A stretch of 64,000 bases of DNA from a virus. A program made the translations under genes and the position numbers. Location of the stretch: UHGV virus genome UHGV-0147904. One strand, given 5' to 3'. The notes under the pieces were generated by a model, which saw nothing but the letters and a program-made list of their open reading frames with translations, was not told the DNA's origin and made no database searches. Shown in pieces: positions 1 through 64,000 of this stretch (position 1 is its first letter; every line of letters begins with the position of its first letter).

Positions 1-375
1 AACGTTTTCTTTTCGGATCCGCCGCATAACCAGTGAAACAGCATTGCTGTCACTTGGTCGTGGCAGCCCGGACCGACGATGAAGCATGTTTAGCTGGCCC
101 AAATGTTGCTGGATAGTTTTTACTGCCAGACCGCGCGCCTGAAGATATAGAAGATAATCGCGAACATCTTCAGGTTCTGCGGGAAACCATTTCCGGTTAT
201 TCAACTTGCACCATGCCGCCCACGACCGGCAAACGGACAGAAGCATTTTCCAGGTATGCTCAGAAAACGCCTGGCGATCCCTGAACATGTCCATCAGGTT
301 CTTGCGAACCTCATCACTCGTTGCATCGACCGGTAATGCAGGCAAATTTTGGTGTACGGTCAGTAAATTGGACAT
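1..375 (-). CDS. cre: Cre site-specific recombinase, N-terminal part (gene runs off the window start)
   Basis: Reverse complement encodes MSNLLTVHQNLPALPVDATSDEVRKNLMDMFRDRQAFSEHTWKMLLSVCRSWAAWCKLNNRKWFPAEPEDVRDYLLYLQARGLAVKTIQQHLGQLNMLHRRSGLPRPSDSNAVSLVMRRIRKENV, the recognisable Cre N-terminus; ATG at 373-375; loxP ~420 bp upstream. Confidence 0.95.
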   Translation of the reverse strand, partial: MSNLLTVHQNLPALPVDATSDEVRKNLMDMFRDRQAFSEHTWKMLLSVCRSWAAWCKLNNRKWFPAEPEDVRDYLLYLQARGLAVKTIQQHLGQLNMLHRRSGLPRPSDSNAVSLVMRRIRKENV

Positions 376-382
376 TTAACAC

Positions 383-604
383 TCAGATAATAGTTTTAAG
401 TAAAGTGTACAGGATTGGCTCTGCCTTTACCTGTTTATGGTTCTCGTCATAGAAACGCCAGCGACCGCGCGTGCGTTCTATTTTCTCTTCACCGCGCGAT
501 AATGACAGTTGGCAACTATCACGATCAAACCCTTTTGCCCGCCAGTAACCACGGTTTTTCTCAAGCTCAAGATGAGTGGACACTTTAGCAGCTGAATATC
601 CCAT
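383..604 (-). CDS. hypothetical small protein (73 aa) between loxP and cre
   Basis: Six-frame ORF with GAGGTG Shine-Dalgarno 5 nt before ATG; no recognisable family; may instead be non-coding cre promoter space. Confidence 0.3.
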   Translation of the reverse strand: MGYSAAKVSTHLELEKNRGYWRAKGFDRDSCQLSLSRGEEKIERTRGRWRFYDENHKQVKAEPILYTLLKTII

Positions 605-699
605 TTTTCACCTCTGATTGATTGGTGGTGCTAAGTGCGCTACGCGAAATCTGGAGCACTAACACTGCCAACATTTCGCAGATTTTACGTAGCGCAACC

Positions 700-776
700 T
701 TGATCAAATGATCAAGTGATCACTATTTAACCTGATAAGGTATTGAACTGTATGGATTTACAGGTAAATTGATCAT
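700..776. promoter_or_regulatory. cluster of GATC (Dam) sites in the cre upstream region
   Basis: tgatcaaatgatcaagtgatcac plus ttgatcatg: four GATC within ~75 bp. Confidence 0.5.
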
Positions 777-793
777 GTTCAATAACCCTTAAG

Positions 794-827
794 ATAACTT
801 CGTATAATGTATGCTATACGAAGTTAT
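794..827. other. loxP: loxP recombination site
   Basis: Exact 34-bp ATAACTTCGTATA-ATGTATGC-TATACGAAGTTAT (13-bp inverted arms, 8-bp spacer). Confidence 0.98.
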
Positions 828-870
828 TAGGTCCGAAGAGGAGTTTACGTCCAGCTGCGCATAAAAATCA

Positions 871-887
871 AGAATTATTAGAGCAAT
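871..887. promoter_or_regulatory. C1 repressor operator-like site
   Basis: agaattattagagcaat, 14/17 to reverse of operator consensus ATTGCTCTAATAAATTT. Confidence 0.6.
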
Positions 888-953
888 AAATTTTGAGAGA
901 AAAATCCCACTCCACCAGCCAAAAACTGGATTGTTTTTCATAGTTGTTTGACA

Positions 954-970
954 ATTGCTCTAATAAATTA
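954..970. promoter_or_regulatory. C1 repressor operator
   Basis: ATTGCTCTAATAAATTA, 16/17 to consensus; upstream of coi-c1. Confidence 0.7.
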
Positions 971-1208
971 TAGTTTTGCCGCCGTTTCGTAATACGACTT
1001 TGGATTCACTATTTAATGTGTCTTCAGCGTTGTAGAGCGGCTCAGAAGGAAATGAGCAAACAGGGAAACCTTATACAACGGCATTACAGCTATGCATTGC
1101 TCATCTTACACACAGCGCAATGTTGTTAGATTACCCCAGCATGGATCATGGGTGAAACAGTAGGTCAGAGCTTCAGGCTCTGTGTTGTCAATACAGTGAG
1201 GCATAATT

Positions 1209-1418
1209 ATGGCTTTCATTCCACCAACCATCGACGACGTTAGACATTGCTCTAACGCTTTATCTGTAGACCCCGCCGAAACCGACGCTGCCCGCGCCAT
1301 TGCTGAACACTACTCAAAGATATCCAATCAGGAGTACCGCATCACCCAAGACGACCTGGATGATCTCACTGACACAATCGAATATCTCATGGCCACTAAC
1401 CAGCCAGACTCACAATAA
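1209..1418 (+). CDS. coi: Coi, C1 inactivator (69 aa)
   Basis: 69-aa ORF MAFIPPTIDDVRHCSNALSVDPAETDAARAIAEHYSK immediately upstream of c1, as in P1 ImmC. Confidence 0.85.
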   Translation: MAFIPPTIDDVRHCSNALSVDPAETDAARAIAEHYSKISNQEYRITQDDLDDLTDTIEYLMATNQPDSQ

Positions 1419-1427
1419 ATGCACTAA

Positions 1428-1444
1428 TAAATCTATTATTTTCG
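1428..1444. promoter_or_regulatory. weak C1 operator-like site between coi and c1
   Basis: aatgcactaataaatct, 13/17 to consensus. Confidence 0.35.
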
Positions 1445-1528
1445 TTGGATCCTTCTATAATGGTGGCCAACAACTCCCAGTGTAATCCGCTGTGAGTTGT
1501 TGGCCATGTCAATTCTGGAGGAGGATCA

Positions 1529-2380
1529 ATGATAAATTATGTCTACGGCGAACAACTGTACCAGGAGTTCGTCAGCTTCAGGGATCTCTTTCTAAAAAAA
1601 GCTGTTGCACGCGCCCAACACGTTGATGCCGCCAGCGACGGTCGTCCTGTACGCCCGGTTGTCGTTCTGCCGTTCAAAGAAACTGACAGCATTCAGGCTG
1701 AAATTGATAAATGGACTTTAATGGCGCGGGAACTGGAACAGTACCCAGACCTCAATATCCCAAAGACTATTTTATATCCAGTGCCTAACATCCTTCGCGG
1801 TGTGCGTAAGGTTACGACTTATCAGACAGAAGCTGTGAACAGCGTCAACATGACCGCTGGCCGCATTATTCATCTGATTGATAAGGACATTCGCATCCAG
1901 AAAAGCGCAGGGATCAATGAGCACAGTGCGAAATACATAGAGAACCTGGAAGCAACAAAAGAGCTAATGAAGCAGTACCCGGAGGATGAAAAATTCCGTA
2001 TGCGCGTACACGGCTTTAGCGAAACAATGCTGCGCGTCCATTACATTTCTAGTAGCCCTAACTACAATGATGGTAAATCAGTTAGTTACCATGTGCCGCT
2101 ATGTGGTGTGTTTATCTGCGATGAAACTCTCCGTGATGGAATTATCATCAACGGTGAATTCGAGAAAGCAAAATTTAGCCTTTATGACTCTATAGAACCG
2201 ATCATCTGCGACCGCTGGCCGCAGGCAAAAATATATCGCCTGGCAGATATTGAAAATGTAAAAAAACAAATTGCCATCACTCGCGAAGAGAAAAAGGTCA
2301 AATCAGCCGCATCAGTTACGCGCAGCCGTAAAACTAAGAAAGGGCAGCCAGTAAACGACAACCCCGAAAGCGCGCAATAG
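1529..2380 (+). CDS. c1: C1 primary repressor of lysogeny (283 aa)
   Basis: 283-aa ORF starting MINYVYGEQLYQEFVSFRDLFLKKAVARAQ with GGAGGA RBS; size and sequence as recalled for P1 C1; consensus operators scattered through the window. Confidence 0.9.
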   Translation: MINYVYGEQLYQEFVSFRDLFLKKAVARAQHVDAASDGRPVRPVVVLPFKETDSIQAEIDKWTLMARELEQYPDLNIPKTILYPVPNILRGVRKVTTYQTEAVNSVNMTAGRIIHLIDKDIRIQKSAGINEHSAKYIENLEATKELMKQYPEDEKFRMRVHGFSETMLRVHYISSSPNYNDGKSVSYHVPLCGVFICDETLRDGIIINGEFEKAKFSLYDSIEPIICDRWPQAKIYRLADIENVKKQIAITREEKKVKSAASVTRSRKTKKGQPVNDNPESAQ

Positions 2381-2404
2381 TTTCCATCCGGCATGGTCAA
2401 TGAG

Positions 2405-3889
2405 TTATTCATTAAGCCATGCCAGAGCTTCATCAACCTGCGCTTCGTCTTCGACGCTAAGCACTTCATCCTGGGGAACATAATCCGCCAGCATAGCGAA
2501 ACAATATGTATCCCAATGGTCTGGTGAGTGCAGGTTGAGTTTTTTCTTCATATCCTCCTTACTCATCACCTTCCATTGACCTGCGGAGTTAATCCCTACA
2601 GGGATTTTCGACGCTTCCTCAATAGTTTCATTACCCTTATCCAGTCTCATACGACCAGATTTTACGGCCTCTGCGGCTTGAACGTTGGCATAAGCACGTT
2701 TATCAAAGTACAGGCTCTTATCTTCACGGCTATGCATCTTTTTACCCCAGCGTATACGCTGTACGGTAATACCATAATACTCGTACATCAGATCTGCCGT
2801 TGCTTTACCCAGCCCATCGCCGTCTATCGCTATGGTGATATTTGGGAATCGCTCAGGATTACATTCTGCGAAAATTTTGGCGGCAAGCTGCGTTTCTGTA
2901 ACGTCTGTGTATTCCAGCATTCGATAGTTGATTACACGGCGTTTATTTCTCTGGCCGGACACCATCATGATATTGATAACGGACTTATCCCGTCCCGTAC
3001 CACCAGCAACGTCCACACATGCAAGCCAGCCCCATCCTTTGGCAATCTTGACTTTCCGCCGCGTCGCACGTTCAACCTCATCACGTCCAAGAAGGAAGCC
3101 ATCCTGTGATTTAGGGAATAGTCCGCGTACCTTAATCATGTACATAGGGTTATCACGCCCGCCGTACTCCGCCAGCTTCATTTTGATAAATGCTGGCGTT
3201 ACCAGCGGTGATTCCTCACTGTTAAGCGTGATCGCCGTATAAACGCCATCAGGGTTACCAGGACGCTTGGCCAGTTTATGGTGAGTATCGTAGAAATAGC
3301 CGCTTGGGCGTGTAGGCTGTGACAGTAATAAGATGCGGTTATCCTGTCCGGTAAGAGCACCGGTGATGATACCGAAAGCTCTATCACTGACACCGGAGGC
3401 TTCATCGATAATATACAGAAGATGATCTGCGTGTTCACCGGCGAGAGCTTCTTCACTTCCCAGACGAAAGCCCTTCGGTACTACAGTCCATACACCTTTA
3501 CCAGTAACCTCATAGAAAGCGGTTTCTGTCAGAACAAAATAATCAGCAAGCCATGGAAAACGGCTGGTGGCAGTAGCCCAGTTTATCTTGATGTACTTGA
3601 ATATACCGGTCATTACCTGCTGAATTTTGTTCGCAACGATAATGGCGCGGGCACCGGGATACATGATTATGAACAACATGATCATGATAGAAGTCATGTC
3701 TGATTTCCCGGTACCGTGACCAGACGAAACAGATGTCTTGCTACCCTGTTCCTGCACAGACTCAATAATCAGATCCTGCTGCCAGGTAGGTGTTTTGCCG
3801 AACAAAACATCAGCGGCAGCAATCCAGTCATAACGATATAGCGCCACCAGCTCGCGCCAACGTGGATCCGTTACGCAACTTCTGGCCAT
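2405..3889 (-). CDS. pacB: PacB, terminase large subunit (494 aa)
   Basis: 494-aa ORF directly downstream of pacA on the minus strand; size and position as in P1. Confidence 0.85.
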
Positions 3890-5082
3890 TAATCATCATC
3901 CCCGTATAGCTTGCGGGTAACTTCTTCGTCTTCCTCCTCGTCTTCGTCCAGGTCTTGTTCCAGCCATGGGTCGTTTGATACACCTTCAGTATCAACATCT
4001 CCATAACCGCCTGTATCAACGATATCGGCGATTTCTTCCCTACGCTGCTCAATCCACAATGCGGCATCGGCGCGGCGGTTGGCGGCCCGTTCTCGCGCAA
4101 CTTTGTCCAGATCTTCAAGAGAAGGGCCACCGACGGCTGTTTGCCTTTCCTCATCATCGGTATTGGTCTTAGGAGCACGCAGATCGGCTTTGATTTGCTC
4201 CAGCATCAGGGGCGGCACTTTTCCGCCATGCGCCTCGATGAATTCAGCTGCTTCCAGCACTGACCAGTTATTTTCACGCTTTCGTTCGTATGCCAGCTTA
4301 ACAATGCCAGCTTGCCCCATAGATAAAGCGTGCTTTTCCGCCTCCCGGCTTTCTTTTCGATAGTTATTCCGGATGCTGTAAATGGTGTTGATCAGGCTGC
4401 TTATCTGCGCGGAACAGCTGTTTAGCATGCTCGCGATACGATATTCAGGCGGAGTCCCTTCATCATCGTCTTTTTGCTGATCGCGCATTTCCTGCACCAG
4501 ACGAATACACGTATCCCTGGCGTTCTCCAGCATAAGGAGATGAGAAAGAGACTTTTCCAGAAGAGTGGTTTCCAGAACATCGGCCCCGGACCGACGCAAC
4601 ATAGCGCGCGCGGCCTTCCGCGCTTCAACGTTATCTATCAGGTAATCGCCAGCTTCGAATTCAAAGCGTTCACCATCATCATCCAGGGTGTCGCGTTCCA
4701 GGCGATCACGTAAGGTCCGGTGGGCGCGGGTGATCACGTCATGATCATCAGAACGATCATTTATGCGCTTATTTTGGCGCTTCGCATTCTCGACTGCGGC
4801 ACTGACAACGGCATTAACCCTTTGTTTTTCTGCTATTTCAGCCGCAATGTGATCACCTGCATGTTGATCATTAGAGTGATCAATGATCATGCTTTTTAGT
4901 GGCTTCCTGACTGGCTTATTTGGCTTGCGGCTGTCCGCTGTCCTGGTGTCTTCTTTGAAGGCACGGAGATAACGACGTGCAGTATTAGGGTTAAGATTAA
5001 ACTCGGCGGCATACTGTGCGATGGTGTAACCACCATCTCGCGCCAGGCGAGCAAAATTCTTCTTGTGATCGTCCCAGGTCAC
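3889..5082 (-). CDS. pacA: PacA, terminase small subunit / pac recognition (397 aa)
   Basis: 397-aa ORF (GTG start, AAGGAAG RBS) whose 5' region contains the GATC-hexamer pac site. Confidence 0.85.
4700..4890. other. pac: pac packaging site (two clusters of TGATCA/G hexamers)
   Basis: GATC-containing hexamers at about 4703, 4731, 4742, 4754 and 4850, 4865, 4877, 4884 flanking a ~90-bp core, inside pacA. Confidence 0.75.
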
Positions 5083-5117
5083 TTATGCTTCCTTTCGTAA
5101 AAACTCTTTTTGACGCG

Positions 5118-5137
5118 AGGGTAACGAAAGTCACATG
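5118..5137 (-). promoter_or_regulatory. late-promoter-like motif upstream of pacA
   Basis: Minus strand catgTGACTttcgtTACCCT matches the CAARTGACT-N5-TAnnnT motif found upstream of four structural operons in this window. Confidence 0.4.
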
Positions 5138-5167
5138 TCAAAAGGCCCGGAACGGGCAAGCAATCAA

Positions 5168-5620
5168 TCAGATACGTGCGGATGTGGCATTACCGTAATG
5201 ACGGTGCTGACGGGCCACCTTATTGAAAAGTTGACGCGCCATTACCCAAGGCTGGTGCTCCCGGCGTTCCTTTTCGTCCTGCGTCATATAGAGTTCGTTC
5301 TGGAGTTTTTCATCAAACCGGCGCGGAGCGCGGCTACGGCGAAAGAATTCAGGATTCAGAGAGTGGATCTGAAATCTACGTGGGCGTGTACTGTCATCAA
5401 TCAAAACAGACGAATACTTAGACACAGCGATAGCCTTTAAGCGCAGATAAACATCGCGCTTATCGACATCCAGATGCGGGTATTCCTTTTCAAGAATTGC
5501 TGCGAGTTCTTTCGCTGATAGAAGAGATTTAGTGCGGATCATGTAATCCGCAATCTCGTACGATGTTATTCGTGAGTGATTTATTTCCATGAAGTGGCGT
5601 CCCTGCCAGTTAAGTAACAT
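5168..5620 (-). CDS. lpa: Lpa, late promoter activator (150 aa)
   Basis: 150-aa ORF upstream of pacA with a C1 operator upstream; position and size as in P1. Confidence 0.65.
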   Translation of the reverse strand: MLLNWQGRHFMEINHSRITSYEIADYMIRTKSLLSAKELAAILEKEYPHLDVDKRDVYLRLKAIAVSKYSSVLIDDSTRPRRFQIHSLNPEFFRRSRAPRRFDEKLQNELYMTQDEKERREHQPWVMARQLFNKVARQHRHYGNATSARI

Positions 5621-5690
5621 CCTGTCACCTACTGATTAGCCCATGTCAACTAATCAACGTGGAATATAATACCCTCGATTAAAGAAATAG

Positions 5691-5707
5691 CAATACATTA
5701 GAGCAAT
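5691..5707. promoter_or_regulatory. C1 operator upstream of lpa
   Basis: caatacattagagcaat, 14/17 to operator consensus. Confidence 0.55.
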
Positions 5708-5708
5708 T

Positions 5709-6752
5709 TTATCTAACGCTCGACGAGTGACTTGTGATAGCGCCGACTCCAAGCGCGTAATCAAAGAACAATCGTTGATGCATCGCCAGCCTACCGTGCG
5801 TCTTCTCCCAATTATCGCGGTCACGCTCAATATCACGCTGGCATGACTGGCACAGAGGAATAGCATAAATGTCATGCGCGCATAATCGACTATGACGAAC
5901 GATATAAGGCGTAATGTGAGCGCCAGCTCCCGCAGCTCCACAGCCACAGCATGGACGGGAAGCCACAAAGTCCATGTACTCGGGCAATTTTAGCGATTGA
6001 AGTTTTGGTATTTTGAAATGCGCCATACCTGGGTCGGAGTCAACATCCACAGGGCATACTTTTGCACGCATCGGCGCGGCGCGTTCTTCCATCATCTGAA
6101 CATATGCTGTAGCGCGATCGTCATACGGGCGAATATCCGCCTCTTTCAGAGGTCCGCTATCCTGCGGAGTAGCCTTCATCTTATTTATTGATATGCGGCA
6201 GACTTCTTCCGGCATCAGGTGCATCATGTTGCGCATGAAAGCCCACCAGCACAGCTCCTGAATACTTAAATCATGGCTATTTGAAAGGCCCATTTCCTGA
6301 CGGGCGACATCCAGTATCCAGTTAACGCGATTATTGTGCAGCGTTTCTTTCAGCTCATTAAAACCACGCATCCGGTAATGGTTATCGTGATGCCAGCACA
6401 ACAACACCGCGCTATTGTCTCGTTCAGCGTGGACAATATGGTTGTCACACCAACTACGATCTGCGGCCTGGCATTGACCCTCTTTCCTACGCAACCACGC
6501 CACCAGCGCGTCAATTCCACCAATACGGCGAAACAGTTCATCGCTGTTAAAAAACGGCTGCAACGCCTCATTTGTTGCCATGGTTTGCTCGGTAACAACG
6601 AGGCCGTCTTCCATGTGCTCGATTAACTCACGCGGCACCGGCTCCATGATAAATTTACGGCCAGCCTCCACCAGTTTTCTGACCTCCTGATCCACTTTGA
6701 ACGTGGCGAGGCCAAGCTCTTTCTGTACAAAGGGAGTAATTACGGCTTTCAC
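5709..6752 (-). CDS. hypothetical protein (347 aa) with Cys/His-rich C-terminus (PdcB-like position)
   Basis: Complete ORF downstream of doc on the same strand; C-terminal CCGCG...H...C..H...C..C cluster suggests a metal-binding or HNH-like fold. Confidence 0.5.
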
Positions 6753-6779
6753 ATCACACCTTTAATCACTGATTGGGCT

Positions 6780-6980
6780 TTATCTGCTGCCCGGCATTCT
6801 CTGTTTAAGCACAACCATTTCCTGACGGCATAACACAGCAATAGCGGTCCTGACTCCAATTTGCTTACCAAGCAGGTATTGCTTTACCTTGCGGCGACTC
6901 ACGCCATCAAGAAGCATCTTTAACGCTTCAAGGGACAATTTGTTGTATTTGCGTGCCATTAATCTACTCCGCAGAACCAT
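6780..6980 (-). CDS. small basic protein (66 aa)
   Basis: ORF immediately downstream of doc with a 17-nt overlap. Confidence 0.35.
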
Positions 6981-7344
6981 ACAATCTACGTAACGTGTCG
7001 GCGACAGAAGATACAGATATCTCGCCAGTCGCAGCGCCTACAGTAAGGTCTGCCAGTTCAGGTGAATCAAATACCTGCACCCCGTTACGGCGTAGAAATA
7101 GCAGCGCACTGTTTAGCGCGGTACGCTTATTGGCATCATTGAATATATGCCCTCTCGCTGTAGCCACCAGGTAGGTGGCGGAGACTTCGAAAAGGTCGGT
7201 GATCTCTTCGTAGGCAACTCTGGCCTGAACTCTCCCGATAATGGCCTCTGCCCTACCCGGATCTGACATGCCAGGCAGGCCGCCGTAGCGGCTTATATTC
7301 GCATCATGAAGCGCAACAAGTTCTTCCGGTGATATATGTCTCAT
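6964..7344 (-). CDS. doc: Doc toxin (Fic-fold kinase, 126 aa)
   Basis: 126-aa ORF with Fic motif [12 protein letters not shown]; overlaps phd stop. Confidence 0.95.
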
Positions 7345-7565
7345 TATCGGTTAACCAGTTCCTTGTTGGTGGAGTCCAGGGTGTCAAACAGGGATGCAAA
7401 TTCAGCATCCAGCGCCGCTTTTTTGTAGGCTTCGAAAGTAGCCTTGCTGACAATTACTGCTGGCTCACGGCCTCTGCGGGTGATTTCAACCTCTTCCCCG
7501 GCTTCAACATTGTTGAGCACTTCAGAAAGGTTGCCACGCGCGGTACGGAAGTTAATGGATTGCAT
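7344..7565 (-). CDS. phd: Phd antitoxin (73 aa from second Met)
   Basis: [49 protein letters not shown]...; precedes doc; track ORF extends to 7571. Confidence 0.9.
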
Positions 7566-7572
7566 AAACACC

Positions 7573-7600
7573 TCGTGTACTCGTTATGTGTACACAATTA
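7573..7600. promoter_or_regulatory. phd-doc promoter/operator with GTGTAC palindromes
   Basis: cgtgtactcgttatgtgtacacaatta just upstream of phd. Confidence 0.5.
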
Positions 7601-7637
7601 TAAACTTCACAGGCATAAAGCACCAGCACTTTGCAGC

Positions 7638-8027
7638 TTAAATAACCGGACAATCATCAAATTCCCCACTTCGGGCATCATTGATGACATGAGTGATCAC
7701 ACCAAAAACAGCATTACTGCCCGTGTATCCATCGTCATCTACTGGTAACGCCTCTTTCTTCCCGGTGCTTAAGTCCTCCAGGTGCTGGCGCGGATACTTC
7801 CTGTATCTCTTTATGCGATATTCACCCTCCATAGCGCACACAAGCAGAGAACCATCAACCGGAGTAAGCGAGGAATCAACCACCAGCAAAGCACCCTGCA
7901 ATATTCCCTCACGGTGATGGCTATCAGCTGCCCGCATGAAGTAGGTCGCTGAAGGATGTCTAATTATCTGCTGATCAAGAGAAATTCGGCTTTCAACATA
8001 ATCCGCCGCAGGAGAAGGGAAGCCCAT
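7638..8027 (-). CDS. humD: HumD, UmuD' homologue (129 aa)
   Basis: 129-aa ORF with UmuD-like peptidase S24 fold; LexA box upstream. Confidence 0.85.
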   Translation of the reverse strand: MGFPSPAADYVESRISLDQQIIRHPSATYFMRAADSHHREGILQGALLVVDSSLTPVDGSLLVCAMEGEYRIKRYRKYPRQHLEDLSTGKKEALPVDDDGYTGSNAVFGVITHVINDARSGEFDDCPVI

Positions 8028-8045
8028 AGCGTTTTACCTCAATGA

Positions 8046-8065
8046 TACTGTTTATTCATACAGTA
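8046..8065. promoter_or_regulatory. LexA (SOS) box upstream of humD
   Basis: TACTGTTTATTCATACAGTA = CTG-N10-CAG palindrome 19 bp upstream of the humD start. Confidence 0.75.
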
Positions 8066-8150
8066 TACATTGAAAAGGCATAGTTTGTGAAAGCGGGGTT
8101 TGTAGGCGCGCCACGCTGGGGGCTAATCACATTTCTCCCCCATCTTGCCG

Positions 8151-8402
8151 TTATTTTTTTGGTGCATCCTCGTTCTGATACACCGGATCGCTCCCTTTTG
8201 GCAACTGGAGGCTTAACTGCCGGTAGTGCCGTAGCCGTTCCATGAAATAGGCGCGCAGGTTTTCCGGTTGCTCACGGGCCACCTGCTCTGCAATCACAGG
8301 TATATTCAGCCGTTCTTTGTAAGCAACGCCGCTGGCGGCAAGGTCTACGTTCACCTTGTCTCGCTCTTCCTGGCTTTTAGCTGCTATATTTCGATCTGAC
8401 AC
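8151..8402 (-). CDS. hot: Hot, homologue of DNA polymerase III theta subunit (83 aa)
   Basis: 83-aa [43 protein letters not shown], HolE-like. Confidence 0.8.
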
Positions 8403-8434
8403 AAGAAACCTCCAGGAGTTAGTGGATCAGGCAC

Positions 8435-8785
8435 ATGCACAATAACGTTCTCAATGTTAGCCGTTCAATTCAGACAATCAGAGACTGCACCAGTGTGGTG
8501 GCATCAATCCCATTGCGGAACAGCATAGACGAACTGCAAATTCGTGTATTGAATCCGAATCAGGCTAATAAGCAATTGCGCTTTATTTTGACGCTGAAAA
8601 GTGAAACAGAGGGGATAAAGCACAGCGTAAAAGTGTTTTCTGAGGCCATTCTGCTTAATGGGAAGCTCCGGCATCTGGTAAGGCCAGAACGTCAATATCC
8701 TGACGTCCTGGCGCGTGAAAAAGACCTTCTTTCTGAAGTTCAGGATAGGGTGATCGATTTCGTCAAATGCTATCCCCTGCATTGA
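8435..8785 (+). CDS. hypothetical protein (116 aa), lone plus-strand ORF in a minus-strand block
   Basis: Six-frame ORF with plausible composition; weak RBS; competes with an overlapping minus ORF. Confidence 0.3.
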   Translation: MHNNVLNVSRSIQTIRDCTSVVASIPLRNSIDELQIRVLNPNQANKQLRFILTLKSETEGIKHSVKVFSEAILLNGKLRHLVRPERQYPDVLAREKDLLSEVQDRVIDFVKCYPLH

Positions 8786-9054
8786 GGGCAGGTGTTCCCT
8801 TCCGCAAAGTAGGGAAAATTGCTATCAAGTTCATCACACCATCTGCGTTGGTCGTAGCACCAAAACGCCTCCCACGGTGCACGGAAATACTTCATCCACC
8901 AGGACACTCGATCAGGTATATCTGCTGGTGGCAGTTCTTCTGGCAATAATTTGCCTGATAATTCCCTTTCCGCCCGCGACAGCATTTTTTTGAGGCTCGC
9001 GTTCTCTTTTTCAAGCTCATCTACGCGCACCTGTAATTCAGCTTTCGTTGGCAT
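8770..9054 (-). CDS. hypothetical coiled-coil protein with C-terminal CPQCRG (94 aa from internal Met)
   Basis: GAGGTGG RBS 4 nt before ATG at 9052-9054 (MPTKAELQVRVDELEKEN...); longer track ORF starts at 9135. Confidence 0.45.
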   Translation of the reverse strand: MPTKAELQVRVDELEKENASLKKMLSRAERELSGKLLPEELPPADIPDRVSWWMKYFRAPWEAFWCYDQRRWCDELDSNFPYFAEGNTCPQCRG

Positions 9055-9976
9055 GGTCCACCTCATGCTTTTCAGCCACCAGCGGCAATAAAGCCCTGGC
9101 CATCTTATGAACCAATAGTGCATCAATAATGCCAAGCGTATGCCCCGGCTTAATGTTTAATGCCGCCTCAAGGTGACACCTTTCCAGGTCACTTTTCTCG
9201 GCTTGTTTATGATGATCTGGTGTAATAACGTCGCCCAAAACACGGCTAATTCTTTCTCGTAATTGCTGGGTGCCAGCACACTTGATCGCTGTATCGTGGA
9301 GACGGTTAACCAGTTCGCGATAAACATGCGGCTTAATGCGGATACGTTCACCGGTGACGCCCTTTCCTGGCGCTGGCACCGAACTATCCGGAATATCCGG
9401 ATAGTTGCCAGCCTCGTAAGCTACCCACAGCCAGTGCATGAATGTTTCAGTGGACACACAACCACAGTCCACATCGATTTTCCCGCGTTGCTGTTCCAGC
9501 CATTGCCCAAAATCCAACCTGTAAGTCTTACTTTCAAGTTCATCACCATTGAACTCGACTTTCTGCGACGCTATGAGAGCTGATTCGTATTGTTCGCGAG
9601 TGACAACTGACTGGTATTCATCGCTATCAAGGCCACCAATTGGAAGCTCAATCTCACAACAAAAATTGCGCCCAAAGAAAGTGTCTTTTTTGTGGTCTGA
9701 GCCAAAAGCAAAAGTCGCGCATGGTGCCATTAAATTGACACTGGGTAGGTAACAATAACTCATTCCATCAGGCCACCCGCCGCACTTAGGCAGCTCCTTC
9801 ACTAACAAGTCGATAAGCTTCATTTTTTTATCATCTTTGCAAGCCGCCAAAGCCATTTGGGCAAGTGCCAATACTTCATCTGCCGTATATCCAGCACCGT
9901 GACCATACATTTCGATACGGGAAATAATCTCTGATATACGCTCTTCAGTGATTCTGGTCATTTCTTTTTGCGCCAT
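9038..9976 (-). CDS. hypothetical protein (312 aa)
   Basis: Long ORF in operon context with short overlaps to neighbours. Confidence 0.6.
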   Translation of the reverse strand: MAQKEMTRITEERISEIISRIEMYGHGAGYTADEVLALAQMALAACKDDKKMKLIDLLVKELPKCGGWPDGMSYCYLPSVNLMAPCATFAFGSDHKKDTFFGRNFCCEIELPIGGLDSDEYQSVVTREQYESALIASQKVEFNGDELESKTYRLDFGQWLEQQRGKIDVDCGCVSTETFMHWLWVAYEAGNYPDIPDSSVPAPGKGVTGERIRIKPHVYRELVNRLHDTAIKCAGTQQLRERISRVLGDVITPDHHKQAEKSDLERCHLEAALNIKPGHTLGIIDALLVHKMARALLPLVAEKHEVDHANES

Positions 9977-10332
9977 TTCTTTTCACATTCCTTAGTCCAT
10001 TTTTCAATGTTCATTTTGGCAATATCGGTCATTCCATCACCTAAGAAATACTTTCTCCGGTATGTCTTGCACTTAAACCACACTACAACAGCCACCAGCC
10101 AGAAAATAAAAGGCCATACAGCAATACCAACGACTGCCGCGATAAAGCTCAATATCCATAAATGAAGCTCTCCAACTTCTGTTTCCGGCAATATTCTTAA
10201 AGAATTAAACAGTAGGCTGAACGCATGGTCGTATGCATTGGCAGTATAAGACATGCAATCCATATAATTAAAGTCATAGCCTGCGGCTGCCGCCCATAAT
10301 GGGCGGTCAAGAAAATGTTTTAGTGTCATCAT
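9958..10332 (-). CDS. hypothetical membrane protein (124 aa)
   Basis: Two predicted TM helices (ILSFIAAVVGIAVWPFIFWLVAVVVWF), Lys-rich C-terminus. Confidence 0.5.
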   Translation of the reverse strand: MMTLKHFLDRPLWAAAAGYDFNYMDCMSYTANAYDHAFSLLFNSLRILPETEVGELHLWILSFIAAVVGIAVWPFIFWLVAVVVWFKCKTYRRKYFLGDGMTDIAKMNIEKWTKECEKKWRKKK

Positions 10333-10338
10333 ATAAAT

Positions 10339-10728
10339 TTAAGGTTCAGACCAGTTATCTTCAATAGCAATGCTTAATCTTTGTAGCCATTCTGCTAATT
10401 TCAGCATTGCTTCTCTTTCGCTTAAACCACGAGGAAAATCATCAAGCGAAATTGTTGGCTTGAAGCCCCCGTAATTATCCATTTCAACTGTCAGATTTTG
10501 CTCCAGCACGGTATTCCTTACGCGGCTATTGTGCCGAAGCAAATATACTGAACGTGATTTATTGGTTTTATGGTCAAACTGATATTCGGTAAGTATCATC
10601 TGGCTTTTGCCATGACTATTACCTCTCCACATACTTACCTCACTTAATAAAACAACTCCATGCGTAGTTGATGATTTTTTCCCACGTAATATAAATCTGC
10701 ACTCCGGCAGTAAAACCAAAGCCAACAA
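10339..10728 (-). CDS. hypothetical protein (129 aa; start may be internal)
   Basis: ORF in operon context. Confidence 0.4.
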   Translation of the reverse strand: MLALVLLPECRFILRGKKSSTTHGVVLLSEVSMWRGNSHGKSQMILTEYQFDHKTNKSRSVYLLRHNSRVRNTVLEQNLTVEMDNYGGFKPTISLDDFPRGLSEREAMLKLAEWLQRLSIAIEDNWSEP

Positions 10729-10810
10729 TTGCTGAAAAAATCAAAACATTTACTTTTGACATTATAAATTTTCTCTCGGTGTCGTAGGTGATAGCACCAT
10801 AATTGATAAT

Positions 10811-11044
10811 TTAGTGAGTTAGCAGTTCCATTTTTTGGATGATTTCCGCATGAGCATCATCGTTATCAACACTTAACTCGTTTAATGCCTCTCGCACTAC
10901 ATCAACTTCTTCAGGCTGAAAGAAGTCGTCGCGGTAATCACCAAATAGAACCGAAACCAGCCTGCCACCAGCAACATCAAGATTGGCGCTAACAGGTGGC
11001 TCTTTGCCATCCTCAAATTCGACAACAAAAGTTAATTTTCCCAT
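10811..11044 (-). CDS. hypothetical acidic protein (77 aa)
   Basis: ORF with TAA-cg-ATG junction to the upstream micro-ORF. Confidence 0.5.
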   Translation of the reverse strand: MGKLTFVVEFEDGKEPPVSANLDVAGGRLVSVLFGDYRDDFFQPEEVDVVREALNELSVDNDDAHAEIIQKMELLTH

Positions 11045-11046
11045 CG

Positions 11047-11121
11047 TTACCCCCAGAAGATAAAAATAGCGGCAATCGCCATAGCTACGCCTACAATCGC
11101 AAATGCTTCAGGCCAGCTCAT
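11047..11121 (-). CDS. 24-aa hydrophobic peptide (MSWPEAFAIVGVAMAIAAIFIFWG)
   Basis: GAGGTG RBS; start overlaps upstream stop (TAATG); single TM-like segment; below ORF-track size cutoff. Confidence 0.3.
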   Translation of the reverse strand: MSWPEAFAIVGVAMAIAAIFIFWG

Positions 11122-11381
11122 TACCGCACCTCAAGTCTCCATGCCGCCTGACCAATCCGGCTGGCATGGGTATCTTTGGATACTGTTCCGTCTTTAGCCA
11201 GCTCCATAAGAATTTTGCGCAAATCTGCCGAGCGCCATTCTTCATCAGGAAATTCCTTCTCCATTGCCAACCGCAGATTCCAGGTTGCTATCGTGAATGG
11301 ATATTCACCGCCGAGAGCTTTCTCTTGTAGGGCAGCACGGGAACGCATCACCTGCAAAACCTTCTCTTTTACATCCATCAT
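11121..11381 (-). CDS. hypothetical protein (87 aa from internal Met)
   Basis: ATG overlaps the stop of the upstream 293-aa gene. Confidence 0.45.
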   Translation of the reverse strand: MMDVKEKVLQVMRSRAALQEKALGGEYPFTIATWNLRLAMEKEFPDEEWRSADLRKILMELAKDGTVSKDTHASRIGQAAWRLEVR

Positions 11382-12259
11382 TTCGCCTCCTGCGGCGGTT
11401 CTGGTAGCGGCATCCAGTGTGATGGAATCCACGACGCACCAGGAATTATCCAACCATCATTAGCGTCAGGATGTCCCGGTATGTAAGTCGCCCACTTCAT
11501 TCGCCAGTCACCTTTCCCGTCAAACTCCCTGGCAACAAGAACAGCTGTTTTGCTATCCGGCATTCGCTCACTACAGCTTATCCAATCATCCAGAGTTACC
11601 GGAGAATTGCCATTTACCAAGTCAGCTCGAACATATAGCGTGTCATCATGGTGCTGATTGTGGCTGCACCACGTTAATTCGCTTAACTCGCCATCTTCTG
11701 GCCATACTCCAGCCGTTTGCAGCCAGATATGGGCTGGCGCATCTTTGCAAGGTGTATTAACTGGCAACTTGTAAGTTTGGCTTACAGGTTCGGCACCATG
11801 AAGCATGGCGTCGCTCCGCTCTATGCCATCCAGCGCGATTCGCAGTGCATGAATTGTGGTAGAGCTATCGTTTGGGGCTATTCCATATCGCTCGAATACA
11901 GCTAAATGGTTGCGCATAATCTCAGGCGTAAGCTCTTTGTAAGCATAAGCAAGAGGCTCTGATGCATTATCCGGCACAACCGACGCAGGCGCGGCAGCAT
12001 AAACAGGAATAACGTCCGCTTGCTCTTTATTGCTTTCATCCGTTAAAGCCCAGAATAATTTCCCGGCCGGATGTTTGAAAATATAAGCAACTGGCTCTGC
12101 TTCCAGCGATGCCAGCGTAATTTCAGCCAGCTTGAGGTGAATAACCGCCGCATCATAAGCGCCTGGGACTCTTCCCACCGCAACGCGAAGAACCTCAATA
12201 TTCTTCTTAGCCTGCTCAATCAACTGCTCTTTGGTGAACTCTTTGGTAATCGTGATCAT
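11378..12259 (-). CDS. hypothetical protein with Trp-rich DUF551-like C-terminus (293 aa)
   Basis: C-terminal DDWISCSERMPD...WMPLPEPP resembles the prophage DUF551 motif. Confidence 0.6.
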   Translation of the reverse strand: MITITKEFTKEQLIEQAKKNIEVLRVAVGRVPGAYDAAVIHLKLAEITLASLEAEPVAYIFKHPAGKLFWALTDESNKEQADVIPVYAAAPASVVPDNASEPLAYAYKELTPEIMRNHLAVFERYGIAPNDSSTTIHALRIALDGIERSDAMLHGAEPVSQTYKLPVNTPCKDAPAHIWLQTAGVWPEDGELSELTWCSHNQHHDDTLYVRADLVNGNSPVTLDDWISCSERMPDSKTAVLVAREFDGKGDWRMKWATYIPGHPDANDGWIIPGASWIPSHWMPLPEPPQEAK

Positions 12260-12771
12260 GCCGCGTTTCCTTCTTTCTTATTAACAATTACACCGTCATA
12301 TATTTCATTAAGGTGCCCTCTCAACTCCATGCGCCTTAATGCAGATAACATGTAATCGCATTCAACCTGCTTATTTCCAGTAAATGGCTTATCGTCAGGA
12401 TTACCCCAACAGCAATTACCCTTGGGCCACCCATGTACTTTCCGTACTCTTCCGTTAACAACGTGAAGTAATCCCCAGCCAGGTGGTAAATCCTCAATTG
12501 AAATAATTCCCGGCTCACTAATAAAGAATCGCCAGTCGCCCATTCCAAGAGATGGATTTTTACGAAAACGCTTTTTTCTATCTGCCAACAAGTCAGCACG
12601 AGAACATTTCGCCTCTATCAGGCATGATGCTGAATTTCTGAATCCCATAGCATCTGGCTGTTCTCCGGTACTGGTTACAGCTATAAAGCGGTCATGAAAA
12701 CAAACCTTGAACCCGTTGCGCTTAAGGAACTTGTACGCAATCTGACAGAGTTCGCGGTGTGTTAACGCCAT
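12256..12771 (-). CDS. hypothetical protein, possible PD-(D/E)xK-like fold (171 aa from ATG)
   Basis: MALTHRELCQIAYKFLKRNGF...IEAKCSRAD; ATG at 12769-12771 directly after stop of a micro-ORF. Confidence 0.5.
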   Translation of the reverse strand: MALTHRELCQIAYKFLKRNGFKVCFHDRFIAVTSTGEQPDAMGFRNSASCLIEAKCSRADLLADRKKRFRKNPSLGMGDWRFFISEPGIISIEDLPPGWGLLHVVNGRVRKVHGWPKGNCCWGNPDDKPFTGNKQVECDYMLSALRRMELRGHLNEIYDGVIVNKKEGNAA

Positions 12772-12772
12772 A

Positions 12773-12961
12773 TCACTCTCCTTTAGTGCGCAAGTGGTTT
12801 TTCCAGCGGTTTTGCGCCGCGCTGGGCTTTTTGCAAAAACCACAATCCATCATCCCGTAATATTTCATCAACCCCATCCGTCGGTTGCTGAGTCTCACCC
12901 ACTGCCAGACGCCAGGAGCGTTTCTACGAACTAACAGAATCTTTGCTTTACGGTTTTTCAT
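12773..12961 (-). CDS. small basic protein (62 aa, MKNRKAK...)
   Basis: Track ORF; ATGA overlap with the upstream 58-aa paralog-like ORF. Confidence 0.3.
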   Translation of the reverse strand: MKNRKAKILLVRRNAPGVWQWVRLSNRRMGLMKYYGMMDCGFCKKPSAAQNRWKNHLRTKGE

Positions 12962-13134
12962 CTTACAGCGTACCCTTTCTTCCGCCTGTTCTGTGACGCA
13001 GTAGGCTTACGCTTTGCGGCAAAAGCCACCTGACCAAATGGATGGAGTACCGCTATCTTATGGTTGCTAATAACCAGCTCCACCACACGCACAGGTCGCT
13101 GTAAAAAAAGTCGTTTTGCCTTACGGTTTTTCAT
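12958..13134 (-). CDS. small basic protein (58 aa, MKNRKAKRLFLQRP...)
   Basis: Same N-terminus MKNRKAK as the downstream ORF; stop overlaps next start; preceded by a further 31-aa Arg-rich ORF. Confidence 0.25.
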   Translation of the reverse strand: MKNRKAKRLFLQRPVRVVELVISNHKIAVLHPFGQVAFAAKRKPTASQNRRKKGYAVR

Positions 13135-13306
13135 CGCTTTGCTCTCCTGCGTCTCTTTGCTGCTCGTCGTGCCGCTGCAATACCGGTATGGCGGCGCTTT
13201 GGTGCCGGGATGATGTTGTCAGCCATCAGGACATGTGGCTTTGCAATTAGCGCAGAAGCCCAAAAACGAGTCGGGTACGGTAACAAGCCGATACATGCCA
13301 CACGCA

Positions 13307-13996
13307 CTACTCACCTCCGTTGATGCGAATGCCAGCGGCACGGGAATCATTCCATCGCTTTACTTCTTCACGAATTACGTCAATGCATTCTTTCGAATCC
13401 ATTAGGTAATCTTCATCAAAAAGCCTTTCCTGTTCGTTTTCTATCGCAACAATGATTGCTTCAACTAACTTTTGTGCCTGAGAACCACTTTCTAACTCTG
13501 CAATGCGCTTCTCTGCGGCTTCCAGCTTCTCGCGCATATCGTCAACGTACTCGACCAGAGATCCGCCAGCAGGAATTTCGCACTCCTCGACCAGTTGGAA
13601 GTAGATATCAGCTGCGGCCCGTGTGTTGCTATGCCTAGCGTCGCCCATCTCACCTTCACGAAGAGCATCGCGTTCGGCGGTAAGATTGGCTATTTTGCTG
13701 TCTTTGCCTTCCAGCTCAACGCGAAGCCTCCCTACCGTTAGCGCAATTTCCTCGTTCTCCTGGTCGCGGGATTTGATGTATTGCTGGTTCCTTTCCCGTT
13801 CATCCAGTAGTGCCAGCACGGTTTCTGGTCCGGCCAGAAATTTGAAGGCGTTGAGCGCATCAATATCCACACCGTAATCTTTAAGTTCCTGTTCACTTAA
13901 CAAATCATCATCAGCTGGCAACATTAACAGGCGTTCCATTGCTGGAATTGCACGTTCCGCCGCCTCACGCAGTGCCTGATAATCAATCTTGCTCAC
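13307..13996 (-). CDS. Ea22-like coiled-coil protein (229 aa)
   Basis: N-terminus MSKIDYQALREAAER shared with paralog at 14990-15523; acidic coiled coil. Confidence 0.55.
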   Translation of the reverse strand: MSKIDYQALREAAERAIPAMERLLMLPADDDLLSEQELKDYGVDIDALNAFKFLAGPETVLALLDERERNQQYIKSRDQENEEIALTVGRLRVELEGKDSKIANLTAERDALREGEMGDARHSNTRAAADIYFQLVEECEIPAGGSLVEYVDDMREKLEAAEKRIAELESGSQAQKLVEAIIVAIENEQERLFDEDYLMDSKECIDVIREEVKRWNDSRAAGIRINGGE

Positions 13997-14706
13997 TGGT
14001 TGCCTCCTTTGCGAAGCTGGGCAGCAAAGTCAACTAACCACTCAGTCATTTCAACCTTCCCTACCAGGTCTGAACCAGGGTGCATACAGCAATCACTCTG
14101 CGCCGCTTTGAAATCCTTATACTCATATTCTTGGGCCACCAGATTTTTTGCAGCTTCTATAGCAGCATCCACCCCCTGCGCCCGAACTTCAGCCAGGAAA
14201 GCGTCGGTGGCTGGAATTTGCGGCATCCCTCCGTCTGTTGCGCAGATATACGCATCAGATATTTCATCCTGCTGGCCATCAAACACGTAGCAACAGCCCC
14301 TGATAAACAGCTTCATTGAGGCATTCTCCACTGCCAGCGCCGTGCGATTACCATCCAGCTCTGCAATGCGCTGTTTTGCGGCATCCAGTTCAATCGACAA
14401 TTTTTCCAACTGCTCTTGATGCTTCTTGTATTCCTGATATGCGTGCCAAGACTGACCTTTGCGCACACTATCAGTGATATCAGTAATCTGTTCTGGTGTT
14501 AGCGTGGTCAGTGGCTGTGATGGGAAAATAAGCACTTTCCCGGAATCCCAATCAAAACCAGCGTGAATTGACTGAACCTCAACTGAAGGTGTTGAACCAA
14601 TGCTGCCAGGCGAATGAACAACGATTGTTACATCCATATCGCGACGATGGCTGTGGTTGTTGGACAAAATACGATTCACCAACTCAGAAAATTTGGAAAA
14701 TTTCAT
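13993..14706 (-). CDS. Ea22-like paralog (237 aa)
   Basis: Shares PATDAFLAEVRA and C-terminal LRKGGNQ with neighbours. Confidence 0.55.
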   Translation of the reverse strand: MKFSKFSELVNRILSNNHSHRRDMDVTIVVHSPGSIGSTPSVEVQSIHAGFDWDSGKVLIFPSQPLTTLTPEQITDITDSVRKGQSWHAYQEYKKHQEQLEKLSIELDAAKQRIAELDGNRTALAVENASMKLFIRGCCYVFDGQQDEISDAYICATDGGMPQIPATDAFLAEVRAQGVDAAIEAAKNLVAQEYEYKDFKAAQSDCCMHPGSDLVGKVEMTEWLVDFAAQLRKGGNQ

Positions 14707-15026
14707 GCTGATTCCCCTTTCTCTGCTCTCTCCTGTCGGAACATCACTATCATCAGGTCGCCTTTTGTCGCTATCCTGGCTGTTGTACCTGGTTCAATGC
14801 GGCTAAGCTCAAATGCGTCATAGAACGCTTCTAATGCCTTCTGGCGTAGTTCCTGTTTGCGCCGTTTTTTCCACTGTTTTAGGAAAATGGAACCCAGCCA
14901 TCGCCATGTACGGGACATGATGTAAAGCCAACCGAGAAGTGCCAGACCGGTATTTAGGAGCGTATCGATCGTTATTGTCGTGTCGATATTCACTGGCTGC
15001 TTCCTTTGCGAATCTGTTCCGCCCAT
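14703..15026 (-). CDS. small membrane protein (107 aa)
   Basis: One TM segment, basic stretch KQWKKRRKQ. Confidence 0.4.
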   Translation of the reverse strand: MGGTDSQRKQPVNIDTTITIDTLLNTGLALLGWLYIMSRTWRWLGSIFLKQWKKRRKQELRQKALEAFYDAFELSRIEPGTTARIATKGDLMIVMFRQERAEKGESA

Positions 15027-15523
15027 TCTTCAAGGGATTTCTCCGCATATTCACCAGACAGGCCATCAATCGGATGCGCTTCATTAGCCAACTCTTCTTT
15101 CGCTGACAAAATCATGCGTGTAACGTCGAAAACTTCACGCAAAGACTTATTGATAAATCCGTGATTGAACGCAGCAGCAAGACGGCTGGCGGTATAGTTA
15201 ATCCCCTCGTTGCGTGCTTCCGCACGAATTTCAGCCAGAAAAGCATCGGTAGCTGGAGTTTCGCTGTGGTGTAGGGCATCGTTGATAATCATTGCAGCAA
15301 CACCAGCCTGCCCTGCATCCGTGACCGACACATGCTCAAGAGTTACGGCCATTGCGTTTTTCAGCCCATCAAAGCCGGTCCATTTGATAACATCTTCACA
15401 TCGTTTATCACCGGGCGTATGCACCGCATACGTACCAGTGCCCGGCGAAATAAATGCGACCCATTCGCCCTGTGTTGCCTGTTTTGCTATCTCACGCAGT
15501 GCCCGGTAATTAATTTTGCTCAC
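14990..15523 (-). CDS. Ea22-like paralog (177 aa from GTG)
   Basis: VSKINYRALREIAKQ matches the start of the 13307-13996 protein; C-terminal IRKGSSQ. Confidence 0.5.
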   Translation of the reverse strand: MSKINYRALREIAKQATQGEWVAFISPGTGTYAVHTPGDKRCEDVIKWTGFDGLKNAMAVTLEHVSVTDAGQAGVAAMIINDALHHSETPATDAFLAEIRAEARNEGINYTASRLAAAFNHGFINKSLREVFDVTRMILSAKEELANEAHPIDGLSGEYAEKSLEEWAEQIRKGSSQ

Positions 15524-15759
15524 TGGCTGCCTCCTTTGCGGAGTTGCGCTTCGATGCACGAAAAAAAAGACTCCCGAGTATGACTGTTAAGAGCTGGTGC
15601 GAACGCCGCGTTAAGAACGGCAGCATCACAGCCGTCATCAATATAGAGCGCAATTTTTTTCTCCAGGCGCGCTTTGGCTTCCTGCAACTGCATACCCCGG
15701 CACGCACGCGGGATATAATCAGCAATTTGAGCGATAGCTTTTTCGTTCTGTTTAAACAT
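15520..15759 (-). CDS. short Ea22-like C-terminal paralog (79 aa)
   Basis: Ends LRKGGSQ like the larger paralogs. Confidence 0.45.
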   Translation of the reverse strand: MFKQNEKAIAQIADYIPRACRGMQLQEAKARLEKKIALYIDDGCDAAVLNAAFAPALNSHTRESFFSCIEAQLRKGGSQ

Positions 15760-15955
15760 GCTTCACCTCGATAGGCTTGATGGTGTCTAACAGCAGTCGA
15801 CGGCGCGTATTTTCTGCAAAGTGGCGGCGTCCGGTATCTTTGTGGTAAAACTCATTTTTGCCGACGACCCACATCCGCTCTGTTTGGTGCAGTTTTTTTA
15901 CCTGCGGACCGTCTTTGGTGATCACGGTGCCGGTATGGGTTTTTACGATTGTCAT
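15752..15955 (-). CDS. hypothetical basic protein (67 aa)
   Basis: ORF in operon context. Confidence 0.4.
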   Translation of the reverse strand: MTIVKTHTGTVITKDGPQVKKLHQTERMWVVGKNEFYHKDTGRRHFAENTRRRLLLDTIKPIEVKHV

Positions 15956-16038
15956 GCCACTACCTATTCGAACAGATGAACGAGACAGGCTGATGCTCGT
16001 CCACCTGAAAAACTGACGATTTGATGCATACTCACGGT

Positions 16039-16767
16039 TTATTCCTGAATGCGCTTAAACTCGATTACCCACACCCAGGGATTAGCGTTCCAGCTTTCTT
16101 CACCATAGATGGATTCCCACAGGCGCTGGAACGCAACCTTGGCCATTGCGAAATCCCCCTTGGGAGTAAGGAATGTTCCCGGGTGATCAGGAAGCAAACT
16201 TCCAGCAGGCGGAACGCCCTCAGCCCTTGCATCGCATTCGCTGATATCGTTCAACCGTTCAACGCGCACGTTGGTAATTTCCAACAGAATGCGTGATGCC
16301 CATCGCGGCATGTGAATTGATGGACGCCACCCACCATCAAACTTTTCATTCACAGTGTGAGGTTTCCAGTCGGCATCATCGGGTATCGACCATAAGCCGT
16401 AATCACCAGGTTTTTGCTCGCAACTGGCCCGATAAATCCTTGCTGCGTTCTTCTCATCGCCACGACAAAGGTTGTCGTTCCAGTCCACACTGCAACCATC
16501 CTCATTGCCTAATATCGCCCATGTTTCACGAACCCAAATTCGATCGCCGACGATACCAAAGGGGCAATTGAAAACACTGCTTACACCATCAGCCCCGTAC
16601 CACTGAAAACCTGCACCAATTTCCCTAACCATCACTGGTGCTTCTGGACCAACTTCCGCAGGCTGATTTTTCATTATCCGCCGCGTCTGCGTTTTCCTTC
16701 CTTCGAGGATGGCTCGGACCATCTCATCGTTAAAAATCATGCCGCGCTCTTTCACTTCGCCTTTCAT
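16039..16767 (-). CDS. ASCH/PUA-like domain protein (242 aa)
   Basis: N-terminal MIFNDEMVRAILEGRKTQTRR is typical of ASCH-domain proteins. Confidence 0.55.
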   Translation of the reverse strand: MKGEVKERGMIFNDEMVRAILEGRKTQTRRIMKNQPAEVGPEAPVMVREIGAGFQWYGADGVSSVFNCPFGIVGDRIWVRETWAILGNEDGCSVDWNDNLCRGDEKNAARIYRASCEQKPGDYGLWSIPDDADWKPHTVNEKFDGGWRPSIHMPRWASRILLEITNVRVERLNDISECDARAEGVPPAGSLLPDHPGTFLTPKGDFAMAKVAFQRLWESIYGEESWNANPWVWVIEFKRIQE

Positions 16768-16776
16768 GCATCCCCC

Positions 16777-16863
16777 TTACCCATGTGCGACGATGCCGCC
16801 AAAAGTGATAGAGAACAGCCAGAAATAGATCGCGGCCATAATGATTTTGAATGCCGTGTTCAT
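16777..16863 (-). CDS. 28-aa hydrophobic peptide (MNTAFKIIMAAIYFWLFSITFGGIVAHG)
   Basis: AGGAG RBS 8 nt upstream; ends 10 nt before the next gene; below track cutoff. Confidence 0.3.
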   Translation of the reverse strand: MNTAFKIIMAAIYFWLFSITFGGIVAHG

Positions 16864-16945
16864 ATTTTCAGCTCCTGTGATTGATTGGATACATGCCGCG
16901 CCTTGCGGCATGTTTTTATTTTCACTTTCTCTGTTTTAAAAATCA

Positions 16946-16962
16946 ATATTTATTAGAGCAAT
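16946..16962. promoter_or_regulatory. C1 operator
   Basis: atatttattagagcaat, 16/17 to reverse consensus; ends on the stop codon of the HAD gene. Confidence 0.65.
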
Positions 16963-17468
16963 TATTGTTGATGGAGAAGCGCGTTTTCATACTCCCTGAC
17001 CATTAACGTAAGCACGCCGTGCCTCCTGAAAACACGCGCCACTTCAATCTTATCTTCCAGCGCGAACGCGATTTTACTTAGACCAATTTTCTTAAGGAGA
17101 TCAATCTTTGCTGGGCCGTCATTTCTGTCATCGGTGGCAGGACGCATAGATAGCAAAGGCTCAGCCCCGTTTGTTACGTACTTCCGCAGCCAGGCTCGTG
17201 TTTTATCCCTTGCGATCTCACAGCGCCCGGTTACAAACCAGACCGTGTAAACGTTAAATAACTGGCGCACAATATCAATAACTGGAGTTATGGGAGTATC
17301 AGTGTCACAGGCGAGATTAAACTCGTTCCAGTCCTTTGTTAATGCACCTTTACCTGGTGGCGGAAGCAAATGCAGTCTGTCTTCAGTTGCCTCTGATATT
17401 GTTCCATCAATATCAACTATGACGATATACGGACGTTCCTGGTGTGCGTGTTTATTGAAAATACTCAA
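16962..17468 (-). CDS. HAD-superfamily phosphatase (168 aa)
   Basis: Motif I IVDIDGTI (DxDGT) near the N-terminus; fold like polynucleotide 3'-phosphatase or nucleotidase. Confidence 0.65.
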   Translation of the reverse strand: MSIFNKHAHQERPYIVIVDIDGTISEATEDRLHLLPPPGKGALTKDWNEFNLACDTDTPITPVIDIVRQLFNVYTVWFVTGRCEIARDKTRAWLRKYVTNGAEPLLSMRPATDDRNDGPAKIDLLKKIGLSKIAFALEDKIEVARVFRRHGVLTLMVREYENALLHQQ

Positions 17469-17540
17469 ATGCCCTCCTCATTGGACGAAAAAAATGCTGG
17501 TGGGCGCACTCCACCAGCATTAAAAGTGACACTGTAACTG

Positions 17541-18803
17541 TCAGCGAACGTAAATAGTGCCGCCGTTCTCTTTTTCCCATGCATCGCTACGTGCATAGCA
17601 AACATCGAGAAGTCTTCTTGCCGCTGTTTCCTCTAAACCCAATTCGACAACCAACTGCTCATGACGGCGGGTAACCACATCAAACAGGGTATGCAGCCCT
17701 TTAGCTGCCAGATCATCAATAAATTCCGGTTCGAACGGCAGCTCTGCCTCTGCCAACATAACCTCTTGCGCCCACTCAACTCGACGGACCAGTTCCGGGC
17801 GGCGGCTTTCCATCTCTTTACAGATCAATTCATGGAAGAACTCTACCCAACCTTCCGGCTGGAACTCGCGGAAAATGGCCAACGGCTGGAAGTTTGGCAT
17901 CAACCATTCGTTGATCCGGATATCAATGGCATAGCCCATGTCGCAGCAGAACTGATAAGCAAAGTCCAGCTTAGAAACGATATAAGGACGCTCGTTATTG
18001 AACTCTTTAGGCGATGAGATCCCATAAGCCAGGAGGCGCGGGAAGAAGGAGATTTGCCCTAACGTCGGATGAAGTTTGCTTGCAGGGAAACGGCGCTCAG
18101 TAATGCCATACATTTCCTTCTTGAGCGTCGCAAATTTGGCATTCTCATTAACCAGCGCGGTAACCTCTGCTTTTTTATTAGCAAATGCCACGCGCGCTTC
18201 GCTTGCATCTTTAATAGTTTTTTTGAGCTGTTGGTTAAGGTCGGCGACCTGCTTACGCAGTTCCTGTCGCTCGCTTTTAGCTTTGTTATAGCGTTTCTCA
18301 AGGTTAAAAGGATCAAGTTTCATGATCTCTTTATATTGAGATTTTAGCGTTGAAATCTGTGAGTTCCGCAGTTCAACCATCGCGGTCATTTCATTGAGTT
18401 TTGTTTCCAGCTCAATGCTTATACGTTCGGCATTATCAGCACGCTGGTTGGCGTCATGCGTCGCATCGTCGATCGCGTCCTGTTGCTGGCGTTTCAAATG
18501 TTCAATTTGCAGCTGAAGCTCTTCAATTTCTTTACCCTTCAGACCGAGATCCAACTGCATATTTTCAGCTGCATCTACCAGGGAGTTATGGCTATCAGCT
18601 TCTGCGTTATAAACATCAATAAGCTGTGCGTGAAGCATCTCCGCTGACTGAACCGCATTATCAAAAAAACGTGCTGTGAGGTCATCACAACTAACGCGGC
18701 GTTGCGCGGCCCGGATGTTCTGGATAATGGCCGGGATACCGGCATTCAGGACATCAGGGATAGATACATTTTCGATTGATTGGTTTTGTGCTGAAGTGCT
18801 CAT
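17541..18803 (-). CDS. hypothetical protein with long N-terminal coiled coil (420 aa)
   Basis: Heptad-rich N-terminal half, globular C-terminal half. Confidence 0.6.
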   Translation of the reverse strand: MSTSAQNQSIENVSIPDVLNAGIPAIIQNIRAAQRRVSCDDLTARFFDNAVQSAEMLHAQLIDVYNAEADSHNSLVDAAENMQLDLGLKGKEIEELQLQIEHLKRQQQDAIDDATHDANQRADNAERISIELETKLNEMTAMVELRNSQISTLKSQYKEIMKLDPFNLEKRYNKAKSERQELRKQVADLNQQLKKTIKDASEARVAFANKKAEVTALVNENAKFATLKKEMYGITERRFPASKLHPTLGQISFFPRLLAYGISSPKEFNNERPYIVSKLDFAYQFCCDMGYAIDIRINEWLMPNFQPLAIFREFQPEGWVEFFHELICKEMESRRPELVRRVEWAQEVMLAEAELPFEPEFIDDLAAKGLHTLFDVVTRRHEQLVVELGLEETAARRLLDVCYARSDAWEKENGGTIYVR

Positions 18804-18804
18804 T

Positions 18805-19023
18805 TCAAAGTTCCGTATTAGCTTGTGCTTCGGTCATTTTTCCTAAGTATGAAGGTGGAAGGACTACGCAATTTGTATCCAGTCCCTCACCTATGGCAGC
18901 CTGTAAAATTCTGGCTAAGGTGAGTCTCTTGTTGCGATACCTGGTGATGACATGCCTGATACCGCCGGTCGGCGTAACAAAGGCGATCAGCCAGTAGTGA
19001 TATTTCCGTCGGAATGGCCACAT
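18805..19023 (-). CDS. hypothetical protein (72 aa)
   Basis: ORF directly downstream of the operator-flanked promoter region. Confidence 0.4.
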   Translation of the reverse strand: MWPFRRKYHYWLIAFVTPTGGIRHVITRYRNKRLTLARILQAAIGEGLDTNCVVLPPSYLGKMTEAQANTEL

Positions 19024-19037
19024 AGTGCACCTTGTAG

Positions 19038-19054
19038 ATTGCTCTAATAAAAAA
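19038..19054. promoter_or_regulatory. C1 operator-like site
   Basis: ATTGCTCTAATAAAAAA, 14/17. Confidence 0.5.
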
Positions 19055-19086
19055 CGTGATGAGTGTACATCACGTTTTAAAAATAT

Positions 19087-19103
19087 GGAATTATTAGAGC
19101 AAT
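19087..19103. promoter_or_regulatory. C1 operator-like site (inverted relative to 19038)
   Basis: ggaattattagagcaat; the two operators flank a perfect 11-bp-stem hairpin aaaacgtgatg/catcacgtttt. Confidence 0.55.
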
Positions 19104-19104
19104 A

Positions 19105-41965: not shown

Positions 41966-42967
41966 ATGTCAAAGAAAAACAGACCAACAATTGGGCGAAC
42001 CCTTAATCCTTCAATATTAAGCGGATTTGATAGTTCTTCAGCCTCTGGCGATCGAGTCGAGCAGGTATTCAAGTTATCAACAGGTCGCCAGGCCACATTT
42101 ATTGAAGAGGTAATACCTCCGAATCAGGTAGAAAGCGATACCTTTGTTGATCAGCATAACAATGGTCGTGACCAGGCATCTCTTACGCCAAAATCATTAA
42201 AAAGTATCCGAAGCACTATTAAGCATCAGCAATTTTACCCTGCAATAGGTGTTAGACGGGCTACAGGGAAAATTGAAATTTTGGATGGTTCCCGGCGTCG
42301 AGCTTCTGCCATCTTAGAGAACGTAGGGTTGCGGGTTTTAGTCACGGACCAGGAGATCAGCGTTCAGGAAGCGCAAAATTTAGCGAAAGACGTTCAGACA
42401 GCATTGCAGCACAGCATTCGAGAAATAGGTCTGCGTTTGATGCGAATGAAAAATGATGGGATGAGTCAGAAGGATATTGCAGCCAAAGAAGGGCTATCTC
42501 AGGCGAAGGTCACGCGTGCTCTCCAGGCAGCGAGTGCTCCGGAAGAATTAGTCGCCCTTTTCCCTGTGCAGTCGGAATTGACCTTTTCGGACTACAAAAC
42601 GCTTTGTGCTGTTGGCGACGAAATGGGGAACAAGAATTTAGAGTTTGATCAGCTTATTCAAAACATATCCCCGGAAATAAACGACATCTTATCCATTGAA
42701 GAAATGGCCGAAGATGAAGTTAAAAATAAAATCCTGCGCTTGATAACAAAGGAAGCCTCACTACTCACGGATAAAGGTTCTAAAGATAAGTCCGTAGTTA
42801 CTGAATTATGGAAATTTGAGGACAAGGATCGCTTTGCAAGGAAGCGCGTGAAAGGCCGTGCATTTTCTTATGAGTTTAATCGACTTTCAAAAGAGTTACA
42901 GGAAGAACTCGACAGGATGATTGGGCATATCCTTAGAAAGAGCCTCGATAAAAAGCCGAAGCCTTAA
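41966..42967 (+). CDS. parB: ParB centromere-binding protein (333 aa)
   Basis: 333-aa ORF directly after parA and before parS. Confidence 0.9.
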   Translation: MSKKNRPTIGRTLNPSILSGFDSSSASGDRVEQVFKLSTGRQATFIEEVIPPNQVESDTFVDQHNNGRDQASLTPKSLKSIRSTIKHQQFYPAIGVRRATGKIEILDGSRRRASAILENVGLRVLVTDQEISVQEAQNLAKDVQTALQHSIREIGLRLMRMKNDGMSQKDIAAKEGLSQAKVTRALQAASAPEELVALFPVQSELTFSDYKTLCAVGDEMGNKNLEFDQLIQNISPEINDILSIEEMAEDEVKNKILRLITKEASLLTDKGSKDKSVVTELWKFEDKDRFARKRVKGRAFSYEFNRLSKELQEELDRMIGHILRKSLDKKPKP

Positions 42968-42969
42968 AC

Positions 42970-43060
42970 TTTCGCCATTCAAATTTCACTATTAACCTAC
43001 TGTTTTTAAAGTAAATCTCTCTAAAATTTCAAGGTGAAATCGCCACGATTTCACCTTGGA
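42970..43060. other. parS: parS partition site
   Basis: TCGCCA hexamer and ATTTCAC heptamer boxes flanking an AT-rich IHF-like core: tcgccattcaaatttcact...aaggtgaaatcgccacgatttcacc. Confidence 0.8.
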
Positions 43061-43121
43061 TTTTACCTTCCTCCCCTACTCCCGAAAAAAATAAAAAAAT
43101 TGCTTGTCACGAGAAAGTCAA

Positions 43122-43141
43122 CAAGTGACTTTCAATAAAAT
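43122..43141 (+). promoter_or_regulatory. late-promoter-like motif
   Basis: caagTGACTttcaaTAAAAT about 50 bp upstream of the structural gene. Confidence 0.45.
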
Positions 43142-43192
43142 CTCTTCCGAAAAGGGATTCACACAAGTGCCTTGTGTTTAAGGAAGAGTAAA

Positions 43193-44899
43193 TTGAGTAA
43201 CTTACGCGAATACCAGAATCGTATTGCAGATATCGCAAAACGCTCTAAAGCTGTGCTTGGCTGGGCAAGCACTGCGCAGTTCGGTACTGATAACCAATTC
43301 ATTAAAGATGATGCCGCGCGTGCCGCATCTATCCTTGAAGCTGCACGTAAAGACCCGGTTTTTGCGGGTATCTCTGATAATGCCACCGCTCAAATCGCTA
43401 CAGCGTGGGCAAGTGCACTGGCTGACTACGCCGCAGCACATAAATCTATGCCGCGTCCGGAAATTCTGGCCTCCTGCCACCAGACGCTGGAAAACTGCCT
43501 GATTGAGTCCACCCGCAATAGCATGGATGCCACTAATAAAGCGATGCTGGAATCCGTCGCAGCAGAGATGATGAGCGTTTCTGACGGTGTTATGCGTCTG
43601 CCTTTATTCCTCGCGATGATCCTGCCTGTTCAGTTGGGGGCAGCTACCGCTGATGCGTGTACCTTCATTCCGGTTACGCGTGACCAGTCCGACATCTATG
43701 AAGTCTTTAACGTGGCAGGTTCCTCTTTTGGTTCTTATGCTGCTGGTGATGTTCTGGACATGCAATCCGTCGGTGTGTACAGCCAGTTACGCCGCCGCTA
43801 TGTGCTGGTGGCAAGCTCCGATGGCACCAGCAAAACCGCAACCTTCAAGATGGAAGACTTCGAAGGCCAGAATGTACCAATCCGAAAATGTCGCACTAAT
43901 ATCTACGTTAACCGTATTAAGTCTGTTGTTGATAACGGTTCCGGCAGCCTACTTCACTCGTTTACTAATGCTGCTGGTGAGCAAATCACTGTTACCTGCT
44001 CTCTGAACTACAACATTGGTCAGATTGCCCTGTCGTTCTCCAAAGCGCCGGATAAAGGCACTGAGATCGCAATTGAGACGGAAATCAATATTGAAGCCGC
44101 TCCTGAGCTGATCCCGCTGATCAACCACGAAATGAAGAAATACACCCTGTTCCCAAGCCAGTTCGTTATCGCGGCTGAGCACACGGTACAGGCGGCGTAT
44201 GAAGCACAGCGTGAATTTGGTCTGGACCTGGGTTCCCTACAGTTCCGCACCCTGAAGGAATACCTGTCTCATGAACAGGATATGCTGCGTCTTCGCATCA
44301 TGATCTGGCGTACTCTTGCGACCGACACCTTTGACATCGCTCTGCCGGTTAACCAGTCCTTTGATGTATGGGCAACCATCATTCGTGGCAAATTCCAGAC
44401 TGTATATCGCGACATTATTGAGCGCGTTAAATCTTCTGGTGCGATGGGGATGTTTGCTGGTGCTGATGCAGCATCTTTCTTCAAACAGTTGCCGAAGGAT
44501 TTCTTCCAGCCAGCCGAAGACTATATCCAGACTCCGTATGTTCACTACATCGGTACCCTGTTCGGTAACGTGAAAGTGTACGAAGTACCTGCTGGTATTT
44601 GTAAGAACTTAACGACAGAGAACATTCAGTTCAGCTCGATGGATGTGCTGTGCTACGTCCGTGATGAAAATCCGGGTAAAGCAGGCTTCGTGACTGGTGA
44701 TGCTGTCCCGGCCATCCCGTTCCAGCATCCGACCACTCCGGCGCTGGTCAACCGTACCACGCTGTGGGGTTCGGCTATCAACGATATGCACCCACGCAAC
44801 GGCGCTGATTACTTCACTCGTGTAACGCTGACAATGGCCAAAAAAGGCGGGCTTAACTTCATTAGCGGCGACACGATTGATGCCGGTGACTCTGAGTAA
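43193..44899 (+). CDS. putative major virion structural protein (possibly major head protein; ~568 aa from TTG)
   Basis: Large ORF after the late-promoter motif with AAGGAAG RBS; assignment rests on size and position only. Confidence 0.5.
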   Translation: MSNLREYQNRIADIAKRSKAVLGWASTAQFGTDNQFIKDDAARAASILEAARKDPVFAGISDNATAQIATAWASALADYAAAHKSMPRPEILASCHQTLENCLIESTRNSMDATNKAMLESVAAEMMSVSDGVMRLPLFLAMILPVQLGAATADACTFIPVTRDQSDIYEVFNVAGSSFGSYAAGDVLDMQSVGVYSQLRRRYVLVASSDGTSKTATFKMEDFEGQNVPIRKCRTNIYVNRIKSVVDNGSGSLLHSFTNAAGEQITVTCSLNYNIGQIALSFSKAPDKGTEIAIETEINIEAAPELIPLINHEMKKYTLFPSQFVIAAEHTVQAAYEAQREFGLDLGSLQFRTLKEYLSHEQDMLRLRIMIWRTLATDTFDIALPVNQSFDVWATIIRGKFQTVYRDIIERVKSSGAMGMFAGADAASFFKQLPKDFFQPAEDYIQTPYVHYIGTLFGNVKVYEVPAGICKNLTTENIQFSSMDVLCYVRDENPGKAGFVTGDAVPAIPFQHPTTPALVNRTTLWGSAINDMHPRNGADYFTRVTLTMAKKGGLNFISGDTIDAGDSE

Positions 44900-44959
44900 T
44901 CAGGGGAAGTTCTCCGTTTAACATAGCGCCCCCGTGCGGGGCGCATAACAGGGAAAGTT

Positions 44960-46549
44960 ATGTCTCAATATTCAATTCAACAGTCATTAGGTAATGCATC
45001 CGGCGTCGCGGTTAGCCCGATCAATGCCGATGCGACGTTATCTACCGGTGTTGCATTAAATAGCAGCTTATGGGCTGGTATTGGCGTATTTGCGCGTGGC
45101 AAGCCGTTTACTGTTCTTGCGGTTACTGAGTCCAATTACGAAGATGTTCTCGGCGAACCGCTGAAGCCGTCTTCCGGCTCACAGTTCGAACCAATTCGCC
45201 ATGTATACGAAGCTATTCAGCAAACGTCTGGTTATGTTGTTCGCGCTGTTCCGGATGATGCGAAGTTCCCGATTATTATGTTCGATGAATCAGGCGAACC
45301 GGCTTACAGTGCGTTGCCATACGGTTCTGAAATTGAACTTGATAGTGGCGAAGCCTTTGCTATCTACGTTGATGATGGTGATCCGTGTATTTCACCTACC
45401 CGTGAGTTAACCATCGAAACGGCAACAGCGGACAGCGCGGGTAATGAACGCTTCCTCTTAAAACTGACCCAGACGACTTCGCTCGGCGTGGTAACGACCC
45501 TGGAGACACACACTGTGTCTTTGGCGGAAGAAGCGAAAGATGACATGGGCCGCTTGTGTTATCTGCCTACGGCTCTGGAAGCCCGTTCTAAATATCTGCG
45601 CGCGGTTGTTAATGAAGAGCTGATTTCGACAGCGAAAGTAACAAACAAAAAATCGTTGGCGTTCACTGGCGGTACCAACGGCGATCAGTCGAAAATCTCA
45701 ACCGCTGCGTACCTGCGTGCGGTTAAAGTGCTGAATAATGCGCCGTACATGTACACCGCTGTTCTTGGCTTGGGCTGCTATGACAATGCGGCTATCACCG
45801 CATTAGGTAAAATCTGTGCAGATCGCCTGATTGATGGCTTCTTTGATGTCAAACCGACATTGACGTACACGGAAGCGATCTCTGCTGTTGAAGATACCGG
45901 TTTACTTGGTACCGATTATGTAAGCTGTGCTGTCTATCACTACCCGTTCTCCTGCAAAGACAAATGGACCCAATCCCGTGTGGTCTTTGGTCTGTCTGGC
46001 GTGGCGTATGCGGCGAAAGCTCGTGGCGTCAAGAAAAACTCTGATGTCGGCGGTTGGCATTACTCACCGGCTGGTGAAGAACGTGCCGTCATTGCTCGTG
46101 CGTCAATTCAACCGCTGTATCCGGAAGATACCCCGGACGAAGAAGCAATGGTCAAGGGCCGTCTCAATAAAGTATCTGTTGGCACCTCTGGCCAGATGAT
46201 CATCGACGATGCTTTAACTTGCTGCACGCAGGATAACTATCTGCACTTCCAGCACGTCCCATCCCTGATGAATGCAATCAGCCGTTTCTTTGTCCAGTTA
46301 GCCCGACAGATGAAGCATAGCCCGGACGGTATTACTGCGGCTGGCCTGACTAAAGGGATGACCAAACTTTTAGATCGCTTTGTCGCCTCCGGCGCTCTGG
46401 TGGCTCCTCGTGATCCTGATGCTGACGGTACAGAACCGTATGTGCTGAAAGTTACGCAGGCGGAATTCGATAAATGGGAAGTAGTCTGGGCCTGCTGCCC
46501 GACTGGCGTAGCCCGTCGTATCCAGGGCGTACCGCTGCTTATTAAGTAA
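44960..46549 (+). CDS. putative tail sheath-like structural protein (529 aa)
   Basis: Size and position before tube-like genes; no motif-level confirmation. Confidence 0.45.
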   Translation: MSQYSIQQSLGNASGVAVSPINADATLSTGVALNSSLWAGIGVFARGKPFTVLAVTESNYEDVLGEPLKPSSGSQFEPIRHVYEAIQQTSGYVVRAVPDDAKFPIIMFDESGEPAYSALPYGSEIELDSGEAFAIYVDDGDPCISPTRELTIETATADSAGNERFLLKLTQTTSLGVVTTLETHTVSLAEEAKDDMGRLCYLPTALEARSKYLRAVVNEELISTAKVTNKKSLAFTGGTNGDQSKISTAAYLRAVKVLNNAPYMYTAVLGLGCYDNAAITALGKICADRLIDGFFDVKPTLTYTEAISAVEDTGLLGTDYVSCAVYHYPFSCKDKWTQSRVVFGLSGVAYAAKARGVKKNSDVGGWHYSPAGEERAVIARASIQPLYPEDTPDEEAMVKGRLNKVSVGTSGQMIIDDALTCCTQDNYLHFQHVPSLMNAISRFFVQLARQMKHSPDGITAAGLTKGMTKLLDRFVASGALVAPRDPDADGTEPYVLKVTQAEFDKWEVVWACCPTGVARRIQGVPLLIK

Positions 46550-46558
46550 GGGAATACA

Positions 46559-47374
46559 ATGAGCAAAAACTTTTTTCAATCCGGGGCATTTTTGGGGAAT
46601 GGACTGTCTCGTTTCGCTTTGAACTCTGATCCTGTGCAGCTGATGGAGTCTGCCCGAGCAAGCGCTGAACCGCCAACAGATCCGGTTATTAATAATAATC
46701 CGGAACCGGCGGCACAGACTAACGATAACGTTCCATCTGCCCAGGCTCCTGAGCAAATCCTGGAAGGGAAAGACGGTAAAGAATGGACCGTCGAACAGGC
46801 GCACCAGATGATTCTGGAAGCTGCAAATCGAAGTGCTATGCAAAATGCGTTGAGTGATGCGGCCGACGCCGTTTTCGCCTGGGCTGATAGCGGTGATCTG
46901 ACTTTCGACTCCCTTGATGGTTTCGTTCAGGCTATCGCTGGTATCTCTGATGACGACGACTCCGAAGTTACAGAAGAACAGGACGATGCCTATAACGAAG
47001 CATGGGCAAATGTTGCTGACTTCCTCGCAGCATGCGGTGTAGATGATGACCTGATCGAAGCACTGGCTGACGATGAAGACGACGACGCAGCTGCTGATGT
47101 TGGTGCCTCTATCGCTGGTTTAGATAGCGACGACCGCGACGAACTAGAAGCGGCGTTTGTTGTTGCTGGCACTTCTGATGAAATGCTGACTGAAGCATTT
47201 AAGAAGGTTGTTCGTAACGGTGAGATCAAACTCATCCGTAAACGCCTGCGTAAAAAACGTCTGACTGCGGCTCAAAAATCGGCGCTGAAAAAAGCGCGTC
47301 GAAAAGCCCAGACCGGCGCGGCAAAACTTGCCCGCAAAAAGTCAATGAAACTGCGCCGTAAGCGCCTTGGCTAA
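46559..47374 (+). CDS. acidic protein with strongly basic C-terminal tail (271 aa)
   Basis: Asp/Glu-rich centre, C-terminal KKRLTAAQKSALKKARRKAQTGAAKLARKKSMKLRRKRLG. Confidence 0.5.
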   Translation: MSKNFFQSGAFLGNGLSRFALNSDPVQLMESARASAEPPTDPVINNNPEPAAQTNDNVPSAQAPEQILEGKDGKEWTVEQAHQMILEAANRSAMQNALSDAADAVFAWADSGDLTFDSLDGFVQAIAGISDDDDSEVTEEQDDAYNEAWANVADFLAACGVDDDLIEALADDEDDDAAADVGASIAGLDSDDRDELEAAFVVAGTSDEMLTEAFKKVVRNGEIKLIRKRLRKKRLTAAQKSALKKARRKAQTGAAKLARKKSMKLRRKRLG

Positions 47375-47409
47375 AGGAGGAGGCCGGAGAACTCCGGCCT
47401 TTAACTTGA

Positions 47410-47991
47410 ATGGCACCTATTCCTTATGGGGTTTACAGCCAGGCTGACGGTGTATCGCCATTTCTGAAAGTTACTTTAACGAACTCTCAGTACCAGGTTA
47501 CCGGATATATCAGCCAGGGGGCGGCAATGAACATGGCCCAGAATTGGGAAGCGCCGTTTACCGGTATGTCCATGGGATCTGTTGCTGGTGCCTTCAGTGG
47601 TTTTGCGCAGGTTGGTACTGAAACAACGTCGGTTGCCCGTTGGAACAGCTTAATGGTTTGGGAAGGGGGAACACCGCCGACTTTCACGCTGCCAGTAACT
47701 TTCATCGCTTTGTTTGACCCATTCACGGAGGTTTCAGGAGCTATCGCCGCATTGTCAGCGATGATTAGCCCGGAACTTAAAGATGCCAGTATTGGTGGTC
47801 GAATCCCGGAGCGCGTGACGCTAAACATTGGTCGCCGGATCAACATCATTGATGTCGCTATCCAGGACATAAGTTTCGATCTCGATGCGCCCAGGGACAG
47901 CAATGGGCATTTCCTGAAAAACACCGTCAACCTCCAGTTGACCGGTTCTTCGATATATAACAGCTCCGATATTGTTCGGGCGTTCCAGTAA
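47410..47991 (+). CDS. putative tail structural protein (193 aa)
   Basis: ORF in late structural operon. Confidence 0.5.
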   Translation: MAPIPYGVYSQADGVSPFLKVTLTNSQYQVTGYISQGAAMNMAQNWEAPFTGMSMGSVAGAFSGFAQVGTETTSVARWNSLMVWEGGTPPTFTLPVTFIALFDPFTEVSGAIAALSAMISPELKDASIGGRIPERVTLNIGRRINIIDVAIQDISFDLDAPRDSNGHFLKNTVNLQLTGSSIYNSSDIVRAFQ

Positions 47992-48002
47992 AAGGATTTT
48001 AT

Positions 48003-48512
48003 ATGGGGCACAATAACACTAAGGGAAACCGTAAATTTATTAAGGGCCGCTATACTGCCAACGCGGCCAAAGGCGAACGACTGGTATCTTCTGAATTCCA
48101 GCTCACTTTTGCAGGCCATGAAGATATCAGCGTACTGGTTCGCACGTCGCAAATTCCTGAAATGACCCGCGAGGATGTGGAGGACTATGGTCCGAATGGT
48201 GTGAAGTTCAACCAGCACGGACCAATTCGAAACTCTGGGGAAATCCAGGTCCAGTGCGTGGAGACTATCGAAGGCGATATTCTTCAGTTCATCAAGGATC
48301 GCATTGCGGCGAAGGACTATGTTGATATCACGATGGCTGCTACCCCTGAATCCAAATCTTCCGGGGTTAACGCTGTGACAAAAGCTGCTACAACAATTGA
48401 AATGTTGGACTGCAAAATCTACAGTGATGCAATCGACTTTAGTACCGAAGATGTGACTGCCGCTGTGCGCCCGTCACTTCGTATCGTCTACAACTGGATT
48501 GAGTGGGATTAA
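48003..48512 (+). CDS. putative tail tube-like protein (169 aa)
   Basis: Loose resemblance to gp19-type tube proteins; followed by a strong terminator. Confidence 0.45.
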   Translation: MGHNNTKGNRKFIKGRYTANAAKGERLVSSEFQLTFAGHEDISVLVRTSQIPEMTREDVEDYGPNGVKFNQHGPIRNSGEIQVQCVETIEGDILQFIKDRIAAKDYVDITMAATPESKSSGVNAVTKAATTIEMLDCKIYSDAIDFSTEDVTAAVRPSLRIVYNWIEWD

Positions 48513-48532
48513 GAGTCATCCCTTGTATTTTA

Positions 48533-48558
48533 AAGCTCCTTCGGGAGCTTTTTTATTT
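48533..48558 (+). terminator. intrinsic terminator
   Basis: aaagctccttcgggagc followed by ttttttatt. Confidence 0.65.
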
Positions 48559-48628
48559 GGAGAGGAAAGGGTGCATTGAGGATACCTGACACACGAAGAG
48601 TGGCGAGGATCTCTCCCCGCCAGGTCTC

Positions 48629-48784
48629 TTACCTTTCAGATTCGTAGGCTGTGAAGACAGTGACCTCCGTCTGGCCGGTTCGGATTCGTACCTCGCAGAG
48701 GTCTTTCCTCGTTACCAGTGCCGTCACAATGACGGTTAAACAGATGACGATCAGAGCGATTAACATCGCTTTTTGCTGCTTCAT
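48629..48784 (-). CDS. hok: Hok/Gef-family type I toxin (51 aa)
   Basis: MKQQKAMLIALIVICLTVIVTALVTRKDLCEVRIRTGQTEVTVFTAYESER, near-identical in pattern to chromosomal Gef/HokC; below track cutoff. Confidence 0.75.
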   Translation of the reverse strand: MKQQKAMLIALIVICLTVIVTALVTRKDLCEVRIRTGQTEVTVFTAYESER

Positions 48785-48842
48785 AGCCTGCTTCTCCTTG
48801 ACCTTTTGGTCGGTAAGAGGCTAATCTACGTATGCTAAGCAT
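48636..48842 (-). CDS. mok-like overlapping reading frame (68 aa)
   Basis: Track ORF covering hok in another frame, as mok does in hok/sok loci. Confidence 0.35.
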   Translation of the reverse strand: MLSIRRLASYRPKGQGEAGYEAAKSDVNRSDRHLFNRHCDGTGNEERPLRGTNPNRPDGGHCLHSLRI

Positions 48843-48965
48843 AGATATGGCCTCAGATTAATGTTAAGCGTCTTGCAGGACGCGTAATGTTATCTGGGGC
48901 TTTCTTCTATCTGCTTTTCGGGTAATGCCTGAAGCAGATAGCCTCAAGCACCCGCAACGATTGTA

Positions 48966-49292
48966 TCAATGTCTGGCTTTTTTTCTATAGAAATCACCTG
49001 GAAGGGTGAATATCCACATCAGAAGAAATGTTGCAGCAAACATGATCCCTAATGGCCAGACCGCGCCAAAGAAAATCCATACTAAGATCTCCTCTGCTCG
49101 TTCTTTGCGGTCGATATCGACAAGCATTTTTCGGCTGATCATGTATACACAGAAGCCAATACAAACATATCCTGCAAAAGCGATCGCTAACTGTAAAAAA
49201 TCAGATTGCATCTCCGACCTCAAACTGAAAACGCCAGGTGACTCCAGATTAGAGCAATCTATCACCCCCTGAATCCTGCCGGTATACCCCAT
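48966..49292 (-). CDS. small membrane protein (108 aa; start may be internal)
   Basis: Two or three TM helices; downstream of repL. Confidence 0.4.
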   Translation of the reverse strand: MGYTGRIQGVIDCSNLESPGVFSLRSEMQSDFLQLAIAFAGYVCIGFCVYMISRKMLVDIDRKERAEEILVWIFFGAVWPLGIMFAATFLLMWIFTLPGDFYRKKARH

Positions 49293-50107
49293 TTTTCGTT
49301 ATCTTTATTTTTGGCTAAAATCGCATTAAGAGCTTCGTTTACCGTCATGCAATGCGGCAAATTATCGAAGTTTGATACCCCGCCAATATCAGGAGAACGC
49401 TTGTTCTTCAGGTAAGCATATTTCCGCGCTGCCGCCTCTACTTTCTGCTTGAACTCATGTTTTTGAGCGCGTTTTTTGGATAACCGCAGATTGTCAGCCT
49501 TTGCTTTTGCCTCAGCGATCCATGAAGTCAATTTTTTGAGTCTGCTCGTTCCGGCACCGCCGGAAACTGATCTTTTTGTTTTTTTAACTTGTGACTTCTT
49601 ATTCTTTATTGCCACGTCATCCTGACAGGGGGAGGGGGTATCATTTTGACATGGGGGTGTGGATAAAAAATTAAATAAAGCCAATGTCTTAGCGAGAACA
49701 GCTTTAACCTTGGTTGCCGCTGAAGAGATCTTTAATTTGCTTTCAATCAGCGCATTTTTGGCTTGTTGTGCGAAGGCCAAAAAGGATGGTGTAAACCGGT
49801 ACAGGTTAGCGCGACGTTCATGGTGATCGCCGATAACAATCTCTACAGACAGAATTCCTTTGTTTACAGCTTCACGGAATGCACGAACGACGGTTGATTG
49901 GCTATAACCAGTTTCTGCCGCGATCAGGCGGTGAGGCTTGTGAATGAAGTATTCACTGGTTGTTGCCGCTAGATTTGCACATTGCGACAGGATATGCCCG
50001 GCGCTACGGGATAGACCGGAGTGTGTTACAAAGCAGGCCAATTCATAGCCAGAAAAAGTAAAATCGCTCATCGTTATACAGCTCAGGAAAGTGACTTTAG
50101 CCAGCAT
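49262..50107 (-). CDS. repL: RepL lytic replication initiator (281 aa)
   Basis: 281-aa ORF downstream of kilA in the C1-controlled operon. Confidence 0.85.
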   Translation of the reverse strand: MLAKVTFLSCITMSDFTFSGYELACFVTHSGLSRSAGHILSQCANLAATTSEYFIHKPHRLIAAETGYSQSTVVRAFREAVNKGILSVEIVIGDHHERRANLYRFTPSFLAFAQQAKNALIESKLKISSAATKVKAVLAKTLALFNFLSTPPCQNDTPSPCQDDVAIKNKKSQVKKTKRSVSGGAGTSRLKKLTSWIAEAKAKADNLRLSKKRAQKHEFKQKVEAAARKYAYLKNKRSPDIGGVSNFDNLPHCMTVNEALNAILAKNKDNEKWGIPAGFRG

Positions 50108-50136
50108 TACAATGCTGGTGGTTCTTACTACGTCTG

Positions 50137-50937
50137 TTAGCGCGTTGCCGCGACAGGTACCAGCACACCAGCATCAAGCAATCGCTTCATCAGCCACTGC
50201 TGACCTTTGCCGGTTATACGAGTCGTGAAAGAAATCCTGCTTCCATTGCTTGTATCGATCACGGTTTCTTTAAGGGTGAAATACCCACGGGATATGTATT
50301 CTTGTTTGGGGACGTTCCTGCGTTCACCGGTTGCGATCAGAATTCCGTTATCACGCAACCAGGTGAAGAGATAGTTTTGGCCCAGACCGAGCACTTTGGC
50401 ATAGTTGCCGATTAGAACCCCGCTGGCGGTAGCAACGCGTTCGGCGAATTCGACTTTAGGTGCATCCATAAGCATTTTTTGCTCCAGCCGTTGCTTTTGC
50501 TCTGCCAGGTCGGCAGCCAAACGGAGAGCTTCAGGGAGACTCTGCGGAATAGCAGGTTGTAATCTTCCGGCTCGATAGTCGATAAATGTCTGGTTTACCT
50601 TCAGCCGAAACGCGGGAGAAATCCAGCCTGCGTACTCCACAGCGAGCAATTCATGGGCAAAAGTGCCGCCGCCACGGCCTTCGAACGAAACTATGCAATT
50701 CTGCATAGTTTCTTTTTCAAGCTCTTCGATGAGCTGTTTGGCTGACAGCGTTCTTAGCCATTGAGCTGGCGCTTTATGGGCACCGAGTCCGCTCGCTCTG
50801 TGTAGAGCATTAAGGTTGTAACGGCCAGCGCGGTCGGTCGTAATTTCAACACCACAAATAACAGGCAGAGTGGTTGAAGGATCGACATTTTGATGAAGGT
50901 TTGATATATTCATATCCGCATTGAATGTTTGTTGCAT
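50137..50937 (-). CDS. kilA: KilA (KilA-N domain protein, 266 aa)
   Basis: 266-aa ORF; C-terminal half paralogous to the Ant C-terminus. Confidence 0.85.
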   Translation of the reverse strand: MQQTFNADMNISNLHQNVDPSTTLPVICGVEITTDRAGRYNLNALHRASGLGAHKAPAQWLRTLSAKQLIEELEKETMQNCIVSFEGRGGGTFAHELLAVEYAGWISPAFRLKVNQTFIDYRAGRLQPAIPQSLPEALRLAADLAEQKQRLEQKMLMDAPKVEFAERVATASGVLIGNYAKVLGLGQNYLFTWLRDNGILIATGERRNVPKQEYISRGYFTLKETVIDTSNGSRISFTTRITGKGQQWLMKRLLDAGVLVPVAATR

Positions 50938-51005
50938 TTTTTCTCCAAATTTGCATCAACCTTCAATCACCAGCTCGAAATGGTGATTCTTTGCACTTAG
51001 AAAAC

Positions 51006-51022
51006 GAAATTTATTAGAGCAA
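51006..51022. promoter_or_regulatory. C1 operator (Op53-type) upstream of kilA-repL
   Basis: AAATTTATTAGAGCAAA, 16/17. Confidence 0.7.
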
Positions 51023-51065
51023 ATTTTTCTGACTCGATCCAGATCGGGTTGGTCGATCTGCTCAG

Positions 51066-51096
51066 AAACCTGCCAGTTTGCTGGCAGGTTTTTTCT
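51066..51096. terminator. hairpin terminator between immI and kilA operons
   Basis: aacctgccagtttgctggcaggtttttt. Confidence 0.5.
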
Positions 51097-51100
51097 TTTG

Positions 51101-52144
51101 TTAACCTATTGCTACTGGTTTTAACAAACCAGCATCAAGTAGCTTGCGAGTTAACCACTGCTGGCCTTTACCCGTTAATTGGGGCGTCAGCCGTATCTGG
51201 TAGCCATTTTCATCATCCAGCACCACTTCTTTCACCGTGAAATACCCGGCGTTAATGTACTGCTGGCGCGGTACGTTTTTGCGCGCACCAAAAGCCATGA
51301 GAATGCCGTTCTGGCGCAACCATGAGAAAAGGGCGTTTTGCTTAAGTCCAACGACCTTTGCAAAGTTCCCGATCAGGATTCCATTAGCCACTGATACCCG
51401 GTCGGCAAAATCGACTTTAGGGGCTGCGGCCACCAGCTGTTGTTCCAGCTGCAATTTCTGTTCTGCCAACTCGGCAGCCAGGCGTAGGGCTTCTGGTAAT
51501 GTTTGGGGGATCGATGGGGTAGGGGAGTTTGCCTGCTGCAATTCTTCCAGTTTGTCGATCAGCGAACGGCGGACCGCTTTCGATTCGCGCGCGGCGACTC
51601 GCAGGGCTTGTTTGTAGGTCATGGTTATGACAACCATAGGCGTACCGCCACCTGGCGGCACGGTTGCACTTTTTGTGTAACCGTCCTCACCTTCTAATTC
51701 GTCGAGTATTTTTTCGATGAATTTGTTGTTCCGAACCTCTGGTTCCCCACATAACTTACGCGCTTCATTGACCATCTTTAACAGTGTCAGGCTGTCGATT
51801 GTGTCTCCGGTGGTGGGGATGACATTCACGGCTGGTGCTGGCGTTGCTGAAGCAACAGGTGCTGGTTTTTTAACATTCAAATTATTACTGGTCATTCTAT
51901 GTGCCTCCTTTCTCATTTCTGCTGCCACCGTTGCGTAACGTAGACGTCCTTGTTCAATCAAATAATCCCTGATCTCGGCTATCAGTAGCCTGTTGATCAC
52001 AGCCTTATCTGTTCGGGTATAAAAACGCCTGGTTATCATGAAATAGTTGGCAATTGCGCCGGGGATCTCCCGTGTCGGTATACAGGCAGTATGCAGGGCG
52101 ATCGCTTCGGCTATGTCATTACGGGTGACGAGAGGTTTTTTCAT
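51101..52144 (-). CDS. ant1: Ant1 antirepressor (347 aa)
   Basis: Start overlaps icd stop (ATGA); C-terminal KilAC-like domain. Confidence 0.8.
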   Translation of the reverse strand: MKKPLVTRNDIAEAIALHTACIPTREIPGAIANYFMITRRFYTRTDKAVINRLLIAEIRDYLIEQGRLRYATVAAEMRKEAHRMTSNNLNVKKPAPVASATPAPAVNVIPTTGDTIDSLTLLKMVNEARKLCGEPEVRNNKFIEKILDELEGEDGYTKSATVPPGGGTPMVVITMTYKQALRVAARESKAVRRSLIDKLEELQQANSPTPSIPQTLPEALRLAAELAEQKLQLEQQLVAAAPKVDFADRVSVANGILIGNFAKVVGLKQNALFSWLRQNGILMAFGARKNVPRQQYINAGYFTVKEVVLDDENGYQIRLTPQLTGKGQQWLTRKLLDAGLLKPVAIG

Positions 52145-52362
52145 AAACCCCCCTGAACGTCGGCAGAGAAGGGGAGGCTCCAGTAACTAAGTGAATTGCG
52201 CGAGTTAGTTGAAAAACGGGCAGTAAAAATGCAGGGGCCATCAGGCAATTGAGAGCGTGCTTCGTCTTCAGTTGCTGCGATAACGAAGTGATAGTGGTGT
52301 TTTTTACAGGAATAGAAACGCCAGATGAATTCTGGGCGTGCGCAAGGATTGGCATTAACCAT
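52141..52362 (-). CDS. icd: Icd (73 aa)
   Basis: 73-aa ORF translationally coupled to ant; target sites for c4 lie just upstream. Confidence 0.75.
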   Translation of the reverse strand: MVNANPCARPEFIWRFYSCKKHHYHFVIAATEDEARSQLPDGPCIFTARFSTNSRNSLSYWSLPFSADVQGGL

Positions 52363-52414
52363 AGTTACGGCCTCACAATCAGGTTTAACAACCTGCTACC
52401 CGCTGCTAAACAGG

Positions 52415-52495
52415 TGGCAGGACGTGACGGGGTTAGCAGACTGGCGATTGTGAAACCAGCAGGCCGAAGCCTCCCCATCACGCCCCACCATAATT
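52415..52495 (-). ncRNA. c4: c4 antisense repressor RNA (approximate bounds)
   Basis: Minus-strand segment carries CACAATC and CTGCTAA, complementary to GATTGTG and TTAGCAG present in copies both upstream (about 52555-52580) and downstream (about 52374-52410). Confidence 0.5.
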
Positions 52496-52675
52496 TGGGC
52501 GTAACGCGGTTTTACGGACACAAAAATACCGCAATATAGGATATCTGCGGCTGTCCGCACAATCATTCAGGCTGCTAAACCCGGTCGCAGAATTTGCTAC
52601 GACGGCGGAACTATAAGCCTGAACGATTAAAAGGTCAATATGATGCGAAAAGATAGCATTCGTGACTTAAAAATA

Positions 52676-52692
52676 CAAATTTATTAGAGCAT
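52676..52692. promoter_or_regulatory. C1 operator (Op51-type) at the immI promoter
   Basis: aaatttattagagcatt, 15/17. Confidence 0.65.
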
Positions 52693-52789
52693 TATCTGCT
52701 TAATAAATACACAGTTGGATCTAATAACCTCTTTTTTTTAAAGGCGAAAATATGTACCCTAAATGGGTTATAAGGCAGGTGAGGTTATA

Positions 52790-52921
52790 ATGAGAAAACT
52801 ATTACTATCGTTATTATTTATGGCTGGGACTGTTAATGCAGCATCAAGCGTAAAGGAGATTTGTACCGATTATACGAAATACCTTTGGCAAGTTTACGCC
52901 TTTGCGATCAATGACTATTAA
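52790..52921 (+). CDS. 43-aa secreted/membrane peptide (MRKLLLSLLFMAGTVNAASS...)
   Basis: AGGTGAGG RBS; signal-peptide-like N-terminus; AT-rich; below track cutoff. Confidence 0.3.
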   Translation: MRKLLLSLLFMAGTVNAASSVKEICTDYTKYLWQVYAFAINDY

Positions 52922-52942
52922 TCCATGCGTAGGAGTGGATTT

Positions 52943-53260
52943 ATGCTGATTCGTTTGTTTTTAGTGCTTTCCTTTTTAACATTTAATGTTTTTGCTGATG
53001 AAGTTGACTTTTCGAAGGTAGATTGTAATTCAGTGGAAACAAGAAAAGCTCTTATTGAAGAATATAACGAAATATTATCGTCATATGGAATAACAGTGGT
53101 TGATTCTTATAATCAAAAAACTATTCAGAAAGGAATAAATAAACTGGTCTGTTATGGGGTTTACCAATATTCAGATGGCTCTTCGGAGTATGTTATTTAT
53201 AAAGCATACCCAAATAGTCTTGGTGAATTAATTAGTGAGTTTAAACCGATTAATGAGTGA
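52943..53260 (+). CDS. small secreted protein (106 aa from internal Met)
   Basis: Signal peptide MLIRLFLVLSFLTFNVFA; region ~33% GC. Confidence 0.45.
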   Translation: MLIRLFLVLSFLTFNVFADEVDFSKVDCNSVETRKALIEEYNEILSSYGITVVDSYNQKTIQKGINKLVCYGVYQYSDGSSEYVIYKAYPNSLGELISEFKPINE

Positions 53261-53267
53261 ATGGAAA

Positions 53268-54047
53268 ATGAAATTATTTAATGTAATAACATTTTGTTGT
53301 GCTATTTTTGCTGGAAGCGCGATAGCTGATAATAAATTGCCAGATTGGCTTTCTACCTCAAAGAAAGATTATGATTTAGTAAGGGCATTCTATTTGTCTG
53401 GATTTGCTTCGAAAGCAATGAACAATCAATTTGGTTATCATTTGCCATCTGAGTTGGTTAATGATTTTAAAGATAATGAATTTGCTGCTCAGGAAAAATG
53501 GAACACAATTCCAATTGTGTATGGTGAAATAAAATCCATAAGAATGGTGAATAATAAACCAATTGTAGAGTTATTTACTCCAGGGGAAAATGCAACGCCA
53601 CTAAATTATATCAAATTGAAAATATTGGATTCAAAGCAAGACTCTCTGTTAAAACTAAAAAAAGGGGATGATATATATGCAGTGTGCTCAGGTGCTAATT
53701 TTAGCTTAGTGCCAATTCTGAGCAACTGCACTCCTGCAACAGACGTCATTGATGCTGCACTCTCTTTTTCTGGTGAATATATGTTCCCTGCTTTTGATTC
53801 TTTTTCGCCTACTAAGCAAAACGTCAAATATATATTCACAAATCAAGATCCTGTTCAGATGATGAATTTTATAGGGTACCTATCCTTAGTCGATACAACG
53901 AAGGATAAGAAAAAAATGGATATGGTTCGTAAGTGTACGCCTTGGAAGCCGGAATGTTCACAACAATTCGTTGATGTAATGGAAGGATTTGATAGCATCA
54001 TGTATAAATATGAGGGAGAATTTAAAAATTACATAGAATTAAAATAG
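53268..54047 (+). CDS. secreted protein, candidate superinfection-exclusion (sim-like by position next to immI; 259 aa)
   Basis: Signal peptide MKLFNVITFCCAIFAGSAIA; AT-rich. Confidence 0.45.
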   Translation: MKLFNVITFCCAIFAGSAIADNKLPDWLSTSKKDYDLVRAFYLSGFASKAMNNQFGYHLPSELVNDFKDNEFAAQEKWNTIPIVYGEIKSIRMVNNKPIVELFTPGENATPLNYIKLKILDSKQDSLLKLKKGDDIYAVCSGANFSLVPILSNCTPATDVIDAALSFSGEYMFPAFDSFSPTKQNVKYIFTNQDPVQMMNFIGYLSLVDTTKDKKKMDMVRKCTPWKPECSQQFVDVMEGFDSIMYKYEGEFKNYIELK

Positions 54048-54074
54048 TATTTGAAAGGATAGTCAATTTAAGTT

Positions 54075-54104
54075 TAAAAAAACGCCCATTAAAGGGCGTT
54101 TTAT
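54075..54104 (+). terminator. intrinsic terminator
   Basis: aaaaaacgcccattaaagggcgttttattg. Confidence 0.6.
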
Positions 54105-54204
54105 TGTTTTACTCAAAACAACCTGATTATGTGATAACCATATCATATCCCTCATTCCACCTACACTGATTACCCCCCAGACAACAATATTCCTACTCAA
54201 TGAA

Positions 54205-54224
54205 CAAATGACTACTCGTAGAAT
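54205..54224 (+). promoter_or_regulatory. late-promoter-like motif
   Basis: caaaTGACTactcgTAGAAT about 30 bp before the ATG at 54256. Confidence 0.45.
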
Positions 54225-54231
54225 CGGTTAA

Positions 54232-54822
<591 letters not shown>

Positions 54823-54832
54823 GGGGGCTGAT

Positions 54833-55444
54833 ATGGGGCTTAATGTTGCTTCAGTAAAGTCTTATGTATCTTCGGCATTAACGACGACATTATTTGGCTC
54901 CGGCGTTGGTGAGCGGGAAGTTGGTAAGCTGACGTCAATCATCATGAACAAAATGCTGTTCGCGCAAGGATGGCAGTTCTCTGTCGAAGTTGATGGTCTG
55001 GAGGGGGCAGACTTCTTTGCTAAAGACATTACCTACCACGATTACAGCATCGAATATGAAACGATTAAAATCGGCGGAGGGAATATCCTTCAACCAACGG
55101 AGCGTTCGCCAGGGCAGATAACAATGATGGTCAGGGATACCGTTGATGGCCTCGTTTTGGACTGGTTTAAGACGGCAAAAAGTCGGGTGATTAATCCAGA
55201 CGGTACCGGGAATATACCGTCTAAATATTTGCTCAATGTGCGTATTTATCGGTTGCTGTCTTCCGGCTTAACCAAACTGGAAAATGAGATGACTGTATTC
55301 CCGGTCACTACCGGCGATGTCACCTATGCGCGGGATCAGGTTACGGAATTTAAGTCATTCCCAATGACCTTCGCATTGCACAGCACGTTTAACCAATCCT
55401 CAAGTTCTTTGGCTTCCCTTCTGGGCTTTAGTTTTTCTCTTTGA
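54833..55444 (+). CDS. putative tail/baseplate protein (203 aa)
   Basis: Operon context. Confidence 0.55.
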   Translation: MGLNVASVKSYVSSALTTTLFGSGVGEREVGKLTSIIMNKMLFAQGWQFSVEVDGLEGADFFAKDITYHDYSIEYETIKIGGGNILQPTERSPGQITMMVRDTVDGLVLDWFKTAKSRVINPDGTGNIPSKYLLNVRIYRLLSSGLTKLENEMTVFPVTTGDVTYARDQVTEFKSFPMTFALHSTFNQSSSSLASLLGFSFSL

Positions 55445-55458
55445 ATTAAGGAGCAAGG

Positions 55459-56340
55459 ATGCTTTTACCCCTTTTCCCGCTACCATCGCGGCCAACTGAA
55501 TTGATCCAGTTCCGTCAGCCAAATATTGCTGATGCGATGCGTTTCAACTCGATAACACCGGAGGAACAAGAACAACAGACAACGGCGTATTTAAAAGCCT
55601 TGCTGGCTGAACCCGCGAAACATGATCCCCTGACATGGACGGCGCAGGACCGGATTACCGCGTTATGGTGGATATTTACCGGCTCCCGTGAAACACCGGT
55701 CGAGACATTCACTTACACCTGTAAACATTGCGGTAAAGAGCATTATTACGATTGCGATATGAATGCTCTGGCTGAAGATATCCAGGTCCTGGAAGTGGAA
55801 CCTTTCATTGACGATATTGAGGTGTCTGTAGAGGGAGTACCTTATCAATGGCGTATCGTGCCGCTTGATGGTTGGGCAATGGAAATGCTGGAGATGCGCC
55901 GTGCAGCATTGCCACCTGAAGACGACGCGGAATTCAAAGAAGCGATCGTTGATTTGCGTTTTTGGGAATTCGCTTATCAGTGTGAGCTTTATAACGATGT
56001 TAGCGGTACTCGTGAAGATCAGGCTGAGCGTCGTTATGAAACGATTAAACGGATGGCCATTGATACTGAATTTATGAAGCTGGCGGCACACATCCGACTG
56101 GCTCATGAAAAGCTCGAACATGGTTTACCGTGCTACATCGATAAAGGTGAAATGCGTCTTCGTCTCCCGCCGCATAAATGCCCAAATCAGGATAAAAAGG
56201 AGTCCACAGAGGGTGCGTATACCCGTCTGTGGGTGCCCTTTCGGGCTACCGACTTCATTCCACAGGTGGGGATTGAAAAGCTATCAGACCTTAGTGTCCA
56301 ACCTGGTTTTGTATGGGGGTATACCGATTCAGGACGCTGA
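55459..56340 (+). CDS. putative tail/baseplate protein with CxxC pairs (293 aa)
   Basis: Operon context; TYTCKHCGKEHYYDCD and CPNQ motifs. Confidence 0.55.
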   Translation: MLLPLFPLPSRPTELIQFRQPNIADAMRFNSITPEEQEQQTTAYLKALLAEPAKHDPLTWTAQDRITALWWIFTGSRETPVETFTYTCKHCGKEHYYDCDMNALAEDIQVLEVEPFIDDIEVSVEGVPYQWRIVPLDGWAMEMLEMRRAALPPEDDAEFKEAIVDLRFWEFAYQCELYNDVSGTREDQAERRYETIKRMAIDTEFMKLAAHIRLAHEKLEHGLPCYIDKGEMRLRLPPHKCPNQDKKESTEGAYTRLWVPFRATDFIPQVGIEKLSDLSVQPGFVWGYTDSGR

Positions 56341-56421
56341 AAGGCTTACTGAATCCTATGCGTTTTTCCTGTTGGAGAAACTGGAAGAAAAACTTAAACC
56401 GAAACGGTAGGCGATAAGATC

Positions 56422-59400
56422 ATGGAAAGAAAAAACGCCAACATTGACGATGTTATAAGGACAGTTGAAACCGCCAGTGCAAAAGAGCTGGAAGAGCTTG
56501 CAGGTATCCGGGAAGCTGTTGAAGATTTGAAAGGGGGACGCGTTGCAACTGTTGATCCTGTCTCTCGCAGTGTGTCGGCATTAAATCGCACAATCGAAAA
56601 TTCCCGGCCAGACTTTGTGGCCAATGCGCCATCAGTGGACCCTATTGTTGAGGCAATGAAACGGCTTAATTTAGGGGACGTTTCTCGTGTAGTTCAGGAA
56701 GATGTTGCTCAACAGGAACAGCGGGCCAAATCAACCACACCAAAGGGTAAAAAACGACGCAGGAAGGCTATACCAGAGGATGTAAAGGCACAACGGACCG
56801 AAGCAGCCGAACACGCTCGCGAAATGTTCGGTCAAAAAGGCGGTGCGCAAAAAAGCCAAAACCAACGCGATGCGCGTGGTCGTTTTATTGGAAAGTCAGG
56901 GAGTAAGGCCGCAGCGGAAGATGCCCGTGCTGAACGAGCAGAAAAGGCCAGGCGAAAAGAGGATGATGAGCGTCTAAATGCTGAATCAGGTTTATTAAAA
57001 AAACTGTCAAAAGTAGCTGAAGGCATAGGTAACCCTTCAGAGACTCGTGCTGTCGATGCGTTAGGTTATGCCGTTGCAGGTCCATTGTGGGCAGCAGGGA
57101 AGGAGCTTGGCGGGATATCAAAAGAAGTTGGCGGATCGCTTAATGGTGCCAGAAAGTCTATTGCCGATGTGATTCGTGGCAATGACGATAACAGCCGTAG
57201 AAAAGGTTTTTTTAGGCGTAAATCGCAAAATAGTGCCGATGTCGTTCAGGTTAACACCCAAAAACGGACGGTTCAGGAACTTCAGGAGCAGACCAGCGAA
57301 ATTAAAGAGGGCAATGACAAGATTCTCAGCGCCCTTGATCAGATAGCCAAAAACACCGGGAAAAAGAAGGGCGGCTTGCTGTCCAAACTATTTAGCCTGT
57401 TAGGGAAGGGGGCCGGTGGCGTCGCGTCGTTGTTAATGGGGCGTGGCATGCTGAAAAAAGCTGGAGCACTCGCTTTTGGCGCTCTGGGGGCAAAGAAACT
57501 TGTAGGAATGCTACGCGGTGGTGGTAAGAAGACTCTCGCCCATGAAGGCGGAGATTTGGCTGCCCGGGCAGCAGGTAAACTTGGATTAAAGGCAGTTGGT
57601 AAAGGGGCGTTACGCGCAATTCCCCTAGTCGGCACAGTGGTTGGAGGTATTTATGATGCGGTAACCGGTTGGAATGATACAGAAGCGCAACGTCGAGCGT
57701 TTGGGCTTAAATCAGGACAAGATCCATCATTCCAGCAAAAAGCCGCTTATACGTTAGCTAATATTCTTGATATGGGGGGACTGGTATCTGGTATTAGCAG
57801 CGCCATTGGTGAGGTTCTCAAATCACTTGGATTTGAGGATATCGGCAATATGTTGCAATCATTTTCGACGGAAAGTATTGCCCATGCCATTGATAGTGGG
57901 ATTACCAACTTAGAAACATATATTTCTAACCTTGGCGACACCATTTCTACCAAGTTCGATGATTACACAGCAAAGATTGGTGATGCTGTTTCAGCATGGT
58001 TTAGCGATACATCTAATAAGCTGCTTGAAAAGCTGGATGCCATCAAAGACTTCTTTACTGTCGATAACCTGAAACAGGTTTTCAGTGATGCAATTGATAG
58101 TGCAATTGATTTCATTAAGAACCCAGGGAAACACATTAAAGAGGCGGCTGGTAATATTTGGGATGGGGTTAAAAATTTACCAGGTAAAGCATTAGATGCA
58201 GCGGTTGATGCCGTTAAAAATACCCCTGCGGCAATGATTGTATCAAAAATACCCAATCCGATCGGCGAGGCTAATGCGAAAGAAATCACTCCAGAGTTAA
58301 AAGCTCCGGTTAATAGCCACCAGGAGACATCTGATTCTAAAACTGAATCCGATGCCAAACAGACTAATATTGTTACCCGCGTGATAAATGCGGCACTGGA
58401 CACGGCGAAAGATAGCAATAAAACAGTTAAAGAAACTGCTAATCAGATTATCAATGCAAATGCCGTAGAAACGGGCAATAGCGCGTTGCAGAAAATTGAT
58501 AAAGCTATTGGTCAAAATAGCTCGTCATCATCGTCGCTTAATACCACTGGCACCAGGAATGACATTCAGAAAGCTGCGGATACCTACAACAATGGCAACT
58601 TGGATGTAAAAGTCGGAAGTCTTGGCGCTGAAGGTAAGGCAAATCTCGATAAGTTGGCTCCGTATTTTGCCGAACTAGAGAATAAATACGGTCTTCCAGA
58701 AGGCACTCTTTACGCGATTGCTGCAACTGAATCTGGTGGTAATCCGTATGCAAAATCCCAAACCGGTGCTCTGGGGATGTTTCAGTTCACGGGGATTGCT
58801 CGTGAAGAGACTGGCTTAGCTGAAGGTGAATCGTTTGATCCTGTGAAATCGGCAGAAGCTGCGGCTCTTCTCATGAGCAAATATCTGAAGCAAGCCAATG
58901 GAGACTTAAACGAGGCCATCACTGCATATAATGCTGGGTTTGGCACTATCAATAAGTGGAAAAAAGGCACAGGTGACTTATCGAAAGAAAACCGTGAGTA
59001 CGCGATCAAGGTCAATACTCATCGTGCTCGCTATTTAGGTGGTGAAATCTATACACCTGGAGCAGGAGCACAGGGTGGGGCGCAATATGGAGTGAGGGGA
59101 CCACTGCCTGATAACGCTGTTATCGATCAGTCTACTGGCCTGGCGTTTACCCCTGGTGATAGCCCGTTTGAGAAAGGCGGTCTGGTAGACAAAATTGGCA
59201 ATGCTGTTGGCGTTAACGATCTGGTCAACAAATTCATGAATGGCCGGGGTATGCGTCGGGAAGTCGTTCAGGGAACGCTCGAAGAACGTGCACGAGGGAA
59301 GGGGACCGCAACAGCAGCTGGCAATGTGTATGTTGATACTCCGATGCCAGTTGAAGAGGCGCGTCCGGTGGCCAGCAACTCAAGTTACTTTGACCAACTC

Positions 59401-59814
59401 GGCGCACAAATGGGGATTGATGGACTATTTGATAAACTCCGCAACTCGCCGGGGATGCGGAAAAATAATGCGCCTGAACCAGCCTCCACGTCCCAGGTGA
59501 CGACTGCCGCCAACGATTTGCAGCAACCAACCGGTCGTATGCAGATAGACGGACAGGTTATTAGTGACCTTGGCGGCTCCGGTGCCAAGCCGACAATGCA
59601 GTTGGCTGATAATACCGTTTCACTTGATGGTGAAACGAAGCGGCTGTTTGCGCAGATGACCTCATTGCTTGCCAGGATTGAAGAGCACACTAAAGACTCG
59701 GCGAAAGGCCAGGGAACTGTCGTAAAGGTCAGCACGCCTCAACCGGGCGTTATGCGCACGGTGCCACTGTCAATTGATGATCCGTTGATGAATGACTACG
59801 CGAGAGTTGATTGA
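56422..59814 (+). CDS. sit: Sit-like tail tape-measure/injection protein with lytic transglycosylase domain (1130 aa)
   Basis: SLT motifs AIAATESGGNPYAKSQTGALGMFQFTGIAREE ... AITAYNAG in a 1130-aa protein with long Gly/Ala/Lys-rich regions. Confidence 0.85.
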   Translation: MERKNANIDDVIRTVETASAKELEELAGIREAVEDLKGGRVATVDPVSRSVSALNRTIENSRPDFVANAPSVDPIVEAMKRLNLGDVSRVVQEDVAQQEQRAKSTTPKGKKRRRKAIPEDVKAQRTEAAEHAREMFGQKGGAQKSQNQRDARGRFIGKSGSKAAAEDARAERAEKARRKEDDERLNAESGLLKKLSKVAEGIGNPSETRAVDALGYAVAGPLWAAGKELGGISKEVGGSLNGARKSIADVIRGNDDNSRRKGFFRRKSQNSADVVQVNTQKRTVQELQEQTSEIKEGNDKILSALDQIAKNTGKKKGGLLSKLFSLLGKGAGGVASLLMGRGMLKKAGALAFGALGAKKLVGMLRGGGKKTLAHEGGDLAARAAGKLGLKAVGKGALRAIPLVGTVVGGIYDAVTGWNDTEAQRRAFGLKSGQDPSFQQKAAYTLANILDMGGLVSGISSAIGEVLKSLGFEDIGNMLQSFSTESIAHAIDSGITNLETYISNLGDTISTKFDDYTAKIGDAVSAWFSDTSNKLLEKLDAIKDFFTVDNLKQVFSDAIDSAIDFIKNPGKHIKEAAGNIWDGVKNLPGKALDAAVDAVKNTPAAMIVSKIPNPIGEANAKEITPELKAPVNSHQETSDSKTESDAKQTNIVTRVINAALDTAKDSNKTVKETANQIINANAVETGNSALQKIDKAIGQNSSSSSSLNTTGTRNDIQKAADTYNNGNLDVKVGSLGAEGKANLDKLAPYFAELENKYGLPEGTLYAIAATESGGNPYAKSQTGALGMFQFTGIAREETGLAEGESFDPVKSAEAAALLMSKYLKQANGDLNEAITAYNAGFGTINKWKKGTGDLSKENREYAIKVNTHRARYLGGEIYTPGAGAQGGAQYGVRGPLPDNAVIDQSTGLAFTPGDSPFEKGGLVDKIGNAVGVNDLVNKFMNGRGMRREVVQGTLEERARGKGTATAAGNVYVDTPMPVEEARPVASNSSYFDQLGAQMGIDGLFDKLRNSPGMRKNNAPEPASTSQVTTAANDLQQPTGRMQIDGQVISDLGGSGAKPTMQLADNTVSLDGETKRLFAQMTSLLARIEEHTKDSAKGQGTVVKVSTPQPGVMRTVPLSIDDPLMNDYARVD

Positions 59815-60170
59815 TGGCCAACAATAATGAAATTGATCCTTTACTGACGCTGGAGTTATCCGGCGTAAAAACGTATGAGTCCCAGGAGGAGGCCTGGGGC
59901 GCTCGTTTATATGAGTGGCTAAACACTTATCAGGGTGAGGTATACGGAGATCCGTCATGGGGCAATGTTTTACCGCAGTTTAAACACGAACCGACCAACT
60001 TGTCGCATGTTCAAATTGCGGTTGAGGCAATGCTGTTGCAAAAACTGACGGTAGATTTACCTGACATACCGATTTCTGGCTTGTCAGTAGCCGAGGGAGA
60101 TGCTTTTGATAAGTTGAAAATATCCATTCGTATCAGGGATATAACTATCACACAGGACGTGGTGCTATGA
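59811..60170 (+). CDS. gp25/GPW-like baseplate wedge protein (119 aa)
   Basis: Size and pattern resemble the GPW/gp25 family; overlaps neighbours by 4 nt. Confidence 0.5.
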   Translation: MMANNNEIDPLLTLELSGVKTYESQEEAWGARLYEWLNTYQGEVYGDPSWGNVLPQFKHEPTNLSHVQIAVEAMLLQKLTVDLPDIPISGLSVAEGDAFDKLKISIRIRDITITQDVVL

Positions 60171-61600
60171 GTAAAACAACACCGACTAAAGACAGTATTC
60201 GTGCAGAGTTTGAAGAGCTTGTCGAGAAAGATTCATTCTGGTCGAAGTTTGTCGGCTCTCAATTTGTCTCGATGCTGACATTGTTTATTACCCAGATTGT
60301 CTACAGGTGCTTTCAGTATGCCGATGCGGCGCTGGCTGAAGGCTTTATATCGACCGCGACGCGGCGTTCCTCTATCCTGGCAGCGGCAGAAACGAATAGT
60401 TACGTTGGTACCAAGCCAACACCGTCATCGGGGATGATTGAGATCACCGCCACAAGTGAAGATGCCCCAGCGGTAATCCCCAAAAACATGCCTTTAATAT
60501 CTGACGACCAGTACCCTTACATGACTATGGATGTATGCAGGTTGGTTGACGGCACCGGTACGGTAGAAGTGGCACAGTTGGAAATCCAGGAGGTGACATA
60601 TACCGTTACGGCAGCCAAAGAATTTCTGGAAGTCGTGTTATCAAAGGCTCTCACTGCTGTCTGCTGTAAGCTGGAAGTATTCGTGACGACCGATGGTAAG
60701 ACCACGCAGTGGTCTTCCAGCACTATGTTCCGGTTAGCCGGTAGTAAAAGCCAGGTCTACGTTGAGTTTTATAAGCCATCCGAGCAGTTGGGGGTTCGAT
60801 TCGGTGATGGGCTAATTGGGCAAATACCGCCAGAAGGCTCGACCATTACACTTAAGGTATGGTGCACCAACGGAGATATAACCCTGGTTGCTGGCCAAAA
60901 CCTGACTCCTGTCGATTCTGCGGCTAATTTAGCTAATTTGATTTCAGTTAAGACAACGACACCCATAACCGCAGGTACCGATGCCGAAACAACGGAGATC
61001 ACACGTAATCGTGCACAATATTACCTTGCCTATGATGATCAGGTCGTATGGGGCGGGGACTATACGTATTTTCTGGTGCGTAACATCCCGGGACTGTCCT
61101 GGGTAAAGGCATGGGGCGAAGGCCAGCAAGAGAAATTAGATGGTGCTTATAATGTTCGGAATATCAATAAGATATTTATTTCAGGATGGCATCCAAACAA
61201 AAGCCAGTCAGAGCTTGAAGAAATGATCCTGGCTGCCTTTAAGAAGGTGCCGAATGAGTTGAACAAGAAATTCTCGTATAAAGAGGTCAGAAAACTCCCC
61301 TTTAAGATCACCATCACTGGGCGGATATCGGCAAGCCTGACCATTGAGAACGTGACTGATGAGCTGAAGTCGGCACTGGAAACAAAATTTGGGCGTGACT
61401 CAACTTTCTTTGATCCGAACCGTGTCGGCAAGTACATCCTAATCAAGAAAAAAGACGTTTGGGCATTTATCGAAACGCTGGGTTATTTCCGCGACTTTTA
61501 TCTGGAATTTGTCGAGTGGAATGAGTCCAACGGCTTTTACGATTTCGTTTATCTGGATACAGAAAACTCCACCTTTAATATTTCGTATGAGGAGGAGTGA
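60167..61600 (+). CDS. putative baseplate structural protein (477 aa)
   Basis: Operon context. Confidence 0.55.
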   Translation: MSKTTPTKDSIRAEFEELVEKDSFWSKFVGSQFVSMLTLFITQIVYRCFQYADAALAEGFISTATRRSSILAAAETNSYVGTKPTPSSGMIEITATSEDAPAVIPKNMPLISDDQYPYMTMDVCRLVDGTGTVEVAQLEIQEVTYTVTAAKEFLEVVLSKALTAVCCKLEVFVTTDGKTTQWSSSTMFRLAGSKSQVYVEFYKPSEQLGVRFGDGLIGQIPPEGSTITLKVWCTNGDITLVAGQNLTPVDSAANLANLISVKTTTPITAGTDAETTEITRNRAQYYLAYDDQVVWGGDYTYFLVRNIPGLSWVKAWGEGQQEKLDGAYNVRNINKIFISGWHPNKSQSELEEMILAAFKKVPNELNKKFSYKEVRKLPFKITITGRISASLTIENVTDELKSALETKFGRDSTFFDPNRVGKYILIKKKDVWAFIETLGYFRDFYLEFVEWNESNGFYDFVYLDTENSTFNISYEEE

Positions 61601-62436
61601 TGCAGCGTTCCTGGTTTAATAACCGGCTTACATCAGCTAAGCAAAAGTCATTACTTTATAAATCATTGGCTGATTTGGTTCAGTCAATGATGGACACCTT
61701 TGTTGACCCATGGTTGGAGCGAATTACCAACCGGAAGTCTATTTTCTCCATGAGCAAGGAGGATCTGGAGACTAGGACAAATGAACTTGGCCAGTTTTTT
61801 ACTATCAGAACGTCGAATTCATCTTCCGTTCCGATGTTGTTACAACAGCGGTTTGATGAGATCCATTTTAAGGGTACTGAACGCCCTATAAACCAGACAA
61901 TTTATCGCGAATTTAACGGTATATCGGTTTTATGGGATCCCATATATGCTCCGGTGGACTTTGAACGTCATCCCTATGGCACGGTCCTGATTCCAGAAAG
62001 CACACTGGAAACCACCGGCGGCACATTCGGCGAGATGTTTCTGACTTCCAGAGGAATGATCAGTATTCCCATAAACGACCTGGCCCGGACAATGGGTATT
62101 ACTGGAACGATAGATCAGTCCGCAATTACAGAAGAAATTCTCAGAAAGTTTAATCAGTTCGTAAAGCCTCTACTGCCACTGCATATAGTGTTTGATGGGC
62201 TTACGCTCTATTTGTCGGTTGTTGTAAATGAACAGGCCGACATGATCACTTTGAATGAGATTTCTGATACCGAAAAAGCATTCTGCTGGTTTGAAACTTC
62301 GGATACAACTTCGCTTACTGAAGTTACGTCGATTAACGCCCCGATCACTGCAACGCCGGGCGGCACTATTGTGAAAGCAACGCCTACGTTTGATCGCACC
62401 CGCGCAGATGATTTGCTGTTGGATAGCGATGCGTGA
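61597..62436 (+). CDS. putative baseplate/tail protein (279 aa)
   Basis: Operon context; followed by a GC-rich hairpin. Confidence 0.55.
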   Translation: MMQRSWFNNRLTSAKQKSLLYKSLADLVQSMMDTFVDPWLERITNRKSIFSMSKEDLETRTNELGQFFTIRTSNSSSVPMLLQQRFDEIHFKGTERPINQTIYREFNGISVLWDPIYAPVDFERHPYGTVLIPESTLETTGGTFGEMFLTSRGMISIPINDLARTMGITGTIDQSAITEEILRKFNQFVKPLLPLHIVFDGLTLYLSVVVNEQADMITLNEISDTEKAFCWFETSDTTSLTEVTSINAPITATPGGTIVKATPTFDRTRADDLLLDSDA

Positions 62437-62440
62437 CAAT

Positions 62441-62463
62441 CACCCCGTCCGCAGGGCGGGGTG
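62441..62463 (+). terminator. GC-rich hairpin (weak terminator or processing site)
   Basis: caccccgtccgcagggcggggtg, no T-run. Confidence 0.4.
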
Positions 62464-62464
62464 A

Positions 62465-62484
62465 CAAGTTACTTATCTTACAAT
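62465..62484 (+). promoter_or_regulatory. late-promoter-like motif
   Basis: caagTtACTtatctTAcAAT about 30 bp before the ATG at 62515. Confidence 0.45.
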
Positions 62485-62514
62485 GAGGCTTCACAACATT
62501 GATTAGGGAAAATC

Positions 62515-62949
62515 ATGTCTGACGTCTCAACAAACCTCTATAAGAGTCAGTTGTTGGACTATTACTATCAGCGGCGCGCTGAATCGTCCATTAACAAAGG
62601 CTCTCGATTTTTAATCAGCAAGGCCGTTTTCGGTACCAGTTCACTGGTTACTAAGAAAGGAGATGGCACTTATGAGATTGGAGAACTGCCAAAGGCTTTC
62701 GATCTGGCAGAACTGACCAGTCAATTTTGCACCATCAACCTCGTCCCAACCTACTCAGGCGGGATAATTACTGTCCGAATGGACCTTGATCAAAGTCAGT
62801 TGCAGGAAGGGAAAAACTACCCATTCAACACTCTGGTTGTTCTGGATAACGAGAATAAGCCAATCGCCATTATTTGTGTCCAGGAAGACTCGCTGTATGT
62901 GGGCAAAACATATACCGCAGTTATGGCCATAAACTCGACTACAGCATAA
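62515..62949 (+). CDS. putative tail fibre-associated structural protein (144 aa)
   Basis: ORF directly upstream of the tail fibre gene. Confidence 0.55.
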   Translation: MSDVSTNLYKSQLLDYYYQRRAESSINKGSRFLISKAVFGTSSLVTKKGDGTYEIGELPKAFDLAELTSQFCTINLVPTYSGGIITVRMDLDQSQLQEGKNYPFNTLVVLDNENKPIAIICVQEDSLYVGKTYTAVMAINSTTA

Positions 62950-62960
62950 GGATATGCTTG

Positions 62961-64000
62961 ATGAATGACGTTACAGTTGTTACATCGGTTACTTACCCAT
63001 CACCCGAGTCGTTGGCTCTGGTGGCTGATGTGCAATACCACGAACCATATCTGTCAGCCGCTCTAAACCGAAAATTCAGGGGAATTGTTGACCCGGGATT
63101 TTATGCTGGTTTCTTGCCTAAGCCTGGCGGTGGGATGAACCTGTTAATCACCTCAGTGGATGGAGATAAAACCGCTGGCGCGGCGTCAGTGGATATTGGT
63201 GAATTCTACCAGGTAACTATTCAGCATCGTAAGGATATCTCTCTTGCACTTAACGCAGGCAAGAAATATGCAATTGTGCTGAAGGGAAGATACCTTCTTG
63301 GAGAAGATACCTATCAGGTGAATACCGCGTCACATATTCATGCAGCTGAATTTGTTGCCAGAACCTATACCGATTCATATCAGTTAGGTGATGGGGAACT
63401 GCTGGTTTGTACGGTGAATATCCCTGCTGGCGTATCTACCATTACTCAAGAGATGATTGATACATCCGAGCGTATCAACCGCACGATCGGCATTGATATT
63501 TCAGACTCTGTAACCAGTACCAGAAGTGATGTTGCTGCGAGTTCGCTGGCAGTTAAAAAAGCCTACGATCTGGCGAAAAGCAAGTATACGGCGCAGGATG
63601 CAAGCACAACGCAAAAGGGATTAGTTCAGCTCAGTAGTGCCACTAACAGTACGTCCGAAGTGCTGGCCGCCACACCGAAAGCAGTCAAGGCAGCATATGA
63701 CCTGGCTAACGGGAAGTATACAGCCCAGGATGCAACCACGACACAAAAAGGGATAGTTCAGCTCAGTAGCGACACCAACAGCACTTCTGAAACATTAGCT
63801 GCAACTCCAAAAGCGGTTAAAGCTGCATACGATCTAGCAGCCGGAAAGGCACCATCCAGTCATACACATCCCTGGAATCAGATCACTGGTGTGCCAACAG
63901 CTTCATTGACAGCGAAAGGCATCACTCAGCTCAGTAGTGCTACTGACAGTACGTCCGAAGTGCTGGCCGCCACACCGAAAGCAGTCAAGGCAGCATATGA
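62961..64000 (+). CDS. tail fibre protein, N-terminal part (runs off the window end)
   Basis: Open frame from ATG 62961 to the window end; three ~36-aa repeats TQKG(L/I)VQLSS(A/D)TNSTSE(V/T)LAATPKAVKAAYDLA typical of long tail fibres. Confidence 0.8.
   Translation, partial: MNDVTVVTSVTYPSPESLALVADVQYHEPYLSAALNRKFRGIVDPGFYAGFLPKPGGGMNLLITSVDGDKTAGAASVDIGEFYQVTIQHRKDISLALNAGKKYAIVLKGRYLLGEDTYQVNTASHIHAAEFVARTYTDSYQLGDGELLVCTVNIPAGVSTITQEMIDTSERINRTIGIDISDSVTSTRSDVAASSLAVKKAYDLAKSKYTAQDASTTQKGLVQLSSATNSTSEVLAATPKAVKAAYDLANGKYTAQDATTTQKGIVQLSSDTNSTSETLAATPKAVKAAYDLAAGKAPSSHTHPWNQITGVPTASLTAKGITQLSSATDSTSEVLAATPKAVKAAY

Follow-up and report, generated by a model that had tools for sequence, protein, structure and literature searches.

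Three conserved small genes for very basic proteins, joined by stop/start overlaps, downstream of an Ea22-like gene on a P1-like phage-plasmid

Introduction

Beside the gene for an acidic Ea22-like protein, a P1-like phage-plasmid carries a run of very small reading frames that overlap at their stops and starts and encode strongly basic peptides. Are these frames genes, how many of them are there, and what might their products do? The stretch in question is the minus strand of positions 12773-13307 of the window, by which we mean the whole 64,000 nucleotides analyzed from virus genome UHGV-0147904. A first-pass annotation had described it as four consecutive, translationally coupled open reading frames (ORFs) of 25, 31, 58 and 62 aa, with products resembling nucleic-acid-binding or ribosomal-protein-like polycations, set between Ea22-like genes and a PD-(D/E)xK-like gene.

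[quoted passage not shown] Early transcription of this region is described for Stx phage 24B, where ea22 is among the early and strongly transcribed genes (PMC4195576). These two studies do not treat the ORFs described here individually, and the exo-xis proteins modeled in PMC8614690 do not include them. Here, comparison with relatives indicates that the stretch is made up of three real and conserved genes of 58, 58 and 62 codons, placed back to back, which we call ORF-A, ORF-B and ORF-C.

Results

Both the ORF list and the sequence contain an unbroken chain of small ORFs with stop/start overlaps throughout 12773-13307 on the minus strand, as first described. All features named below lie on that strand. 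Upstream is the 229-aa Ea22-like gene (13307..13996), which matches PF13935 (Ead_Ea22, E=1.1e-28) and has a net charge of -24, bearing out the earlier identification of this flank. The last base of its stop, base 13307, is also the first base of the GTG start of ORF-A (58 aa, 13131..13307), and the GGAGG Shine-Dalgarno (SD) sequence of ORF-A (13314..13318) can be read within the end of the Ea22-like gene. ORF-A ends in an ATGA overlap (13134-13131) with ORF-B (58 aa, 12958..13134), whose AGGAG SD at 13144..13148 falls within the last ORF-A codons, where it is read as RRR. ORF-B shares a second ATGA (12961-12958) with ORF-C (62 aa, 12773..12961), which stops with TGA at 12775-12773. A single nucleotide, and not two as had been counted, separates this stop from ATG 12771, the start of a 171-aa gene (12256..12771) that matches phrog_631 and phrog_9263; its AAGGAG SD (12778..12783) is within the last codons of ORF-C, which encode TKGE before the stop. 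The stop of the 171-aa gene overlaps the start of a DUF551 gene (ATGA at 12259-12256). Read in order, the junctions are TAGTG, ATGA, ATGA, TGA-T-ATG and again ATGA, each with a purine-rich SD within the last codons of the preceding gene. The 171-aa protein has a D...E-x-K motif and gave no match in Pfam, NCBIfam or PDB sequences; its description as PD-(D/E)xK-like is possible rather than established.

Upstream of the two ORFs that begin with MKNRKAK, the first-pass annotation counted two genes and our parse has one. The 25-aa ORF (13296..13219) is another frame of ORF-A, and the 31-aa ORF, which begins at ATG 13226, is an in-frame part of the conserved 58-aa ORF 13307..13131, namely its C-terminal half. 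The two had been described as linked by TGATG; they overlap by 8 nt (ATGGCTGA). The peptide ending in RRAAKRRRRAKR is present, as reported, and terminates in the ATGA overlap with the first MKNRKAK gene.

ORF-A is matched over its full length by the profile of phrog_13831 (1-58 of 58, E=8.6e-42) and has 86 homologues. Copies of ORF-A (n=163) were located by the N-terminal peptide motif alone. Every one is intact, reading through to the polybasic tail and ending in ATGA with an MKNRKAK gene, and every one lies between an Ea22-like gene and an MKNRKAK gene. The start codon is ATG in 113 of these 163 copies and GTG in the other 50, as in the window. This A/G polymorphism preserves the upstream stop (TAA or TAG) and the ORF-A start alike, as TAATG or TAGTG. 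GGAGG precedes the start in 142 of the 163, in the form AGGTGAGTA(A/G)TG. Insertions and deletions among relatives are of 3, 6 or 21 nt only, and substitutions show codon periodicity. The ratio pN/pS is 0.43 in the ORF-A frame (0.45 in the first 30 codons and 0.38 in the rest) versus 1.05 and 1.28 in the two other frames, the last value being that of the 25-aa ORF, which is thus under no constraint. The 21-nt deletion, found in many relatives including the 933W/Sakai type, leaves ORF-A in frame at 51 aa, whereas the 31-aa ORF loses its ATG and the 25-aa ORF its stop. Across 41 distinct upstream contexts, the conserved block starts at AAGIRI(K/N)GGE and its stop and runs through TAATG or TAGTG into the ORF-A frame, and these last ~11 codons are kept before ORF-A even when the upstream genes are otherwise different. 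A frameshifted or truncated variant of ORF-A (P0167) was present on 95 contigs.

ORF-A has a hydrophobic N-terminal half followed by a polybasic C-terminal tail, TGIAAARRAAKRRRRAKR. Within this tail, RRRAKR is what the purine-rich SD of the following gene and its spacer (ACGCAGGAGAGCAAAGCGATGA) encode in frame. The ribosome-binding site (RBS) of ORF-B thus dictates part of the basic tail, and at other loci unrelated upstream ORFs run through it too. For example, a truncated Ea22 N-terminus at locus L090 would, as read from that sequence, also end in RRRAKR, and the junction at L003 reads the same segment in a different frame. The basic region of ORF-A reaches well past the RBS block and is invariant at the protein level. 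Comparison by hhalign found no relationship between ORF-A and ORF-B or ORF-C, which ruled out ORF-A as a degenerate third copy of the MKNRKAK family.

The observation that the 58-aa and 62-aa ORFs (13134..12958 and 12961..12773) both start with MKNRKAK and are joined by ATGA held, and the two are paralogues in tandem, with a full-length identity of 37%, that belong to phrog_1380, a narrow family of enterobacterial phages. The match to the phrog_1380 profile spans its full length, over 1-62 of 62 for ORF-C (E=1e-40) and 1-60 of 62 for ORF-B (E=6.5e-23), and in the alignments both copies have all three motifs of the family, M(K/N)NRKA(K/R)xL, (I/V)SN(R/H) and SAAQNR(W/R)K, at lengths within the family range of 58-65 aa. 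A word-indexed search returned 61 relatives, and 1.84 billion representatives, searched exhaustively with an HMM, yielded 48 clusters of small proteins at 50% identity, most of them short proteins with the same three motifs. Where the source names an organism, it is Escherichia or Salmonella or one of their phages. In distant members the motifs persist although the codons differ and some residues are conservatively replaced, as in MNNRKAR and TASQNRRKK.

When MKNRKAK units were located by the 5' DNA motif alone, ~96% were intact, with lengths of 58-65 codons. In 102 unique DNA units, pN/pS was 0.56 in frame and 1.06 and 1.08 in the other frames, in a codon alignment that was derived from the protein alignment and slightly favors frame 0. 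Sliding windows placed the constraint in three blocks: an N-terminal MKNRKAK (0 to 0.16), a central turn, ISNRR (about 0.3; in the family (I/V)SN(R/H)(R/K)), and a C-terminal helix, SAAQNRWKNH (0.15 to 0.26), with nearly neutral, fast-evolving linkers between them. Within the blocks pS is 0.2-0.5 and pN is 0-0.09; because synonymous sites vary inside the conserved blocks, it is the protein, rather than the DNA alone, that is constrained. The variable middle gave no convincing signal of positive selection, with ratios of ~0.7 to 1.3 that were mostly below 1 among close pairs. Near-identical copies of ORF-B differ at 9 synonymous and 6 nonsynonymous sites. Chimeric B/C units exist, and the databases hold frameshifted or truncated variants (P0054, P0060, P0078, P0080 and P0088). 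The genes are therefore dispensable and sometimes decaying; such variants are expected for dispensable prophage genes.

The arrangement of the junctions is conserved as well. Close stop/start junctions were found in all 163 ORF-A contexts and in 174 of 182 distinct MKNRKAK contexts, where the next start lies at -4 (ATGA) or +1 (TGAnATG) relative to the stop. The genes downstream of the MKNRKAK stop belong to at least 7 different families. A 20-nt block, ACGCAGGAGAGCAAARCGATGA, precedes the first MKNRKAK gene, even in the L003 group and at L090, two types of loci that have no ORF-A; L087 and L089 lack it at this position. Identical 5' ends (RBS plus MKNRKAK) and 3' ends (TKGE, stop and SD) were found beside very different neighbors, and deletions between similar SD-bearing junctions were seen.

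Searches for RNA and regulatory elements gave no candidate in this stretch. A scan of 11000-15000 against Rfam at E<=1 gave no match, and the folding energy of the ORF-A region was no better than that of shuffled sequences (z = -0.08). We found no promoter-like sites. The three terminator-like sites equal the number expected by chance and all lie outside 12773-13307. An RNA element in the region was rejected on these grounds.

The P1-like plasmid pSA186_4 is identical (100%) to part of the window, and the search that showed this also matched 1,379 E. coli genomes. On the plasmid, the operon is flanked by the pmgS/pap and hot/humD/phd-doc sides of the P1 backbone, and its genes are of lambdoid type (Ea22-like, DUF551 and eaa). 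ORF-A with one or two MKNRKAK genes is also present in lambdoid prophages, and in Stx phages ORF-A and ORF-C are found in the exo-xis region, directly after ea22. MKNRKAK genes without any Ea22-like neighbor occur at three loci (L087, L091 and L100).

The products of the three genes are very basic, as had been noted, with net charges of +14, +15 and +14 for ORF-A, ORF-B and ORF-C and pI values of 11.3 to 12.0. A confident AlphaFold2 model of ORF-C built with the family alignment (pLDDT 80.5) has three beta strands and a basic C-terminal helix; the conserved SN is in the first turn, and AAQNRWKNH is on the helix. The ORF-A model is of low confidence (pLDDT 65) and consists of a hydrophobic helix and a basic helix. 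Pfam, NCBIfam and PADLOC gave no accepted match for any of the three proteins, and PDB sequence and fold searches matched no family. The proposed likeness to ribosomal proteins was not borne out, since the Pfam, NCBIfam and PDB searches returned no family at all, ribosomal ones included. A weak match to zf-C2H2_jaz (E=0.096) was rejected because its Cys and His positions vary within the family. No significant structural superposition was obtained with DNA-binding domains of the three-strand-plus-helix AP2 or integrase-arm type. The anti-phage defense models of PADLOC matched neither the three ORFs nor five neighboring genes. The phrog_1380 family has no name and no Pfam model, and we found no family, fold or paper that assigns a function to ORF-A, ORF-B or ORF-C.

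The three genes are annotated unevenly in public records. The counterpart of ORF-C is WP_000797279.1, annotated on the pSA186_4 segment that is 100% identical to part of the window, and in locus L002 the place of ORF-B is taken by an annotated 58-aa hypothetical protein, WP_000797289.1. These and phrog_1380 are hypothetical proteins of E. coli and Salmonella temperate phages, with no difference in sequence; phrog_13831 is likewise a 58-aa hypothetical phage protein, from which the window's ORF-A differs in having GTG, not ATG, as its start. ORF-A is without annotation in most records, and one or both MKNRKAK copies are missing in 933W, TL-2011c and RCS47. The RefSeq record of pSA186_4 leaves 529 nt blank here, the original 933W record has no gene call over ORF-A and most of ORF-C, and RCS47 and TL-2011c annotate one MKNRKAK copy only. 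In VT2-Sakai a 155-aa 'orf8', which corresponds to phrog_12350, is drawn across the segment and is probably a mis-call across frames. A full-text literature search for MKNRKAK returned nothing. Neither the Sakai small-gene Ribo-seq paper nor the Enterobacteriaceae microproteome preprint has the MKNRKAK or ORF-A peptide strings in its supplements, and these sources together gave no Ribo-seq or proteomic record for the three ORFs.

Discussion

The chain is more than a product of chance, because its frames, overlaps and three conserved motifs are retained over many distinct genomic contexts. Purifying selection acts on each of the three genes only in its own frame (pN/pS 0.43-0.56 versus about 1.05-1.28 in other frames), 96 to 100% of copies are intact, and insertions and deletions are multiples of 3. 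On this comparative evidence we hold the coding status and the boundaries of ORF-A, ORF-B and ORF-C with high confidence, and the pattern of evolution points to their translation. The frame and overlap conservation that the first-pass annotation had named as a check on its proposal was found for these genes of 58, 58 and 62 aa; its proposal of coupled, translated basic peptides stands as to coding for three genes and falls for four.

Several other readings of the stretch deserve consideration. The four separate micro-ORFs, including a stand-alone 31-aa polyarginine peptide, do exist in the window with ATG starts, and the 31-aa ORF lies in the conserved frame, such that internal initiation at Met28 of ORF-A is conceivable. 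However, ATG 13226 has no SD, whereas GGAGG stands before the GTG/ATG at 13307; the N-terminal half of ORF-A is constrained in its own frame and the 25-aa frame is not; and the 21-nt deletion of the 933W and Sakai type removes the very start and stop on which the two small ORFs depend while the 58-aa frame is kept. We regard translation as four separate units as very improbable. It is harder still to credit that a non-coding RNA element or a regulatory leader fills the interval from the Ea22-like gene to the first MKNRKAK gene. The blank left there in the records of pSA186_4, the chromosomal prophage L002, RCS47, TL-2011c and the original 933W would fit such an element, but the Rfam, folding, promoter and terminator results speak against it, as do codon-periodic substitutions and indels in multiples of three. 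A third reading holds that the ends of the units are kept mainly as DNA, serving as recombination linkers or boundaries in mosaic lambdoid genomes, with the ORFs incidental and the peptides functionless. Identical ends beside very different neighbors, chimeric B/C units, deletions between similar SD-bearing junctions and an almost neutral middle of the protein all agree with it. It does not account for blocks in which synonymous sites vary and the protein does not, for constraint on the central ISNRR block although this is distant from any junction, for motifs that distant members hold by different codons and conservative replacements, or for the large share of intact units in an unbiased sample. 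We consider it improbable, if less so than the two readings above. Three protein-coding genes remain our reading of the stretch.

We propose that the region is the middle of an accessory operon of the lambdoid exo-xis or nin type, carried on a P1-like phage-plasmid, and that the three genuine small genes would be read from one minus-strand transcript. Translational coupling along the chain is likely, judging from the junctions: ribosomes that end one gene may re-initiate on the next. Such a relay would make the output of ORF-A, ORF-B and ORF-C depend on that of their upstream neighbor, the acidic Ea22-like gene. The genes' conserved ends, 5' and 3', also work as portable junctions of stop, SD and start at which recombination has joined different neighbors. 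Taken as a whole, the account of a lambdoid-type operon with three coupled polycation genes, likely binders of nucleic acid or of acidic partners, is one that we favor on balance, with the reserve due to a reading of sequences.

As to function, charge and the predicted fold tentatively suggest that the three proteins might bind nucleic acid or acidic partners during early phage development; with low confidence, the Ea22-like protein of the same message may be one such partner. An alternative is that the proteins bind proteins and not nucleic acid; for example, they could pair stoichiometrically with, or inhibit, the acidic Ea22-like or DUF551 protein of the same message or an acidic target in the host. 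Small early phage proteins often target host proteins. The genes are coupled to acidic neighbors (net charges of -24 for the Ea22-like and -16 for the DUF551 protein, against +14 to +15 each for the basic proteins), and ORF-A always lies directly after a gene ending in AAGIRI(K/N)GGE; but MKNRKAK genes also occur at the three loci that have no Ea22-like neighbor, and we think this narrower reading rather unlikely. More speculatively, and with considerable doubt, ORF-A and the MKNRKAK proteins could form an unrecognized class of small basic early regulators in temperate enterobacterial phages, 933W and Sakai among them. Such regulators might be putative arginine-rich RNA- or DNA-binding proteins, or Ea22 partners.

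The practical value of this analysis lies mostly in annotation, as it places three conserved small genes directly downstream of ea22 that are often missed or mis-called. It also serves as a pointer to three uncharacterized early genes beside ea22 in Shiga-toxin phages; if expressed, ORF-A, ORF-B and ORF-C would be candidates for some of the exo-xis phenotypes. The locus also shows cleanly how conserved gene ends, with the RBS and first codons on one side and the last codons, SD, stop and start on the other, work as portable junctions between the genes of mosaic phages. In kind this is nothing new: public databases already list the genes as hypothetical proteins and PHROG families, ATGA-chained early operons are known in lambdoid phages, and nothing here would surprise a phage specialist.

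Comparison with known systems places the three genes by locus, size and gene organization. The small ORFs of the lambda and Stx exo-xis regions (orf60a, orf63, orf61, orf73, ea8.5 and orf55) occupy the same kind of locus and belong to the same size class. No homology was detected to Orf55, Orf60a, Orf63 or Orf73. No family member matched DUF1317, DUF1382 or TraR/DksA (zf-dskA_traR). Lambda Orf55, with a predicted fold of three strands and a helix (PMC8614690), was examined as a possible relative of the proteins described here and rejected: hhalign gave a probability of 0.7%, and Orf55, like T7 Gp2-like folds, is acidic whereas the products of ORF-A, ORF-B and ORF-C are strongly basic. A different resemblance is to the arginine-rich-motif RNA-binding peptides of lambda and P22 N and HK022 Nun, which the proteins recall in a short Arg/Lys-rich helical segment with Ala spacing (TGIAAARRAAKRRRR) and in a basic helix whose Trp is conserved (AAQNRWKNH). 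The motif is N-terminal in N and Nun, whereas here it is C-terminal and partly set by the RBS of the next gene, and the resemblance is one of composition; we detected no homology, no boxB-like RNA target and no RNA-family match nearby. A further parallel is in the organization of the genes. Lambdoid early operons, in the nin and ea regions, likewise contain chains of ATGA and TAATG junctions in which the SD falls within the preceding gene, one after another along the whole operon, so the junction mechanism that we propose would be a known feature and not a new one. Conserved gene-boundary sequences that flank mosaic modules are characteristic of lambdoid genome organization.

Signs of recombination at the small genes

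The three small genes of the minus strand are ORF-A (58 aa, 13307..13131; phrog_13831) and the tandem paralogues ORF-B (58 aa, 13134..12958) and ORF-C (62 aa, 12961..12773), both of which begin with MKNRKAK (phrog_1380). In viral loci L102-L181, chimeric MKNRKAK genes combine a body of the ORF-C type with a C-terminus of the ORF-B type (…KKPSASQNRRKKGYAVR), which indicates that the tandem paralogues have recombined with each other. In the double-frameshift variants P0054 and P0060, both conserved ends stay in frame. ORF-A is absent from the junction region of L003, L016 and L021 and from L090 (about 2920-3000), where the sequence reads as an Ea22 N-terminus that is cut short and runs straight into the RRRAKR* / ATGA junction. 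These variants look like deletions between two similar boundary sequences bearing Shine-Dalgarno motifs, …CAAAGGAG and …CAAAGAGACGCAGGAG, and they point to recombination at gene-boundary micro-homologies.

Certain database "proteins" in this region look like mis-calls or read-through fusions. The 155-aa orf8 of VT2-Sakai (phrog_12350; L223 3722-4189) runs through the part of ORF-A that is out of frame and on through ORF-C, and phrog_9263 (230 aa) is ORF-C fused to the 171-aa downstream protein, a fusion that requires a frameshift at TGAtATG.

Neighboring genes

In the 171-aa protein (12256-12771, minus strand), D and E-x-K residues are arranged as …EQPDAMGF…LIEAKC… (D…E-x-K). Pfam, NCBIfam and PDB yielded no match for this protein, and only a weak one, at E=0.003, came from a PHROG described as "DNA repair protein". 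Its PD-(D/E)xK label is plausible but unproven. Many relatives have a 69-aa Cys-rich protein in its place. On the other side of the small genes, Ea22-like genes form a tandem pair (13307-14706, minus strand) with a GTGA overlap at the junction. Both the 237-aa (14706..13993) and 229-aa (13996..13307) products matched phrog_368, and only the second, not the 237-aa one, passed the Pfam Ead_Ea22 model.

Relationship to pSA186_4 and the P1-like backbone

RefSeq lists an incomplete Ea22-like gene in the P1-like plasmid pSA186_4 (L001/L222) and assigns a frameshift to the gene that follows ORF-C there. Because the window has intact ORFs at both positions, the window is a close relative of pSA186_4, not identical to it, beyond their 701-nt match. 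Within the P1-like backbone lies a lambdoid exo-xis / nin-type gene block (about 9000-17500, minus strand) containing Ea22-like, ORF-A/B/C, DUF551 and eaa genes, flanked by the pmgS/pap side on one end and the hot (theta)/humD/phd-doc side on the other. The same block occupies 56000-72000 of pSA186_4 (L222), and it looks like a mosaic insertion of lambdoid genes into a phage-plasmid.

Follow-up and report, generated by a model that had tools for sequence, protein, structure and literature searches.

The closest tested relative of the locus described here is hokW-sokW of the Stx2 phages Sp5 and 933W. It is an experimentally verified type I toxin-antitoxin pair that aids phage release, not maintenance, and mutation of the sokW -10 box by Takada et al., giving a promoter-less construct, abolished the antitoxin effect (PMC8621323). 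In the R1 hok/sok system, the tac element, which pairs with fbi, folds into a local 5' hairpin once the 3' segment of the mRNA is lost. The mok and hok AUG codons of R1 lie at +116 and +174, that is, with an offset of 58 nt, and mutational data indicate that translation via the hok initiation region is needed, not the Mok protein (PMC9841398). The enrichment of Hok in prophages and large plasmids has already been surveyed (10.1101/2025.08.07.668861). With regard to P1-like phage-plasmids, a comparison of 77 genomes has described rlfA-rlfB-pmgF as one of eight hypervariable regions, without any mention of hok (PMC9603915).

The DNA analysed here, referred to as the window, is a stretch of 64,000 nucleotides from the virus genome UHGV-0147904. 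The window is a P1-like element, and in a hypervariable slot it carries what is, with a probability of about 0.85, an intact hok/mok/sok type I module of the lambdoid/Rac 'hokW/hokD-like' subgroup (Table 1). All parts of the module are present and intact, have homologs and are structurally conserved. The probability covers the identity of the module and its regulatory logic, while we infer the transcript ends, RNA processing, toxicity and role. The locus as such is already known, with identical sequences annotated in public records by the hundred, and both the family and its mechanism are textbook material.

Table 1. Coordinates in the window of the module, its predicted regulatory elements and the genes discussed with it
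Feature	Position	Strand	Remarks
doc	6967-7344	-	tblastn 98.4% to P1 Doc, 126/126 residues; adjacent to phd
phd	7347-7565	-	tblastn 100% to P1 Phd, 73/73 residues
bplB	48003..48512	+	
Hairpin common to bplB and hok	48532..48551	both	canonical terminator on + strand; candidate hok mRNA 3' end on - strand
Predicted full-length hok mRNA	48535..48953	-	3' end uncertain, probably at the hairpin shared with bplB
hok/sok and ORF81 cassette	48555..49247	both	693 bp; replaces P1 pmgF-rlfB-rlfA
fbi element	48571..48583	-	CCUCAAUGCACCC; 3' UTR, 46 nt beyond hok stop
hok toxin gene	48629..48784	-	51 aa, stop within coordinates; intact Hok/Gef ORF
mok reading frame	48636..48842	-	68 codons; ATG 58 nt upstream of that of hok, out of frame with hok
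Long-range helix	48644..48791	-	hok start-codon region 48776-48791 with hok 3' coding end 48644-48660
Leader of hok mRNA, 5' (RF01794, labelled 'sok')	48779..48953	-	hok-sense orientation
hok Shine-Dalgarno	48794-48799	-	AAGGAG
Sok promoter	48798..48827	+	-35 TTGACC 48798-48803, 18-nt spacer, -10 TAATCT 48822-48827
Sok antisense RNA	48834..48904	+	~71 nt; both ends placed by alignment to annotated sokW
mok Shine-Dalgarno	48851-48854	-	GAGG, 8 nt upstream of mok ATG
tac element	48942..48953	-	GGGUGCUUGAGG; 5' end
hok promoter	48960..48987	-	-35 TAGAAA, 16-nt spacer, extended -10 TGaTACAAT; -10 box 48960-48965
ORF81	48966..49211	-	predicted small membrane protein, 81 codons; second cassette gene
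repL	49262..50107	-	

An earlier note on this DNA had proposed a 51-aa Hok/Gef toxin ORF with an overlapping mok-like frame and an upstream leader able to encode sok, all within positions 48629-48960. The translation of the toxin ORF is exactly as quoted there, and its product matches the Pfam family PF01848 (HOK_GEF) over profile positions 1-42 of 42 (E 2.4e-22, 78.7 bits, cut-off 22) as well as PHROG 251, 'MokW-like host killing' (E 4.9e-32). Its identity to K-12 HokD is 96% (over 50 residues), to HokC 82% and to R1 Hok 42%; HokD itself is toxic on expression (10.1101/2025.08.07.668861). No second Hok-like ORF was found in the window. The proposed interval holds the coding region and the leader, but it is too short at both ends, since it omits the hok promoter on one side and fbi on the other. 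The homology shared with all other hok loci covers 48569-48965, with the -10 box of the hok promoter at one end and a point just beyond fbi at the other.

The leader was identified by the Rfam search that had been suggested for elements of this type. The model RF01794 matches 175 nt of the hok strand over its full length (model positions 1-157 of 157) with 114.9 bits (gathering score 59) and an E value of 2e-25, and the hok AUG makes up the final three bases of the match. As a strand control, RF01794 was found to match the hokW strand in 933W and the hok strand in an R1-type plasmid locus, and the 933W GenBank record annotates sokW opposite the matching strand. The match thus marks the leader of the hok mRNA, which is the target of Sok, and not Sok itself; judged from the sequence, it is direct proof of the leader and speaks for Sok only by implication.

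The hok promoter was called by a consensus promoter scan, with 9 of 12 consensus matches and a TG before the -10 box. It is a weak promoter, and 6 nt separate it from the +1 predicted at 48953. The 5' end at 48953 was placed by taking the Rfam model's first position together with the numbering of R1, and with this +1 the mok and hok AUG codons fall at +112 and +170. A further minus-strand site that resembles a promoter (48867..48838, TTAACA-18-TATGCT) was rejected as a chance match, given that its transcript would start downstream of the mok ATG. With regard to the 3' end, no terminator lies within the cassette itself, and the hairpin beside bplB, which appears when the full-length hok RNA is folded, was called by the terminator scan on the plus strand only and is followed by just three U on the hok strand, so that the 3' end of the mRNA is uncertain.

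The mok-like frame proposed in the earlier note is real, and its geometry equals that of the annotated mok of the Rac prophage. Its conservation was assessed in a non-redundant set of 47 homologous loci, which come from Escherichia, Shigella, Kluyvera, Citrobacter, Photorhabdus, Pantoea and Erwinia and from viral contigs. Every one of them carries an ATG, with a GAGG before it, at the aligned mok position, and in none of the 47 is the frame closed before the hok ATG. The register of mok relative to hok varies: 39 loci have mok in frame with hok, in 6 loci mok ends at the hok ATG, and 2 loci, including the one in the window, have a +1 offset. The variable register and the constant openness show that the conserved feature is translation through the hok initiation region, not a Mok protein, and the R1 mutational data mentioned above agree with this. 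Relative to 933W, a 1-nt indel shifts the mok ATG of the window out of the hok frame. An in-frame Mok, that is, an N-terminally extended Hok like MokW of 933W, was considered and discarded, since, going upstream from 48784, the hok frame reaches a stop codon without passing an ATG, GTG or TTG.

Opposite the leader, a promoter (TTGACC-18-TAATCT) and a predicted plus-strand RNA align with annotated sokW, in agreement with the claim that this region could encode the antisense RNA. In the alignment, the promoter directly precedes the start annotated for sokW in 933W, and the boxes of the R1-type locus fall in the same aligned columns. A stringent consensus promoter scan of the plus strand of the locus called nothing for Sok, as the -10 box matches the consensus at only three of six positions; the promoter is therefore assigned by aligning it with homologs that have been annotated or mutated. 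The sequence of primer YO-421 leads us to infer that TAATCT is the aligned counterpart of the sokW -10 box that Takada et al. mutated (PMC8621323). Among 14 near-identical copies of the locus, no variant was seen in the boxes of the Sok promoter, in the hok promoter or in tac.

The predicted Sok RNA folds into a 15-nt single-stranded 5' tail followed by a long hairpin (dG -29.1 kcal/mol, z -4.78). The tail is complementary to the region of the mok start codon and the 5' arm of the hairpin to the mok Shine-Dalgarno sequence. The tail segment shows the lowest conservation in the leader (0.67 identity in the closest subgroup) and differs from sokW at 6 of 17 positions, which fits the expectation for a specificity determinant and makes cross-repression between the two systems doubtful.

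The earlier note had named the lack of an antisense promoter or of fold-back elements as evidence that would speak against its reading; the promoter is present at the annotated sokW promoter position, and the tac/fbi fold-back is both predicted in the fold and seen to co-vary across homologs. In the minimum-energy fold of the RNA from 48953 to 48530 (dG -165.7 kcal/mol), tac pairs with fbi. The full-length hok RNA has a z of -8.46, with none of 100 shuffled sequences equally stable. When the 3' end is removed, tac is predicted to refold into a local 5' hairpin, the behaviour described for R1. The tac/fbi helix comprises 12 pairs, and 91.8% of its cells are paired in the 47 loci, with U4-A replaced by C-G in 11 of them. 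In Escherichia-type loci, GGGUGC...GAGG pairs with CCUC...GCACCC, and in Photorhabdus-type loci GGGCGC...GAGA pairs with UCUC...GCGCCC. A second helix, which joins the hok start region to the 3' end of the coding sequence, has 14 pairs, with 92.5% of cells paired in the same loci and compensatory double changes at three pairs, among them U-A to C-G in 17 loci and G-C to A-U in 14.

When the fold of the window was mapped onto the alignment of 47 loci, 87.6% of cells were paired, compared with 37-44% when the partners were slid by 1-3 columns; the structure was derived from the aligned window sequence itself, which inflates the percentage paired relative to the slid controls and affects the counts of double changes less. 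These counts amounted to 243 cells, against 120 +/- 12 in shuffles, and none of 500 shuffles was as high. Specific support from covariation falls on three helices, namely tac/fbi, the hairpin targeted by Sok and the long-range helix at the hok start.

The P1-like character of the window is apparent from a C4 antisense RNA with its targets at 52410-52616 and from 13 matches to the C1 operator, with 0.3 expected by chance. The module had been placed between the tail genes and repL and described as an addition to phd-doc, and both statements hold: bplB lies on one side and repL on the other, and phd and doc, both of full length, are neighbours on the minus strand (6967-7565). Homology to the reference P1 (NC_005856) runs up to 48554, where the T-run of the bplB terminator ends, and restarts at 49248, 14 nt past the repL stop. 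At this site the reference P1 has 1826 bp with pmgF, rlfB, rlfA and the C1 operator Orlf, and it lacks the hok/sok cassette. The P1 C1 operator Op55 is not retained at the cassette junction at up to three mismatches.

Besides hok/sok, the cassette carries ORF81, whose stop codon overlaps the TG of the extended -10 of hok. ORF81 is annotated as an 81-aa CDS in RefSeq relatives and matches PHROG 3772 (E 6e-54), a family given no function; Pfam, NCBIfam and PHROGs yielded no annotated function for it. A search of 5.8 billion proteins returned 19 homolog clusters, the named ones being from E. coli, E. albertii (a plasmid) and the phage SJ46.

As proposed in the earlier note, the locus was compared with P1-like relatives, and an identical cassette was found in many P1-like plasmids. 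In PLSDB, the repL segment occurs in 508 plasmids, of which about 229 carry the cassette, counted as plasmids that cover at least 80% of a 501-bp query spanning the end of bplB, hok and the end of ORF81, and 99 have the P1-type pmgF-rlfB-rlfA. Among P1-like plasmids, the cassette is thus the arrangement found most often at this site, and the query is 100% identical in at least 27 plasmids among the matches listed. The Hok ORF is intact in all 13 near-identical copies that were read; L088, the fourteenth, has a variant at 48771 and stands outside this count. The cassette is also present in six phage records, one of which bears the label MokW, and the identical copies in P1-like plasmids are annotated as hokD. 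In the records of two relatives that were inspected, the toxin is annotated ('hokD' or 'MokW') and mok and sok are absent from the annotation. A search of the literature on hok in P1-like elements found nothing explicit.

The mechanism that appears most likely is proposed by homology with R1 hok/sok and with hokW-sokW of Sp5. A weak constitutive promoter would produce a stable hok mRNA of about 400 nt. The pairing of tac with fbi and the engagement of the hok start in the long-range helix would keep this full-length RNA from being either translated or bound by Sok. Slow trimming from the 3' end would then strip fbi, which would allow the local 5' hairpin to form and expose the mok ribosome-binding site. 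Ribosomes translating mok would cross the hok Shine-Dalgarno sequence and start codon, leading to the coupled synthesis of the 51-aa membrane toxin. As long as the cell keeps the element, the short-lived Sok, transcribed from 48834 on the plus strand, would pair with the mok initiation region, block mok and hence hok, and trigger decay of the duplex, for which RNase III would be responsible. Upon loss of the plasmid prophage or a stop in sok transcription, Sok would decay first and the stored hok mRNA would kill the cell.

Post-segregational killing is the default role for a low-copy plasmid prophage. For the module in the window, this role, complementing phd-doc and possibly accompanied by assistance to lysis, is given slightly better than even odds. 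Two findings weigh against it: hokW-sokW acts in phage release, and the chromosomal hok loci tested in earlier work gave no such killing (cited in 10.1101/2025.08.07.668861). A mainly lytic function, which is not exclusive of plasmid maintenance, is the less likely alternative: induction would lower Sok, the stored hok mRNA would be translated, and damage to the inner membrane would speed or increase phage release. The relative hokW-sokW, with about 88% DNA identity, lends it weight, as sokW RNA was lost on mitomycin C induction and hokW-sokW doubled the release of Sp5 (PMC8621323), although this analogy comes from a lambdoid prophage and not from P1-like elements. The trigger could be transcription that reads through from kilA-repL, an operon repressed by C1, and that would run head-on into the Sok promoter. 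The local arrangement is in keeping with this, given that kilA, repL, ORF81 and hok all lie on the minus strand, that the cassette replaces rlfA/rlfB, which stand behind a C1 operator in P1, and that the nearest C1 operator match, at 51007-51023, is where P1 has OrepL/Op53. Between repL/ORF81 and hok there is only a weak 5-bp hairpin (49009-48994), yet even this hairpin may stop read-through. Furthermore, P1 has its own holin and endolysin, the reference P1 lyses without hok, and a contribution to lysis is compatible with post-segregational killing.

Two further readings appear improbable. Abortive infection, or the exclusion of unrelated lytic phages to the benefit of the lysogen population, would have the invader shut off host transcription, which would deplete Sok and free Hok. 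The effect described on T4 is, however, modest and was obtained at high copy number, nothing in the window ties the locus to defence genes, and the survey of Hok found no enrichment of hok beside defence systems (10.1101/2025.08.07.668861). The least probable reading is that of an inert, hitch-hiking relic, like several disrupted or non-killing chromosomal hok loci. In its favour, the same survey cites hokA, hokB and hokC of the chromosome as showing no post-segregational killing (10.1101/2025.08.07.668861), and four chromosomal homologs in our set (L014, L015, L030 and L042) have lost the 5' leader. Against this, the copy in the window has all regulatory elements present and conserved, disabling variants were seen in none of the 13 near-identical copies read, and the cassette predominates at its site in P1-like plasmids.

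A more specific proposal, which we regard as quite unlikely, is that the hok/sok cassette of P1-like phage-plasmids is wired to the lytic switch. As the cassette lies directly downstream of the C1-repressed kilA-repL operon and is co-oriented with it, with only the weak hairpin between them, read-through could oppose Sok transcription. On induction, such read-through would yield 5'-extended hok RNAs unable to form the tac/fbi lock, and the co-transferred ORF81 might take part in this wiring. If true, a single module would have two uses, namely post-segregational killing while the element persists as a plasmid and, during the lytic cycle, a timer of lysis assisted by Hok. New biology is implied only if this link proves real, and the practical value of the locus is otherwise modest. 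Nonetheless, the reference P1 lacks a cassette that is the commonest natural arrangement at its site, and persistence models should add a type I module beside phd-doc; such models are relevant where P1-like phage-plasmids spread resistance. Additionally, the Rfam 'sok' model should be read as the hok leader in sense orientation.

Under the preferred reading of an intact type I module, the locus can be set beside several known systems. Its similarity to hokW-sokW extends to about 88% DNA identity over 48569-48957, with the same order of elements, a 51-aa toxin and the same GC-rich insertion in the Sok hairpin, and sokW maps to 48834-48904. In 933W, the mok ATG lies 57 nt upstream of hok and in frame, whereas in the window the distance is 58 nt and the frame differs. 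The carriers also differ, a lambdoid prophage in one case and a plasmid prophage in the other. The nearest relative outside P1-like elements is hok/mok of the Rac prophage (MN652886), with 91% DNA identity over 48569-48965, hok and mok of the same lengths and the same 7-nt offset between their stop codons. The flanks are different, namely rem and irsA in Rac and bplB and ORF81/repL in the window.

R1 hok/sok (parB) shares with the window the Hok/Gef toxin, the RF01794 leader, the 58-nt mok offset, tac/fbi and the aligned Sok boxes, despite only 42% identity between the toxins. In the R1-type locus, the Sok stem is without the hairpin insertion of 16-18 nt, and the 5' leader contains additional sequence. 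R1 has its own terminator after fbi, as does Rac, unlike the copy in the window, which would borrow the bplB hairpin.

The name 'hokD' given by PGAP derives from the K-12 chromosomal hokD (relF), whose protein is 96% identical over 50 residues. However, the chromosomal hokD-like loci L015 and L042 have only the coding region and the 3' part in common with the window; they align from about position 203 of the 501-nt extract, that is, from about the hok start, and their 5' segment is unrelated, so that they lack the leader, mok and sok. Orthology with hokD/relF was therefore rejected, and since the copy in the window is a complete module, 'hokD' is a label of similarity. Finally, phd-doc of P1 is, like hok/sok, a toxin-antitoxin module carried by this plasmid prophage, the loss of which each of the two is expected to penalise. 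The two have no sequence relationship: phd-doc is a type II module with a protein antitoxin and a Fic-family kinase toxin that acts on translation, whereas hok/sok combines an RNA antitoxin with a membrane toxin.

In each of the three loci searched, namely the window and the homologous hok loci L002 and L006, the match to the Rfam family RF01794, named 'sok antitoxin', lies on the hok-sense strand, and in the window alignment the hok AUG forms the final aligned bases of the match. RF01794 is thus a model of the hok mRNA leader and not of the Sok RNA, and strand calls derived from it therefore place sok in the wrong orientation.

Features of the hok/sok module, its control loci and its P1-type surroundings
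Feature	Location	Strand	Description
RF01794 match	window 48779-48953	-	hok-sense strand
RF01794 match	L002 1213-1387	-	hok-sense strand
RF01794 match	L006 232-403	+	hok-sense strand
Second promoter-like match, TTAACA-18-TATGCT	48838-48867	-	within hok leader
ORF81	48966-49211	-	81-aa predicted membrane protein; PHROG 3772, function unknown
Three tRNA genes	window 30244-32110	-	Rfam gathering hits
C4 antisense RNA and a1/b1 targets	window 52410-52616	-	Rfam gathering hits

The mok start codon (window position 48842) is kept in every one of the 47 non-redundant hok loci aligned. The frame that it opens is in phase with hok in 39 of them, reaches a stop at the hok ATG in six and is offset by +1 in two, with 1-nt indels as the source of these differences (window hok, 48784). 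Because the mok frame shifts relative to hok in this manner, the annotated 'Mok proteins' are non-homologous products from locus to locus. The hok Tyr47 codon UAC and the following G, read within UACGAA (window 48643-48646, minus strand), are invariant in the same 47 loci. This context resembles the reported TadA editing context in which a Tyr-to-Cys recoding of hokB has been described, with a similar phenomenon for hokC, hokD and hokE (10.1101/2025.08.07.668861), and A-to-I recoding may be possible at the window hok Tyr47. With regard to two further loci, the Hok encoded on very short contigs of two non-enterobacterial assemblies, one of 275 bp from Acinetobacter idrijaensis and one of 431 bp from Xanthomonas pisi, is 100% identical to that of the window; these look like E. 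coli or P1-like contamination rather than true occurrences.

The module is accompanied by ORF81 within a 693-bp cassette, and the ORF81 stop codon and the TG of the extended -10 of hok overlap. Named ORF81 homologs are found in E. coli, on an E. albertii plasmid and in phage SJ46, the latter with 44% identity. Orlf (Op55), a C1 operator that in P1 borders the replaced segment on its repL side, has no counterpart at window 49242-49258 when up to three mismatches are allowed. The window holds 13 C1 operator matches, against 0.3 expected by chance, and the nearest lies at 51007-51023, where P1 has OrepL/Op53. The three tRNA genes, the C4 antisense RNA and the a1/b1 targets of this RNA are all standard for P1.

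A transcript from the second promoter-like site would start 3' of the mok ATG, and the match at this site is probably due to chance. Relative to the Rfam consensus, the leader and the Sok hairpin tip carry an insertion of approximately 16-18 nt (48866-48883), a GC-rich hairpin GCGUCCUGCAAGACGC that lengthens the Sok stem-loop. The lambdoid/Rac group shares this insertion with the window, whereas it is missing from several other chromosomal loci of Escherichia (L020-L025) and from those of the Photorhabdus type.
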